Below are positions 1 to 64,000 of a DNA stretch of 64,000 nucleotides, piece by piece (position 1 is the first letter of the stretch; the number at the start of each line of letters is the position of its first letter). The translations under genes and the position numbers were made by a program. The DNA is from Planctomycetota bacterium. GTDB lineage: Bacteria; Planctomycetota; JAJSAM01; JAJVHW01. A model generated the notes under the pieces. It was given only the letters and a program-made list of their open reading frames with translations, searched no databases and was not told the origin of the DNA. The DNA is taken from the NCBI GenBank assembly GCA_965248445.1, contig CBDFJG010000004.1, forward strand, positions 672,001-736,000. Direction: 5' to 3'.

Positions 1-1
1 C

Positions 2-778
2 GAGGACACGCCCAACATGACCGTCACCTACCAGGGCCGCCACCCGCAGGTGAAGGGCAACGGCTCGGTGCCGTACTACATCGTCTTCGATCACACGGGG
101 AAGATGGTGCAGCACCACATGTGCGGCAACTACCACGGCGGCGACGGCCTGAAAATGATCGAGTGGGTCGACGACATGCTCGAGAAGGCGCCCGAACTCT
201 GGCTCGGCGAGGACGCGTTCGCGACGTACGCCAAGCTCGCGGACCAGATCTCGGCGAAGAAGCACCTGGACAAGGCCGTGATCGAGCTCGAGGCGCTGCG
301 AGGCGCAGAGAGTGCTGCACCAAGTGAGGAGAGCATGGCGGAGCTCGACCGCCTCCACGCTGCGCTCGTCCGCTACCGCGACCGCGGACTGGTGAGTGCG
401 AACGGACTTCTCGCGTCCCGTCCGTCGGAGGCGGTCCCCGCGCTGACCACGCTGTCGGCCGAGATGGGTAACTCCGAACTCGGAGAGCCGGTGAGCGAGC
501 GTCTCGCCGCTGTGGACGGCAGCGATGAGTTGAAGCGCGCCGTGGCTCTCGAGAAGGACTTCCTGAAGCAGAAGAAGCGAATCGAGAAAGCCAAGCCGTG
601 CAAGACCTGTAAGCGCGCCGGTCACAAGCAGCACAACCTCGGCTGCACGGAGTGCGCGGAAAGCAACACGAAGACCCTCGCGTCGATGCGCAAGAAGCTC
701 GACGCGCTGCTCGAGGACGCCGACGGCCTCCCGTTCAAGGCGACGCTCGAGTCCTTCCGCTCATCCCTAGGCGAATGA
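2..778 (+). CDS. Thioredoxin/redoxin-like protein, C-terminal part with helical tail and CxxC..CxxC motif; probably 5'-truncated by the window edge
   Basis: Frame is open upstream of ATG17 to the window start (EDTPN-M). VPYYIVFDHTGK resembles the cis-Pro strand of TlpA-like redoxins; CKTC...CTEC near the C-terminus. Confidence 0.55.
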   Translation, partial: EDTPNMTVTYQGRHPQVKGNGSVPYYIVFDHTGKMVQHHMCGNYHGGDGLKMIEWVDDMLEKAPELWLGEDAFATYAKLADQISAKKHLDKAVIELEALRGAESAAPSEESMAELDRLHAALVRYRDRGLVSANGLLASRPSEAVPALTTLSAEMGNSELGEPVSERLAAVDGSDELKRAVALEKDFLKQKKRIEKAKPCKTCKRAGHKQHNLGCTECAESNTKTLASMRKKLDALLEDADGLPFKATLESFRSSLGE

Positions 779-875
779 CGGAGGAGGGGCTCGCCAAGTG
801 ACAAGGGCGCGGCGGGTGAGAAGCGGGCAGCCGCGGCGCGCCGCGGCCGGTTTCCCCGCCTAGGATGGGCGGGCG

Positions 876-1847
876 ATGAGCGGCGGACTGCTTGGCGACT
901 CTTGGGATGGCTTGAAGGGCCTGGCCAAGAAGGTCACCGATCCCGTGACGTCGCGGTTCGCGCCGATCGGAATCGAAGCCGCCCTCGACGAGCTCGATGA
1001 CGACGGCCCCACCGCCGCGCTCCTGCGTGCGATGAGCTTCGTCGTGCCGGGCGCGTGGGAGAACCCGCGCGACCTCGACACGTTCGTGCGGGAGGCGGCA
1101 CCGGACGCGGATCCCGCAGTACATCAGCAGATCCGCGACCGCGCGCTGTCGCTCTTCGCGCCTCTCTCATCGCGGTACCGGCGAGCGCTCGCGATCTACT
1201 CGAGTGCGGATCTCGTCGACCGGGCCGGCGCCGCGTCCTCCCTCGCCATGCGCATCGGCGACCGCTTCCTCATCCTCGGCGCACTCGAGAAGCTGACGAT
1301 CCGATCCCAGTTCGTACAGGCGATCGACGCCGGAGTGAAGCTCGTGGCCGAGATCCTGGCGTTCTCCCAACTACACGGCGATGTGCCGGTCTCCCCCGAC
1401 GGTGTACGCGCGCTGTTCGAGAACATGAGCGAGCACGCGCGGGAGGACCGGCTGCGTCTTGCCACCTGGGTGGTCGTGGACGGCGTTCTCCCGATGGGGC
1501 CGAACTTCGTGCAGCACTCGATCGACGCGCTCCGCGGGGCGGGCGCAGCGGGTCTCGCGCGCAGCATCGTGTTCGGTCGGGTCGCCGAGTTCTTCCCGGG
1601 CGAAGACGCCGACGCGAAGAAGAACTACGTCGGCACCGCGCTCGATTCTGCGCGGGATTGGGTCGACGGATTCGTGGCCGAGCACAAGCTGACGAGCTTC
1701 GGCGCCGCAGACCGTGTGCGGCAGGTGATCGACGTGTCCGAGAGCGGATTCGAGGTCGTGGCAGCGGCAGCCGACGCCATCGTCAGCTACTACCGGCACA
1801 CCGGGACGCAGACCGTCGCACGCGCCGTGACGCGGGCCGCTATCTGA
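876..1847 (+). CDS. Conserved hypothetical protein
   Basis: 323-aa ORF with protein-like composition. Motifs (FVVPGAWEN, DGVLPMGPNF, YYRHTGTQTVAR) resemble an uncharacterised family I recall from cyanobacteria; not verified. Confidence 0.75.
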   Translation: MSGGLLGDSWDGLKGLAKKVTDPVTSRFAPIGIEAALDELDDDGPTAALLRAMSFVVPGAWENPRDLDTFVREAAPDADPAVHQQIRDRALSLFAPLSSRYRRALAIYSSADLVDRAGAASSLAMRIGDRFLILGALEKLTIRSQFVQAIDAGVKLVAEILAFSQLHGDVPVSPDGVRALFENMSEHAREDRLRLATWVVVDGVLPMGPNFVQHSIDALRGAGAAGLARSIVFGRVAEFFPGEDADAKKNYVGTALDSARDWVDGFVAEHKLTSFGAADRVRQVIDVSESGFEVVAAAADAIVSYYRHTGTQTVARAVTRAAI

Positions 1848-3030
1848 ACGCGCGGTCGGCGTAGATCAACGGCGCGAGCGCAAGGAAGCCGACGGCGGTG
1901 ACCGTCGGAAGCGCGAACCCAAGCAGATCGGCGCGGCCTGCCAGATCGACGAGCAGCGCAGCGAGCAGGGGACCGCCGAGCGCTCCCACGCCGAAGAACG
2001 CTGCGAAGCGGCCGTTCGCGACTGGCAACTGGTCGGGCGTGACGCGCTCCGCGAGCAGCTTGAGTGAAGACGGATACGCGGCGCCGAACGATGCGCCGAT
2101 CGCGAACAGCGCCGAGGCGTGCAATGCTCCACCGAGCGGACCGCGCGCAGCGAACGCCGCGAGCGCGGCTCCCGCGATCCCGAGGGCCGCGCAAACGCCG
2201 AGCACGAACGGCGCGCCCCGCCGATCGGCGAGCCAGCCCGCCGGCAGTTGGATCAGCACCTCACCGAGCACGACGAATCCGACGAGATCGACCGCCGCCG
2301 TTCGCGACAGTCCCAACCGCTGACCTTCCACGGGGAACTGGCTACCCATCGCGGTCTCCGCGAATCCGAACAGCGCACTGCCCGCGATCGCGAGCGCGAT
2401 CGGCCCCCACGGCGGAGCCTGCCCTGGCTTGCCGGAGTCATCACTGCCGATCTCATGACCGCGCAGCGCCACGAGGCCGAGCACGAGCGGCACGATCGAG
2501 AACACCGCTATGGCGGCGAACACCTGCGTGCCGAGCGCGTCATAGAGCCGCGACGACACGAACACACCGACGGCGAATCCGTCGGTCATCGAGATGCCGT
2601 AGAGCGCCATGACGCGTCCGCGCACTCCCGCGCGGACCCCCGCCAGCAGCGCGACCTCTGTCGCGACCCAGCACATCGAACCGAACACGCCGATGATGAA
2701 CCGCACCCCCGGGAGCGCGCGATACTCGTGATCGAGAGCCAGCCCCACCGCGACGAACCCGAGCGCCTGGCCGACGATGCCGATCGCCTGCACGCGCCGC
2801 ACGCCGACACGGGCGACCCACTTGCCGGCCAGTGGACTGGCGAAGATCACGGCGATGGCGAGGGCGACCGTGACCGAAGCCGTGAAGTACTCGCTGGCGC
2901 CGCGCTCCTCGAGCAGCGCCGACACCAGGGGTGACGTCGCCCCGAATGTCATGCCGACCAGCGCCATCGTGGCCAGGACGGCCGCGATCCACGCGACACC
3001 GCTCCGCTCTCCGGGGCTGGACATCAGCAA
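1840..3030 (-). CDS. MFS transporter
   Basis: About 12 hydrophobic helices; motif-A-like GWLADRRG. Confidence 0.85.
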   Translation of the reverse strand: MLMSSPGERSGVAWIAAVLATMALVGMTFGATSPLVSALLEERGASEYFTASVTVALAIAVIFASPLAGKWVARVGVRRVQAIGIVGQALGFVAVGLALDHEYRALPGVRFIIGVFGSMCWVATEVALLAGVRAGVRGRVMALYGISMTDGFAVGVFVSSRLYDALGTQVFAAIAVFSIVPLVLGLVALRGHEIGSDDSGKPGQAPPWGPIALAIAGSALFGFAETAMGSQFPVEGQRLGLSRTAAVDLVGFVVLGEVLIQLPAGWLADRRGAPFVLGVCAALGIAGAALAAFAARGPLGGALHASALFAIGASFGAAYPSSLKLLAERVTPDQLPVANGRFAAFFGVGALGGPLLAALLVDLAGRADLLGFALPTVTAVGFLALAPLIYADRAFR

Positions 3031-3066
3031 CCCACCGTCCTGCGGACGCGCGTGGCGACCGGCTGA

Positions 3067-4821
3067 TCAGCTGCCGCAGGTCGCGGCGACGATGGCCGGC
3101 TCGACCTCGTACTGCGTGAGGAACTCCCGGCGCTGCTGCTTCATGTGAGCGACCCAGGCGCGGTACTCGTCGTTGCGACCAGTGCGCTCGTAGTACGTCG
3201 CCGGGCGCAGAACGTCTGCCGGCACCTTCTGCATGAGCTCGGCGTTCTCGGGCGCATCCACGTCGACGACCAGGTAGCCGAAGTCCGGATCCTCTATCCA
3301 CTTGATCTTGTTCGTCAGCATCGCCTCGAGCATCGCGGACGAGTGGCGGATCTTGACCTTGTGTGCCGTGCCTTCGGCGACTTCCTTTGCGGTGCCGCCG
3401 ACGAAGCCGGTGTTCATCATCCAGAGGTCGACGTCCGGCATGGTCGCGGCCAGCTCGCTGAAGCGCCGGGCCTGCAGCCCGAACGCGCGCGGGAAGAACG
3501 GTTGCGTGAACGGCGAACGGGTCTTGCCAACTTCCTTGCCCGCGGCTGACGTCTTCGTCGTCTCACCCAGCATGAAGTAACCAGCGGCCTGCTCGGGGCT
3601 GGTGAACCGGATGATGCCCGGGGTCGCGGCGTCCGCACCCTCGTCACGGTTGAGGATGCCCATCGACTTGACCTGCGGAATGTCTGTCAGGTCGGCGGCG
3701 TCCTCGACGGACGACATCGGGATGATCGAGCGGCCGTTACCAGTCCACTTCACGAAATCCCAGCCGTCTGCGAGCACTCCGTTGGTATCGACGACCTCGC
3801 CGTACTTCTTGGCGCCCGAGATGTACGCGTCCACGTTGCCCGCGGGAGCGCCCGTCGCGAGCAGCACGTCGCGTAGACGCGCCACTTCCTCGGGCGCCAT
3901 GACGTCCTTCGAGAACTCGAACTTGCCGTCGCCGTCCGTGAAGGCGTTCTCGACCCAGGCCACGCGAGACATCGTCCCGCGGTAGATCACGGGCTCGGTC
4001 TCCTCGGTCAGTCCGTAGGTCTTGGCGAAACAGCCATTCTCGGTGATCGAGAGCTCGCCGTTCGGCCAGAGCGTCACCATGTCGTCCTGGATCGGCTGCG
4101 TGACGTCGCCCTGCTTCGAGAACGTCGTCGTGGTCTTGCCCGTGCCGGACAGTCCCATGATGGTCATCGTGATGTTGTTGCCGCCGACTCGGACCGCCTT
4201 GGCGCCTGCGTGCAGCGTCAGCCCGCCATTCTGGAACGTCAACTCGTTGAGCATGCGGAGCGCGGCCTTCTTCGATTCACCGAAGTAGTCCGGGCCCATG
4301 ATGTAGGTCGTCCAGTTCTCGAGGTCGACGATGATCGCCTGTCCACCGGGAACCGCCGGCGCGTGGTTCGGTGTGTAGACAACACGGAACTGCGCGCGGA
4401 AGTCCGCCGCGTTCGGGAGCACCGACTCCACCGGAAAGCCGAGGATCGACTGCATGGCGGCGATGTTGGCGCCCTCGAGCGTGTACAGCCACTGCACCGG
4501 CACGGCGCGCGGGCCGAGTCCAAGGAATGCCTGCACCTCGATCAGCTTGCCCTGCTGCGCGATGTAGTCGCGCTGCGCGCCGATGAGCTGCTCCGCGCGC
4601 TCGCGGGGCATCACCTTCTGCGAGTACTCCTCCGCGTCGGACTCGGGTGCGACGACGTACGTGTACTTCGCCATGCGCGCCTTGTTGCGGCTGATCTTGT
4701 TGAGATTGCCCTGCGCTGTCACGAAGGTGCACGGTGTGTGCTGCAGGGCGAACTCGCGGAGCTGGTCCTGACTCAGATTGGTCAGGTACTCGACGTCGTA
4801 GGGCCGCAGGTCATCGAACAT
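3067..4821 (-). CDS. pckA: Phosphoenolpyruvate carboxykinase (ATP)
   Basis: YFGESKK, LHAGA, GLSGTGKTT, IQDD and ENGCFAKT motifs; start placed at MFDDLRPY. Confidence 0.88.
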   Translation of the reverse strand: MFDDLRPYDVEYLTNLSQDQLREFALQHTPCTFVTAQGNLNKISRNKARMAKYTYVVAPESDAEEYSQKVMPRERAEQLIGAQRDYIAQQGKLIEVQAFLGLGPRAVPVQWLYTLEGANIAAMQSILGFPVESVLPNAADFRAQFRVVYTPNHAPAVPGGQAIIVDLENWTTYIMGPDYFGESKKAALRMLNELTFQNGGLTLHAGAKAVRVGGNNITMTIMGLSGTGKTTTTFSKQGDVTQPIQDDMVTLWPNGELSITENGCFAKTYGLTEETEPVIYRGTMSRVAWVENAFTDGDGKFEFSKDVMAPEEVARLRDVLLATGAPAGNVDAYISGAKKYGEVVDTNGVLADGWDFVKWTGNGRSIIPMSSVEDAADLTDIPQVKSMGILNRDEGADAATPGIIRFTSPEQAAGYFMLGETTKTSAAGKEVGKTRSPFTQPFFPRAFGLQARRFSELAATMPDVDLWMMNTGFVGGTAKEVAEGTAHKVKIRHSSAMLEAMLTNKIKWIEDPDFGYLVVDVDAPENAELMQKVPADVLRPATYYERTGRNDEYRAWVAHMKQQRREFLTQYEVEPAIVAATCGS

Positions 4822-5189
4822 GCGTCGCTCCGATCCGGATCTAGGTGAAAGACAGCGCCTCGAAGACGGTCGGGAGGCCGTTGCTCCGGCCTCGACCGGG
4901 CTCCCCCCTATGGGCACCGGCGCCCGAAACTCGGGCGTAAAGCGGCACTCTCCCCGAATGCGCGCCCCCGTTCCAAGGCATTCCGCACGGCCGGGTTCGC
5001 CTCGGTGGGCTCGGCCACCCATGGCCGGTGCTCGCCCCGCCAGCGTCCTAGGAGAGTGGCGCCCCGGTCCGGCCGCAGCGCTCGGCGGCGCTGCCTCGAC
5101 TGGATGCTCGGAACGCGCTGCCCGGGGCCGTAGCGTCGGGGGTTCGACAGAGATGAGGCAGCGCGCTTCGCGCGCGACACGAGGTGGAC

Positions 5190-8100
5190 ATGCACGAGAG
5201 TGACAGCGCTTCAGGCTCGGCGTACGTTCGGCATCCGACCATCCGCGGAGACCGCATCGCGTTCTCGGCCGAGGGTGACCTGTGGGAGGCGGACGCCGGC
5301 GGCGGCGACGCGCGGCGGATGACGAGCAGCGCAGCGGTCTGCTCGTTCCCCCGCTACTCCCCCGACGGAAAGTACATCGCGTTCAGTTCGGCAGACGAAG
5401 GACCGCCCGCGGTGTGGGTCATGCCGGCAGGCGGAGGGCCCGCGCGGCGGCTCACGTTCCACGCGACCCCGGACCAAGTGGTGGGCTGGTCGCTCGATTC
5501 GGAGCACGTGGTCTTCCGCACGCTCTCCGTGGTGGGTATCCGCGCGTTCACGCTGGCGCGCGTTCCTGTCGGCGGCGGCGCCGTGGAGGGTCTGTCCTAC
5601 GGCCGCGGCACCGGTATCGCGTATCACGCCGACGGCGACCGCGTCGCGCTGCACCGCCACGGCGGAGATCCCGCGTGGTGGAAGCGTTACGCCGGCGGCC
5701 GCGCAGGGCGCCTCTGGATCGGTCGTCACTCGACGGGCGAGTTCGAACCAGTCCCCGGCGGACCGCGCACCGACGCGTGTCCGATGTGGATCGGCGACCA
5801 GTTGTGGTTCCTCTCCGATCAGGACGGGATGGGCGACATCTGGTGCGCCGATGCCGACGGTAGCCACCGGCGGCGGGTCACGTCGCACGACGCGTACTTT
5901 GCGCGCCACCCCGAGCAGGATGCCGGACGCATCGTGTACTCGATGGGCGGCCGCCTCATGCTCCTCGACACGAACGAGATCAACCCGGAGCCGCGCGAGA
6001 TCCCGGTCAGCGCACGCGGGCACTCCGTCACGTCGCGCCGCAAGTTCGTCTCGGCCGCAGACGGCGTCGAATCGCACGCTCTCTCGTTCGCGGGTTCGAC
6101 TGCCCTGTTCAGCATTCGCGGCCGCGTCGCAGCGCTTCCCTGCTGGGGTGGCGCCGCTCGCATCATCGCCGCCCCGGACGGCGTTCGATTCCGATGCGCA
6201 CGTCCACTCGGCAACACCGGCCGGTTCGCGGCGATCGCGCAGTGGGACGAGAACAGTCATGTCGTCCTCATTCCCGAGGACGGCATCGGCAACGACATGT
6301 CGCGAGCCACGGATCTCGGCCACGTCGGGCGCCGGATCCGCGCGATCGAGGTCAGCCCGGACGGAAAGCGGATCGCGGTGCTGGATCAAGGCCGTGGCGT
6401 CCATGTGATGACGCTGTCGGAGGACGGTTCGTCGGCCGAGACCGTGATGGTCGACGACGACGGCCAGTCATGGGTGCGCCGTGCCGCGTGGTCGCCGTGC
6501 GGAACCTGGCTCGCGTACGCGCGGCAGTTGACGTGGTGGTCCAGCCACCTGTTTCTCTGGAACGTCGTGACCGGCGAGCGGACACCGCTCAGCACGGGCG
6601 AATTCTCCGACGCGGCGCCGGACTGGGATCCTGCCGGGCGCTTCCTGGCGTTCCTCTCGGCCCGTGAACTCGATCCCGTGTACAGCGCCGTGCAGCACGA
6701 CTTCGAGTTCGTCGCCCCGACGCGCGCGTACGCCATCGCCTTGCGCAAAGGCGAGCGACTGCCGTTCGCGGCAGAAGCGGAGCTCCCGCCGAAGGAAGTC
6801 GAGCCCGTCACCGAGCCCCTCGCCGTCGATCTCGACGGCATACAGGATCGCGTCGCGGTGCTCCCCTTCAAGCCGGGCAACCTCACGCAGGTGCTCTGCG
6901 CGACGAGCGGTGTGGGCGTGGTGCGCTATCCGACGGTCGGCGCGCACGCGAGCGAGGACGAGCAGCACGCGGGGCCGAACGCGAAGCCGGCGAAGCTCGA
7001 GATCCTCGACCACCGCGAACGCGAGGTGCAGACGGCCGTGGACGGCATGAGCGGCGCCTCCGCGTCCGGGGACGCCAAACGCTGGATCGTCCGCGCGGGC
7101 AAGCGCTTCCGCGTGATCGACGCCGCCAAATCGAGGGAGGAGAACCCGTTCAAGAAGAAGAAAGACACGTCGACCCCGTCGTCGGGGTGGCTCGACCTCG
7201 GGCGCGTCCGCTTCCACGTGACCCCACGCGCCGAGTTCGGACAGATCCTGCGCGAGGCGTGGTCGCTGCAGCGGGATCACTTCTACGATGAGGGTCTCGT
7301 CAGCGTCGACTGGGACGCGTGCCTCGAACGCTACTCCGCCCTGCTTCCGCGCATTCGCACGCGCGAGGAGTTGATCGATCTCCTGTGGGAGATGCAGGGC
7401 GAACTCGGCACGTCGCACGCCTATGCGTTCGGAGGCGACGTTCCGGCCGAGAAGCAGTACTCGCCGGGCCTCCTGGGCTGCGACTTCGCCCAGGACGGGA
7501 CCACCGGCGCCTATCGGATCGACCGCATCTACCGCGGTGACCCTTGGCAGGAGAAGCAGCACTCCCCGCTCGCCGCGGCCGGTGTTGAAGTCTCCGAGGG
7601 CGACTGGCTCCTCGCCGTCGACGGACTCCCCGTCGGGCGCGAGACCCACCCAGGTGAACGACTCCTCGAACGGGCGGGCAGATCCGTTGTGTTGCGCCTT
7701 GCGGCGTCTGCCGACGGCGCGGACGCGCGTGACGTGACGGTCACCCCGACGCGCGACGAGACGCTCTTGCGATATCGCGCGTGGGTCGACGACAACGAGC
7801 GCCGGGTCAGCGAGGCGAGCGACGGTCGCGTCGGCTACATCCACATCCCGAACATGGGGCCGTGGGGCGCCACGGAGTTCCACCGCACGTTCCTCTGGCA
7901 GGTGATCCAGAAGCGCGCGCTGGTCGTGGACGCTCGCTACAACGGCGGCGGCAACATCTCCGCCATTCTGCTGGCGAAGCTGATGCGCCCGATCATCGGG
8001 TGGACGTTCACCCGCTACGGCGGTGCGCGGACGTACCCCTCCCACGCGCCGCTCGGCCCGATCGTCGTGCTCACGAACGAGAACGCTGGGAGCGACGGCG

Positions 8101-8438
8101 ACATCTTCTCCCAGGCCGTGAAGTCGGTCTCGCTCGGTCCACTGATCGGCATGCGCACCTGGGGCGGCGTGGTCGGCATCGACATGGCGAAGACGCTGGT
8201 CGACGGTGGTCAGACCTCCCAGCCGGAGTACGCGTTCTGGTTCCCCGGCGTCGGGTGGAGCGTGGAGAACCACGGAGTCGAACCGGACATCGAAGTCGAC
8301 CTGACACCGGCCGATGCGTTGCGGGGCGCTGACCCGCAGCTCGACCGCGCGATTCACGAGGTCCTGACCCGCCTGGAGGCTACGCCGCCGGTACCTCCCG
8401 ATCCGGGTCCGCTGCCCAATCTGCGCCACCCGGCGTGA
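5190..8438 (+). CDS. Tricorn protease homolog (S41 peptidase, beta-propellers plus PDZ)
   Basis: PD40-like repeats; GELGTSHAY, GYIHIPNM, DARYNGGG, catalytic AGSDGD, GMRTWGG and ENHGVEPD motifs. Confidence 0.93.
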   Translation: MHESDSASGSAYVRHPTIRGDRIAFSAEGDLWEADAGGGDARRMTSSAAVCSFPRYSPDGKYIAFSSADEGPPAVWVMPAGGGPARRLTFHATPDQVVGWSLDSEHVVFRTLSVVGIRAFTLARVPVGGGAVEGLSYGRGTGIAYHADGDRVALHRHGGDPAWWKRYAGGRAGRLWIGRHSTGEFEPVPGGPRTDACPMWIGDQLWFLSDQDGMGDIWCADADGSHRRRVTSHDAYFARHPEQDAGRIVYSMGGRLMLLDTNEINPEPREIPVSARGHSVTSRRKFVSAADGVESHALSFAGSTALFSIRGRVAALPCWGGAARIIAAPDGVRFRCARPLGNTGRFAAIAQWDENSHVVLIPEDGIGNDMSRATDLGHVGRRIRAIEVSPDGKRIAVLDQGRGVHVMTLSEDGSSAETVMVDDDGQSWVRRAAWSPCGTWLAYARQLTWWSSHLFLWNVVTGERTPLSTGEFSDAAPDWDPAGRFLAFLSARELDPVYSAVQHDFEFVAPTRAYAIALRKGERLPFAAEAELPPKEVEPVTEPLAVDLDGIQDRVAVLPFKPGNLTQVLCATSGVGVVRYPTVGAHASEDEQHAGPNAKPAKLEILDHREREVQTAVDGMSGASASGDAKRWIVRAGKRFRVIDAAKSREENPFKKKKDTSTPSSGWLDLGRVRFHVTPRAEFGQILREAWSLQRDHFYDEGLVSVDWDACLERYSALLPRIRTREELIDLLWEMQGELGTSHAYAFGGDVPAEKQYSPGLLGCDFAQDGTTGAYRIDRIYRGDPWQEKQHSPLAAAGVEVSEGDWLLAVDGLPVGRETHPGERLLERAGRSVVLRLAASADGADARDVTVTPTRDETLLRYRAWVDDNERRVSEASDGRVGYIHIPNMGPWGATEFHRTFLWQVIQKRALVVDARYNGGGNISAILLAKLMRPIIGWTFTRYGGARTYPSHAPLGPIVVLTNENAGSDGDIFSQAVKSVSLGPLIGMRTWGGVVGIDMAKTLVDGGQTSQPEYAFWFPGVGWSVENHGVEPDIEVDLTPADALRGADPQLDRAIHEVLTRLEATPPVPPDPGPLPNLRHPA

Positions 8439-8510
8439 GCCCAATTGCGTGATAGAGTTCATGGGTTCGGACGGGTTGCCCTGACCCGCCGACCGGACCG
8501 GGAGGCCCTC

Positions 8511-9350
8511 ATGCGCACGCGTCACTTCTTCGTCCTCGGAGCGCTCGCGCTCGCACTGACCACGTTCAACTCCACGTCCGCCGAAGCGGGTTGATGCCCT
8601 CGCGGAGGAGGTGTCGCCGGCGGCGGCATGAGCGCGGGCGCGGGAATCGGCGGCGGCGGATTCGGCGGAGCTGCTGCATCCGGTGTGGCCGGCGAGGGCA
8701 CGACCACCGGCATCGTCTGGATCGAGGCGGCGCTCACCGCGCCGGCCGCGATCACCGGTGAGGCCGCTACGAAGGAAACGCTCGAGCAACACCTGCACAA
8801 GATCCTCGAGTCGAGCGAGTGGGACCCCAAGCCGACGTTGCTCTACTTCCATCACGAGCACGACGTCGACGAGGAGGAGGGCGAGAAGCTCACAGCGCAG
8901 GGCAAGCTGAGCCTCAAGCAGTGCAAGTCGCTCGACGACGAGAAGGTCGCGCGCTGGAGCCAGCTCTACAAGTTCGTCGAGGTGAACGTGCCGACGAGCG
9001 AGAACGAACTGCTCGCACGCTTCAAGGCAGGCAACGGGCCGTCGTTCACGATCATCAACCAGGACCTCGAAGTGAAGGCGTCGAGCGGCACCCTCGGCAA
9101 TTCGAAGGGCGTCGTCTCGTTCCTGCAGTCGACGGTGAAGAAGCACTTCCCGGACTACTGGAAGCAGGTCCAGGACCGGCTCGACCTGCAGAAGAAGGCG
9201 CTCAAGGACGCGCGCTCGCTCGAGAAGTCCAAGAAGTACGACGAGGCGCTGGACCGCGTTCGCGAAGTCACGGGTTCGCAACTCCGCATCGGACCGCAGT
9301 ACGACGACGCCGTCAAACTGGGAGCCAAGATCCGCAAGAAGCTCGACTAG
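8511..9350 (+). CDS. Putative secreted selenoprotein (UGA at codon 28): signal peptide, G-U-C, Gly-rich linker, thioredoxin-like domain, helical tail
   Basis: GGAGG at 8501-8505 and ATG8511 give MRTRHFFVLGALALALTTFNSTSAEAG-TGA(8592-8594)-CPRGGG, in frame with the 8628-9350 ORF; KPTLLYF...PSFTII thioredoxin-like pattern. Confidence 0.7.
8595..8640 (+). promoter_or_regulatory. Candidate bacterial SECIS element
   Basis: Apical stem GTGTCGCC(8611-8618)/GGCGGCAT(8622-8629) with a G-containing loop 24 nt after the UGA; basal pairing TGCCC/GGGCG. Confidence 0.45.
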
Positions 9351-9352
9351 AG

Positions 9353-10447
9353 CTAGCGGCCGCGGATCCGGCGCAGCGCGTATCGGGTGCGCAGGAACAA
9401 CGTGAGGCGGTGCTCCTTCGGGAGCATCGCCTCCGTGCGTTCCAGGAATGCGCGCACGGCGGGCCGATGGGCCTCCCGATCGCCGCGCGTCCATGCCCTC
9501 GCGCAGGCAACACGCTGCCGGTACCACGCCAGCCGACCCGACCGCTGGGGGCGGATCGATCCGCTGTCCACGATCTGGAACGCCGTGCCGTCGTAGATGA
9601 GGTTGTCCGCGTTCAAGCCGCTCACGAACGTGTGCGCCTTCACGAGCTTCGCAAGCAGACCTGCCAGAGCGAGAGCCCGCGGATCGTCGGCACGGACGAG
9701 AGACTCGTCGTCCTCCCGCAGCAGCATGCCGAGCGACGACCCCGCAACGTACGGCTGCAAGATCGTACGGCCGTCCGGCGCCCACGCCGCCACGGCGCTC
9801 GAGACGCCGAGACGTCCCCACTCGAGCGAGCGGCGCACCTGGGACTCCAGGTCCCGCCGCGTGCGCGGCCCGTCGTCGGCCGGGATCTTCCACGCGAACT
9901 CGGCGCCGTCGGAACTCCGACGAACGCGCGCGACGCGCGACGTCTTGCCGGACCCGAGGCGCAGGTCCACGAGTTCGTAACCCGCGGGCACTGCCGGAGT
10001 GACCGAATCGAGCAGGCTCTGCATCTCGCCCGCATCGCACGCGTCCACGAGACGCAGCCACGCCGCGCGCTCGGCGTACGAACTCAGCGTGAGGGCGTGG
10101 TAGAGCAGATCGAAGATCGGCGCTTCGCCGTGCAGATCGACGAACACGAAACGGTGCAGGTGCGCGCGCAGTTCATCGTCGGCGTGGCCCACCACCGCGC
10201 GCAACAGCGGCGCCGAGCGCCGTACGTCCGGACGGCGGAGCAGTGTTTTCGCGAGCGTCGCAGCCCCCTCGGCACCCGTCCGGTCCAGCGACGCGGCGAG
10301 CGTCGCTTGCATGGCGGCGGCATCCTCGCCGCGGAGTCCGGCGGCCACCTGATCAACAGCCGCCTCACTGTCGACGCCACGTAGCCGGGCGAGCAGCGCG
10401 ATCGGTCCAGCGCCCGCAATCCCTCCGGAGTCGTTCGTCGCTGTCAC
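9353..10447 (-). CDS. Protein-kinase-like (probable pseudokinase) domain protein
   Basis: LGSGKTS Gly-loop, FAWK lysine, GLNADN in place of HRDLKPxN, DSG in place of DFG. Confidence 0.6.
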   Translation of the reverse strand: MTATNDSGGIAGAGPIALLARLRGVDSEAAVDQVAAGLRGEDAAAMQATLAASLDRTGAEGAATLAKTLLRRPDVRRSAPLLRAVVGHADDELRAHLHRFVFVDLHGEAPIFDLLYHALTLSSYAERAAWLRLVDACDAGEMQSLLDSVTPAVPAGYELVDLRLGSGKTSRVARVRRSSDGAEFAWKIPADDGPRTRRDLESQVRRSLEWGRLGVSSAVAAWAPDGRTILQPYVAGSSLGMLLREDDESLVRADDPRALALAGLLAKLVKAHTFVSGLNADNLIYDGTAFQIVDSGSIRPQRSGRLAWYRQRVACARAWTRGDREAHRPAVRAFLERTEAMLPKEHRLTLFLRTRYALRRIRGR

Positions 10448-10571
10448 GTTGGTCTCCGCACCCTACTCCCGGCGAGGCAGCCAACGCCGCCCCTTCGACC
10501 GGCGCGGTCCCGGGTCGAGGGAAATGGGTCCGCCCCGCTAACCTCTCCGAGCCGACGGGGGACCACCGACC

Positions 10572-10795
10572 ATGCCATCACGCTTCCGTACCGCCGCTGC
10601 AACTGCGCTCGCACTGGCAATGCTCTGCTCCAGCGCCGCCGCCGATGACGGCGCGACGCGCGAGTGGAACCAGTTCCGGGGCTCGGCGGCGCGAGACGGG
10701 TTCGTCGAGATGGAATCCGTCAAGTCCGTGCCGGAGATCATCTGGAAGCACACCCTTCCGGGGCCGGTGGTCGGAGAGCCGGTGACGTGGAGTGG
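10572..10795 (+). pseudogene. 5' fragment of a secreted PQQ-like/BamB-type beta-propeller protein, truncated by IS66
   Basis: Signal peptide plus WNQFRGSAARDG...IIWK motif; frame runs into the IS inverted repeat at 10796. Confidence 0.75.
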
Positions 10796-12295
10796 GTAAC
10801 CGTTCACCCCTTGACAGCGTGTGAGCCTCAGCGTGCGACGGGCAGCGGGACCATGACGGGCGGGTCGGCGCCGGTGAGGTGCGCGGCGACCGAGTCGGCG
10901 AGGAAGTCGAAGACTTGGTCGCCACGGCGTCGCAGCGTGGCCGCGGCGGTCAACACGCGCTCGGCGAAGCGGAGTCCGCGAGCGGACTGGCTTCCGAAGG
11001 AGCCCTTGCGCCAGAGCACCGCTTTGCGGACCGCGCGCTCGGCGGCGTTGTTCGTCGGACTCACGTCCTGGGTCCGCGCATAGGTGAAGAGGGCGACCAC
11101 GCGGGGGCGCAGATGGTTGGCCAGAGCCGAGTCGTCGTTCGCGATCAGTCGCTCGAGCCGTCCGCGCAGCACAGCGGCTTCGCCTTGCAGCCGGTCACGG
11201 TCGCCGTGCTCACCGAAGAGCCGGTAGCTGCGCATGACCGACTGCGCGATCATGACGCCCTTGTTGCCGAAGCGGCGATGTCCTCGCGGGCCTTCGGCCA
11301 GCGCACGGAAGGCGCGCTCGATGTGCGCCCAGCAGAGCTGGCGGCGGGCAAGTGGGTGTGACTCGTAGGCACCCATCCGGTCGCTGATCACCGTGCCACC
11401 GAAGCGCCGCCCGATCAGCCGCCCTTTCGCCTTGGCACTGCGGCGGCGATCGATCCCGAAGGCTGTGGCGTGCTCGCTCTCCGCCGCCCACAGCCAGCAC
11501 ACCCGGCCCCGTTCCTTCCACGACGTCTCGTCCACGTTGGCTCGCAGCGACGTGCGGACTGCCCCGAGGGCTTCGAGGTACGACGAGTGCAGAGCGTCAC
11601 TGAGCCGACGCTCACAGTCGCTGATCTTGCCCAGCGACATCTTCACACCGAAGATCTCACCGAGCAGCCGCTGCGTCTCCCGCACGCTCACGCGGTACAC
11701 GCCGCGCAGCGCGCCGGCAAGTGTGGTCAGCCGCGGACCGAAGGCCCCGGTCGGCACGCCATCGGGCAGGACCGCCGTCGTGACCGCACGACAGCGCCGG
11801 CACCGCGCCTTGTGCAGCCGGTGCTCCCGCACCGTGACGAGCACGCGCGGGAGCACCGTCACCTGGTGCCGGTACGGATCGCCGATGCCCTGCTCGAGAT
11901 CGTCGTGTCCGCACGCGTCGCAGAGGTCGGGACGGTGCTCCTTGGTCTCATCGACGTTGGACGGATCCACCAGCTCGCGCGCCGTGCCCTCATGGCCCGG
12001 CTGTCCGCCCTGCTTGCGACCGCTACGCGGCCTTCGGCCGCGACGGCGCTTGGACCACGCCGGGTCCGACGACGGAGGCCTCGAGCTGTTGCGGGAGTCA
12101 CGCTTCAGACGCGACTCGAGCTCGTCGATGCGGCGCAGATGCTTCGCTTCGCGACGCTCCAGCTCCTCGATCCAGGCCAGAAGGCCCTCGACCATCGCCC
12201 GCAGATCCTCGTCCTGCCGCTCGCCCACAACCTCTTGATCGACCGATGGCCGAACGATCTGGATCCTGGCTCGCGACGAAGGGGTGAACGGTTAC
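10796..12295 (-). mobile_element. IS66-family insertion sequence, single-ORF (ISBst12-like) type, copy 1
   Basis: 1,500 bp with perfect 17-bp terminal inverted repeats GTAACCGTTCACCCCTT; near-identical to 51344-52843. Confidence 0.93.
10828..12228 (-). CDS. IS66 family transposase
   Basis: NSSRPPSSD, GGQPGHEG, Zn ribbon, DET, QLCWAH and TNNAAERAVR motifs. Confidence 0.95.
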   Translation of the reverse strand: MGERQDEDLRAMVEGLLAWIEELERREAKHLRRIDELESRLKRDSRNSSRPPSSDPAWSKRRRGRRPRSGRKQGGQPGHEGTARELVDPSNVDETKEHRPDLCDACGHDDLEQGIGDPYRHQVTVLPRVLVTVREHRLHKARCRRCRAVTTAVLPDGVPTGAFGPRLTTLAGALRGVYRVSVRETQRLLGEIFGVKMSLGKISDCERRLSDALHSSYLEALGAVRTSLRANVDETSWKERGRVCWLWAAESEHATAFGIDRRRSAKAKGRLIGRRFGGTVISDRMGAYESHPLARRQLCWAHIERAFRALAEGPRGHRRFGNKGVMIAQSVMRSYRLFGEHGDRDRLQGEAAVLRGRLERLIANDDSALANHLRPRVVALFTYARTQDVSPTNNAAERAVRKAVLWRKGSFGSQSARGLRFAERVLTAAATLRRRGDQVFDFLADSVAAHLTGADPPVMVPLPVAR

Positions 12296-12428
12296 GCGGC
12301 TGCTGCTGCTCGGTGCCTCATTCGTGCAGCATGCATAACAAGCGGGCGGGCGCAAGTGGTTCCAGCCCATCCTCTGACGAGGATGGCGCGGCCTGCGCCC
12401 GCCCGGGATCGCGGTCAGAGAGACCGGG

Positions 12429-12869
12429 CTAGCCGAGGTCTGCTGTGCAGTTCGGGCAGCGGGTCGCCTTGATCGGGATGTTCGTGCAGCACTTGGCGCA
12501 CACCTTCTCCGACGGCGGCGGCGGTGCCTCCGCTTCCTTCGCCTTGGCCGAGTTCATGGCCCTGATCACCATGAAGATCGCGAACGCCACGATCAGGAAG
12601 TCGATCGTGTACTGGACGAACTGGCCCCAGCCGACCGCGACCTCGGCGATCGCCGTGACGCCCTCGGACGCCTCGACGCCCTCGGTCAGGACGATCTTGT
12701 TGTCGGCGAAGTTGACCCCGCCGGCGAACGAGCCGACCACCGGCATCAGGATGTCACCTACGAACGAGCTGACGATCTTGCCGAACGCTCCGCCCAGGAT
12801 GATGCCGACCGCCATGTCCATGACGTTGCCGCGCATCGCGAAGCCTTTGAATTCACTGATCATGCCCAC
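12429..12869 (-). CDS. mscL: Large-conductance mechanosensitive channel with C-terminal Zn ribbon
   Basis: EFKGFAMRGNVMDMAVGIILGGAFGKIVSS; C-terminal CAKC...CPNCT; GTG or ATG start after GGAGG. Confidence 0.93.
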   Translation of the reverse strand: MGMISEFKGFAMRGNVMDMAVGIILGGAFGKIVSSFVGDILMPVVGSFAGGVNFADNKIVLTEGVEASEGVTAIAEVAVGWGQFVQYTIDFLIVAFAIFMVIRAMNSAKAKEAEAPPPPSEKVCAKCCTNIPIKATRCPNCTADLG

Positions 12870-13005
12870 GTGAGGAATCCTCCGACGAGTTGAAGGGGCA
12901 CCGCCGCCGACCACGTCTCCCCACGTCTGCCTCTTACGTGTCGTCCTTGCCCCAGGACCGGAGGAATCTAGCCAAACGGGCGCCGGGACCTACATCTCCT
13001 GAGGG

Positions 13006-14184
13006 TCACGGCAGGCGTCGCGGCGGGGCGGGACCGGCACCGCGCCGGATGGCCGAGGCGCCGTGCCGGTCTCGGATCGCGTCCATCGCCTCATCGAGGC
13101 GGCTGTCCCGGGCCGTCCCCGGGTCGTCGAACAGGCCCAGCTGCCCTCCGCCGCCACGCAGGTCCCCGGCGGAGAATCCGATCAGGCGGACTGGCTGGAA
13201 CGACTCACTGCACCACCGCTCGAACAGTGCCCGGGCGGCGGCTCCGAGGGCGCTGGTCGTGTCGGCCGGGGCGGCGAGCGTGGTCTGCCGGGTGACCGTC
13301 TCGAAGTCGCCGAAGCGGACCCTGATCGTCACCGTCCGCGCTCTCACACCCGCCTTGCGGAGTCTGCGGGACACCGCGTCGACGTGCAGGTCGAGCACCC
13401 GCCGGACCTCGACCGGGTCGGCGAGGTCCTCGCCGAATGTGCACTCCTGCCCGACGCTCTTGGCTCGCGCGTCGGAGATCACCGGACGCGGGTCTTCGCC
13501 TCGGGCCAGGCGGTTCAGTCGGTCGCCGAGCGAGCCGGCCAGCGCCACGAGCCGGGCTGCATCCGACGCCGCCACGTCGCCGAACGTATGCAGGCCGGCC
13601 TTGCGGAGTCGCTCGGCGGTCTTGGGCCCGACACCCCAGAGACGCTCTATCGGCAACGGCGCCAGCCACTCCGACGTGCCCCGCCGTGGGACGACCGTGA
13701 GTCCGTCGGGCTTGTCTATGTCCGAAGCGAGTTTCGCGAGGAACTTGTTCGGTGCGACGCCGACGGACGCGGTCAGCCCGATCTCGGCGCGAATGCGCGC
13801 GCGCAGACGCTCAGCGAACGCCACCGGATCTCCGAGGACGCGCGCCGTCCCGGTCAGGTCGAGGAACGCCTCGTCGATGCTGAGCGGCTCGACCACCGGC
13901 ACCGACTCCTCGAGGATCGCGAACATGCGGCCGGACGCCTCGGCGTAGCGCCGCATGTCGCCGGGGACGATGATCGCGTGCGGACACATGCGCTTGGCCC
14001 GCGACATCGGTTGCGCAGAGCGGCAACCGTACTTGCGCGCTTCGTACGACGCCGCGGCCACGACGCCGCGCGGACCGTCGTGCCCCACGAGCACCGGCTG
14101 TCCGCGCAGTTCCGGCCGGTCACGCTGCTCGACCGACGCGTAGAACGCATCCATGTCGATGTGCAGAACGGTCCTCTCCGTCAC
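13006..14184 (-). CDS. dinB: DNA polymerase IV
   Basis: HIDMDAFYASVE, SYEAR, SIDEAFLD and NKFLAKLASD motifs. Confidence 0.95.
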   Translation of the reverse strand: MTERTVLHIDMDAFYASVEQRDRPELRGQPVLVGHDGPRGVVAAASYEARKYGCRSAQPMSRAKRMCPHAIIVPGDMRRYAEASGRMFAILEESVPVVEPLSIDEAFLDLTGTARVLGDPVAFAERLRARIRAEIGLTASVGVAPNKFLAKLASDIDKPDGLTVVPRRGTSEWLAPLPIERLWGVGPKTAERLRKAGLHTFGDVAASDAARLVALAGSLGDRLNRLARGEDPRPVISDARAKSVGQECTFGEDLADPVEVRRVLDLHVDAVSRRLRKAGVRARTVTIRVRFGDFETVTRQTTLAAPADTTSALGAAARALFERWCSESFQPVRLIGFSAGDLRGGGGQLGLFDDPGTARDSRLDEAMDAIRDRHGASAIRRGAGPAPPRRLP

Positions 14185-14213
14185 GCTGTCAGCGTAACGG
14201 CCGGCCGGGACCG

Positions 14214-15494
14214 TCAGCTGCCGGGACTCTCTCCCGGCGGGACCCTCCGTCTCCAGAGCGTCCACGCCGCCGACGGGATGACGAGCAGAATCGAGAGCGC
14301 CACCAGCATCGTGCGGATGTCACCGCCCAGCCAGTCGAGCACGTATCCGCCGACCGCGCTGCCGATCGCGCTCGCGAGCGTCAGTAACCCGAACTCGACG
14401 GAGAACACACGGCCTCTCACTGTCGTCGGGACGTACATCATCAGTAACTGTGTCGCGAACACCCAGTTGAGCCCGGCTCCCGCGCCCCTCAGGAACGACC
14501 CCGCCAGCACCACTGGAAAGACCGTTCCGTACGCCACGATGCACATGCCGGCACCAGCCATCAAATAGGAGTACGTGAGGGCCCGCCGCATCGACGGGAC
14601 GTGGTCGCCGGTGATCCTGCGCGCCACAAGGGGCGCGACTCCGGTGCCGACGCCGACGCACGCGTACATCATGCCGAGGCCGGTGCTGCCCCCCTCGCCG
14701 ATCACGAAGTCGCGCTCGGTCAGCGCCGCTTGCGCAACCGCGAACGGGCCGGAGACGATCAGCGCGCTCGACGCCTTGTGGCAGGCCGTCGCCATGACGT
14801 CGGGGTTGCGCCGTAGGTAGCCGAGTCCCGACGCGAACGCGTTGAACGTGCCCGACGGCGACCCGGACATCCCATGGCCGCCCCGCACTGTGATCCGCGC
14901 GACCACGGCTGCGGACACGAGGAACGTGATCGCGTCGATGAGGAAGCAAGGCGTCGTGCCGAGCTGACCGGCCACGACGCCGCCGAGCGCCGCTCCGAGA
15001 GCCAGCATCACGGACCACGTCGCTGCACCGAGCGCCGTGGCGGTGCCGATGTCCGCGCGTTCGACCAAGTCGGGGAGAATCGCGTTGCGCGCTGGGTAGA
15101 AGAAACCCGACACGAAGAGCTGCGCGAACGTCAGCACGTACAGCAGCCAGACGCGGTCGGGGCTGTCGACCAGCAGGAATCCGAGCACGATGACGGCGCG
15201 CGCCAAGTCCGTCGCGATCAGAATCGTGCGCCGCGGCAGACGGTCCGCGAGCACGCCGGCCACCGGACTCGCGAGGAACGGCGCGATCATCCGCGCCGCG
15301 AACAGGAGGCCGACGGCGAGGCCGGAGCCCGTCAGCGAGGTGATGAGGGTGACCGTCGCGATCAGGTTGAACCAGTCGCCGAGAAGACTGGAAACCTGGC
15401 CGAGCCACAGCCGGCGGTAGTCGGCGTTCTCGCGAACGAGCTGAACGTAACCGCGTGCCGCGGGTGCGGAATCGGCGGAGGCGTGGTCGGGCAT
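14214..15494 (-). CDS. MFS transporter
   Basis: LWLGQVSSLLGDW and GVLADRLPRR motifs; about 12 TM helices. Confidence 0.9.
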   Translation of the reverse strand: MPDHASADSAPAARGYVQLVRENADYRRLWLGQVSSLLGDWFNLIATVTLITSLTGSGLAVGLLFAARMIAPFLASPVAGVLADRLPRRTILIATDLARAVIVLGFLLVDSPDRVWLLYVLTFAQLFVSGFFYPARNAILPDLVERADIGTATALGAATWSVMLALGAALGGVVAGQLGTTPCFLIDAITFLVSAAVVARITVRGGHGMSGSPSGTFNAFASGLGYLRRNPDVMATACHKASSALIVSGPFAVAQAALTERDFVIGEGGSTGLGMMYACVGVGTGVAPLVARRITGDHVPSMRRALTYSYLMAGAGMCIVAYGTVFPVVLAGSFLRGAGAGLNWVFATQLLMMYVPTTVRGRVFSVEFGLLTLASAIGSAVGGYVLDWLGGDIRTMLVALSILLVIPSAAWTLWRRRVPPGESPGS

Positions 15495-15500
15495 GCGGGT

Positions 15501-15693
15501 GTAGGGGCGGACCGCTGCGCCCGCCCGCGAATGGTACGGTGAGGGAGCGCCGCGCGCAGCGGCGCGAGCGAACGCCCGCGACCCGAGTCCGCGTGCCAGC
15601 GGACGAGGGGGCGAACGCCATGGACAATGGCGTTTGCAGCGGGATCCGAACCGACGAGGGTCTCGCGGGGCGGGCGCGGCGGCCCGCCCCTAG
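15501..15693. repeat. Inverted pair of REP-like palindromes
   Basis: GTAGGGGCGGACCGCTGCGCCCGCCCGC at 15501-15528 and an inverted CTAG variant at about 15665-15693. Confidence 0.7.
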
Positions 15694-15704
15694 AGCCAAT
15701 TGAG

Positions 15705-16214
15705 CTAGCTCTGCTTCGAGTACACGTAGTGGAAGAGCTGGATCTCGTTGCCGTCCGGCAGTGCCATGTGGAAGTCGAACTCCCGCGTGCCGTCGTCGTT
15801 GCGCTTCTCGACGCTGCGGAAGGTCGTCATGTCCCCGGTCTGCATGTTCGGGCCCTGGCACGTCATCTCGAGAGTGGTCCCCTCCTCGTTCATGTCGCCT
15901 TCCATGACGAAGAGGTTGGTGCTCATCGAGTCGATCCACGTGCCGACCCACTTGCCGCGCCGCGTGTCATAGCCGCAGGTCGCGCGGCCGACGAACGGCG
16001 CCCCCATCATGTCGCACTCGAACTTGCTGACGGTCCAGAACGCCCCGACGGGCTCGACCGTCTCGACCGCGGTCTGCTCCATCGGGGGCTGCGACGGGTC
16101 CATGAAGTACTGGCACTTCACGTTCCATGTCCCCACGTTGCCGGAGAGCATCTCGTGCTCTCGGGTCGGCTTGGGCATCGCGCAATCGCCCCCCATCTCG
16201 CCTTGCTCTGCCAT
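15705..16214 (-). CDS. DUF1579-like protein
   Basis: PKPTREHEML, GTW, GYD...KWVGTWIDSMST motifs; GGAGG upstream. Confidence 0.8.
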   Translation of the reverse strand: MAEQGEMGGDCAMPKPTREHEMLSGNVGTWNVKCQYFMDPSQPPMEQTAVETVEPVGAFWTVSKFECDMMGAPFVGRATCGYDTRRGKWVGTWIDSMSTNLFVMEGDMNEEGTTLEMTCQGPNMQTGDMTTFRSVEKRNDDGTREFDFHMALPDGNEIQLFHYVYSKQS

Positions 16215-16360
16215 TTCGTCCTCCTGTCCTGGTTCTCCCGGCGAACCGGTGTCCTGCGGACCCTCGTCGGGTGCCGGACTCGTGAGCGTAGACGCCCCTG
16301 CCGCAGGGTGCGAGGGGCGGCGCCGTTGACACCCCGCGCGCGGGGCGGCAACCTCGGGGA

Positions 16361-17413
16361 ATGCAGACACTCACCACCGCTTCCGTCCGGGCCTCCGCCG
16401 CACTCCTGACCGTCCTGATGTTGGCGGCGTCCGCCGGCCCGGCACTGGCCGCCGAGATCGGCGAAGAGGCGCCGCAGATCGATGTGACCGACTGGGCGCA
16501 GGGCGAGCTGAGTCTCGCCGAGAACCCCGACAAGAAGGTCCGCGTCCTCCAGTTCTTCAGCACGGTTCAGCCCGCTTCGGTGACCGCGATGGACGAGATG
16601 GAGGAGTGGCACACCGAGATGAGCTCCAAGGTCGACTTCGTGGCCGTCAGCAACCAGGGCAAGACGTCGATCGCCACGTTCCTCGAGAAGCACAAGCTGT
16701 CGTACGGTGTTGCCGTGGACGGCTACGACAACACGTCGGCCGAGTACCTGGGCGAGAAGGGCAAGGTGCTGCCGTACTACGTGATCGTCAACGCGGAGGG
16801 CGTGCTCGCGTGGACAGGGGGTTCCGACGACGATCCCAAGGACACGATCGTCGAGATCGTCGAGGGCAAGTTCGACGTGGCCCGCCACCAGAAGCTCGAG
16901 GCCGCGCGCAAGAAGGTCTCCGACATGGGTCCCGGAACGACCATGGACGATCAGGAGGAGGCGCTCGATGAGCTGCTCGAGCTCGATCCGGGCGATCTCC
17001 GCGCGTACACGCAGCGGTTCTTCATCATCCAGTTCCGGCGTGACGCCGAGAAGTGGCTCGCGTGGGCGGAGAAGTACGTCGGCTGGGCGACCGCGGAGGA
17101 GGAGGCGATGGCACTCAACAACGTCGCCTGGGAACTGGCGACGCGCGGCGACCTGTCGTGGCGCAACCCCGCACTCGCGCTGAAGGCCGGCAAGAAGGCC
17201 GTCGAGTTCGCCAAGGACGACGAGGACGCGGGGATCATCGACACCTACGCCCGCGCGCTGTTCAACGTCGGTTTGATCGACAAGGCGATCACGCAGCAGA
17301 AGAAGGCGATCGCCGCGGTCACGGACGAATCCGAGGAGAGCAGCAAGGAAGACCTCGAGAAGACGCTGAAGTTCTACGAGGCGGCGATGAAGGCACAGAA
17401 GGCCGAGAAGTAG
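16361..17413 (+). CDS. Secreted TlpA/redoxin-fold plus TPR-like protein lacking CxxC
   Basis: Signal peptide; IGEEAPQI..W; FFSTVQPAS at the FWATWCxxC position; LNNVAWELAT and DTYARALF helical repeats. Confidence 0.8.
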   Translation: MQTLTTASVRASAALLTVLMLAASAGPALAAEIGEEAPQIDVTDWAQGELSLAENPDKKVRVLQFFSTVQPASVTAMDEMEEWHTEMSSKVDFVAVSNQGKTSIATFLEKHKLSYGVAVDGYDNTSAEYLGEKGKVLPYYVIVNAEGVLAWTGGSDDDPKDTIVEIVEGKFDVARHQKLEAARKKVSDMGPGTTMDDQEEALDELLELDPGDLRAYTQRFFIIQFRRDAEKWLAWAEKYVGWATAEEEAMALNNVAWELATRGDLSWRNPALALKAGKKAVEFAKDDEDAGIIDTYARALFNVGLIDKAITQQKKAIAAVTDESEESSKEDLEKTLKFYEAAMKAQKAEK

Positions 17414-17519
17414 GTGAGCGAGGGCGCCGCGCAGCGGCGTGAGGACTCTCCGGTGGAGAGTCCGAGACGAGCGAACGCGAGCGCAGGCCTCCGGCCGGAG
17501 CGAGTGTACGAGCGGAGTG

Positions 17520-17700
17520 GCGCGGAGGCGGAACGCCGGAACGAAGTGCGGGCTTCGCCACGGTAAGGCAGCTCAACACGAAGGTGGCGCTCCTGCCGCT
17601 GCTGAAGCCGTCGTTTACGGCTTCGGCCCCCTCGCGCGCTGACACGCGCGCTCAGGTCCGTGGCCCTCGTAGCGATCCGCCGGCGAACACGTTACGCCGC
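17520..17700 (-). ncRNA. Candidate 6S RNA-like structured RNA
   Basis: About 180-nt intergenic imperfect rod (CGCCGG/CCGGCG, GGGC/GCCC, CCACGG/CCGTGG) with ordered 6S-like motifs GTGTTCG, CCTGAGC, GGGGGCC, CGCCACCTT, CGGCG. Confidence 0.4.
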
Positions 17701-17760
17701 AAGCAACCGATGTCGTGTGCCAAGCGGATCGACACGCCGCACACAATTTGAGGCGGATCG

Positions 17761-18393
17761 CTATTCCGGCTGCGGAATGACCCTGAGATACGGCTTCTGC
17801 TCGTCCCACCCGCCCGGGAAGCGCTCGCGGGCCTCGGCCTCCGGGACGTCCGGCGCGATGATCACGTCGTCACCGGCGTTCCAGTTGACCGGTGTCGCGA
17901 TCGGGTGCCGCGCCGTGATCTGCAGCGAGTCCACCACCCGGAGGATCTCGTCGAAGTTCCGGCCCGTGCTGGGCGGGTACGTGATCGTCGCCTTGACTGT
18001 GTTGTCCGGACCGATCAGGAACACCGACCGCACGGTAAACGTCGCGGCCGCCTTCGGATGGATCATGTCGTAGAGCTCGGACACCTTGCGGTCCGCGTCG
18101 CCGATCATCGGGAACGCGAGCGCGGTGCCCTGAGTCTCCTCGATGTCCTTGGCCCACTCGTTGTGGTCCTCGACCGTGTCCACGGAGAGGCCGATCACCT
18201 TCACGTTCCGCTCGCGGAACTGCGGGACGAGCTTCGACGCGTACCCGAGCTCGGTCGTGCAGACCGGCGTGAAGTCCTTGGGGTGCGAGAACAGCACGGC
18301 CCAGGAGTCGCCCTTCCATTCGTGGAAGCGGATCGTGCCGTCGGTCGTCTGCGCCTCGAAGTCCGGCGCCGTGTCACCCAGTCGAATTGCCAT
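17761..18393 (-). CDS. 1-Cys peroxiredoxin (Prx6 type)
   Basis: FSHPKDFTPVCTTE and GRNFDEILR motifs. Confidence 0.95.
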   Translation of the reverse strand: MAIRLGDTAPDFEAQTTDGTIRFHEWKGDSWAVLFSHPKDFTPVCTTELGYASKLVPQFRERNVKVIGLSVDTVEDHNEWAKDIEETQGTALAFPMIGDADRKVSELYDMIHPKAAATFTVRSVFLIGPDNTVKATITYPPSTGRNFDEILRVVDSLQITARHPIATPVNWNAGDDVIIAPDVPEAEARERFPGGWDEQKPYLRVIPQPE

Positions 18394-18463
18394 CACTCAC
18401 CTCCGCCATGGGAACCGTGGGCCGGAGAGAGTACGCGACCGGGAGAGAGTCTGCGAGCGGTGC

Positions 18464-19288
18464 TCAGCGTGCGCCGGGGGGCCGACGTCTGCGGCCTTCG
18501 CCGTCGCGCCCAATCTCCTCGCGGCGCTTCTCTCGCTCGTCGGCTTCAGCGCGTGTGGCCGTCCGGCGGGACGACGCAGCCTCGAAGTCGAAGGTCCTCT
18601 CGTTCTCCTTCCACCACGCACGCCAGAGATCGGGGTCCGTCCTGATCGACTCGCCAGTGGCGTACCGCAGCGCGTCCCTCACAGCGCGCCCGTGCCCGGA
18701 GCTCTTCCGCCCCCGCGCGGCGGCGAACTGGATCAGTTTCTCGATCGCCCTCTTGGCGGGCACGTTCGCCACCGCCCGCAGCACCGGTGCCGCAATCGAG
18801 TTGTCCGTGTCGTGCTTGATCACGTCGAGGAGAGCGTCGATCGAAACGGGCTGGGCGAGATCGTGGAGGGCATCGGCCGTCTCGATGAGTTCGTCCGAAG
18901 CGGCTTCGTCCTTCGACAACCGGGGCAATTCGCGCGCCAAGCCCTGGGCAGCCTTCTTCTTGTCCGCGTCCGCGGAACGCGCCGACAGCGCCTCGCGCGC
19001 AGCCTTGCGCACGGAGTAGGAGTCGTCGCGCAGGAGCTTCACGAGCGGCGTGACGAGCTTGCGGTCCTGCACGTCCTTCGCGAGCGTGGCGGCGGCGAGG
19101 CACTCGGGCTGCTCCTTGGACGCCAACTTCTTGGCGAGGTCCTTGGCGTCGATGGTCCCCGAGGTGCCGGTGTCCGACGCGACCGGGTCCGACGCGACCG
19201 GGTCCGCCGGCTCCTCGGCGCGCGCCGCCGGAACAGCCAGACCGGCGGCCGCGAGCACGAGAGCCAGGCACGTGGTGGGGATGCGCAT
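18464..19288 (-). CDS. Secreted HEAT-repeat protein
   Basis: Signal peptide (ARA), LLRDDSYSVRKAAREAL repeats, TG...WRAWW tail. Confidence 0.75.
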   Translation of the reverse strand: MRIPTTCLALVLAAAGLAVPAARAEEPADPVASDPVASDTGTSGTIDAKDLAKKLASKEQPECLAAATLAKDVQDRKLVTPLVKLLRDDSYSVRKAAREALSARSADADKKKAAQGLARELPRLSKDEAASDELIETADALHDLAQPVSIDALLDVIKHDTDNSIAAPVLRAVANVPAKRAIEKLIQFAAARGRKSSGHGRAVRDALRYATGESIRTDPDLWRAWWKENERTFDFEAASSRRTATRAEADEREKRREEIGRDGEGRRRRPPGAR

Positions 19289-19348
19289 CTCAGACCTCCT
19301 GGCGACCTGAACCCGCGACGCCGCCCTCGGTTCCGTTGGTCGCTTCGC

Positions 19349-20488
19349 TCATCCGTCCGCGAGCAGATCGTCACAAGCCGCGCGGTACGCAGCCAGGTTC
19401 CGCAAGACCTCGGGCATGGAGTCGCCGCCGGTCTTCTCGAGGAGTGCATCGGCGAGGACCAGCGCGACCACCGCTTCGGCCACGACCGAGGCGCGGGGGG
19501 CGGCGCAGGCGTCGCTGCGCTGACGCGCGGCATCGACTTCCTCGCCGGTCTCGACGTCGATGCTCCGGAGCGGCTTGCGCAGCGAGGAGAGCGGCTTCAT
19601 CGCGACCCGGACGACGATGTCACCTCCGGTCGTCATGCCGCCCTCGATGCCCCCTGCGTGGTTGCGGGAGCGCACGACCCGGCCGTCTTCGTCGCGGACG
19701 ATCTCGTCGTGCACCGCGCTGCCGGGCCTCCGGGCTGCCTCGAAGCCGAGCCCGACCTCGACACCCTTCATCGCCTGGATTCGGCAGAGGGCGGCGGCCA
19801 AGCGCCCGTCCAGTCGCTCCTCGGGCTGCGCGTATCCGCCGGCGCCGGGCGGCATGCCCCGCGCGACCACCTCGATCACGCCACCCAGCGTGTCTCCCTC
19901 CGCGCGCGCAGCGTCCACGGCCGCGGTCATGGCCGCCTCCGCGGAGGGGTCCGGACATTGGACTGCGGAGTCGTCGCGGAGCCGGATCACTTCGTCGAGG
20001 TCCGTCGGCACGTCCGCGGCCGTGACACCACCGAGTTCGCGCAGGTACCCGGCGACGCGCACATCGGCCGCATCCAGGATCCTGGCCGCGACCGCGCCGC
20101 CGGCCACTCGGGCCGCGGTCTCGCGGGCGCTGGCGCGCTCCAGGATGTCGCGGGCATCCCGCGTCCCGTGCTTGAGCATCCCAGCGAGGTCGGCGTGCCC
20201 CGGTCGCGGCCGCGTGACCGGAGGAAGCCGATCCAGCGTCGCGTCCTTGTTGCGCAGCAGCAGCGCTACCGGACTCCCGATCGTGCGCGCGCCTCGCACG
20301 CCCGCGAGGATCTCAACGCGGTCGCGCTCGATGCGCATCCGCCCGCCGCTCCCGTGTCCCTTCTGGCGCCGGATGAGGTACGCGTCGATCCACTCGGCGG
20401 TCAGTTCGAGCCCCGAAGGGACGCCGTCGACAATGGCGACCAGCGCGGGGCCGTGAGACTCACCTGCCGTCGTCACGCGAAGCCGCAT
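19349..20488 (-). CDS. aroC: Chorismate synthase
   Basis: TAGESHG, RPGHAD, ERASARETA, NHAGGIEGG and RSD motifs. Confidence 0.96.
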   Translation of the reverse strand: MRLRVTTAGESHGPALVAIVDGVPSGLELTAEWIDAYLIRRQKGHGSGGRMRIERDRVEILAGVRGARTIGSPVALLLRNKDATLDRLPPVTRPRPGHADLAGMLKHGTRDARDILERASARETAARVAGGAVAARILDAADVRVAGYLRELGGVTAADVPTDLDEVIRLRDDSAVQCPDPSAEAAMTAAVDAARAEGDTLGGVIEVVARGMPPGAGGYAQPEERLDGRLAAALCRIQAMKGVEVGLGFEAARRPGSAVHDEIVRDEDGRVVRSRNHAGGIEGGMTTGGDIVVRVAMKPLSSLRKPLRSIDVETGEEVDAARQRSDACAAPRASVVAEAVVALVLADALLEKTGGDSMPEVLRNLAAYRAACDDLLADG

Positions 20489-20495
20489 CCGGGAC

Positions 20496-22016
20496 CTACT
20501 CCTCGACGCCGACCGGCGCCGCCGCGCCGATTTCGCGCGTCGACTCCTCGTGACCGTCCCAGCTCCAGATGACGCACTTCTCCTCGACGACGGTCTCGAC
20601 GTGCACGGGCCGCGTCCAAAGGGCGTGCAGCGCGCGCAGCGTTTGACGCGCAAAGTCCTCGCGCAGAGGTGTGTCCTCGTGCTCGTGCCGAAGGTAGAGC
20701 TCCGCGCGGTTCTCGAAGTTGGCGTCCACCAGCGCGATGATCGGCTGCCCCTGATTGGTGAGTTCCTGCACGAGCTTCGGCTTCACCCGTTCGGGGTCTC
20801 GGTCGAGGATGACGGTGCGGCCGGTCCGGGGATCGCGGCCGTAGATGTAGAGCTTCTGCTCCTCCATGAACTCAGGTGTCAGGAAAGCGTCGAGGAACGA
20901 CTGGTCGTTGTGCACTCTGCGCACCTCGAACACCTTGGCGAGGCCTTCGCCCGCATCGGTGTTCCACTCGCGCCGCTTCTCGTAGTCATTGCACTCGCGG
21001 TACTCGCGTCCGTGCGCGCCGCGATTCCAGCGATCTTCGATGTCGCGGAACAGATCGTGTCCGAGCCGGTACGGGTTGATCCGTCCGGGCTGCGTGGCGA
21101 GCGTGGAGGCGTGCTTGTCGGCGTAGTTGATGATCTCGCCGGGGTCGAGCAGCGAAGTCGTCATCAGCCGGCTGTGACAGAAGGACGCCCATCCCTCGTT
21201 GACGATCTTCGTCATGGCCTGGGGCGCGAAGTAGTAGGCCTCTTCCCGCACGATGTCGAGGCAGTCCGCTTGCCAGTCGGCCAGCGGAGCGTGGTGGATC
21301 AGGAAGCCGAGCACATCGCGGGTTGCCTCTTCCGGGAACTTCCCGCGGTCGCGCAGTTCCTCGGTCTTGCGGCGCCGCTCCTCAGCTAGCACCTCGCGAG
21401 GATTGATGAAGTCCTCCATGTAGCCGTGCTGCACCGGGAAACGGTGAACGTGCGCTTCGGCCAGGCGCTCCTCATCGATCTCGGGCGCCGCCTCGGGCTT
21501 CCCGTGGCGCCGTATGTAGAGGCTCAGCGGATCGATCAGGTTCTCGATCGACAGGCACTGGTCGAGGAACTCCTCGACCTTGTCGGCGCCCTGGCGGTCG
21601 ACGTGCCGCCGCACGCGCGTGCCGTGATTGGCCATGACGTCGATCATGCGCCGGTCGGTCGGAGCGAACCACGCATTGTTCCAGAAGAAGTCCGCGTGCC
21701 CGAACACGTGCGCCATCACGAGCTTCTGCTCCATGACGGTGTTTGTCTTCATCAGGTACGCGTAGCAGGGGTCGGTGTTGATGACGAGTTCGTAGATCTT
21801 CCCGAGTCCGTACTCGTACTGCTTCTGCAGACGCTGGAACTCCATCCCGAATCGCCAGTGCGGGTAGCGCACGGGGAACCCGCCGTACGACGCGATCATG
21901 TTCAACTCGTCGGAGTCGACCAGTTCGAACACGACCTGCGGGAAGTCCAGGCCGAGTCGAAGTGCGGCCTGCTCTGCTTGCTGCGCCGCGGCGCGCAGCA
22001 CGGGCGTGAGCGTCAT
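20496..22016 (-). CDS. spoVR: SpoVR/YcgB family protein
   Basis: RYPHWRFG, IYELVIN, AHVFGHADFF and NEGWAS motifs; ATGA overlap with the upstream gene. Confidence 0.92.
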   Translation of the reverse strand: MTLTPVLRAAAQQAEQAALRLGLDFPQVVFELVDSDELNMIASYGGFPVRYPHWRFGMEFQRLQKQYEYGLGKIYELVINTDPCYAYLMKTNTVMEQKLVMAHVFGHADFFWNNAWFAPTDRRMIDVMANHGTRVRRHVDRQGADKVEEFLDQCLSIENLIDPLSLYIRRHGKPEAAPEIDEERLAEAHVHRFPVQHGYMEDFINPREVLAEERRRKTEELRDRGKFPEEATRDVLGFLIHHAPLADWQADCLDIVREEAYYFAPQAMTKIVNEGWASFCHSRLMTTSLLDPGEIINYADKHASTLATQPGRINPYRLGHDLFRDIEDRWNRGAHGREYRECNDYEKRREWNTDAGEGLAKVFEVRRVHNDQSFLDAFLTPEFMEEQKLYIYGRDPRTGRTVILDRDPERVKPKLVQELTNQGQPIIALVDANFENRAELYLRHEHEDTPLREDFARQTLRALHALWTRPVHVETVVEEKCVIWSWDGHEESTREIGAAAPVGVEE

Positions 22017-23092
22017 CGTCCCCGCCCCAGGAAAACGCGCAGGCAGTCCAGGATCGCGTCCCGGTCCTCGATGTCGCATGTGACCAGGGTGCCGCCTGCT
22101 TCGAAGCGGCCGTCCAGGTCGTGCTTGAACTGCCCGGACCCGTACGCGCTCTTCACCTGTCCGTAGGCGAACTGGTTGCACTTCGGGAGCATGCTCTCGT
22201 CCAGAAGCCGGAGGCACTCGGCGGTGTCACCGCCGCTCCAATTGTCCCCGTCGCTGAAGTGGTAGCAGTACACGTTCCACTGATCGGGAGGATAGTCCGC
22301 ATCGATGATCTTGTCCGCGAGCCGGTACGCGCTGCTGATCTTGGTGCCGCCCGACTCCTTGAGGTGGAAGAACGAGTGCCGGTCGACCTCGCGCGCGACC
22401 GCGTCGTGCACGATGTAGCGGACCGCCACGTTGCGGTACTGCGACGAGATCCACGCATCCAGCCAGAATGCGGCGTTGCGGACGATCTCCTTCTGCTCGC
22501 GCCCCATCGAGCCGGAGACGTCCATCATGTACACGATGACCGCAGACGACTCAGGAACGCGTGCGACTTCGTAACTGCGGAAGCGCGTGTCCTCCGGACG
22601 GGGCATCACCAGCGGATTGTCTGGGTCGTACGTACCCGTGATGATCTGGCGCTTGAGCGCGTTCACGTAGGTGCGCTTGAAGTGGCGCAGGCTGCGCGGC
22701 CCGACGCGGCGGATGCTGCGGTACCGGTGCACGTCGGCCTCGACACTCCGCTTGCCGCGGGGCTCGATGTGCGGCAGTGACAGCGCCTCGCCGAGGATCT
22801 GTGCGAGCTCCTCGATCGTCACCTCGACCTCGAGAGCGTGCTCGCCCTCTTGCTCGCCCGGCTCCATGCCGGTCGCGTCGCCGGGATCGCCCTCGCCCTG
22901 GCCGACCCCTCCACCACCGCGCTCGCCGAACGTGAACTTGGGGAGGTTGATCTCGGGCAGCGGTACCGAGACCGTTCGCCCTCCCTGTCGCGTGAGGAGC
23001 TCGCCGTGACTGACGTACTTGCGCAGGTTCTCGCGGATGCGCCCCTTGACGATCCGGCGGAACCGGTTGACGTCCTGATCGACGCGGCGCAT
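22013..23092 (-). CDS. DUF444 / YeaH-YhbH family (vWA-like) protein
   Basis: MMDVSGSM, ESGGTKISSAY and HFSDGDNW motifs; lies between prkA and spoVR. Confidence 0.92.
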   Translation of the reverse strand: MRRVDQDVNRFRRIVKGRIRENLRKYVSHGELLTRQGGRTVSVPLPEINLPKFTFGERGGGGVGQGEGDPGDATGMEPGEQEGEHALEVEVTIEELAQILGEALSLPHIEPRGKRSVEADVHRYRSIRRVGPRSLRHFKRTYVNALKRQIITGTYDPDNPLVMPRPEDTRFRSYEVARVPESSAVIVYMMDVSGSMGREQKEIVRNAAFWLDAWISSQYRNVAVRYIVHDAVAREVDRHSFFHLKESGGTKISSAYRLADKIIDADYPPDQWNVYCYHFSDGDNWSGGDTAECLRLLDESMLPKCNQFAYGQVKSAYGSGQFKHDLDGRFEAGGTLVTCDIEDRDAILDCLRVFLGRGR

Positions 23093-23120
23093 GAGCGTCA
23101 GTCCTCCGATCTGGCGTAGA

Positions 23121-25187
<2,067 letters not shown>

Positions 25188-25336
25188 GTCGGTACCTCTC
25201 CTCGGCGGTCGGCCGGACGCACTCGTGTCCCGCCGTCTCTCGGTATGGACGTCCCGCGCGGCGCGCGCGGGACCTCCATTCTGTCAGCGATCGCGACCTG
25301 ACAACATTCGTTCCCGATGGGTCACTCCCCAGGCCG

Positions 25337-25744
25337 TTACGAGCCGCCGATGCGAGACCCGGCTGTCCAGGGGCGCGCCGTGAGGGCGTGCAGGAGAGCG
25401 CCGAGGCCCGCACCTATTAGATCGGCCGCAACGTCCATGCCGCTTGGATCGCGCCCGTCGACGAAGCTCTGATGCCACTCGTCCAGCAGACCCCACGCGA
25501 GGCAGAACAGAACGGCCGCGACAGTCGCACGCGCAACGGGCACACCGGCGAACGCGAAGCGGGCCAGGAAGCCGCCGGCGCCGAACTCCACAGCGTGGGC
25601 GGCCCAATCCGGGAATTCCCAGTCGTCGTCGAACGAGTCCCCCGTCTGCGACGAGAGGAACCAAACGAGCCCACACCACGCTGCGAGCGGCAGGAACCGC
25701 AGCGCGAGCCAGAGGCGTCCGGTGAGGTGGGGCGCGCGATCCAC
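25337..25744 (-). CDS. VanZ family membrane protein
   Basis: FLSSQ, AHAVEF and DEWHQSFVDGR...DVAAD motifs. Confidence 0.85.
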   Translation of the reverse strand: MDRAPHLTGRLWLALRFLPLAAWCGLVWFLSSQTGDSFDDDWEFPDWAAHAVEFGAGGFLARFAFAGVPVARATVAAVLFCLAWGLLDEWHQSFVDGRDPSGMDVAADLIGAGLGALLHALTARPWTAGSRIGGS

Positions 25745-25776
25745 GCCGCGAGGTTCGGGCGCCGGGGCCGCGCCGT

Positions 25777-27276
25777 CTACTTCATCCGGGACGAGTCGGG
25801 ATTTCCGGACTCGATCCGGTGGATCGCCTGACGCACGAACGGTTGCACCTGCACCCACTCGGCATCGTCGCTCTTCCACATCGACTCGAGTTTCGGCAGC
25901 GCCTCGCGTGCGCCGATCCGGCCGAGAGCATCGATGAAGCTGCGCGTCAGGTTGTAGTCGCCCTTCGCGGTTCCCAGGCGGTCGAGGATCGGCTTCACCG
26001 ACGACGGGTCGCGCACCAGCGTCAGGCCGCGCGCGGCGGCGCGGCGCACATTCTCCGACGAGTCGTCGAGCATCGAGATCAGCGTACCTGTGGCACGAGA
26101 AGAACGTGTCTCCCCCAGCGCGGTGACGAGCTCCCGCCGCACCTTCGGATCGGCGGCGCGGCGGGCGGCCTCGTCGATCTGAACGGCCGCTTCGTCGCCG
26201 CGCGCGGCGCGGAGCGAGTGCAAGGCGACACCGCCCAGCCCTGCGTCGTCGGACTCGGCCACGCGCAGCACCGGCGCGAGCAGTTCGCCGCCCATCGCCG
26301 CGGCGGCTGCGAGGGCGCTGCCGCGCAAGCGCAGCCGTTCCGACTCGCTCTCGATTCCCTCCAGGGCGGTCGTGTCGTCGATGAGCTGCCGGATCGCGAG
26401 GCGCAGCTCCGCTTCGGCGGCGCTGCCGTGCAGCAGTGCGATCTTGAGGATCTGCCGGGTCAGCATCGCGTCGCCGGCGTCGCGGGCGCCGCGTAGCGTG
26501 TCGGCCAGTACGCGGCCGGAGCCGGGCGACTTCCCGAGCGCCGTGACGACGGCGTCCCGTTCCCGGTGCTCCGGACCGAGCCGGATCATGAGGTCGGTCA
26601 GCGCGCGCGCCGCACCATCGCCTCCGACGGCGCCGAGCGCGAACGCACCGTGGCGAACGATGCGCGGATCGAGTTCCTCGACAGAGAGCAGCGCGATCAA
26701 CTGAGTGCGTGATCCCGCGTTACCGCTACGCGCCAGCGCGTCGAGCGCGGCCAGTCGGCTGTCGAGCGAGTGGGCTTCGTTGGATGCGTGCGCCCCGAGG
26801 ATACGGCCGGCGTCCTCTCCCGTGATCCCGCCGAGCGAGAGAACGGCGTCGATGCGCGTCTCCGGCGCCTCCAACAGGGAGATCAAGTTGTCAACGACAT
26901 CGCTGGGGATCGGCTGCCCGTTCTGCTGGAGAACGTCGATCTGCCGGCGGATCTCCTCCCAGTGGTGCGCGGCGAGGGCGGCCCGCAGCGACTCCGCATT
27001 GACGACGAACACCTCACCGTGCGGCGTGCGGCTGCCGAACGGGACCAGGATGCCGTCGTCCTCGTGTTCGATCCCGACGCCACCGTCGACGTCGGTGCGA
27101 TCCCGGCCGCCCCGGCCGGGGACCACCATCTCGACTACGTCGTCGTGGAACTCGGGCAGGTCGTCGTCGCCGGATCCTCCGCCGAACACGACGAGCACCG
27201 CCGTCGCGACGATGGCCGCGACGGCGGCAACGATGCCCAGGAGCAGGAGGCGCGAGGCGCCGCGGGAACTGTCCAT
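25777..27276 (-). CDS. Membrane-anchored HEAT-repeat protein
   Basis: N-terminal TM helix; repeats such as LDDSSENVRRAAARGL and ALGRIG. Confidence 0.8.
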   Translation of the reverse strand: MDSSRGASRLLLLGIVAAVAAIVATAVLVVFGGGSGDDDLPEFHDDVVEMVVPGRGGRDRTDVDGGVGIEHEDDGILVPFGSRTPHGEVFVVNAESLRAALAAHHWEEIRRQIDVLQQNGQPIPSDVVDNLISLLEAPETRIDAVLSLGGITGEDAGRILGAHASNEAHSLDSRLAALDALARSGNAGSRTQLIALLSVEELDPRIVRHGAFALGAVGGDGAARALTDLMIRLGPEHRERDAVVTALGKSPGSGRVLADTLRGARDAGDAMLTRQILKIALLHGSAAEAELRLAIRQLIDDTTALEGIESESERLRLRGSALAAAAAMGGELLAPVLRVAESDDAGLGGVALHSLRAARGDEAAVQIDEAARRAADPKVRRELVTALGETRSSRATGTLISMLDDSSENVRRAAARGLTLVRDPSSVKPILDRLGTAKGDYNLTRSFIDALGRIGAREALPKLESMWKSDDAEWVQVQPFVRQAIHRIESGNPDSSRMK

Positions 27277-27465
27277 GTCGGTAACGAACCTACCACGGGG
27301 TTGCGGGAGCGGCCGCGCGCCCCCCGATGAGTGTTGCTGGGGCGCCGCGCCGTCCGGGGAAGCCCGGACATCCCTGAGAGAGCCCCACCCGACCAACTTC
27401 GCAGCCTGAGAGCCCGACCGCTCCATTGGACGGATCGCGGCGCGTCGTCGTCCCAGAAATCGGGC

Positions 27466-28137
27466 TCAGCGCGCCGCCGCCGCCACCAGCTCCGCGAAGA
27501 GGCTCAGATCGAGACCGGGTGCATTGCCGTCCTTCTCCGGGTGCCACTGCACGCCGAGGCAGAACGGCCCGGGGCCCTCGACCGCCTCGACGCACCCGTC
27601 CTCGGACCAGGCCGAGGCGCGGAGCCTGTCGGCCACGCGCCCGACCGCCTGATGGTGGTGCGAGTTGACCGAGGGCGTTGGAGTGGCTCCTGCAAGCCGT
27701 GCGATCAGCGACCCCTCCGCGAGGCGCAGGCTGTGCCGCGCGCCGGCGGTGTGGTCCGCGCGGCCGCGAACGTCGGGCAGGTGCTGATCAAGGTCGCCGC
27801 CGAGGGCGACGTTGAGCATCTGGAGCCCGCGGCACACGCCGAGCAGGGGCACGCGGGCGGCGGCGGCGGCTCGGCAGAGCGCCATCTCGTACGCGTCGCG
27901 GTCGTCGTGGTCACGCGTGATCGCGGGATGATCGCCCTGCCCGAAGAGGCTCCCCGCGGGATCGTCACCACCGCACAAGACAAGCGCGTCGAACGACGTG
28001 GCATCGGCCGCGCCGTCCCGGCGGTCCTGCCAGCGCAGGACCGTGACGCCGGCGCCGGCAGCGCGAAGCGGATCCACATAGTCTCCGGTCTTGCCGAAGC
28101 CCTGGTCCACGACGCCGACATGCACGCGCTTCACCAT
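27466..28137 (-). CDS. Peptidase C26 / gamma-glutamyl-GABA hydrolase family glutamine amidotransferase
   Basis: LGVCRGLQMLNVALGG, VNSHHHQAV and GVQWHPE motifs. Confidence 0.9.
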   Translation of the reverse strand: MVKRVHVGVVDQGFGKTGDYVDPLRAAGAGVTVLRWQDRRDGAADATSFDALVLCGGDDPAGSLFGQGDHPAITRDHDDRDAYEMALCRAAAAARVPLLGVCRGLQMLNVALGGDLDQHLPDVRGRADHTAGARHSLRLAEGSLIARLAGATPTPSVNSHHHQAVGRVADRLRASAWSEDGCVEAVEGPGPFCLGVQWHPEKDGNAPGLDLSLFAELVAAAAR

Positions 28138-28183
28138 GACGGAGAGCGTCGCACACAGCACGGACTCCGCGTAGATTCGCGGC

Positions 28184-29185
28184 ATGCCTACGCCGCGCGC
28201 CGACGTGCACGTGGTGCGCGCGCCGGCGCGCATCGATCTGGCCGGCGGCACGCTGGACATCTGGCCGATCTGCCTGCTCGAACCCGGTGCCGTCACCGTC
28301 AACCTCGCGATCGACCGTCTTGCGACGGCACGCGTCGTGCACCGCGGCGACGGCCAGCTCCTGCTGGCCGCCAGCGACCGCGGCATCGTCGAGCGCCACG
28401 GGACCGGCGAGTCCCTGCACGACTCCGCACTGCCGCTGCACGCGGCGGTCGCGCGGCACCTCGCGCCCGGGATGGCGCTCGAGATACGGACGAAGAGCGG
28501 CGTACCGGCCGGGTCGGGCCTGGGCGGCTCGTCGACACTGGTGATCGCGATGCTGCGCGCCGTTGGGCAGGCGACGGGCCGGCGGCTTTCCGCGCCCCGA
28601 CTCCTGCGACTGGCGATGGACCTCGAAGCCGGCGTCCTCGGGGTACCGACCGGCGTGCAGGACCACGTGGCCGCCCTCCACGGTGGACTCAGCGAGATCC
28701 GGTATCCGCCCGGCGGCGCCTTGCGCACCGGACTGCGGACCGACGTCGACGAGTTGTCGCGGCGGCTGGTCCTTGCGTACACGGGCAAGCCACACGACTC
28801 AGCGGTCAACAACTGGGAGATCACCCGCCGGTACATCGAGGGAGACGCGGACGTCCGCCGGCATCTCGGCGACGTCGCTCGCGCTGCGCGGGCCATGGTG
28901 GCGGCGCTGCGCACGAACGACCTCGACGCGGCGGCCAGCGCAATGTCTGCGGAGTGGAAGGCGCGGAAGCGGCTCGCGCCAGGCGTCACGACCCCCGCGA
29001 TCGAACGGCTCGGGCGGGCTGCGCGCAAGGTGGGCGCCCGGGCGATGAAGGTCTGCGGAGCGGGCGGCGGCGGATCCGTTGTGTTCTTCTGCGAGAAGGG
29101 GAAGCGCTCGGCGGTCGAACGCGCCGTTCGCGCGGCGAACCACCGCGTGCTCCGGTTCAAGCCACATCGAACCGGTGCAGAGTGA
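28184..29185 (+). CDS. GHMP kinase (HddA-like sugar-phosphate kinase)
   Basis: RAPARIDLAGGTLD, PAGSGLGGSS, GVQD and GAGGGG motifs. Confidence 0.88.
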   Translation: MPTPRADVHVVRAPARIDLAGGTLDIWPICLLEPGAVTVNLAIDRLATARVVHRGDGQLLLAASDRGIVERHGTGESLHDSALPLHAAVARHLAPGMALEIRTKSGVPAGSGLGGSSTLVIAMLRAVGQATGRRLSAPRLLRLAMDLEAGVLGVPTGVQDHVAALHGGLSEIRYPPGGALRTGLRTDVDELSRRLVLAYTGKPHDSAVNNWEITRRYIEGDADVRRHLGDVARAARAMVAALRTNDLDAAASAMSAEWKARKRLAPGVTTPAIERLGRAARKVGARAMKVCGAGGGGSVVFFCEKGKRSAVERAVRAANHRVLRFKPHRTGAE

Positions 29186-29202
29186 CCTCCCGGAGTTGCG
29201 GC

Positions 29203-29895
29203 GTGAGCGCGGAGTTCCACGGAGTCGTTCTCGATCTTGACGACACGCTGATCGACACGACGCGTCTCCTCGTACCAGCCGCGGATCGCCGGGCGGCCGG
29301 AGCGCTGATCGCGCACGGGGCACCCGCCGACGAGGAGGGTCTCCTCGCTCGTTTCGGACTGCTGCGGCGCCAAGGCGTGGTGGCCGTGTTCGAGGAGGTC
29401 GCTCGGGAGTACGGACTCCCCGCCCAGGCGGCCGAAGCGGCCGAAGACACGTTCTTCCGCTACGACGTGCCGGACCTCCAGCTCACGGCGCAGGTCGTGG
29501 CGGCGCTCGCGGAATTGCGCGAGATCGCACCGCTCGCGTTGCTCACGTTCGGCGACCTCGACACGCAGTGGTCCAAGATCCGCACCCTGGGCCTCGACGC
29601 CGCCGGCGCGTTCGCGGCGCTGCGCGTGGTCGCGCGCCGCGACGCGGGCGGCAAGGCCGTCGCGCTGGCGGCGCTCCTGAACGAGCTCGGCTGGGCACCC
29701 GTCCACGTCGTGATGTGCGGCGACAACCCGGCCAGCGACATCCGCGCGGCAAACACCTGCGGCTGCATCAGCGTGCGAGTGCGGCGGGACGGCGCCGAGT
29801 TCGCGAGGGCCGGGTCCGACGTCCCGCTGGAGCAAGCGGACCACGAGATCGGGAGCGTGACCGAGTTGCCGGCGCTGCTGCGGCGATTGGGATAG
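29203..29895 (+). CDS. HAD-superfamily hydrolase
   Basis: DLDDTLID motif I and GDNPASDI motif IV; alternative start GTG29182 overlaps the kinase stop. Confidence 0.85.
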   Translation: MSAEFHGVVLDLDDTLIDTTRLLVPAADRRAAGALIAHGAPADEEGLLARFGLLRRQGVVAVFEEVAREYGLPAQAAEAAEDTFFRYDVPDLQLTAQVVAALAELREIAPLALLTFGDLDTQWSKIRTLGLDAAGAFAALRVVARRDAGGKAVALAALLNELGWAPVHVVMCGDNPASDIRAANTCGCISVRVRRDGAEFARAGSDVPLEQADHEIGSVTELPALLRRLG

Positions 29896-29914
29896 GCCTC
29901 CCGCCGGGCTTATC

Positions 29915-29996
29915 GCGGGCGGGCGTGGAAGCCCGCCCCTACGTCGGTGGCGGTGGCCGCCCTTCGGCCGCGGGCGGGGCAGCGCCCCGCCCCTAC
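29915..29996 (-). repeat. Two tandem GTAG-type REP palindromes
   Basis: Reverse complements read GTAGGGGCGGGCTTCCACGCCCGCCCGC (29915-29942) and GTAGGGGCGGGGCGCTGCCCCGCCCGC (29970-29996). Confidence 0.75.
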
Positions 29997-30114
29997 AGCA
30001 ACCTTGCTCTCGTTGCGTGAACAGCGGAGGGCGGGCCGGTTGCGGAGCAAGCGGCGTGACCGAAGCCCCTCCGCAGCGTCCGGAGGACGCGGAGGAAGGG
30101 AAACACGCGAGCAA

Positions 30115-30155
30115 GTGAAGGCAAGCTGATCGCTACGCGATCAGCTTGCCTTCAC
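30115..30155. terminator. Perfect 19-bp hairpin overlapping the smc stop (terminator or repeat element)
   Basis: GTGAAGGCAAGCTGATCGC-TAC-GCGATCAGCTTGCCTTCAC between convergent genes. Confidence 0.55.
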
Positions 30156-33100
30156 GCAGCGAGCTCGCCGTCATGCGTGATCTGGTCCAGTCGGACCGCG
30201 ATGCGCTGGCTGACGCCCGGTTCGCGCATCGTGACGCCGAAGATCGTCTCGGCGACGCCCATCGTCTGCTTGTTGTGCGTGACGATGATGAACTGGCTCT
30301 CTTCGGCGAACTCCTGCACGACGGACGCGAAGCGGCCGACGTTCGCGTCGTCGAGCGCGGCGTCCACCTCGTCGAGGAGGCAGAACGACGACGGCTTGGC
30401 CTGGTAGATGGCGAACAGCAGCGCCACAGCGGTCATCGTGCGCTCGCCGCCGGAGAGCAGCGAGATCGACCGCAGCTCCTTGCCCGGCGGCCGCGCGACG
30501 ATCTCGACGCCGGCCTCGAGCACGTCCTGCCCCTCATCGAGCATGACGTCCGCCTTGCCGCCCTCGAACAGGCGGCGGAACATCTCGCGGAAGTTCTTGC
30601 GGATCGTGTCGAACGTCGTCACGAACATCTCGCGGCTCTCTTCGTCGATGCGCTTGATCGTGTCGAGGAGTGTCTGGCGGGAGTTCGTCAGGTCTTCGTG
30701 CTCCTTGAGAAGACCAGACGCCTCGCGCTCGGTCTCGTCGAGCTGGTCGAGCGCCTCGAGGTTCACGTTGCCCATGCGTGCAAGCTTGTCGCGCAACTCC
30801 TGCACCGCCTGCTCGACCGCCGCCTCGTCAAACTGCGCCTCGTTCTCCGCGTAGACGGGAGTGGCGCCGTCGACCATCCCGGCATCGGTCGTCGCGTCGG
30901 TCTGCTGCGCTGCCTGCCAGGCTGCGTGCAGATCCGTCTCGAGTTCCTCGTCGATGCGCTCCACCAGCGTCTCGACACGCACGCGCGCCTCGTTCTGCTG
31001 CAACCGGAAGCGCTGCAACTCCCGCCCGACTCCGGCCGCCTGCTCCTCGAACACGGCCAGGGCCGCGCGGCGCTCGTCGAGCTTCGTCGCGTGCGTCGAG
31101 AGTCCGTGGCGCATCTCGGCGAGGTCGACGATGGCCCGCTCGCGCTCCTTCTCGGATCGCGCAAGCTCTTCGCGCGCCTGATCGCCGCGCTCACCGGTCT
31201 CGACCTTGCGGAGTTCGCAGCCGGCGAGTTCCTCGCGCGCCTCCTCGACGGTCCGCTCGAGGTCGCTGATCTCCGTCTCGGTCGCATCCCGCCGCGCGGC
31301 CAGCGACGCACAGCGCTCCGCAACGGTCGCGAGCCGGACGCGCGCATCGGCCCGCTCCGTCTCGAGCGCACGAAGCTCCTGCTCGGCCGCAGCGAGTTCC
31401 GCGACGGCCGAGGCGCGACCGGACTCCAACCCCTCCTGCGACGCGACCAAGGACGCGGTCTCGTCGCCCGCCGTCGCGGCGAGCGCGGCGAATCGAGTGA
31501 CGTCCGCCGCGATTTCGGCGAGTTGCAGGTCGATTCGGCCTCGGTCCCCCGCCAATCGAGTGCGCTCCTCGTCCGTAGCCAGACGCGCGGTGCGCAAGCG
31601 CTCCGCCTCCACGTCCGCCGAACGAGCAGCCGCGCGCGTGTCCGTGAGCACCGACCGCGCCTTGGCGTTCTTCTCACCCGCCTTGGCAAGCGACGACCGG
31701 GCAGCCTCGGTGGCGCGCTCGAGCTTCGTCAGCCGTTTCGCCACGTCGCGCAGTTCCGTGCGGCGTTCGACGGCGCTCCCGCCGCTCGCCACGCCGCCCG
31801 CTGCGATCGCGCCGACTGCGAGAACGACGTCGCCGTCGGCCGTGACGAAGCGCGTCGTCTTGTTGCGACGGCGCGAACGCCGTGCCTCGGACAGCGTCGA
31901 TACCTCGACCGCATCTCCGAGGAGTGCGTCGATGACCGGGCGTAGATCACGCGGCACGCGCACGCGTCCGGCCAGCGCTCCCGTGGCCTGGGCTCCCGAG
32001 ACCAGGGCGCCGAGCACCTCGCTGCGTGCCACTTGAGCGCCCGAAATCTGTGCGGGGGCACTCACCTCATCGAGGGGAAGTAGAAGACACCCGCCGGAGC
32101 CGGACTCGCGCAGGTATGCCGCCGCGCGCTCCGCACTCGCAAACGAATCGACGACGACGGCGGACGCGTACGGGCCGAGCGCCGCCGCAACCGCGGGCGC
32201 GTCCGTGGTGTCGACCTCGATCAGATCGGCGAGCGCTCCGCGGACACCGCGCGGACCGCCGCGTTCCTTCGATGCGGCGACCAAGCGGCGCGCTCCGTCG
32301 GCGAGGCCGTCCATTCGCGTGCACAGGTCGTCGAGCAGATCGCGGCGGCTGGACAGCGCGGAGTCCTCGCGCTCGAGGGCGGAGACCTCGTCGCGGCGCT
32401 CGGCCAGTTCGGCCTCCGCGTCGGCGCTACGCTGCTCGGCGGTCGCCAGCTCCGCGGCCGCATCCCGGGACGCGGTCTCGGCGCGTGTCGCGACGTCGGC
32501 GGCCTTCTCTGCACGGCGCTCGGAGGAGGTCTGCTCGTCCGACAGTCGGTCGCGCGTCTCGGAGAGTCGTCCCGCCTGCACATCCAATCCCTGGACCTGC
32601 GCATCGAGCCGCGAGCGATCCCGCTCCAGTTCCGCGCGCCGCGCGAACGCGGCGTACGCGCGGCGTTCGAGGTCCTCTGCGCGCTCGCGTCGTTCGGCGA
32701 CGTCGCGGGAGCGCGACGCGATCGAGGTCTCCGCCGCGCGAACCTCGTCCTGGCGGGTCGCGCGATCGCGCTCCGCTTCGCCAAGCGTGCGCAACACGTC
32801 TTCGCCGGTGCCGGCGAGTTCTTCGAGTCGCTCGAGCGACGCGTCCACTTCCTCGCCGTACCAGCGAATCTTGCCGTCCAACTCGGCGGCGAGCCGTGCC
32901 GCGAACGCGGACTTCTCGTGCGCCGTCTCCATGCGGCCTTCGAGCGACGCGATGCGCTGTTCGAGGCGCGACGCGGTCGTGCGCGCGGTGTCGACGTGTT
33001 CCTCGGCGCTGCGACAGTCCGCGAGGGCCGCTTTGACCAGATCACGCGCTTCGCGCTCGCCGGAATCGAGTTCTTCAACCTGCTTCGTGGCGCGGTCCCG

Positions 33101-33820
33101 CTCCGCCGTCAGCTTGCCGTAGCGGTGCACCGCGAGGGAGAGCCGCTTCTTGCGCATCTTGTCGAGCAAATCCCGATAGCGCTCAGCGCGGCCGGCCTGG
33201 ATCTTGAGGGATCGAACCAGGCGCTGCTTCTCCGCCACGAGGTCGGAGATGCGGAGCAGATCGGCCTCGACGCGCTCGAGGCGGCGGAGCGTCTCCTTGC
33301 GCCGCGCCTTGTACTTGGCGATCCCCGCCGCTTCCTCGAAGACCGCCCGGCGATCGGAGTGGCTCTCGCGCAGGACCTGGTCGATCTTGCCCTGCTCCAT
33401 AATCGTGAGGGCACCGGGGCCGCTGCCCGTGTCCATCAGCATCTCGCGCACGTCCCGCAGGCGGCAGCGGTTGCGGTTCAGCAGGTACTCGCTGGTCCCG
33501 TCGCGGTACAGGCGGCGGGTCACCTCGACCTCGCTCCACTCGACGTCCAGCTTGTCGTCCGGATTGTCGAAGATCAGCGTCACCTCGGCGAGTCCGAGGG
33601 CCTTGCGGCCAGCGGCGCCGGCGAAGATGACATCGGCCATCTCCTTGCCGCGGAGGGCGCTGGGACGCTGCTCGCCGAGAACCCACTTGATCGCGTCGAC
33701 GACGTTCGACTTGCCGCAACCGTTCGGGCCGACGATGCACGTCAGGCCGGTCGGGAAGTGGAAGTCGGTCTTCTTCGCGAACGACTTGAAGCCGAGCATC
33801 GACAACTGCTTCAGACGCAT
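30152..33820 (-). CDS. smc: Chromosome segregation protein SMC
   Basis: GFKSF, GPNGCGKSN, coiled coils, hinge, LSGGE and LDEVDAALD motifs. Confidence 0.96.
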   Translation of the reverse strand: MRLKQLSMLGFKSFAKKTDFHFPTGLTCIVGPNGCGKSNVVDAIKWVLGEQRPSALRGKEMADVIFAGAAGRKALGLAEVTLIFDNPDDKLDVEWSEVEVTRRLYRDGTSEYLLNRNRCRLRDVREMLMDTGSGPGALTIMEQGKIDQVLRESHSDRRAVFEEAAGIAKYKARRKETLRRLERVEADLLRISDLVAEKQRLVRSLKIQAGRAERYRDLLDKMRKKRLSLAVHRYGKLTAERDRATKQVEELDSGEREARDLVKAALADCRSAEEHVDTARTTASRLEQRIASLEGRMETAHEKSAFAARLAAELDGKIRWYGEEVDASLERLEELAGTGEDVLRTLGEAERDRATRQDEVRAAETSIASRSRDVAERRERAEDLERRAYAAFARRAELERDRSRLDAQVQGLDVQAGRLSETRDRLSDEQTSSERRAEKAADVATRAETASRDAAAELATAEQRSADAEAELAERRDEVSALEREDSALSSRRDLLDDLCTRMDGLADGARRLVAASKERGGPRGVRGALADLIEVDTTDAPAVAAALGPYASAVVVDSFASAERAAAYLRESGSGGCLLLPLDEVSAPAQISGAQVARSEVLGALVSGAQATGALAGRVRVPRDLRPVIDALLGDAVEVSTLSEARRSRRRNKTTRFVTADGDVVLAVGAIAAGGVASGGSAVERRTELRDVAKRLTKLERATEAARSSLAKAGEKNAKARSVLTDTRAAARSADVEAERLRTARLATDEERTRLAGDRGRIDLQLAEIAADVTRFAALAATAGDETASLVASQEGLESGRASAVAELAAAEQELRALETERADARVRLATVAERCASLAARRDATETEISDLERTVEEAREELAGCELRKVETGERGDQAREELARSEKERERAIVDLAEMRHGLSTHATKLDERRAALAVFEEQAAGVGRELQRFRLQQNEARVRVETLVERIDEELETDLHAAWQAAQQTDATTDAGMVDGATPVYAENEAQFDEAAVEQAVQELRDKLARMGNVNLEALDQLDETEREASGLLKEHEDLTNSRQTLLDTIKRIDEESREMFVTTFDTIRKNFREMFRRLFEGGKADVMLDEGQDVLEAGVEIVARPPGKELRSISLLSGGERTMTAVALLFAIYQAKPSSFCLLDEVDAALDDANVGRFASVVQEFAEESQFIIVTHNKQTMGVAETIFGVTMREPGVSQRIAVRLDQITHDGELAA

Positions 33821-33834
33821 GAGGTCGTTCTCCC

Positions 33835-33895
33835 CGAACCCACACTGTACGGACTCACACTGGACGAACCCACACTCACACGGACACCCATTGCC
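33835..33895. repeat. Degenerate 15-bp tandem repeat (4 units) upstream of smc
   Basis: cgaacccacactgta / cggactcacactgga / cgaacccacactcaca / cggacacccattgcc. Confidence 0.6.
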
Positions 33896-33920
33896 CTGGT
33901 ATTCGGACTCCGTTTCGGCC

Positions 33921-34658
33921 TCATGAGCGCACGCTACGGGACCCGCCCCGCACCCCGAAGTCCTGTCGCGGTCGCCCCTCGATCACGCAGCTCTCCGCGT
34001 GCCGGCCCGCCAGGCGTCCGACCGCCTGCAGGTTCCGCAGGCCGGGCTCGCCGCCCGGCGCTCCCAGGAGGACCACGCGCCGGGCGCCCGAGAGCATGCG
34101 CAACACAGCGCCCATCTGCTCCGTCTCGACCACTCCCGGAAGCCACGGGACGCGGAACTCGTGCTCGCCCGGCGCGTGCAGCAGTAGCTCGACGGACTCG
34201 AAGACCGACGCGAGCCGGACGCGAGCTCCGGCCGCCACCGCGTAGCTCGGGTCGAGGGGCGCGCGGACCGTCATCGCAACGGAGGAGATCTCGCCCGTCT
34301 CGAGCACCTCGCGCAGTCGCTCCGGCTGCGAACCGTTGGTGTGCAAACGGACGCGCAACCCCAGTTCGCGGACGATCCGGACGAGATCGATCAAGCCGTC
34401 GTGAAGCGTCGGCTCCCCGCCCCCGATCACGACGGCATCGAGCCAGCGTCGTCTGCGATACAGCGTCTCGGTGATCGTCTCGACTGGAATGGTGCCGGCC
34501 TCGCTGTGCTCGGCGACGAGGTGAGGAACCGGGCACGCCGGGCACCGGAAGTTGCAGCCCTGCAACTCCAGCACGGCCGTGACGCGGCCCTCCCACGCCG
34601 TCAGCGAGACCGGATCGAACCCGCGCACCGGGGGGAGCGGCGGCGGACGCCTCACCAT
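33921..34658 (-). CDS. Radical SAM protein, anaerobic RNR activase-like (NrdG-like)
   Basis: QGCNFRCPAC, GGEPTL and HTNGS motifs; overlaps the stop of the NrdD-like gene. Confidence 0.8.
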   Translation of the reverse strand: MVRRPPPLPPVRGFDPVSLTAWEGRVTAVLELQGCNFRCPACPVPHLVAEHSEAGTIPVETITETLYRRRRWLDAVVIGGGEPTLHDGLIDLVRIVRELGLRVRLHTNGSQPERLREVLETGEISSVAMTVRAPLDPSYAVAAGARVRLASVFESVELLLHAPGEHEFRVPWLPGVVETEQMGAVLRMLSGARRVVLLGAPGGEPGLRNLQAVGRLAGRHAESCVIEGRPRQDFGVRGGSRSVRS

Positions 34659-36697
34659 GCGCCCACCTCCACACGATCGACCGAGCCGACCCGCAGGAGC
34701 TTCGTCAGCACGGCGACCAACCCGGCGGCGCCACCGGTCTCGTCGGGCGCCAGGCCGAGAGAGAGCGTCGCATCGCCGAGCGATTCGTGCAGCGCCTCCT
34801 CGGCGACGATTCGCGTGAGGAGGTCGGCGCCGCCGTCGTCCCGCGTGCGGACACCCGGGGTGTAGCGCGAACGGCCGGGGAACGCCTCGGTGAGCGAGAC
34901 CGGCGCCGTGCGGGCATCTGCGTCGAAGAAACGCCGGGCCACGAAGACGCTCTCGTCCGCATCGAGCGTCGTCTGCAAGTCGTGAACCAGCCCGGCTTCC
35001 CGCACGCACATCGCGAGGTGCTTGAGCACGCGCCGCGCGTCCCGCGCCGCCTGCTCGGCTCCGTCGTGCAACTCGAATCCGGTGAGGTGCTGGAGCGCCT
35101 CGTTGAGGCCGCTGACGGCCACCGACCAGGTGCAGGCCGAGAGATCGACGAGCGGCTGCCGGCCGCGGGTCCCCCGCAGCAGGGACGTCAGCGGGCCGGC
35201 GGCGCCACCGCCGGCGTGCGCCAGGAGCTCGCGGCGCGCGGTGTGTGCGCGCACGGCCCGATCGACGAGGGCGTCGCACGCGCGCTGGAACCCCTCGAAG
35301 TTCCGCCGCCCGACCCGCGCAGCCGCGCGCGGCAGGTTCAGGGTCACCCGTCCCCCGACGGCGCGGCGGTCGGCGCACTCTCCGCGCGCGGCGCCGCCGC
35401 GCAGGAGCTGGAAGCGAACGCGGGCACCCGCCGCGGCGGCGGCCGCCGCGCGCTCGAGCACGCGTCGCCACGGTCCGTCTGCGAGCATCGCCTCGCAGAC
35501 CTGCACGACCGGGCGAGGCAGCGTCGCCCGCGGCGGAAGACCGTCAGGTCGATGCAGCGCGCGCAGGACGGCGCTCGCGAAGCGCGCCCCCGCGTCGCCG
35601 CCCTCGCGCGGCACGGCGAACACGAGACGCGGCGCTCGTTCCCCGTCCTCCGCCGCCGTCTCGTGGAGGACGTGCCACGCTTCCTCGCTGACCGCCTCGC
35701 GCGAGGCGTCGCTGGTAAGCAGTCCAAAGGCGTCGGCGACCCCGTGGAGATACACGCGGTCCACAACCGCGGCGTTCAGCCAGCGGGCACCGCGGCCGAG
35801 CGCTGCCGCCAACCGGCGGCTGGATCGGCCGACACCCTCCGGCGCACGGGCGGCGACGTGCGGGAGCTGGCCGTGGAGGACGTCCGCCGGCGCGAGCGCC
35901 GCGCGGAAGAGCGCGGAGGGCGCGGTCAGGCCGTGCACGTGGAGTGCCCCGCCCAGGTGGTCCTCGGCGGCGTCGGACGGCAGCACCTGGAACAGCGCAT
36001 GGCTCTGCATCGCCGCCCCGCCGAGGTGCTGTGCGGCGATGCGGGGTGAGACCGGGCGATTCGCCACGCGCCCGCGCAGGGCCGCAGCGACGTCCTGCGA
36101 CGAGAGCACCGTCGCGCCGCGGCGGCGGAGGTCGAGTTCCGGTGCCCGTTCGATCAGCGCGGCTTCGGCGAGCGACCGCACCGTGGCGGACGGGGCGCGC
36201 GACACGCTCGCCCTACGCAGTTTCGTCTCGACGTCGGCGGCGGCCTCGTCGGCGACGCCCCGCGTCGCTCCGGTCTCGGCGACGAGCATCCGCGCCAGGC
36301 GCTCACGTGAGAACGGCGTGCTCACCCCGGCGGCGCCGTCGTCGACCTGGATCACGCCGTGCTCGAACAGCGAGGGTTCGAAGATGCCCGAACGGGCCGC
36401 TCGAATCGCGCGCAAGCGGCGCTGCTCCTCACGATGCAGAATGAACGCTTTGGCGGCGGCGGCGTGGCCTGTGTCGATCAGGACTGTCCCGACCATGTCG
36501 TCGACGTCGTCGGTCGTGGGGATCTCGTCGTGGAACGACTTGCCGAGGAACACCTCGACCATCGACGCTACTTCGCGCACGAGACTTCGCTCGCCGCCAG
36601 CGGCCAGCAGCGCGCGATCCACGACCTCGAGGATCCGGTGCTGGTCGAACGGCACGGTGCTGCCGTCACGCCTGCGGACGAGTGCGACGCGCCTCAC
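34652..36697 (-). CDS. Degenerate class III ribonucleotide reductase-like (NrdD-like) protein with two ATP cones
   Basis: ATP cone VRRRDGSTVPFD; HLGGALHVHGL, VTLNLPR and GLNE core motifs; no C-terminal Zn ribbon or RxxGY loop. Confidence 0.75.
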   Translation of the reverse strand: MRRVALVRRRDGSTVPFDQHRILEVVDRALLAAGGERSLVREVASMVEVFLGKSFHDEIPTTDDVDDMVGTVLIDTGHAAAAKAFILHREEQRRLRAIRAARSGIFEPSLFEHGVIQVDDGAAGVSTPFSRERLARMLVAETGATRGVADEAAADVETKLRRASVSRAPSATVRSLAEAALIERAPELDLRRRGATVLSSQDVAAALRGRVANRPVSPRIAAQHLGGAAMQSHALFQVLPSDAAEDHLGGALHVHGLTAPSALFRAALAPADVLHGQLPHVAARAPEGVGRSSRRLAAALGRGARWLNAAVVDRVYLHGVADAFGLLTSDASREAVSEEAWHVLHETAAEDGERAPRLVFAVPREGGDAGARFASAVLRALHRPDGLPPRATLPRPVVQVCEAMLADGPWRRVLERAAAAAAAGARVRFQLLRGGAARGECADRRAVGGRVTLNLPRAAARVGRRNFEGFQRACDALVDRAVRAHTARRELLAHAGGGAAGPLTSLLRGTRGRQPLVDLSACTWSVAVSGLNEALQHLTGFELHDGAEQAARDARRVLKHLAMCVREAGLVHDLQTTLDADESVFVARRFFDADARTAPVSLTEAFPGRSRYTPGVRTRDDGGADLLTRIVAEEALHESLGDATLSLGLAPDETGGAAGLVAVLTKLLRVGSVDRVEVGAW

Positions 36698-37302
36698 CTG
36701 CTGCGCCCGCCCTTCTGTTTGGGCTTCGTGGACCTACCGCGGGCCGTCTTCTTCGCGGTCTTCTTCGGCGCCTTCTTCGGGGTCTTCTTCTGGGTCTTCT
36801 TCTGGGACTTCTTCTGGGACTTCTTGCGCTTTGCCGGCGTCTTCCGGCCACTCGGCCGAGCGACCTCTTGCGCGATGGCCTCGAAGTCCTGCGCCGACTC
36901 GAAGTTCTTGTAGACCGACGCGAACCGCACGTACGCGACCTTGTCGATCTTCTTGAGTTCGCGCATCACGAGTTCGCCGATCCGCACGGTCTCGATCTCG
37001 CGGTCGGACGACGTCAGGATCTTCTCTTCGACGCGCGCGGCGATCTCGTCGAGTTCGTCGAGTGCAACGGGGCGCTTCTGGCAGGCCGTGAGGAGCCCCA
37101 TCAGGATCTTGCGGCGCTCGAAGTCCTCGCGCGTGGCGTCCCGCTTGACGACGCGGAGCGGCGTCTCGCGGATGATCTCCCGCGTGGTGAACCGCTTGGC
37201 GCACGCCTCGCACTCGCGGCGCCGACGAATCACGTCACCGTCCGCGCTCTCGCGCGAATCGATGACCCGATCCCGGTTCTCCTTGCAGAACGGACAGCGC
37301 AT
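36694..37302 (-). CDS. nrdR: Transcriptional repressor NrdR with Lys-rich C-terminal tail
   Basis: MRCPFC, VIDSR, IRRRREC..C..RFTTRE and VAYVRFASVY motifs. Confidence 0.96.
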   Translation of the reverse strand: MRCPFCKENRDRVIDSRESADGDVIRRRRECEACAKRFTTREIIRETPLRVVKRDATREDFERRKILMGLLTACQKRPVALDELDEIAARVEEKILTSSDREIETVRIGELVMRELKKIDKVAYVRFASVYKNFESAQDFEAIAQEVARPSGRKTPAKRKKSQKKSQKKTQKKTPKKAPKKTAKKTARGRSTKPKQKGGRSR

Positions 37303-37489
37303 CGCGAGCGCCCCTCCATCGCACCCGTGCCGCCCCGTGGATTCGTCACGGGGACTCGTCACGGGACTCTTCCCAGGCCAGCACCTATCCCGCCGAACTC
37401 TCTCTTCGCGCGCGAGACGACCGCCCTCCGAGACGAACTCGTCCTCGCACCGGCCGGACGCGCTCCGTGGAGCGAGGTAGGCCGGACTT

Positions 37490-37505
37490 CAACTACATCT
37501 TGGGG
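37490..37505. promoter_or_regulatory. Candidate NrdR box
   Basis: caaCtAcATcTtGggg matches the CwAnATnTwG core, about 190 bp upstream of nrdR. Confidence 0.6.
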
Positions 37506-37686
37506 TGCTGTGAGTTTACGCCGCTACCGGTTGAGTTCCAACAACCGGTTTGCGCCCACTCGAGGTCACGATCCCGGGCTGAAACCCGGCGTGGAAGACA
37601 CGGGCCGTACGCCGGGCCACCTCCGCGCTCTCCCCGAAGCTCCCTGGCTCCGGGCACCCCGTTCCTTCGTCGATCTGTCGTCGACG

Positions 37687-37766
37687 CCGCCCAGATCTCA
37701 AACCGCCCAGATTCCAAACCGACCAGCTCAGATCGACCAGCTCAGATCGACCGTCTCATACCGACC
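37687..37766. repeat. 14-16-bp tandem repeat array
   Basis: ccgcccagatctcaaa / ccgcccagattccaaa / ccgaccagctcaga / tcgaccagctcaga / tcgaccgtctcata. Confidence 0.6.
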
Positions 37767-37884
37767 GGAGAGGGGCGCGTGCCGGGGCACCTCTCCGGTG
37801 CGCAGAAGAGTATCCGGCGGCGGGGACAGCCTGGCCGCCGCGGCGCGGCCGCGGCAGGGGCGCGGAGCGAAGCGGATTCCGCCG

Positions 37885-39744
37885 CTACTTCGCGGGGACC
37901 AGCGCCGCCAGGCGGTCGGCGTACTCGGCGTCGATCTTGTTGAGCCAGAGGCGGCGGATCAGCTGCACCTCGCAGATCGACCAGAGCGCGGACATCGTCA
38001 TGTAGAGCGTGAGTCCGGACGCGAAGCCGTAGAGGAACACGCCGAACAGCATCGGCATCCAGCGCATCATCTTGGCCTGCGATCGCTGCTGGGGGTCGTC
38101 GGGCAGCGGGGTCATGTGGCTGCTGATGCCCCAGGTGATCATCATCAGAATGGGGAACAGGTTCAGCCAACCGTCGACCACCATCCAGCCCTGGGTGAAC
38201 GGCAACTCGAGGAAGTGGTCGGGGGCAGTCAGGTCAGCGGCCCAGAAGAACGATGCGTGGCGCATCTCGAACGTGGTCTGGAGGATGCCGTAGAGCGCGA
38301 TCCAGATCGGCATCTGCACGAACGCGAGCAGGCAGCCGCCGGGCAGGAGCGAGACCTTCTCCTCCCGCATCAGCTTCATGGTCATCTGTTGCTGCTTCTT
38401 CGAGTCCTTGTACTTCTTCTTGACGGCTTCCATCTTCGGCTTGAGAAGCGCCATCTTCTTGCCGTGCAGACGCATCGAGACCTGCGACTTGCGCGACAGC
38501 GGGAACATGAGGCCGCGCACGAGCACGGTCAGGACGACCACCGCCCAGCCGTAGCCGATGCCGATGCCGGCGATCAGGTTCAGCAGCCAGGCGAGCACCT
38601 TCTCGATCGGCTTGAAGGAGAAGATCCAGAAGTCGCGGTTGGGGACGGCCTCGGCGAGGTCCGCGTAGGCAGAGTCCTCGCTGCCGAACACCGGGCGGCT
38701 GGCGGGCCCGGCAAAGTACCGATACGAGAGCGTCGTCGTGCCGCCGGCCTCCGGGAGCGTCACGCGCTCTACGAGGACCGGTGCCGCGGTGGTCCAGAGC
38801 GACTCGTCATCACCGGCCTCTCCGTTCAGCGAGAGCCCGGCCGGCCGTTCGGCCGACAGGAACCGGACCTCTACGGACGAGCCGGGACCGTCTCGCGGAG
38901 ACAGCACGCCGAGATGGAAGTCAGCGCGCGCGCCGATCATCCGCACGCCGTCGGGCGCCGCGAAGTGATGCTGCGGGTCGTCCTCGAGCTGACTGCGGAT
39001 CTTGTCAGGCAGCGTGTCGGAGATGTCGTCGCCACGCACCGTGACGAGGACGGCATCCTCCGGCCGAGGCACTTCGGTCTCGGCGAGCCACGGACCGATG
39101 ACTTCGACGAGCGCGGCCCGCGACGTCGCCCCCTCACGGCCCCGGAACACGATGTCGACGTCGACGTGGTACGGCGCGGCAGCATCCCGCGAGGGACGCA
39201 GGCGCTTCTCGATGTCGAGTCCGTACTCCGCGAGGGACAGCCGCGCGATCAGCCCGGCATCGGTCTCCTCGATGTCCCAGGTCTTCGCGTGCAGGCCGAG
39301 GCCCTGGTCGATCAGGTCGATCGACAGCAGTCCGGGCATCCCCGGTGGGCGTTCAGTCGTGCGCCCCGGGTCCCCCACGGCGTCCGTGGCGACTCCGTTC
39401 TGGTGATACTCGCAGGCATGCGTCGTCACCGAAGTGAGCGCACCGCCGAGCGACGTCGCCGTGAGGTGGAGCCTCCCGACGCGCAGTTCCGTGAGCGTCT
39501 CCGGTCCTTCGATCCGGGCAGCCGGCACCCCGGCTGCCGGGAGAGCGGGGACGACGGGGACCACGGCCGGCTGCGTGGGCACGCCTGTGGCAGCTCCACC
39601 AGTGCCTTGGGCAACCTGCTGAATGGGGTCGCCTCCCCCACCGTCCGGCGGCGGCGGCGGCGGCGCGTAGCGCTTCGCGAGCATCGAGTACGCCATGAGG
39701 AACAGCACGCTCGCAACCATGGCGAAGACGACGCGTCGGTCCAT
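37885..39744 (-). CDS. yidC: Membrane protein insertase YidC
   Basis: N-terminal TM, periplasmic domain, GWAVVVLTVLVR, GGCL..QMPIWIALY and ASGLTLY motifs. Confidence 0.92.
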   Translation of the reverse strand: MDRRVVFAMVASVLFLMAYSMLAKRYAPPPPPPDGGGGDPIQQVAQGTGGAATGVPTQPAVVPVVPALPAAGVPAARIEGPETLTELRVGRLHLTATSLGGALTSVTTHACEYHQNGVATDAVGDPGRTTERPPGMPGLLSIDLIDQGLGLHAKTWDIEETDAGLIARLSLAEYGLDIEKRLRPSRDAAAPYHVDVDIVFRGREGATSRAALVEVIGPWLAETEVPRPEDAVLVTVRGDDISDTLPDKIRSQLEDDPQHHFAAPDGVRMIGARADFHLGVLSPRDGPGSSVEVRFLSAERPAGLSLNGEAGDDESLWTTAAPVLVERVTLPEAGGTTTLSYRYFAGPASRPVFGSEDSAYADLAEAVPNRDFWIFSFKPIEKVLAWLLNLIAGIGIGYGWAVVVLTVLVRGLMFPLSRKSQVSMRLHGKKMALLKPKMEAVKKKYKDSKKQQQMTMKLMREEKVSLLPGGCLLAFVQMPIWIALYGILQTTFEMRHASFFWAADLTAPDHFLELPFTQGWMVVDGWLNLFPILMMITWGISSHMTPLPDDPQQRSQAKMMRWMPMLFGVFLYGFASGLTLYMTMSALWSICEVQLIRRLWLNKIDAEYADRLAALVPAK

Positions 39745-39905
39745 GCTGTCAGTCTCCGTCGGCCCGCGATGACGCGCACGCCGTGGCACCTGTCAGACGG
39801 TCAGTCCAGGCAGGGCACACGGCGGCCCCGATGCGCACAGCGCGAAGCGCGTGCCCATGGGGAACAGGAACCGGGAAGCAGGAGGTCCGGATCGCGGTTC
39901 TCCGG

Positions 39906-40655
39906 CTACCGGCCGACGATGAGGCGGTCGGCGAGGTAGTTCGGCAGGCCGGGCGTGGCGTAGATCTTGTCCATCGTCGTGCGCACGTCGTACTCGACGC
40001 GATGGAAGTTGATGGTCTTGCCGTCGAGGACGGCGTAGCTGGCGCGGGGATCGCCGTCGCGCGGCTGGCCGACGGAGCCCACGTTGATCAACGCCTTGCC
40101 ACCCTGGTGCGTGTAGGTCTCGGCGCTCCGCGCCGGGGACAGGAAACGGAACGTGTCCGTGTAGACACCCGGAATGTGGCTGTGCCCGACGAAGCAGAGC
40201 GACGGGATCATCGAGAAGATCTCGGTCATCTTCTCGCGGTTCCGGATGTCCTGCGGAACCATGTACTCCTTGGTCGGCACGCGCGGCGAACCGTGGACGT
40301 ACAGGACGTCGCCCTCGGTGTGCGACTCCTCGAGGCCGCCGAGGAAGTTCCACATCTCGTAGTTCGCCGAGCGGTCGTAGTCCGGTGAGTTGAGCTGCGC
40401 CTTGGTCCACTCGAGAGCCTGACGGGCCTTCTCGTTGAAGTCCTCGCCGTAGAACATCACGGCCTCTTCGTGGTTGCCCATGAGGCAGAATCGGGCGTTC
40501 TTGACGATCTCGATGCACTCGCGCGGGTTGGGTCCGTAGCCGATCACGTCTCCGAGGCACACGATGTCGCCGACGTGCTGGTCCGCGAGGTGATCGAGGA
40601 CCGCCGTCAGGGCCTCGATGTTCGCGTGCAGGTCCGAGATGATGGCGATGCGCAA
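39906..40655 (-). CDS. Metallophosphoesterase (calcineurin-like)
   Basis: SDLHAN, GDVIGYG, GNHE, HGSP, GHSH and NVGSVGQPRD motifs; TTG start. Confidence 0.9.
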   Translation of the reverse strand: MRIAIISDLHANIEALTAVLDHLADQHVGDIVCLGDVIGYGPNPRECIEIVKNARFCLMGNHEEAVMFYGEDFNEKARQALEWTKAQLNSPDYDRSANYEMWNFLGGLEESHTEGDVLYVHGSPRVPTKEYMVPQDIRNREKMTEIFSMIPSLCFVGHSHIPGVYTDTFRFLSPARSAETYTHQGGKALINVGSVGQPRDGDPRASYAVLDGKTINFHRVEYDVRTTMDKIYATPGLPNYLADRLIVGR

Positions 40656-40840
40656 GACGTGGGCCTCTCTGGGGACCTCTCCGGTGGGTGCAGCCCGGAC
40701 GGCGGGCTCCGTGGCGCCGCCTCCGGCAGTCCATACTGCCGTGACGTCATAACGGACGCACGCTTCGAGGGCCCGATCATACCGAAGGCCGCGGCGATCG
40801 GGAGCCTCCAAGCCTCCCGGCGGCGGGGGTGGCGGCCGGC

Positions 40841-42196
40841 CTACTCGGCCTCGCCCGTGGTCGCCGCAGCCAACCCCACGCGGAGCTCGACCGGGAACGC
40901 ATAGCGCGGATCCTCCCGCTCCTCGGCGTTGCGGACCAGCGTGGCGAGCCGCCTCACCGCCCGGCGTCGGGTCTGCTCCTTGCCCTCCAGGGTCACAAGG
41001 ATGTCCTTCGACAGATCCAGCATGTGGTCGTCGAGTTGGACCGAGAGCGACTCCAGCCAGCCCCGGCGCTCGGCCGCGGTCCGGGCCGGGTCGCGGGACC
41101 GCGGGTTGACGATCGAGATATCGATCGCGTTGCGCTCGGGGTCGAGTTCGGCCACCACGTTGGACCGCAGCCACGGGCTCTCCCACCTCAGCCAGTAGAA
41201 GGTGGTCTTCCAGTCGCGGACCGGCTCCCAGCGGATCTTCTTCGGCCGCGGATTCCGCACGTGGTCCGCCATCCACTCGAGTCCTGGGCCGGCGCCCTTC
41301 TCGGGGAACGCGTGCCCGCGGCCGTCCACCTCCTCGTACACGAACTCCCAGCCCGCGGAGTCTTCCGCGTGGAGCTTGGCGAGCTGCGCGCACGCGAACA
41401 CGTTCGCAGCGGCCGGCACGTTCGGATCGTCGAGGCTCTGGTAGACGAACAGCGGCAGGTTGTAGAGGTTGGGCAGGTACCCCTCGAGGACGCCGTCCGC
41501 CTCCTTGTCCTTCTTCCCCGGCAGCCAGAAGACGGTCGGCGCGCCGGCGAACGCAGTGCCCGCGGCGAACAGGTCCGCGTGCACCGCGCCGTACGTCCAG
41601 GTGCCGAAGCCCCCCATCGAGTGACCGGTGACATAGACGCGATCGGGATCCACGTCCGAGGCCCGGCGTGCCGCCCGCAACAGTTCGAGCACCCACTTCT
41701 CCGTGTCCACCGGATCTGTCCAGCCGTACTCCGTCTTCTGCAGCACCTCCGGGTAGAGGCCGCGCATCTTGAGCGAGGAGATGCCGCCGCTGAACGAGGA
41801 CCGCGCCTGTCCGCAGTCGCCGGAACCGGCACCGCCGCCGTGGAGCGCGAGCACGAGTCCCTTCTTGCCCTTGCCCGACGTCATGTAGCGGCCCTTCCAG
41901 CCGTCCTTCTTCTTGTCGAACCACTCGCCGCCGCCTTTGTCGATCTTGCGACCGCGCTTCTGCACGCGTTCGACTGCGAGTTCCTGCAGTGCCGGAACCT
42001 CTTTCGCGGTGAGCGGCGCCGCCGCCTCGATGGCCGCCCATGCCTTGGCTCGGTCCTTGTCCTTCTTCGCCTTGCAGTACGCCTTGACCAGCGAAGCGTG
42101 CGACGGGGCGGCGGAAGCGACGGGCGCGGGGTCGCGGAGCAGCATCGCAAGGGCGAGCGTGGGCAGGATGGTGAGAGTGACGGCGCGACGGATCAC
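40841..42196 (-). CDS. Secreted alpha/beta-hydrolase (esterase/peptidase-like)
   Basis: Signal peptide; LHGGG, DPDRVYVTGHSMGG and GRGH motifs. Confidence 0.82.
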   Translation of the reverse strand: MIRRAVTLTILPTLALAMLLRDPAPVASAAPSHASLVKAYCKAKKDKDRAKAWAAIEAAAPLTAKEVPALQELAVERVQKRGRKIDKGGGEWFDKKKDGWKGRYMTSGKGKKGLVLALHGGGAGSGDCGQARSSFSGGISSLKMRGLYPEVLQKTEYGWTDPVDTEKWVLELLRAARRASDVDPDRVYVTGHSMGGFGTWTYGAVHADLFAAGTAFAGAPTVFWLPGKKDKEADGVLEGYLPNLYNLPLFVYQSLDDPNVPAAANVFACAQLAKLHAEDSAGWEFVYEEVDGRGHAFPEKGAGPGLEWMADHVRNPRPKKIRWEPVRDWKTTFYWLRWESPWLRSNVVAELDPERNAIDISIVNPRSRDPARTAAERRGWLESLSVQLDDHMLDLSKDILVTLEGKEQTRRRAVRRLATLVRNAEEREDPRYAFPVELRVGLAAATTGEAE

Positions 42197-42264
42197 GCGC
42201 CCAAGAGTACATGGCCCCGTCCACACAGCGCAGTCCACGCGACGCACTCGCACGGCATGCGTGA

Positions 42265-42707
42265 CTAGTCGGCAGTCAGGTCGATCTCGGTGCCGTCGGG
42301 CAGGATCAGCAGGACCGGCTCGACGACGCCGGACGACTGCTGCACGCCGACGACCACCGCGTCGGACTTCGAGCCGTCGATGTCGAACGCAATCGGGTCG
42401 TTCGCGAACTCGCTCTTCCGTTCTGCGAACGACACCGTCTGGCCGAACGAGAAGCTGACGTCCTCGATCTCGCCGACGTGCTCCGCGACCGTGGGATCGT
42501 CTCGGAGATCGGCTTCGACCATCTCGCCCATCTGCCCCATGCCCCAGAACATGGCGGCGGCGCCACCGCCGCAGCAGAGAAGCACCAGCAGCAGGATGAC
42601 ACCGACGACGATCCGACGATCAGGACTGTCTTGCCACCGCCCTTCTTGCCTTCCTCGCTCGGCGGGCTCAAGTCGTTCATGTCGTTCATGTCGGTCATGT
42701 CGGTCAT
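42265..42707 (-). pseudogene. Coa1-like (cytochrome oxidase assembly) small membrane protein with a 1-bp frameshift
   Basis: One missing base at about 42613 would join MTD...KTVLIVG to IVVGVILLLVLLCCGG...LRDDPTVAEHVGEI...FDIDGSKS. Confidence 0.65.
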
Positions 42708-42756
42708 CGTGCTACCTCCAGCGCGCCGCGCGCGGCGCTCCGTCTGACGTCGCCTG

Positions 42757-43101
42757 TCACATCGCGAAGCCGTTCACGCCGTCGTAGACACAGATCAGCA
42801 CCATGGGCGTGCCCAGGATGACGGGCACCATCGAGAGCAGCGCCAGGATCTTCGGGTCGTACTTGATGTGCATGAAGAAGCGCGCCACGAGCACGGCCTT
42901 CCACGCCGCGAGCGCGATCAGGATCAGCACCCCGATCATGAAGACCTCGGGCCGTTTGTGGTCCTCTCCCGGCGCGATCCAGAACGCCACCGCGAACTCG
43001 ATCCCCGTCAACACGGCGAGAGTGATGATCACGCGCACGTACACCGGCAGATGGCTCTCGTGCTCCGCGTGTTCGGCAGCGACTGCGTGCTCTGCACTCA
43101 T
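42757..43101 (-). CDS. Cytochrome c oxidase subunit IV family protein
   Basis: LAVLTGIEF and KAVLVARFFMHIKYD motifs; 3 TM helices. Confidence 0.85.
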   Translation of the reverse strand: MSAEHAVAAEHAEHESHLPVYVRVIITLAVLTGIEFAVAFWIAPGEDHKRPEVFMIGVLILIALAAWKAVLVARFFMHIKYDPKILALLSMVPVILGTPMVLICVYDGVNGFAM

Positions 43102-43148
43102 GGGCCGGGCTCCGATGGATGGGGCGAACGCCCAGAAGAGAAAGATGA

Positions 43149-43790
43149 TCAGAACAGGTAGATGATCGTGAAGAGCACGATCCAGACCAGATCGACGAAG
43201 TGCCAGAACAGCCCCACGAGTTCGACCGGGCTGTGGCTCTCTGCCGTGTACTTGCCGCGCATCGCGCCGATGAGGATGCACGAGAGGTAGATCACACCGG
43301 ACAGCACGTGCGTCCCGTGGAACGCCGTGCACGCGTAGAACGTCGCGCCGTACAGATGCGAGTTCACGTGCAAGCCGGCGTGCATCAGGTGCGCGTACTC
43401 GTAGATCTGAATTCCCAGGAACGTCGCGCCGAACAGGATCGTGGCGAGCAGCCAGAGCTTGAGCCCCTTCTGGTTGCCCTTCTTGATGTTGTGCATTGCC
43501 AGCACCATCGTGAAGGAGCTGCAGATCAGAATGAACGTGTTGACTCCGGTGAGGACCGGGTCGAGCGCCGGCAGGCCGGCCTCCGCGCCGCCGAACGCGC
43601 CTGCGACCGGACGCCACATCTCGGAGGTCATGCTGGCCCGCGCGATGATGTACGCGCCGATCAGGCCGACGAACCCCATCGCGTCGGAGCCGAGGAACAC
43701 CCACATGCCGAACTTGCCGGGCGTGAAGCCGAACCGCGAGAGCGAGTACTGCTCCTGCCCCATCGCGTCGATCGGTGCGACATTGCTCAT
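43149..43790 (-). CDS. ctaE: Heme-copper oxidase subunit III
   Basis: GMWVFL.SD, NTFILICSS, Q..EY, FHGTHV and GLFWHFVDLVW motifs. Confidence 0.92.
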   Translation of the reverse strand: MSNVAPIDAMGQEQYSLSRFGFTPGKFGMWVFLGSDAMGFVGLIGAYIIARASMTSEMWRPVAGAFGGAEAGLPALDPVLTGVNTFILICSSFTMVLAMHNIKKGNQKGLKLWLLATILFGATFLGIQIYEYAHLMHAGLHVNSHLYGATFYACTAFHGTHVLSGVIYLSCILIGAMRGKYTAESHSPVELVGLFWHFVDLVWIVLFTIIYLF

Positions 43791-43845
43791 CGAGATGCGT
43801 CCTCGCTGATCCCAGTTGGTGCCCCGGGAGGCTTCCGTTCGGCTC

Positions 43846-44010
43846 CTAGAGCCACAACTTCCACACGAACGGCAGGATGAACAGGGTGGCCACGACTGCG
43901 ACGACGATCAGGCCGACGCGTCGCGCCCGCGCGCGCCTTGCCGGGTCCCCAGGATCTCCCTGGCCTCCCAGGTCGGCCGGCTCGTTTCCGCGCCGGTCTG
44001 CGGCCCCCAT
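43846..44010 (-). CDS. Small hypothetical membrane protein
   Basis: 54-aa ORF ending in the TM segment RRVGLIVVAVVATLFILPFVWKLWL. Confidence 0.4.
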   Translation of the reverse strand: MGAADRRGNEPADLGGQGDPGDPARRARARRVGLIVVAVVATLFILPFVWKLWL

Positions 44011-44188
44011 CGCGTCCGTCTCTCCCGCCAGCCGGTCCAGTCCATACAGGGTCCAATCCGTCCATCCGCTGACCCGCCGCCGGACCCGCGTGGTCCAACC
44101 CGGCCGGAGGGGCGACATTCAAACGCATCGAAGGGGCGACGTCATCCTTCGCTTCGGCCGCGGTCGGTGAAGCGCTCCCGGCCAGGCC

Positions 44189-44836
44189 TCACGCGCCCCC
44201 GGACATCAGCCCACGGTCCGCGAGCGAGGTGTAGGCGCCGTCCCCGACGATCACGTGGTCGAGCACGCGGATGCCGAGCAGATCGCCGGCATCCACGAGG
44301 CGCCTCGTGACGGCGAGGTCGTCGGCGGAGGGCGCCGGATCGCCGCTCGGGTGGTTGTGGACCAGGACGACGGCCGCGGCGCCGTGCCGCACGGCGGGTC
44401 CGAACACCTCGCGGGGATGGACCGGCGACGAGGTCAGCGTGCCCTGGGAGACCAGCTCCTCCCGCAACACGCGGTGCTTTCCGTCGAGAAGGAGCGTGAG
44501 GAAGCGCTCGACGCGCAGGTCCCGGAGCCGCGGACCGAAGTGGCGCTGGACGTCGCGGCTGCTGCGGAAGGGCATACCGCGGCGGAGCGGCCGGGCGCCT
44601 GCGCGGCGGATCAGCTCGGCGAGAGCGGCGACCCGCGCGGCGCGGGCCGGGCCAAGGCCCGGCAGGGCGCGGAGCTCGGCCGGACAGAGCCGTAGCAGCG
44701 GCCGCAGTCCTCCGGCCACGGCCAGGACCGGAGCAAGAACCGCCACGGACGGACCGCTCAAGACCGCCGCCAGGAGAGCTGCGTCGCTCTCCGACTCCAG
44801 GCGCGGATCCGTCGGGCAGGTGGCGAGCGCGGGCAT
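44189..44836 (-). CDS. radC: RadC / JAB-domain protein
   Basis: ESDAALL, HhH, VHPREVF, HNHPSGD.PS..D and LDHVIVG motifs. Confidence 0.92.
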   Translation of the reverse strand: MPALATCPTDPRLESESDAALLAAVLSGPSVAVLAPVLAVAGGLRPLLRLCPAELRALPGLGPARAARVAALAELIRRAGARPLRRGMPFRSSRDVQRHFGPRLRDLRVERFLTLLLDGKHRVLREELVSQGTLTSSPVHPREVFGPAVRHGAAAVVLVHNHPSGDPAPSADDLAVTRRLVDAGDLLGIRVLDHVIVGDGAYTSLADRGLMSGGA

Positions 44837-44883
44837 CGTGCGCGAGGAAGGACGCGCGAGCGAGGCACGTGGTTACGCTCAGC

Positions 44884-45277
44884 TCACTTCCCGCCCTTGG
44901 ACTGCTTCTTTCCCTCCGCGATGAGCCGGTCGAAATGCTCCGCGATCGCGTCGTAGTTGAGGATGAAGAGCAGAACGAGCGCGATCCCGACCGCGATCAG
45001 CGCCACGCGCTTGGCGGTCCGTACCAACGACACCCGCGGCACTCGGCACTCTGGCCTGTGCTGCGTCTCCCATCACGCCGCTCAGGAACGAGGGACTTGA
45101 CCGGTGCCGCTTGAAGGGGCCGCGCGCGCCTCGTTTCAACACGTTCGGGGTGCCGCAGTGCGGGCAGATCACCGTGTCGCCCTCGTGTTCGTCGTGCAGC
45201 AGCACTGGCTGCTCGCACTCCACGCAGCGCAGGAAGCGCCCATGATCGTCGGACGAGTGGCCTATCGATTTCCCCAT
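44884..45277 (-). pseudogene. Zn-ribbon membrane protein frameshifted by a 7-bp tandem duplication
   Basis: CVEC..CPHC N-terminus. GGCACTC occurs twice (45038-45051); removing one copy gives a 128-aa ORF with TM VALIAVGIALVLLFIL. Confidence 0.7.
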
Positions 45278-45312
45278 CGAGAGGAGAGTGTATCGCCCTC
45301 CAAACGCGCCGT

Positions 45313-46605
45313 CTATCGGGAGCGCACGCTCTTCTGAAACGACGCGTAGAGCTGCGCGATCGAGACGTCGTACGCCTGTTGAAACGACGGCTCGAGCCGC
45401 TCGCCCTCGTAGAGCCGCGCGAGCGCCGCGCGAAAGCTCGTGCCCCGCTCGCCGCGGCGCAGCCACTCGACGAACGCCAGAGACGTGTCGTACTGCAGGC
45501 GGGCGACGCCTTCGTCGGCAGTGGAGGCAAACGGTTTGATGAGCTGCGCGTAGTCGAGTCCCTTCACGATGCGCACGCGCCCGGCGGACGCCCGAACGTC
45601 GCGGCCCTCGTGGAGTTGCGCCAGCCCCTCGTGCAGCCAGGACGGCGCCCGCCGGCCCAGCGGAGCGAGCGCCGCGTGCACGTACTCGTGCCGCGCGCGC
45701 TTGAGGAGCTCTTCCTGCTTCGTACCGACGCCCTTGATCGGCAGGCGAATCTGTCCGTCGAACAGGCCGGCGACCCACTGATGGGCGCCGGTGGACGCGC
45801 GAAACGCCTCCTGGGACAGCAAGACGACCTTGAGCGGCCGGGTGATGGCGCTCTGGATGTCGGCGGAGACCACGCGATGCGCCTCCTCCAGCGTGCGGAG
45901 GACGTGCGACGCGAGCACGGTCTGCGTGGCGTCGTGGAGGACGGTGAAGTGCGAAGAGTGTTGCCGGGAGAGCGTCTGCTCGACGGCGAGCGCCTTCTTG
46001 GCGCGGTCGAGACGGCTGTGCAGCTTCGAGCTACGGGAGCCGAGGCGAACCGCGGTCTCCCACTCGGCGATCGCGTCTTCCAGGCGCCCCTCGCGATAGA
46101 GGACCATGCCCCACCGCTCGTAGGCCAGTGGCTCGCGGGTGCCGTTCTCGCGAGCCTCGGCCACCAGGAGCGCGGCGTCGTGGGGATACCCCTGCTCCTC
46201 GCGGCAGGCGGCGAGGTTCAGCAGGACGATCGGGTCCTTCGGAAGCAGCTTGCGTGCCTCCTCCGCTTGGTGCGCCGCGCGATCCGCCTCACCGCGCCCG
46301 AGCAGCCAGACCGACAGGTTCGACCGCGACAGCGCCAGGTTGCGCATGATCGTGTCGTCGGTGGGCGCCTCCTTGAGCGCGTTGCGGAACGCCTCGATGG
46401 CCTCGAGGTGCTTGCCGGCCTCGGCCAGGCGGATGCCCTCATCGTTCCAGCGAACGGCCTGCGGCGAGAGCGTCTCGGCGGCCGCCGCGGGCACGGCGAC
46501 CGAGAGGGACGCAGCGACGGAGAAGACGAGCAGCAACAGGAGACCGAACGGCACGGTCCACCGGACCGGGCCGACGCTGCAGCGGGGCGTCGTTCGTCGT
46601 GTCAC
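45313..46605 (-). CDS. Secreted TPR protein with gluzincin (peptidase MA-like) domain
   Basis: Signal peptide, TPR repeats, HEYVH...WLHEGLA; exact start uncertain. Confidence 0.82.
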   Translation of the reverse strand: MTRRTTPRCSVGPVRWTVPFGLLLLLVFSVAASLSVAVPAAAAETLSPQAVRWNDEGIRLAEAGKHLEAIEAFRNALKEAPTDDTIMRNLALSRSNLSVWLLGRGEADRAAHQAEEARKLLPKDPIVLLNLAACREEQGYPHDAALLVAEARENGTREPLAYERWGMVLYREGRLEDAIAEWETAVRLGSRSSKLHSRLDRAKKALAVEQTLSRQHSSHFTVLHDATQTVLASHVLRTLEEAHRVVSADIQSAITRPLKVVLLSQEAFRASTGAHQWVAGLFDGQIRLPIKGVGTKQEELLKRARHEYVHAALAPLGRRAPSWLHEGLAQLHEGRDVRASAGRVRIVKGLDYAQLIKPFASTADEGVARLQYDTSLAFVEWLRRGERGTSFRAALARLYEGERLEPSFQQAYDVSIAQLYASFQKSVRSR

Positions 46606-46659
46606 TGTTTGCGGGTCACTGGTTTGCGGGTCACTGGCTTACGGGTCACCGGTTGCTGG
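46601..46659. repeat. 15-bp tandem repeat (4 units)
   Basis: gtcactgtttgcgg / gtcactggtttgcgg / gtcactggcttacgg / gtcaccggttgctgg. Confidence 0.65.
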
Positions 46660-46817
46660 AACACCGCCCCCGAGTTGATGTCTCGGGGTGTGGCCGGTCC
46701 TCTCAGGACATTATGCCAGGGACACCGGTCGCCTTCGGCCCGGAGCGAGATTCACGGCGCACAAACCAGAACGTGCGTGCGCACCCAATCGCATCATCTG
46801 CGTCAGCAGATGAGCCA

Positions 46818-46858
46818 AAAAGGAACGAGGCCGCGCCAGGAACCTGGCGCGGCCTCGT
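46818..46858 (-). terminator. Intrinsic terminator
   Basis: ACGAGGCCGCGCCAGG-AA-CCTGGCGCGGCCTCGT followed by TCCTTTTT on the minus strand, downstream of the 46917-47528 gene. Confidence 0.75.
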
Positions 46859-46916
46859 GGTGCTTCCAGTCGCGTCGTCTGCGTCAGCAGACGAGCCAGA
46901 GAGCAATCGACCGGCT

Positions 46917-47528
46917 TCAGCCGGTCGACCCGAACGCCTCGGCCAGCTTCGTCGCGGCCCCCGGCGGCGTGCCCGTCTCGGAGTCGCGGATGCCGAGCGT
47001 GACCAGCATGCCGAGGATCAGGAACACGAACGTGACGGTCATCACGAACGCCCAGATCAGGTCGCTGGGGGCCTTCTCCTGCGCGGCGGCGCGGGCGCGG
47101 CGCGGGCGCCCGGCAACGGCGACCGCGGCGAGCGGCTCGTCATCGACCATGTCGGTCATGTCACCCGGCTCGATGCCGAGCGGCTCGGTGCTCATGCCGA
47201 TCTCCTCGTCGACGAGCGTGTCCTGCGACGAGATCTCGGCCGTGGCCATGCCCGCGTCGGCGGCGGTCAGGTCGAGGTCGTCGCCCTCATCGAAGATCAG
47301 GTCGTCGGTCAGCGTCTCGCTGGCGTCGCCGGCCGAGAGGTCGATGACCCCCGCGACCTCGTCGTCGCCATCGAGGTTCTCGACGTCCGCGCGACGGAAC
47401 TTCATCTCGTCGCCTTCGCGGAACGCTCGGATCTCGCCCTCGGAGACGAGGCGCTTCAGCCGCGTCTCGTCGATCTGCAGCTTCTTGAGGACCTCGTCGA
47501 ACGTGAAGAACTCGCCGCTCTTACCCAC
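46917..47528 (-). CDS. Excisionase-like HTH protein with acidic linker and C-terminal TM
   Basis: FFTFDEVLKKL...LKRLVSEGEIRAFREG..MKFRRADVE; acidic region; TM helix. Confidence 0.8.
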   Translation of the reverse strand: MGKSGEFFTFDEVLKKLQIDETRLKRLVSEGEIRAFREGDEMKFRRADVENLDGDDEVAGVIDLSAGDASETLTDDLIFDEGDDLDLTAADAGMATAEISSQDTLVDEEIGMSTEPLGIEPGDMTDMVDDEPLAAVAVAGRPRRARAAAQEKAPSDLIWAFVMTVTFVFLILGMLVTLGIRDSETGTPPGAATKLAEAFGSTG

Positions 47529-47594
47529 TGTCTCACCTCCGTGCCGACTGCCCGACGACCTCTAGGTCTAACGACTCGCAGGACCAAGCCGATC

Positions 47595-48092
47595 TTAGCG
47601 CTCGTCGCCCCCGCCGGCATCACCGCCGCCGGCGTCGCCGCCGCTGCCCTCGCCGCCCGTCACACCTCCCGGTGCGTTGACGTCCACACGCTTCACCGGT
47701 CGACCGCCCCGATTGAGGCGCTTCTGCCGGTTCGCGAGCCTCTCGAGGTCCTCCGCCTTGTACTGCGAGTCGTCGTTGTACTCGTCGAGTTTGAGGTCCC
47801 ACTCTATGTTTCGCGCAGCGCGCAACTCAACAGATTTCCCCAGGTTGCTGGCGCCGTAGACGACCAGTCGCCGGGACTCCGTGTCGATGACCCAGAGCAC
47901 GCTCATGCCGCTTCCGACGCTACCCGTCGCGGCGATGAACCGGCCGTTGCTGGACATCGTCGAGTTCGCGTAACTCGAGCCGCCTTGCTGAGCCCACGCG
48001 GGCTCGCCCTGGCCTCCGACGAGGCTCCCCAGCAGGAAGGCCGAGAGGACCGCGAGGGCCCCGATCGCCAGGTTCTTCACGTCCATCCGCAT
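47595..48092 (-). CDS. Hypothetical exported/membrane protein
   Basis: GGAGGT RBS, N-terminal hydrophobic segment, LWVIDT..RLVVY..LRAARNIEWD. Confidence 0.7.
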   Translation of the reverse strand: MRMDVKNLAIGALAVLSAFLLGSLVGGQGEPAWAQQGGSSYANSTMSSNGRFIAATGSVGSGMSVLWVIDTESRRLVVYGASNLGKSVELRAARNIEWDLKLDEYNDDSQYKAEDLERLANRQKRLNRGGRPVKRVDVNAPGGVTGGEGSGGDAGGGDAGGGDER

Positions 48093-48218
48093 GCAACACC
48101 TCCAGCCCCGCGCGAGAGCGGGTCGCGGAGGGTACCGCCCACCGGTCACGGGAGGATCGCCGATTCGGCCGACGCTCCGGCCTCCAGGCGCCGGGAGGTC
48201 CGTTCCGGGGGGCCGGCC

Positions 48219-49688
48219 TCAGTCCAGGAACGCCGGCAGCGAGAAGAGGACGTCCAGCCCCCCCTCCTCCCGGGGCCGAAGTTCCACGCCGCCGCCGTGG
48301 TCGTCGAGGATCTTGTGGACGGTGGCAAGCCCCAGCCCCGAACCCTTGCCCTGCTCCTTCGTGGTGTAGAAGAGGTCGAAGGCGCGAGAGAGCTGTTCGG
48401 GCGACATCCCGGGTCCCGTGTCGCGGATCCTCAGCAGGACTCGCCCGTCCTGCTGCCAGGTGCGGACCTCGAGGCGGCGCTCGTCGACGTCCCCCTCCGT
48501 GAGCGCGTCCAGCGCGTTCAACATGACGTTCAGGGTCGCCTGTTGAAGCTCGTAGAAGTCGCCGAAGACGCGGTTCGCCTGCTCGGTGAGCTCGACCACA
48601 ACGTCGACCCCCTCGCGTTCGACTCGGTGGCGCACCAGAGCGAGTGCCGGCGCCACGACGTCGTTCAGTTCCAACGGCTGCGGCGCCACTGCGTGAGGCG
48701 TGAATCGGAGGATCTTCGCGACCGTGGCCTCGATGCGCTGCAGACCGCCCTCGACCAGCAGCAGGTACTCATCGCGGCGCTCGGTGGGCATCTGCTTGGT
48801 GCGCAGGGCGCGGATCGCATTAGTCATGCCGCCGAGCGGGTTGTTGACCTCGTGGGCGATCCCCGCGGCAAGCGTTCCGGTCGCCGCCAGTCGCTGCGCG
48901 ATGACGAGCGAGTCCTGCGTGCGCCGGGCGCGGCGCAGCGCCGAGCCGATGCGATCCTGCAGGTCTCCGTGGAGCACGCCCAGTTCGTCCATCATCGAGT
49001 TGAAGGCCACGACCACCTTCTGGATCTCGTCCTCCCGGCCCGTCGAGGGGACCGACGTCGTGTAGTCGCCCTCCGCGACGCGCTGGGCCCCGCGGGCGAC
49101 GGCCCGCAGCGGGCGCGTGACGATGCGGTCGGCGATGAACCATGTCAGGAGCAGCAGGATGACGCCCGCGGCGACCAGCACGAGAAACGTGACGCGTCCG
49201 GCTGCCACAGCGTCGATCTCGAGGGGTCTGAGCTCGAGGAAAACGACGGTGCGGCGACCCTCCCGGTCCGGCCGGCCGGTCAGGCGCGGGCCGGGGACCG
49301 CCACGGCGCGGCCCTCCCGAATGCCGCTCTCCGTCTCGACGACGACGCTCACGCTACTGAGCGCCCGCTCGGCGACGACGGCGTTGTCGGTGATCTCGCC
49401 CCAGGAGCGGTCAGGGACCGGGGTGCCGTCGGCGTCGATGCGATACACGGCGAGCGAGGTGAGCTGCCGGTGCAACCTGCCCGCGGGGTCGATGAGCAGC
49501 GAGTCGGCGGGCGTCTCGATCGGCAGCGTGCTCGCCAGACCGCCGGCGAACGCGGCCATCGTGTCGTAGTGCTCGCGCATGCGATCGGCGCGATGGGACT
49601 CGGTGATCAGGGTGAACGCGACGAGGACGCCGAGCACGATGCAGAGCGTGACACCGATGGCACCGAACAGACGAGCGCGAAGAGTCAT
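48219..49688 (-). CDS. Sensor histidine kinase (HAMP-HisKA-HATPase)
   Basis: 2 TM helices, HAMP, AHEVNNPL, NALDA, DTGPG and FYTTKEQGKGSGLGL motifs. Confidence 0.93.
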   Translation of the reverse strand: MTLRARLFGAIGVTLCIVLGVLVAFTLITESHRADRMREHYDTMAAFAGGLASTLPIETPADSLLIDPAGRLHRQLTSLAVYRIDADGTPVPDRSWGEITDNAVVAERALSSVSVVVETESGIREGRAVAVPGPRLTGRPDREGRRTVVFLELRPLEIDAVAAGRVTFLVLVAAGVILLLLTWFIADRIVTRPLRAVARGAQRVAEGDYTTSVPSTGREDEIQKVVVAFNSMMDELGVLHGDLQDRIGSALRRARRTQDSLVIAQRLAATGTLAAGIAHEVNNPLGGMTNAIRALRTKQMPTERRDEYLLLVEGGLQRIEATVAKILRFTPHAVAPQPLELNDVVAPALALVRHRVEREGVDVVVELTEQANRVFGDFYELQQATLNVMLNALDALTEGDVDERRLEVRTWQQDGRVLLRIRDTGPGMSPEQLSRAFDLFYTTKEQGKGSGLGLATVHKILDDHGGGVELRPREEGGLDVLFSLPAFLD

Positions 49689-49815
49689 GTCGTCGCGTGC
49701 AGACTACCGGGGGGACGCGGACGGGCGACGCACATCGCCCTCGCGCGGGCGAGGAGCGGCGCGGCGATCGGTTCGCGAGCGCCGTGACGCGCCGGAGCGC
49801 GAGCCATACCGAGAC

Positions 49816-49901
49816 CGGCACCAATCGGCGCACGGTGTCGCCAACACACGCTCGGCCGGCGGCGCCTTACGCAGCGAGCACCGTTGCGCCGATTGGTACC
49901 G
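49816..49901. other. Long imperfect inverted repeat downstream of pilC
   Basis: CGGCACCAATCGGCGCACGGTG ... CACCGTTGCGCCGATTGGTACCG. Confidence 0.55.
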
Positions 49902-49912
49902 CGCTCGTCGGG

Positions 49913-51049
49913 TTAACCGATCGAGTCGACGATCTTCAGCATCGGCAGGAAGATCGCGAACACGATGCAGGCCACGGCCCCGCCCATGACGACGATGAGC
50001 AACGGCTCGAGGATCGAGATCAGCGCGTTCAGCTTGACGTCCACGGCCTCGTCGTAGTTGTCGGCGATCCGGATGAGCATCTTGTCGAGTTCACCCGTCT
50101 CCTCGCCGACGTCGATCATGTTCACGACCATGTCGTCGAAGATGCCGCTCTTGCCGAGCGGCTCGGCCATGGTCTCGCCCTCCTTGATCGCGTCGTGCAC
50201 CTTCTGCACGGCGGTCTGGAGGTGGATGTTGTTGATCGAGCCCTTGCAGATCTTGAGCGCCTCGAGGATCGGGACGCCGGAGCTGAGCAGGGTTCCGAGC
50301 GTGCGCGTGAATCGCGCAACGATCGTCATCTTGACGACGGGTCCCAGCACCGGGAGGCGCAGGGCCAGGCGGTCGAAGAAGCTCCGCCCACCGGCGGAGC
50401 GGCTGATGGCCTTCAACGCGACGAAGAACAGGATGACGCCGAGAATGAGGACGATGATCCCGGGGAAGCGGAAATCGAACCACTTCGTGTCGAGCATCCA
50501 GTCCGCGAAGTCGAGGAGCACCTGTGTGATCCACGGCAGTTCGAGCGGGCGTCCGTCGGGCGTGGTGATGGTCGAGAAGACCGTCTTGAACTTGGGCACC
50601 ACGAAGACCATGATGAACATGAGCAGCGCGGTCGCGACCAGCGTCACGACGATGGGATAGAACATCGCGCCCTGGACCTTCTGGCGCAGGCGCTGGCTCT
50701 TCTCCTTGAACTCCGCCAGGCGCGCCAGGATGGTGTCGAGGATACCGCCGGCCTCGCCGGCCTTGACCATGTTGGTGTAGAGCCCGTCGAAGACGCCCGG
50801 GTGCTTGCCCATGGCCTCGGAGAGCGAGTTACCCGACTCGACGTCCTCGGTCACGCCGAGCAGCGTGCGCTTGAACGGACCGACCTTGGTCTGCCCTTCA
50901 AGGATCTTGAGCGAGCGGACGATCGGAAGACCGGCGTCTTGCAGCACGGCGAGATTCGAGGTGAACTCGGTGAGCACTCTGTCGCTCACATGGGTTTTCC
51001 CGGGCTTCGCCACCTTCCCGCCGGCACCAGATGCAGCCTTCGGCGGCAT
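49913..51049 (-). CDS. pilC: Type II secretion F / type IV pilus inner-membrane protein
   Basis: AGLPIVRSL, NMVKAGEAGG, GEETGELDKML and EPLLIV motifs. Confidence 0.92.
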   Translation of the reverse strand: MPPKAASGAGGKVAKPGKTHVSDRVLTEFTSNLAVLQDAGLPIVRSLKILEGQTKVGPFKRTLLGVTEDVESGNSLSEAMGKHPGVFDGLYTNMVKAGEAGGILDTILARLAEFKEKSQRLRQKVQGAMFYPIVVTLVATALLMFIMVFVVPKFKTVFSTITTPDGRPLELPWITQVLLDFADWMLDTKWFDFRFPGIIVLILGVILFFVALKAISRSAGGRSFFDRLALRLPVLGPVVKMTIVARFTRTLGTLLSSGVPILEALKICKGSINNIHLQTAVQKVHDAIKEGETMAEPLGKSGIFDDMVVNMIDVGEETGELDKMLIRIADNYDEAVDVKLNALISILEPLLIVVMGGAVACIVFAIFLPMLKIVDSIG

Positions 51050-51285
51050 CGTCACCTCCCTCGACAGACCACACGGTCCGCGCCGAACCCGGATGCGAAC
51101 CTCGCCCCAACCGGAGGCGCCGGAGCACACCGGGTTCCTTCATCCCACGTAGCCGGAGACTGTACCCATCGCCCCCCCAGATCGGCACGCGGAAACTTGC
51201 GTCCCGGTCGAGGCTGGCGCCGAGGCTCGACCGAGCCCGGCCCCGGAGGGACAACCCGCGCGCCGAGGAAGCCTCGGGAGGGCGC

Positions 51286-51313
51286 GCGGGCGGGGTTGGA
51301 ACCCCGCCCCTAC
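51286..51313 (-). repeat. GTAG-type REP palindrome
   Basis: Reverse complement GTAGGGGCGGGGTTCCAACCCCGCCCGC. Confidence 0.75.
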
Positions 51314-51343
51314 AGGGGGTTCGTCCTAGTTGCGTGAATCGCG

Positions 51344-52843
51344 GTAACCGTTCACCCCTTCGTCGCGAGCCAGGATCCAGATCGTTCGGCCATCGGTCGA
51401 TCAAGAGGTTGTGGGCGAGCGGCAGGACGAGGATCTGCGGGCGATGGTCGAGGGCCTTCTGGCCTGGATCGAGGAGCTGGAGCGTCGCGAAGCGAAGCAT
51501 CTGCGCCGCATCGACGAGCTCGAGTCGCGTCTGAAGCGTGACTCCCGCAACAGCTCGAGGCCTCCGTCGTCGGACCCGGCGTGGTCCAAGCGCCGTCGCG
51601 GCCGAAGGCCGCGTAGCGGTCGCCAGCAGGGCGGACAGCCGGGCCATGAGGGCACGGCGCGCGAGCTGGTGGATCCGTCCAACGTCGATGAGACCAAGGA
51701 GCACCGTCCCGACCGCTGCGACGCGTGCGGACACGACGATCTCGAGCAGGGCATCGGCGATCCGTACCGGCACCAGGTGACGGTGCTCCCGCGCGTGCTC
51801 GTCACGGTGCGGGAGCACCGGCTGCACAAGGCGCGGTGCCGGCGCTGTCGTGCGGTCACGACGGCGGTCCTGCCCGATGGCGTGCCGACCGGGGCCTTCG
51901 GTCCGCGGCTGACCACACTTGCCGGCGCGCTGCGCGGCGTGTACCGCGTGAGCGTGCGGGAGACGCAGCGGCTGCTCGGTGAGATCTTCGGTGTGAAGAT
52001 GTCGCTGGGCAAGATCAGCGACTGTGAGCGTCGGCTCAGTGACGCTCTGCACTCGTCGTACCTCGAAGCCCTCGGGGCAGTCCGCACGTCGCTGCGAGCC
52101 AACGTGGACGAGACGTCGTGGAAGGAACGGGGCCGGGTGTGCTGGCTGTGGGCGGCGGAGAGCGAGCACGCCACAGCCTTCGGGATCGATCGCCGCCGCA
52201 GTGCCAAGGCGAAAGGGCGGCTGATCGGGCGGCGCTTCGGTGGCACGGTGATCAGCGACCGGATGGGTGCCTACGAGTCACACCCACTTGCCCGCCGCCA
52301 GCTCTGCTGGGCGCACATCGAGCGCGCCTTCCGTGCGCTGGCCGAAGGCCCGCGAGGACATCGCCGCTTCGGCAACAAGGGCGTCATGATCGCGCAGTCG
52401 GTCATGCGCAGCTACCGGCTCTTCGGTGAGCACGGCGACCGTGACCGGCTGCAAGGCGAAGCCGCTGTGCTGCGCGGACGGCTCGAGCGACTGATCGCGA
52501 ACGACGACTCGGCTCTGGCCAACCATCTGCGCCCCCGCGTGGTCGCCCTCTTCACCTATGCGCGGACCCAGGACGTGAGTCCGACGAACAACGCCGCCGA
52601 GCGCGCGGTCCGCAAAGCGGTGCTCTGGCGCAAGGGCTCCTTCGGAAGCCAGTCCGCTCGCGGACTCCGCTTCGCCGAGCGCGTGTTGACCGCCGCGGCC
52701 ACGCTGCGACGCCGTGGCGACCAAGTCTTCGACTTCCTCGCCGACTCGGTCGCCGCGCACCTCACCGGCGCCGACCCGCCCGTCATGGTCCCGCTGCCCG
52801 TCGCACGCTGAGGCTCACACGCTGTCAAGGGGTGAACGGTTAC
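51344..52843 (+). mobile_element. IS66-family insertion sequence, copy 2
   Basis: 1,500 bp with the same 17-bp TIR; transposase differs from copy 1 at two visible residues (K/Q, L/R). Confidence 0.93.
51411..52811 (+). CDS. IS66 family transposase
   Basis: Same motifs as copy 1. Confidence 0.95.
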   Translation: MGERQDEDLRAMVEGLLAWIEELERREAKHLRRIDELESRLKRDSRNSSRPPSSDPAWSKRRRGRRPRSGRQQGGQPGHEGTARELVDPSNVDETKEHRPDRCDACGHDDLEQGIGDPYRHQVTVLPRVLVTVREHRLHKARCRRCRAVTTAVLPDGVPTGAFGPRLTTLAGALRGVYRVSVRETQRLLGEIFGVKMSLGKISDCERRLSDALHSSYLEALGAVRTSLRANVDETSWKERGRVCWLWAAESEHATAFGIDRRRSAKAKGRLIGRRFGGTVISDRMGAYESHPLARRQLCWAHIERAFRALAEGPRGHRRFGNKGVMIAQSVMRSYRLFGEHGDRDRLQGEAAVLRGRLERLIANDDSALANHLRPRVVALFTYARTQDVSPTNNAAERAVRKAVLWRKGSFGSQSARGLRFAERVLTAAATLRRRGDQVFDFLADSVAAHLTGADPPVMVPLPVAR

Positions 52844-53202
52844 TGATCTGCCGGGCGGAGATCGCCGCGCAAGGACAGGAGCAGCGGCGGATCCGGGAGT
52901 TCGTCGAGCGCGGCCGGCCAGCCTTCATCGCCGGGGATCAGGTGGTCGCCACCGCCGGCGGCCAGACGCTCGCACTCCCGCGCCGCCTCCCGCTCGTCCG
53001 GTGCGGCGCGGATCATCGCAGCCCGTGCGGGCCCGATCCCACGGACGCGGCCGAGCCGCGCCACGTCCGCAACGAGCACTGCACGCGGCGACCCGAGCGC
53101 GCCAACCAGGCGCGCCGCCAACCGCGGCGACACACCGTGGGCCGCGCCGAGGCGCCACCGCGCCCGCACCTCAGCCGCCCGCTCCTCCGGATGCACGTGC
53201 AA
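52844..53202 (-). pseudogene. dprA: N-terminal fragment of DNA-processing protein DprA, truncated by IS66
   Basis: GVSPR..RLVGALGSP, GIGPARA and DEGWPAALDELPDPPLLLSLRG; ends at the IS inverted repeat before the expected AIVGTR motif. Confidence 0.8.
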
Positions 53203-53268
53203 TCAGGACGCGCGGCACATGCCCGGCGTTACACGCGGCAGGACCGAGACACACGGGAGGAGCAACGA

Positions 53269-54357
53269 TCAGGCGATGAGCGCGGAGCGCAGTTCGTCAG
53301 TGGCAACCGGCACGAGTTCCGCGCCGCCGTCGCCCAGCGGGAGAACCATGAGGAGCTCCCCGCGACGGCGCTTCTTGTCAAGGCGCACGTGCTGGAGAAC
53401 GTCATCCGCGCTCACACCCTCCGGCGGTGCCGTCGGCAGATGCAGCGACGCGAGGACCTCGACCAATCTCCCCGGGAACTCACGCGCGACCATCTCGCGG
53501 GCCGCCGCGATCCGCGCGGCCACGACGAGCCCGACCGCAACCGCCTCGCCGTGGCGCAGTCCCGCGTACGCGTCCGCACGTTCGAGCGCGTGCGCGGTCG
53601 TGTGACCGAGATTGAGGAAGACCCGCTCTCCGTCGGTCTCGCGCTGATCGTCGCGCACGTGCCTCTCCTTCACGCTCACGGCCATCAGGATGGCATCGAC
53701 CATCGCGGCGGATTCCCCGTCGGCCAACTGTCCGGCCACGGAAGCCAGATCGTCCAGCGCAGCGCGGCCGGCGAGCAACGCGCACTTGACGACCTCGGCG
53801 AGTCCGGCGCGCAGCTCACGGACCTCCAGCGTCGCCAGCGTGGCCACGTCGCTCACGACAAGCCGCGGCTGGTGGAACGCTCCGACCAGGTTCTTCCCCT
53901 CGCGTCGGTCGATCGCGGTCTTTCCGCCGACCGATGAGTCCGCCATCGCGAGGACCGTGGTCGGAACCTGCACGCACGCGACGCCGCGCATCCAGGTGGC
54001 CGCGGCGAAACCCGCGACGTCCCCCACCGCGCCGCCGCCGACGGCGACGACCCCCCCGTCCCGTCCGATACCCGCGTCTGCGAGCGCGTTCCACAGTTGC
54101 TCGGCCCCAGCCACGGTCTTGGCGGCCTCGCCACGCGGAAGGACCTCGAGATGCGTCGCGAAGCCGGCCGCGTGGAGCGACGAGCGCGCAATCTCGACGT
54201 GTGGCGTGCCCGCCACTCCGGCGTCGGTTGCGACGAGCACCGGCACCGGAGCCAGCACCTCGGCAGTCAGATCACCAAGCCGCGCCAGCAGGCCGTGACC
54301 GAGCACGACGTCGTGAGGCGGGCGCACGCCAATTCGGATGCGATGCTCTGCGCTCAA
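53269..54357 (-). CDS. aroB: 3-dehydroquinate synthase
   Basis: GEAAK, GGGAVGDVAGF, VPTT, DSSVGGKT, KNLVGAFHQP, LNLGHT and HGEAV motifs. Confidence 0.95.
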   Translation of the reverse strand: MSAEHRIRIGVRPPHDVVLGHGLLARLGDLTAEVLAPVPVLVATDAGVAGTPHVEIARSSLHAAGFATHLEVLPRGEAAKTVAGAEQLWNALADAGIGRDGGVVAVGGGAVGDVAGFAAATWMRGVACVQVPTTVLAMADSSVGGKTAIDRREGKNLVGAFHQPRLVVSDVATLATLEVRELRAGLAEVVKCALLAGRAALDDLASVAGQLADGESAAMVDAILMAVSVKERHVRDDQRETDGERVFLNLGHTTAHALERADAYAGLRHGEAVAVGLVVAARIAAAREMVAREFPGRLVEVLASLHLPTAPPEGVSADDVLQHVRLDKKRRRGELLMVLPLGDGGAELVPVATDELRSALIA

Positions 54358-55778
54358 GGTGCTTGGTCCGCCCACCCCCGCTTCATGCGTCGTTCCTCGG
54401 AGCGACGGCGGACCTCGTCCTCGCGACGCTTGCCCTTGCGCCACGACATGATCAGCAATCCGAGCATGACCACCGAGCCGAGGGCCAGGAGACCGAGCAC
54501 CAGATTCAGCGACGTGCCGGTCTCGTACGGTCCGGCGTCGGTCGCGATGACGGACGTGCCGATGATCACCGGCAGCCAGTACGACTTGCCGTTGGTGCCG
54601 GTCACGTGGCGCCGCTTGAAGAAGAAGCCCTCCACCTCGACCATTCGCGCGTTCCCGAAGTCGAATGCGTCCTGAGGGAACGGTGAGAAGAACTGAACCG
54701 GGTGCACCTGGTCATCGACCAGCATCCCGCGGTAGAGCGCGTCGATGTTGCCGGGGTTCTCCTGGATGTACCGGTCCATGGCGAAGTGGTCGTGCACCGG
54801 CGCGAGCCGAAGTCGCACGAGCTGGAAGCGCCAGCGGTCGGGGTTCTGCCAGAGCGGGGTGCTGCCTTGCGTGCCAGTGAGATCGGCTACCGGCAGGTTC
54901 TCCGTGTCGCGCAGTTCGATGTACCCCTCGGGGCCGAGCTGTCGCACGAAGTTGAGCATTCCGTAGAACGGCTCGGCCTCGAAGCCCTCCGACTCCTCAG
55001 GCTTCCCGTCACGAACCTGCTCGAGCCACTCCAGACGCGGCTGCCGGTGCGTCACGGGGGCGTACGACGGGACGAGTGAACGCGTCAGGCGCACGTGCAG
55101 CATCGGACCGCCGTCTTCGTCCGGCCAGAGCTTGGTGAAGACGCCGTAGGCCTTGACCCACCGCCCCTCGGTCACTTCCTCGCGTGGTTCGTGCAGAGTC
55201 GTCACGATCCAGGGTGCGCCCGCCGCGTCGGTGATCCGGACGCGCCAGCCGATGCGCAAGCCGCTCGGGTGCTCGACGTCCACCTCCTCGTAGGAATCGA
55301 CGCGCCCCCAGATCGCCGCCAGACTCCCGCGGACGGACGCCGGATCCTCGCGCGCGTTGGGGATGTTCTCGATGCGCGGGAACACGCGCGCCGGAAGTCG
55401 CGCCAACCGGTTGCGCAGGGACGCCTCGAGCAAGAACCGCGTCCACTCGAGGTCGGTCGCGGGCGCATCATCGGCGATCACGCCGCGAGCAGCGTCGCGA
55501 GCGAACGCGAACAGCTCTTCCTGCAGTTCGCGCGAGGCCTCCTCGGGCAGCAGGCCGGCCAGGTCTCCTTCGCCGACGTGCTGCAGGTCGACGTCGCCGG
55601 CATCGCCTGTCGGCGCGTCAGCGCCGCCGCCACTGCTCCAGAGGCCGACGGCGACGAACGCGGCGACCACCACGGCGAAGGCGAAGACCATCCCGATCAC
55701 GCCGACCTTCGGCGAGAGCAGGAGTCCGGGCGGACGCGGAGCGCCGCCCCCGTCGGGGAGAGGTGGGATTGGGCTCAA
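54354..55778 (-). CDS. Hypothetical membrane protein (two TMs flanking an extracytoplasmic region)
   Basis: N- and C-terminal TMs; internal duplicated motif (GVFTK / GFFFK); coupled to aroB. Confidence 0.7.
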   Translation of the reverse strand: MSPIPPLPDGGGAPRPPGLLLSPKVGVIGMVFAFAVVVAAFVAVGLWSSGGGADAPTGDAGDVDLQHVGEGDLAGLLPEEASRELQEELFAFARDAARGVIADDAPATDLEWTRFLLEASLRNRLARLPARVFPRIENIPNAREDPASVRGSLAAIWGRVDSYEEVDVEHPSGLRIGWRVRITDAAGAPWIVTTLHEPREEVTEGRWVKAYGVFTKLWPDEDGGPMLHVRLTRSLVPSYAPVTHRQPRLEWLEQVRDGKPEESEGFEAEPFYGMLNFVRQLGPEGYIELRDTENLPVADLTGTQGSTPLWQNPDRWRFQLVRLRLAPVHDHFAMDRYIQENPGNIDALYRGMLVDDQVHPVQFFSPFPQDAFDFGNARMVEVEGFFFKRRHVTGTNGKSYWLPVIIGTSVIATDAGPYETGTSLNLVLGLLALGSVVMLGLLIMSWRKGKRREDEVRRRSEERRMKRGWADQAP

Positions 55779-55878
55779 GAGTCACCTCCGGCGGGGACCG
55801 GCCAGGCGTGTCTCACCATATCAGTTGGCGGCCGGGTGCGTTGTTCCTGCCTGCCGGGCAGGCGGCGAGACTGCGGCG

Positions 55879-57231
55879 GTGAGCGAATTCGCGACCTTCG
55901 ACGATGCGTTCGCCTGGCTGGCGTCCCACACCAACTACGAGAAGCAGTCCCATGTCACGTACGACGAGCGGACGTACGGTCTCGCACGCGTCGAACGTCT
56001 TCTGTCATCCGTGGGCCACCCCGACCGGCGGATGGACGTCGTGCAAATCGTGGGGAGCAAGGGGAAGGGCAGCACAGCAACGCTGCTCGCCGCGGCACTG
56101 ACCGCCGGGGGACGCAGGACCGGACTGTTCACGTCCCCCCACCTCGCGCATCCGAGGGAGAGGGTCCGGGTGAACGGTGCTCCGGTGGACGACCAACGGA
56201 TGCGCGACCGCCTGGGGTTCCTGCGCGCACACGCCGAACGGGCGATCGCGGCCGGAGAACCGCTCACGTTCTTCGAGCTGCACACGACCGCGGCGTTGCT
56301 GGCAATGGAGGACGACGGCTGCGACGCGGTCGTCCTCGAAGCCGGCATGGGCGGACGGCTGGATGCGACGACGGCAGCGCACGCGATCGGCGTCGTGCTG
56401 ACCACGATCTCACTGGATCACACGAAGCAACTGGGAACGGACCTCGCGTCGATCGCAGCCGAGAAGGCCGCAGCAGCGCGAACCGGACGCCCCTTCATCT
56501 GCGGTGAGGCGCCGGGCACGGATGCACACACTGCGGTCACGGCGGTCTGCGGCACCCGCGATGCACCGGTCATCACGCGCGCGCTGGACTTCGACGCCGA
56601 GTTCATCGCCCACGAGCTGGACGAGACGGCGCTCGCAGGAACCACGGTCTTCCGCTACCTCCGCCGCGGCGAAAACCCGGTCGAACTGACCGCGGGAATG
56701 GCGGGGGCGCACCAGGCTGCCAACGCGTCGCTCGCCGCCACCGCAGCTCTCCGACTCCCCTGGCGCGAGGGTCCGCCGTCGCTCGACGAAGTGCGTTCCG
56801 GGCTGGCCACCGGGTGCATCCGCGCGCGGCTCGAGCCGGTCGCGGCGCGCCCGCTCGTCGTCATCGACGGCGCCCACACGCCACGCAGCCTCGAAGTCCT
56901 CTCCGTGGCGGTGGCGGACTTGGTGGAGCGCCGACCGTGCGTGTTCGTGATCGCGATGAACGGCGACAAGGACGTGGAGGACGGACTCCGCTTCGTCGCG
57001 CGCGTGGCAGATCACGTCGTGGCGTGCACCGTGGGCGAACAGCGGTCAGCCGACCCCGCGCGGATCGCCGACGCGGCGCGCGCTGCGGGCACGGCTGCAC
57101 AGGAGGCCCCCGATCCGGCGGCCGCGCTGGCCCGCGCGAGAGAACTGGCGGGGCCGGACGGCGCGGTGATCGTGACCGGGAGCCTCTACCTCTGCGGCGC
57201 GCTGATCTCGGAGGCGTTCCCGGCTAGTTGA
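55879..57231 (+). CDS. folC: Folylpolyglutamate/dihydrofolate synthase
   Basis: GSKGKGST, FTSPHL, ER, TFFE, EAGMGGRLDAT, DH, EK, DGAHT and TGSLY motifs. Confidence 0.93.
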   Translation: MSEFATFDDAFAWLASHTNYEKQSHVTYDERTYGLARVERLLSSVGHPDRRMDVVQIVGSKGKGSTATLLAAALTAGGRRTGLFTSPHLAHPRERVRVNGAPVDDQRMRDRLGFLRAHAERAIAAGEPLTFFELHTTAALLAMEDDGCDAVVLEAGMGGRLDATTAAHAIGVVLTTISLDHTKQLGTDLASIAAEKAAAARTGRPFICGEAPGTDAHTAVTAVCGTRDAPVITRALDFDAEFIAHELDETALAGTTVFRYLRRGENPVELTAGMAGAHQAANASLAATAALRLPWREGPPSLDEVRSGLATGCIRARLEPVAARPLVVIDGAHTPRSLEVLSVAVADLVERRPCVFVIAMNGDKDVEDGLRFVARVADHVVACTVGEQRSADPARIADAARAAGTAAQEAPDPAAALARARELAGPDGAVIVTGSLYLCGALISEAFPAS

Positions 57232-58372
57232 CGAGCGAGAGGATCTTCTCGCCGTACTTCTCCGCTCGCTGCGGTCCGACGCCCTCGGTCGCCGCCAGCT
57301 CCTCGAGCGTGCTCGGACGTTCCCGCGCCACCCAGAACATCGCGTAGTTCGGGAGAATCGCCATCGTCGTCACATCGATCTTCTCGCTCGTCGCGTTCCG
57401 CCAATCCCGCAACCGGCCGAGCCGGCGCTGGCCGTGGAAGTCGAGCCGACGGGCCGGGTCGCCCTGCTTCGGCGGGCGGCGGGGCGGCGTCTCGCGGCGC
57501 CGCCCCCGCGTCACGGCTTTGAGGACGTCGCGCCCCATGCGAGCCATGACGAACGACGACACACCTTTCAGCGACTTCAGCGTCGCCATGTCTTCGGGGA
57601 GCACGCGGGAAATGCGCAACATCGAGTCGGTCGACAGCACCTTGAACGCCGGGCGATCTAGCTTGCGCGCGTGCTTGTCACGCACCGCGTGCAACTCCAC
57701 CAGCACCGACTGCTCCTCGGGCGCTAGGTTGCGGGAGCCCTTGATCCGCGTCCAGCCGTGCGGGTCGAACACGCGCTCGTTCCCCTCTCGGCGCGACAGG
57801 CGCTCGAACTCGATCCGCGCCTCCTGCTCCAGGCCGGCCTCGCGCAGCCGCTCTGCCTGGATGCGGTACAGCTCGACCAGGTACTTGACGTCGAGGTAGC
57901 TGTACTCGATCTGCTGCGGTGACAGCGGACGGCGGCCCCAGTCCGTGCGGGTCTGACCCTTGCTCAGTTGCACGTCGAAGAAACGGTCCACCAGATCGCG
58001 CAGGGAGAGCCTCTCATCGCCGAGCAACTGCGCCGCGATCATCGTGTCGAAGATCCCGTCGAAATCGAACGCGAAGTCCCGCCGCAGGCTCATCACGTCG
58101 AAGTCGGCGCCGTGGAACACGCACGTGATCGCCGGATCCGCCAGCGGCCGGCCGAGGGCGCCCAGATCCAGTGAGAGCGGGTCGACGATGAACGCGTCGC
58201 CAGCGTCCGTGGCGAGCTGCACGAGGCAGACCTTCTCGAAGTACGAGTGCATGCTGTCCGCCTCGGTGTCGACGGCGAGCACGCTGCACTGGGAGATGAC
58301 GCCCGCGACGCTCTCCCACGCGGATTCCCGGTCCACGTACTCGAAGACGTGGTCGGACTCTGGTTCGGACAT
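57224..58372 (-). CDS. rnd: Ribonuclease D (3'-5' exonuclease plus two HRDC domains)
   Basis: AVDTEAD, CLVQ, HGADFD, FDTMIAA and TDWGRRPLS motifs. Confidence 0.92.
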   Translation of the reverse strand: MSEPESDHVFEYVDRESAWESVAGVISQCSVLAVDTEADSMHSYFEKVCLVQLATDAGDAFIVDPLSLDLGALGRPLADPAITCVFHGADFDVMSLRRDFAFDFDGIFDTMIAAQLLGDERLSLRDLVDRFFDVQLSKGQTRTDWGRRPLSPQQIEYSYLDVKYLVELYRIQAERLREAGLEQEARIEFERLSRREGNERVFDPHGWTRIKGSRNLAPEEQSVLVELHAVRDKHARKLDRPAFKVLSTDSMLRISRVLPEDMATLKSLKGVSSFVMARMGRDVLKAVTRGRRRETPPRRPPKQGDPARRLDFHGQRRLGRLRDWRNATSEKIDVTTMAILPNYAMFWVARERPSTLEELAATEGVGPQRAEKYGEKILSLVN

Positions 58373-58440
58373 GGCCGGGGAGTCTACCCAGCGGACCGAC
58401 GGTGCCCGATTCGTGCCGCGCCGGGCGCGTCAGTCCCGAT

Positions 58441-61002
58441 TCACCGTCGTTGGAGGACGTCCAGGATGCGGAAGTGCAGCTCCATCGCCTCGACCGCCCA
58501 CTCGCGGTCGGCACCGTCGGTGGCCGCCTGCAGGTATGCCTGCGCGGCCTCCTCGAGGTCTCCGACGTTTCCGCGCTGCACCAGCGCCTTCCCGAGTTCG
58601 AAGCGCGCTTCGGCGAACTCCGGTTCCTCCTGCAACACCGCCCGCAGCTCGGCCACGGCGTCATCGATCCGGTCCGGGTCCGTGGCAAGCAGGTGCACTG
58701 CACGGGCAAAACGCAGCGGTACGTTCAATCCGCCCTGCTGGCGCTCGATGCTCGCGAACATCGACTCCGCCTCGGCCCGGCGCCCGCTGCGGGCCGTGAC
58801 GATCGCGAGCGCGAGGAACGCGTTCGCGACGTCCTCCGGGTCCTCCTTCTGCGCTCGATCCAGACGTGCCTCGGCGTCCGACATCTCCTTCGCGAGCCGC
58901 TCGTCCAGCCACTTCAGGTGCTCCGCCGCGCGGCTCGTTGGCGACGAGACGCCGACGGCCTGCGTGTACGACGTGCGCGCCAGCGCCGGCCGATCCAGCG
59001 TCACCAGCGCGTCGCCGTACGCCAGGTACAGGTCGTACGCGACCTGCCGCAGATCGGTCTCCCGATCCCCGCGCTCGAACAGATTGTCCAGGAGGTCGCG
59101 CGCTCTCCGGTACTGCGAGAGGTCCCCGGTGGCCGCCGCATCGAGGGAGAGCGCGTCGGCGAGCACGAGCATCAGCTCGCGCGACGGAGGTTCGCCACGC
59201 TTCTCGGCAGCGGCGACCTCGCCCTCGAGCGCGATCTCCAGCACCGCCACCGCCTCGGCCGTGAGAGCGAGGCGGACCAGCGCGCGTCCGTGCTCGACCG
59301 CCAACGATGTGTCGTCCGGGGTGAGCGACCGCGCCCTTGCGAGCGCGGCCGCGCCGGGTGTGAGTGCGCCCATCGCGAGCTGACAGCGCGCGAGCCCCGC
59401 CCAACCCCCGGCCCAGCGACCCGGGAGGAGCGCCCCGGCGAGGGCCGCCCGCTCGGCGCGCCACGCCCACGGTGCTGCGTCCACGTCCTCCACGTCGCCG
59501 CGCAACGACGTGGCGAGCGCCGCGTACCGTGCCAGCACGGTCCCGACGGTCACCGAAGCAGCGCGATCCCGGGACAGCGCGGCGCCGGCCTCGGTCAGCG
59601 CGCCTTCGCGCGTCACCAGTTCCTGCGCCAGCGCGTTGGCGTCGTCGTACGCGGCCTCGACCGCCGCCCGCGCACCGTGACGGTCCGCCGACAACAGCTG
59701 CTCTCCGATCTGCCACGCGCGCGGCACCGCGGCTCCGGGATCGACGCGCAGAGCGGTGCTCATGAACGGCGCGCGCACGCGATAGACCGGCGCTTGCCGA
59801 ACGGTTGCGGCCACCGTCGAGGCCACGAGCAGCGCAGCGCAGACCGAAGCGGGACGGCGGACCGCGCCTCCGCGCCGCACCGCGCCCTCGACCGCCAGCG
59901 CGACTCCGCACGCGATCGGCGGCCACGCGACGACCGCATACCACGCTGCGTGCGGGGTGCCGCCGGACCACGCGAGCGCGCAGAGGGGAGCGAGCGCCGC
60001 CACGCCGGCGAGCCCAAGCCGCGCGGCGGCCGACGAGCGTCGCCGCCACAGTCCGACGGCCAGTCCGACCAGCAGAAGCGCCGCGGCGACGCGAGCGACG
60101 GTGGTCGCCGTCCACGGCCCGGCCGCCAGATGGACGTGCGCGGGCAGCAGCGGCGCGACCAGCGTCGCTACCACCCCGGCCAGGGCGTCGAGCAGGTCTG
60201 GGCGGGGGCTGAGCGGCGGATCGCGCGCGCCGGCGAGCGTGGCGATCATCTCCGCCCGCGCGATCAGCGCGACCGCCGCGGGGCCGACCACGACGCAGCA
60301 CCGTGTCACCACCGTTCGGACCCGCGCTCCGGAGGTGGCGACGAGCGCCAACGCGGCGAGTGCCGCGCCGTACCCCAGCTCATGCGTGAGACCGGCCGCG
60401 GCGGCGAGAAGTCCCGCCGCGAACGCGCTGCCGAGTCCACCGGAAGCGGCTTCCGCGCGCGGTGTGCCGACATCCCGCACTGCCGCGTGCAGTGCCAGAA
60501 TCGCCGGCAGCCCGGCCGCGATCACCGACAGTCGTGCCGGCCATCCCACCGCCGCCCCGAGATGCGGCGATGCGGCGACGAGCAACCCGGCCACGAGGGC
60601 GGCCGCGGGCGGGCCGCGGGACCGCAGCACCAGCAGGAACGTGAGCCAGGCCACGAGCGCGAGAAGGAACAGTGACACGCCGCCGGCGAGCCGGTGCGCG
60701 TTCTGCCCCCCTGCGAGCCGCACCACGGAATGCAGCGACGTCCCGAGCGGCCGGTACGTCGTCTCCGCCACGATCTCGCCGGCCGGCTCCCACGCCGCCG
60801 CCGGGTCGGAGACGGCGCGAGAGAGCACTCCACCGACCGACTCGCCGACGCCTGCCGTGAGCGCCGTGTTGCGGATGAGCGCGGGGCCGTCCTCCGGCAG
60901 CACCTGCTTCGCGTGCGGCGCGCGCACGGAGAGATGGCCCGGCAGGTGCAGCAGCACCGCACCGAGAACGACGAGCACGGCGTACAGGCGGGTGCGACTC
61001 AT
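58441..61002 (-). CDS. Polytopic membrane protein with C-terminal TPRs (TMTC/GT-C-like, degenerate)
   Basis: LPEDGPALIRN and YRPL loop motifs, multiple TMs, TPR tail. Confidence 0.65.
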   Translation of the reverse strand: MSRTRLYAVLVVLGAVLLHLPGHLSVRAPHAKQVLPEDGPALIRNTALTAGVGESVGGVLSRAVSDPAAAWEPAGEIVAETTYRPLGTSLHSVVRLAGGQNAHRLAGGVSLFLLALVAWLTFLLVLRSRGPPAAALVAGLLVAASPHLGAAVGWPARLSVIAAGLPAILALHAAVRDVGTPRAEAASGGLGSAFAAGLLAAAAGLTHELGYGAALAALALVATSGARVRTVVTRCCVVVGPAAVALIARAEMIATLAGARDPPLSPRPDLLDALAGVVATLVAPLLPAHVHLAAGPWTATTVARVAAALLLVGLAVGLWRRRSSAAARLGLAGVAALAPLCALAWSGGTPHAAWYAVVAWPPIACGVALAVEGAVRRGGAVRRPASVCAALLVASTVAATVRQAPVYRVRAPFMSTALRVDPGAAVPRAWQIGEQLLSADRHGARAAVEAAYDDANALAQELVTREGALTEAGAALSRDRAASVTVGTVLARYAALATSLRGDVEDVDAAPWAWRAERAALAGALLPGRWAGGWAGLARCQLAMGALTPGAAALARARSLTPDDTSLAVEHGRALVRLALTAEAVAVLEIALEGEVAAAEKRGEPPSRELMLVLADALSLDAAATGDLSQYRRARDLLDNLFERGDRETDLRQVAYDLYLAYGDALVTLDRPALARTSYTQAVGVSSPTSRAAEHLKWLDERLAKEMSDAEARLDRAQKEDPEDVANAFLALAIVTARSGRRAEAESMFASIERQQGGLNVPLRFARAVHLLATDPDRIDDAVAELRAVLQEEPEFAEARFELGKALVQRGNVGDLEEAAQAYLQAATDGADREWAVEAMELHFRILDVLQRR

Positions 61003-61077
61003 GCGGACCCGGGCGCAGTGAGCCGGGCCGGCGGAGTATAGCCATGCCGCGCGCTCCACCCCGAGTACGCTCGATGC

Positions 61078-62280
61078 ATGCTCCCGCGTTGCGCGCTGCG
61101 CCGACTCGCGTGTCTGCTGCTCGTCGGTGCGCTCTTCGCGCTGCCCGCGCGCGCTCAGGACGGCGTCGCCGCCGGGAGCGAGGGCGATGCGCCGTCTTCT
61201 GCACGCGTGCGCGGCGTCGCAACCTGGCGGCGCTACATCTGGACGATCCAACGCCCGCTGCTCCAGGCGGTGATCGAGGATCTCGAGACGTCACGCAGGG
61301 AGAACGCCGGAACCGACACGACGCGGGACTTCCTGCTGGCATACGCGTACCTCGCCGGTGGGTTCCGCGAAGAGGGCGTCCCCGCGACCGAGCGGGTGCG
61401 TGCGGCAGCGCCGTCGTTCGCCGGGCTCGAACTGCTCGCGGGGATGGTCGCCATCCTCGACCGCGAGCACGCAGAGGCGGAAGCGCACTTCACCAAGTAC
61501 CTCGACGATCTCCGCAAGGCCGAGAGCGATCCGAACTTCGCGACCGACCTGGAGATGCTGGGGCTCCTCCATCGCGGCGCCCACGCCGCGTCGATCGGCA
61601 ACAACGAGCTGGCGCTCGCGGACTACGACGCGGCCATGGCCATGGCGCGCCGCGCCGGGCGCCGCCCCGCCACGCAACTGGTCCAGCGCCTAGCCCGGGT
61701 CCACCAGGGCGAGAATCAGTTGCACCTCGCCGAGCGGTTGATGACCGACCTGATGAAGGAGGATCCCGGCAATCCGAATCACTACTTCAACATGGGTGTG
61801 CTGCGGGCGACTCAGAACGACTCCGACGGTGCCCGGGTCTGGTTTCTGCGGGCGCTGCGCCGCCGCCCGGACTTCGCCGACGCGCACGCCAAGCTCGCCG
61901 CCGTCGCAGCGAAGCAGTTCCGGCTCGTGGAGATGCGCCAGCACCTGGACGCCTTCGCGGCGCTCATCCAGGAGTCGGACGTCGACAGGGAGGCCGAGTT
62001 GCTCGCCGGGTACGCGCTCTACTTCTATCGCATGTCGCGGCAGTTCGACGCCGAGGGCCGTGGCGGGGACCGCGACGAGGCGCTGCGCCGCTTCCAGATC
62101 GTCTGCGAGCGGGCACTCTCGAAGCGTCCCACCTGCTTCCGGGCCCTCGACCTGCTGATCCGGGCCGGCAGCGCGCTGGGCCTCACGAGGGCTCGCATGC
62201 GGGAGTTGAGAGAACGCAAGCGCGCCCTCGAGACGGAGAACAAGGACGCCGAGAGCGCCTTCCGCCGCACCCTCTGCTGA
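61078..62280 (+). CDS. Secreted TPR protein
   Basis: Signal peptide (ARA-Q); TPR-like segments DPGNPNHYFNMG and RPDFADAHAKLA. Confidence 0.75.
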   Translation: MLPRCALRRLACLLLVGALFALPARAQDGVAAGSEGDAPSSARVRGVATWRRYIWTIQRPLLQAVIEDLETSRRENAGTDTTRDFLLAYAYLAGGFREEGVPATERVRAAAPSFAGLELLAGMVAILDREHAEAEAHFTKYLDDLRKAESDPNFATDLEMLGLLHRGAHAASIGNNELALADYDAAMAMARRAGRRPATQLVQRLARVHQGENQLHLAERLMTDLMKEDPGNPNHYFNMGVLRATQNDSDGARVWFLRALRRRPDFADAHAKLAAVAAKQFRLVEMRQHLDAFAALIQESDVDREAELLAGYALYFYRMSRQFDAEGRGGDRDEALRRFQIVCERALSKRPTCFRALDLLIRAGSALGLTRARMRELRERKRALETENKDAESAFRRTLC

Positions 62281-62400
62281 GAGCCCCCCGAGCGCCCCCC
62301 TCCGCGCAGCCTGTGCGAAACCGCTCGTCCCGTCGCGGCGATCTGACGGTCCGGACCCGTTCCGGAGCCTGGCGCGGCCTGCCCGGAAGACCCCCGCAGG

Positions 62401-62416
62401 TGGCACAGGGGTTGCA
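62401..62416 (+). promoter_or_regulatory. Sigma-54 (-24/-12) promoter
   Basis: TGGCAC-AGGGG-TTGCA matches the consensus with exact spacing, about 160 bp upstream of ATG62579. Confidence 0.7.
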
Positions 62417-62578
62417 CCTCGCCCGCCGGATGTCCGTGCGTGGCTCACGTACCGGATCGGGTTCTTGCTTGCCGTGGCCTCCGCCTCAAACGAGACTGGG
62501 GCCGGGCATGGTACGTCCCGATTTCGGTTCGCGTAGCCGCGACGGTGGAACGTCCATCCTGCGAGTGAGGAGCGTGAT

Positions 62579-64000
62579 ATGCGGAACCAGACTTTCAGCA
62601 CCCGCCACCTGAACTGGCGCCGGACGGTCCTTGCCGTCACGGCGGCCACCGTCAGCGCCGGCCTGATCGGGGCCCTGTGGGTACCCGACGAGGCGCAAGC
62701 GCGACGTCGCAAGGGCGGTCAGATGCGCATCGTCGACATCGACGTCGGATCGTTCGCAGGCGTGCCGCTGAACACCGTCATCCAGTTCAAGTTCTCGCAG
62801 AAGCCCTCGCGTTCGTCGGTGCACCACGCCACGTTCCGTATCCGCGAGGAGAACGCCACCCAGACCGGGTTCACCAAGCAGGTTCCCGGCGCGTTCCAGA
62901 TCCAGGGCCGCTCTGTGAACTTCTTCCCGCGCTTGTCCACGCATCTGCGCGACCCGGACAGCGCCACGAACGAGTTCTTCCCCGAGGGCTCCACGCGCGA
63001 CGACGCCGACGAGAACGCCGGCCTGCACCCCGAGGCCAACTACGAGATCACCGTCGTCGGGCACCCGAACACGCTCCCCGTGCGCTCGAACCGCGGTCGC
63101 AAGCTACGACGCTCCGAAACCGTGCAGTTCACGACGGCGCCCGCCACTCCGCGGCAGTTCGCGTACACGCTCGACACGTACCAGGACGCCCCCCCGCCCG
63201 GTTTCGTTCTCTCGAATCCGCCGGACAAGGTGGCGACCCCGCTCGACCAGTACGCCAAGCACGGTGGAACGGTCGAGGTGCAGAACGACCTCGACATCAC
63301 TCTGTTCGGTAACCGCGTACCGCTTAACCCGACCTCGGCGCGGCAGGGCTCGAACATCACGCTGACGCTGACCGAGCGCCAGGGGGATCAGTCGCAGCGC
63401 AAGCCGATCCCCGGCACACCGCACATCGAACAGAACTTCGACACCGCCAAGATCGTGTTCTCGCCGCGTTTCGCGCTGCCCGACCTGGGCGCGTACGCGT
63501 TCCGCGTCACCAAGGACGTGAAGGACATCCAGGGCACGTTCGACTACAGGAACAACCCCGAGCGTCTGCGCCTGCGCGGGATCTGGGAGTTCCTCGACAC
63601 GGCGCGCACGCTGTCGCCGACCACGCCACCTGAGCAGCTCGAGAACCCGCCGATCGACCTCATCTTCGACTGGCCGGTGAACGCAGCTGAGCGCGGCATT
63701 CTGAAGACGAACGCGCTGATCCTCGGCGACACGTACCCCGACGAGATCGACCCGCGCGTGATGGTGCTGTTCAGCACGCGCGACGAGCCCGTCTCCGATG
63801 CAGAGGTCGTCTTCGAGTTCGTGGAGTCGGACGGCAACAACGATGTGGCGCGGTCCACGGGCAGCTACGACGAACTCGTCAGCGGCTCGGCGGCCGCGAT
63901 CATGACGGTCGCCGGCGGCAGCGGCGCTGACGGCGGCTACGAGCCGGTGGCGGACGAGGTGATCAACGTCGACCAGTTCACGAACAACACGATCAACTGG
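62579..64000 (+). CDS. Large secreted protein with Ig-like domain(s); runs off the window end
   Basis: GAGGAG RBS; MRNQTFSTRHLNWRRTVLAV...AQA signal; VPLNTVIQFKFS..P...SV Ig-like motif. Absent from the ORF track, apparently because no stop occurs before 64000. Confidence 0.8.
   Translation, partial: MRNQTFSTRHLNWRRTVLAVTAATVSAGLIGALWVPDEAQARRRKGGQMRIVDIDVGSFAGVPLNTVIQFKFSQKPSRSSVHHATFRIREENATQTGFTKQVPGAFQIQGRSVNFFPRLSTHLRDPDSATNEFFPEGSTRDDADENAGLHPEANYEITVVGHPNTLPVRSNRGRKLRRSETVQFTTAPATPRQFAYTLDTYQDAPPPGFVLSNPPDKVATPLDQYAKHGGTVEVQNDLDITLFGNRVPLNPTSARQGSNITLTLTERQGDQSQRKPIPGTPHIEQNFDTAKIVFSPRFALPDLGAYAFRVTKDVKDIQGTFDYRNNPERLRLRGIWEFLDTARTLSPTTPPEQLENPPIDLIFDWPVNAAERGILKTNALILGDTYPDEIDPRVMVLFSTRDEPVSDAEVVFEFVESDGNNDVARSTGSYDELVSGSAAAIMTVAGGSGADGGYEPVADEVINVDQFTNNTINW

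Follow-up and report, generated by a model that had tools for sequence, protein, structure and literature searches.

A gene at positions 8511-9350 of the window (the whole 64,000-nucleotide stretch analysed here, positions 672,001 to 736,000 of contig CBDFJG010000004.1 from a Planctomycetota bacterium, assembly GCA_965248445.1) appears to encode a member of an exported selenoprotein family in which selenocysteine (Sec) is carried on a flexible N-terminal arm. Judged from sequence, this family is real and widespread and, it appears, previously undescribed. When the in-frame TGA at codon 28 is read as Sec, a reading that is almost certainly correct, the region forms a single 279-codon gene whose parts follow in the order of signal peptide, G-TGA-C motif, Gly-rich linker, thioredoxin fold, and TPR-like helices (Table 1).

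Layout of the read-through gene

The sequence bears out each element on which the initial annotation had built its reading, namely the GGAGG motif, the ATG at 8511, the leader ending in A-E-A, the GGT-TGA-TGC codons, and the continuous frame into the 8628-9350 ORF. Its suggestion that the ORF start had been misplaced within the Gly-rich linker also holds, the called ATG at 8628 having no RBS-like motif upstream and codons 1-27 scoring as coding (0.18 in the gene's frame versus -0.70 and -0.49 in the other two); this ATG, which opens a 240-aa ORF, is not conserved among homologues. The signal peptide was called by eye and with a hydropathy rule. A lipoprotein reading of U28/C29 was considered but finds little favour, as the residues ahead of G-U form a polar stretch with P/S-A-x-A. 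No match to a sigma-70 promoter or a terminator was found between 8300 and 9500.

Table 1. Features of the Sec-arm gene in window coordinates
Feature	Positions	Strand	Basis or remark
Shine-Dalgarno GGAGG	8501..8505	+	5 nt upstream of the ATG; sequence
Signal peptide, codons 1-26, ending A-E-A	8511..8588	+	presumably signal peptidase I type; hydrophobic leader also in homologues
G27-U28-C29 (GGT-TGA-TGC; TGA 8592-8594)	8589..8597	+	predicted mature N-terminus; TGA in 70/75 homologues
Gly-rich flexible linker, residues 30-67	8598..8711	+	pLDDT mostly <50 in both models; first codons also encode the hairpin
Candidate bacterial SECIS hairpin	8611..8629	+	8-bp stem, GGC loop 8619-8621, 24 nt past the UGA; fits published model
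Thioredoxin-fold domain without CxxC, about residues 68-212	8712..9146	+	structure comparison, Foldseek
H114-x-x-H117, end of strand 2	8850..8861	+	H114 in 26/27 and H117 in 27/27 close-clade members
G131-K-L-S134, positions of the lost CxxC	8901..8912	+	alignment with two CxxC/UxxC thioredoxins
C138, sole Cys of the folded domain	8922..8924	+	one helical turn past the second-Cys position; 27/27 in close clade
P177, taken to be the thioredoxin cis-proline from general thioredoxin topology	9039..9041	+	72/75 members
C-terminal TPR-like helices and TAG stop (9348-9350)	9150..9350	+	helices 214-278 in model; TPR profile match; Foldseek

Directly upstream on the same strand lies a gene for a tricorn-type S41 protease (window 5184-8438). 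Loci L024 and L025 share this arrangement; in other clades the neighbours are instead gcvT/Mo-hydroxylase, Clp, or unrelated genes. A convergent 364-aa ORF without a Pfam match (window 9353-10447, minus strand) ends 2 nt from the stop of the Sec-arm gene. Operon context was set aside as a clue; a scan of 84 neighbouring proteins revealed neither a shared gene neighbourhood nor a redox context.

Conservation and predicted decoding of the UGA codon

The read-through protein was matched in 11 of 60 relatives, with 14 other copies whose tips read G-TGA-C right behind a signal peptide in ten cases, G-TGA-TGA in one (L023), T-TGA-P in one (the paralogue L010), and Cys in one (L009), the last copy (L017) being without an arm. 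When 1.84 billion representatives were searched with a profile, 87 matches came back; nearly all of the best 56 of these are annotated without a leader, and one of them, P0027, is complete and has a Cys immediately after A-E-A. For ten proteins that were looked up, a source name was present in two, 'hypothetical protein' or 'TPR repeat protein'. At the level of the phylum, 59 of 401 sampled genomes gave matches to a profile built from 43 sequences, and N-termini were inspected at these and at the order-level matches, 95 rows in all. Eight rows had no leader by the rule applied (four with a Sec tip, two cut by the locus end, one frameshifted with its Cys visible, and one fusion), one further row was a repeat, and 11 more were dropped: two that began at false internal starts, a duplicate, four proteins of classical thioredoxin type, and four family-like proteins without Sec (L089, L119, L122, and L125, of which L122 has a tip Cys).

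A TGA stands shortly after the leader in 70 of the 75 homologues with a readable N-terminus, or in 70 of 79 if the four dropped family-like rows are restored, and the 70 span 53 genomes and 22 Planctomycetota families (counted by hand). With the codon conserved in so many genomes, an assembly error is not a tenable explanation. A single public contig spanning the TGA is identical to the window, though it is possibly the source of the window DNA, and the assembled contigs of public runs X5-X7 held no matching piece over the TGA. The tip motifs comprise U-C, C-U, U-U, U-x-U, and U-x3/4-C, including G-U-C, G/Q-C-U, G-U-G-U, and U-E-N-U, and the Sec lies 10-145 residues upstream of the thioredoxin domain across members. 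Every arm stop is a TGA, with no TAA or TAG among the 70, and Sec alternates with Cys at the tip, as seen in L009, L094, P0027, and L122. The comparison at codon 28 that the initial annotation had proposed thus gave TGA kept or exchanged for Cys, and in no homologue do Trp, Arg, or Gly take its place. Two paralogues in the genome under study form a pair of this kind, L009 (G000:C3:1483134-1484078, minus strand) with Cys26 and L010 (G000:C1:333768-334718, minus strand) with TGA26; they are sisters in the tree (SH-aLRT 93), a quick version in which deep branches are open. A close clade of 27 members, defined by similarity and motif, forms one branch of the same quick tree (SH-aLRT 83). Three of the 75 proteins (L017, L097, and L118) lack both Sec and Cys at the tip, which indicates that the domain can persist without the arm.

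Several observations were made alongside these comparisons. In several genomes, two to five family members stand in tandem, at L092 (G030:C51:35600-47500), L100, L060, L063, L077, L105, and L106, and one of two tandem members at L077:1200-1530 is frameshifted in a Gly-coding run after its Cys, by an assembly slip or as a pseudogene. L090 (G055) holds a conventional gene for an exported thioredoxin-like protein with U-G-Y-C, a type of selenoprotein already described. A pattern scan of metagenomes gave 81 stretches, none of them confirmed.

The genome, 92% complete, encodes selA, selB, selD, and a tRNA-Sec with anticodon UCA, the full set that the initial annotation had asked for; selB lies about 58 kb from the Sec-arm gene, and selD itself carries one in-frame TGA. 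Matches to selA were found in 55 of 58 carrier genomes versus 287 of 401 in the phylum sample, a contrast between kin that are not independent. TGA forms are present in two of the three carriers without a selA match (G075, which is 80% complete, and G159), and the missing matches are tentatively attributed to incomplete assemblies. In family f3, three of four genomes have two full-length selB-like matches, and the fourth has three partial ones.

That UGA28 is instead a true stop, a nonsense mutation, an assembly error, or a Trp or Gly codon under another code, with the 240-aa ORF from 8628 as the product, is scarcely credible. TGA is the commonest stop in this genome, ending 748 of 1196 long genes, and public databases list the 240-aa form, as this alternative would have it. 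The exclusive use of TGA on the arms and its exchange with Cys speak against a stop, as do the unconserved ATG at 8628 and its missing RBS, and an alternative genetic code is ruled out by the presence of RF2 together with the predominance of TGA as a terminator.

The published SECIS model calls for a hairpin 16-37 nt after the UGA with a G in the first two loop positions; the Sec-arm gene passes it, yet the same is true of 75% of the gene's synonymous shuffles. In the family as a whole, 56 of the 70 TGAs pass against 36.5 expected, as do 108 of 400 true TGA stops. A narrower pattern, chosen after the data had been seen (a loop of at most 5 nt starting GG or GU, 16-28 nt away), follows 40 of the 70 TGAs in the family, where 13.2 would be expected, but 11 of 400 true TGA stops, which also argues against termination; the relatedness of members inflates all of these SECIS contrasts. 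Folding energy was tried as SECIS evidence and gave no signal (z -0.49 for this gene; family mean z -0.10), and the stability of this gene's hairpin is not greater than that of synonymous shuffles (z 0.4). A hairpin of the bacterial SECIS type is enriched family-wide; for this gene alone the result is not significant.

The thioredoxin fold, the lost CxxC, and the arm

Two AlphaFold2 models agree on a confident domain behind a disordered N-terminal part, with pLDDT mostly below 50 for residues 1-63 in one model and a mean of 47 for the first block in the other. Residues about 68-212 match Staphylococcus aureus Trx2 best (4ruv; Z 11.9, with 104 residues superposed at an rmsd of 2.0 A); 1vrs (Z 11.7) and 2ju5 (Z 11.2) are also among the closest, Foldseek likewise returns thioredoxins, and a profile match to 3fk8 has an E value of 2.5e-4. 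With the whole protein, the best Foldseek matches are the Trx+TPR proteins YbbN/CnoX (E 2.5e-4, TM 0.31-0.33, 14% identity), and the family profile of the C-terminal helices matches consensus TPR proteins, so that a TPR-like part is to be added to the architecture first proposed.

The initial annotation had described a thioredoxin-like domain that had lost its CxxC except for a Cys in 'LKQC'. Both the fold and the loss are confirmed; the remaining Cys (C138), however, is no remnant of the motif, as it is placed four residues past the position of the second Cys. Where helix 2 begins and the CxxC would be expected, the sequence reads G131-K-L-S134 and contains no Sec, which is at residue 28. Among the 75 members, none has a Cys in the first-Cys column, and the second-Cys column holds one in 22 of 48 distant members and in 1 of 27 close-clade members; the cis-Pro position is retained almost throughout (Table 1). 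Since the set of H114, H117, and C138 is confined to the close clade, HxxH..C was rejected as the defining site of the family.

Comparisons with described families gave no counterpart. NCBIfam release 20 returned no family for the read-through protein, no selenoprotein model among the matches of 43 homologues, and no model matching the family alignments, and nothing in Pfam exceeded the cut-off for the query protein. In a 2026 table of 119 selenoprotein families, which includes those of Haft and Tolstoy 2025, no entry was matched to this layout (PMC13188914); neither this paper nor the main texts of deep-Sep and BSepDB mention 'signal peptide' or 'Planctomy'. Literature searches, with a coverage that excludes most subscription journals, likewise found no description of the family. 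The claim that this is not a described selenoprotein family therefore stands as far as NCBIfam, Pfam, and the catalogue are concerned. Selenoproteins of planctomycetes such as FdhA and FmdB have been reported, according to the accessible part of PMC4807772.

The catalogued bacterial thioredoxin-fold selenoproteins include Trx UxxC, Prx-like, DsbA/DsbG-like, and TlpA UGC families as well as Trx7/PDZ CxxU, Trx-like Sec.1 CxU, and Sec.2 UxC (PMC13188914 Table 1), and none of their NCBIfam models matched the Sec-arm protein. It shares with them a UGA followed by an in-frame hairpin, a thioredoxin fold, and alternation of Sec with Cys; in the catalogued proteins, however, the Sec motif is of active-site type, whereas here the predicted Sec lies upstream on a disordered arm and the first Cys of CxxC is lost in 75 of 75 members. 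The closest fold and profile matches, which share the helix-2 register, are DsbD gamma, DsbH, and the Xylella disulphide isomerase 3fk8, exported CxxC thioredoxins that differ in having an intact CxxC and no Sec arm.

Mammalian thioredoxin reductase, a flavoenzyme whose SECIS lies in the 3'-UTR, carries a Gly-Cys-Sec-Gly arm at its C-terminus. Its arm and the one described here are alike in that a flexible terminus presents Cys and Sec side by side as a proposed electron shuttle; they differ in the terminus used, the C-U order, the flavoenzyme body, and the place of the SECIS, and no homology is claimed. The algal PDI_e, a eukaryotic protein with a GUGUU motif for which the accessible part of PMC7539508 reports no bacterial homologue, is likewise thioredoxin-like with clustered Sec, and G-U-G-U and U-U also occur in the present family; the comparison, in which the tip of the Sec-arm gene is GUC, is one of motifs as described in that part of the source. 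YbbN/CnoX (PDB 3qou, 3qdn) resembles the Sec-arm protein in joining a thioredoxin domain with a degenerate CxxC to C-terminal TPRs and in using a redox-active Cys outside the canonical motif, as the accessible part of PMC8129009 describes. It differs in having two five-helix TPR subdomains and no Sec (same part of PMC8129009), the Sec-arm protein having a signal peptide, a Sec arm, and roughly one TPR unit of three C-terminal helices.

We hold it somewhat probable that the Sec/Cys pair on the tethered arm is a redox centre replacing the lost CxxC nucleophile. SelB and tRNA-Sec would decode UGA28 as Sec, aided by the hairpin in the following codons, and export followed by signal cleavage would leave a mature protein beginning G-U-C. 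On an arm of about 40 flexible residues, the pair would take over the job of the missing cysteine, swinging between substrate thiols, disulfides, or peroxides at the cis-Pro groove and the TPR part and a second thiol, either C29 or C138 beside H114/H117. The exported protein would then serve in thiol-redox catalysis or as a redox chaperone, possibly re-reduced by a DsbD-type system.

This redox reading is supported by the position of the TGA shortly after the signal peptide, the swapping of Sec and Cys in the tip motifs and between the paralogues L009 and L010, the family-wide SECIS and selA contrasts along with the Sec machinery, the absence of the first CxxC cysteine with partial retention of the second, and the persistence of the cis-Pro position; the genome also encodes one DsbD-family transmembrane domain. 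A second Cys or Sec is present on the arm in 64 of the 70 TGA members and a Cys in the active-site helix in 45, and only three have neither. Against it stand the AlphaFold2 models, neither of which docks the arm with confidence, and a variable Sec-Cys spacing, with the two residues side by side in some members and further apart in others, which would not be expected of a precise catalytic motif. Helix Cys is absent in 25 of 70, the mature protein of L117 is entirely without Cys, L017, L097, and L118 lack a chalcogen at the tip, neighbours are not conserved, and this gene's hairpin does not exceed its shuffles; these points, too, weigh against a redox arm.

The main rival is metal capture, in which the tip of the selenoprotein would take up or hand over a soft metal (Cu, Zn, Ni, or Hg) through its N-terminal amine and Sec/Cys, sharing it with H114, H117, and C138. 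We consider this unlikely. In its favour, the His/His/Cys set is nearly invariant as a unit in the 27-member close clade, the Sec of most members falls between mature positions 1 and about 3, and the U-x3-C spacing of some members may resemble the hook of Ni-SOD. Metal-binding Sec proteins with CU motifs are also on record, and metals take part in the majority of predicted Sec-ligand interactions (PMC13188914, section 7). Among the 48 distant members that retain Sec, however, most do without the His/His/Cys set, and the scan of 84 neighbouring proteins showed no recurrence of genes for metal resistance or transporters.

Still more doubtful, though it draws on the top fold matches, is a covalent tether or protective cap, whereby the tip would bond through Se-S or Se-Se to clients or envelope proteins, in the manner of the mixed disulfides of CnoX, or to another copy, and the Trx+TPR body would serve as a non-catalytic holdase or scaffold. 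CnoX offers a precedent, as the mixed disulfides by which it protects clients are formed with a Cys that is not part of its SxxC motif (accessible part of PMC8129009). Members with a lone Sec exist, and an unrelated 782-aa exported protein of the same genome bears a similar U...C tip, with Cys at that place in its single homologue. However, the match to CnoX is poor (TM 0.33, 14% identity), and CnoX is cytoplasmic; moreover, the arm partners in 64 of 70 members favour an internal pair over a tether.

Candidate Sec tips elsewhere in the genome and implications

A genome scan for an RBS, a hydrophobic leader, a stop, and a coding continuation returned seven TGA, one TAG, and one TAA cases; relaxed to omit the RBS, it returned 13 TGA, 20 TAG, and one TAA, with eight of the TAG cases being one repeated sequence. 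The 782-aa exported protein just mentioned (G000:C2:723197-725545, plus strand; L128:3198-5546) has TGA as its first mature codon, a Cys eight residues on, and no Pfam match; the one homologue that 17 genomes yielded (L134) carries Cys in place of the TGA. A 217-aa exported protein (G000:C4:1662829-1663482, plus strand; L130), encoded next to two transposase genes, starts G-U-x5-C with a G-first hairpin and looks like a distant fourth member of the Sec-arm family. An 86-aa exported protein (G000:C4:226642-226902, minus strand) has U-x-x-C directly after its signal peptide, and a 748-aa exported protein (G000:C4:1781396-1783642, plus strand), which presumably resembles the DUF1223 thioredoxin-like proteins, has its in-frame TGA in a U-x-x-C motif. 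At G000:C3:1285185-1286564 (minus strand), a TGA lies within the signal peptide where Trp would fit, giving A-stop-A before the cleavage site; a nonsense change or an assembly error is more likely here than Sec.

These other exported proteins suggest that the tip is a portable module, for which the evidence is thin so far. It is a possible, though tentative, extension that Planctomycetota possess a portable selenium tip, in which Sec stands at the newly cut N-terminus and the Gly/Pro-rich linker doubles as the SECIS; here it would replace the first Cys of the thioredoxin to give a split active site with a swinging-arm nucleophile, and elsewhere it would be grafted onto unrelated exported domains. 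If so, a whole class of selenoproteins would be hidden by gene callers.

The family itself points to a systematic annotation error, as databases list its proteins without signal peptide and Sec, forms that are then read as cytoplasmic hypothetical or TPR proteins. Its natural U-C, C-U, U-U, and U-x-U variants offer material for studying what is gained by Sec in place of Cys, and members with two UGAs for asking how a single hairpin decodes both. By its predicted sequence, the family is apparently a variant of the thioredoxin-fold selenoproteins, missing as a layout from the 119-family catalogue: where the catalogued members hold Sec within an active-site motif, it would here have moved to a flexible tip at the processed N-terminus of a disordered arm, on a domain from which the nucleophilic CxxC cysteine is gone.
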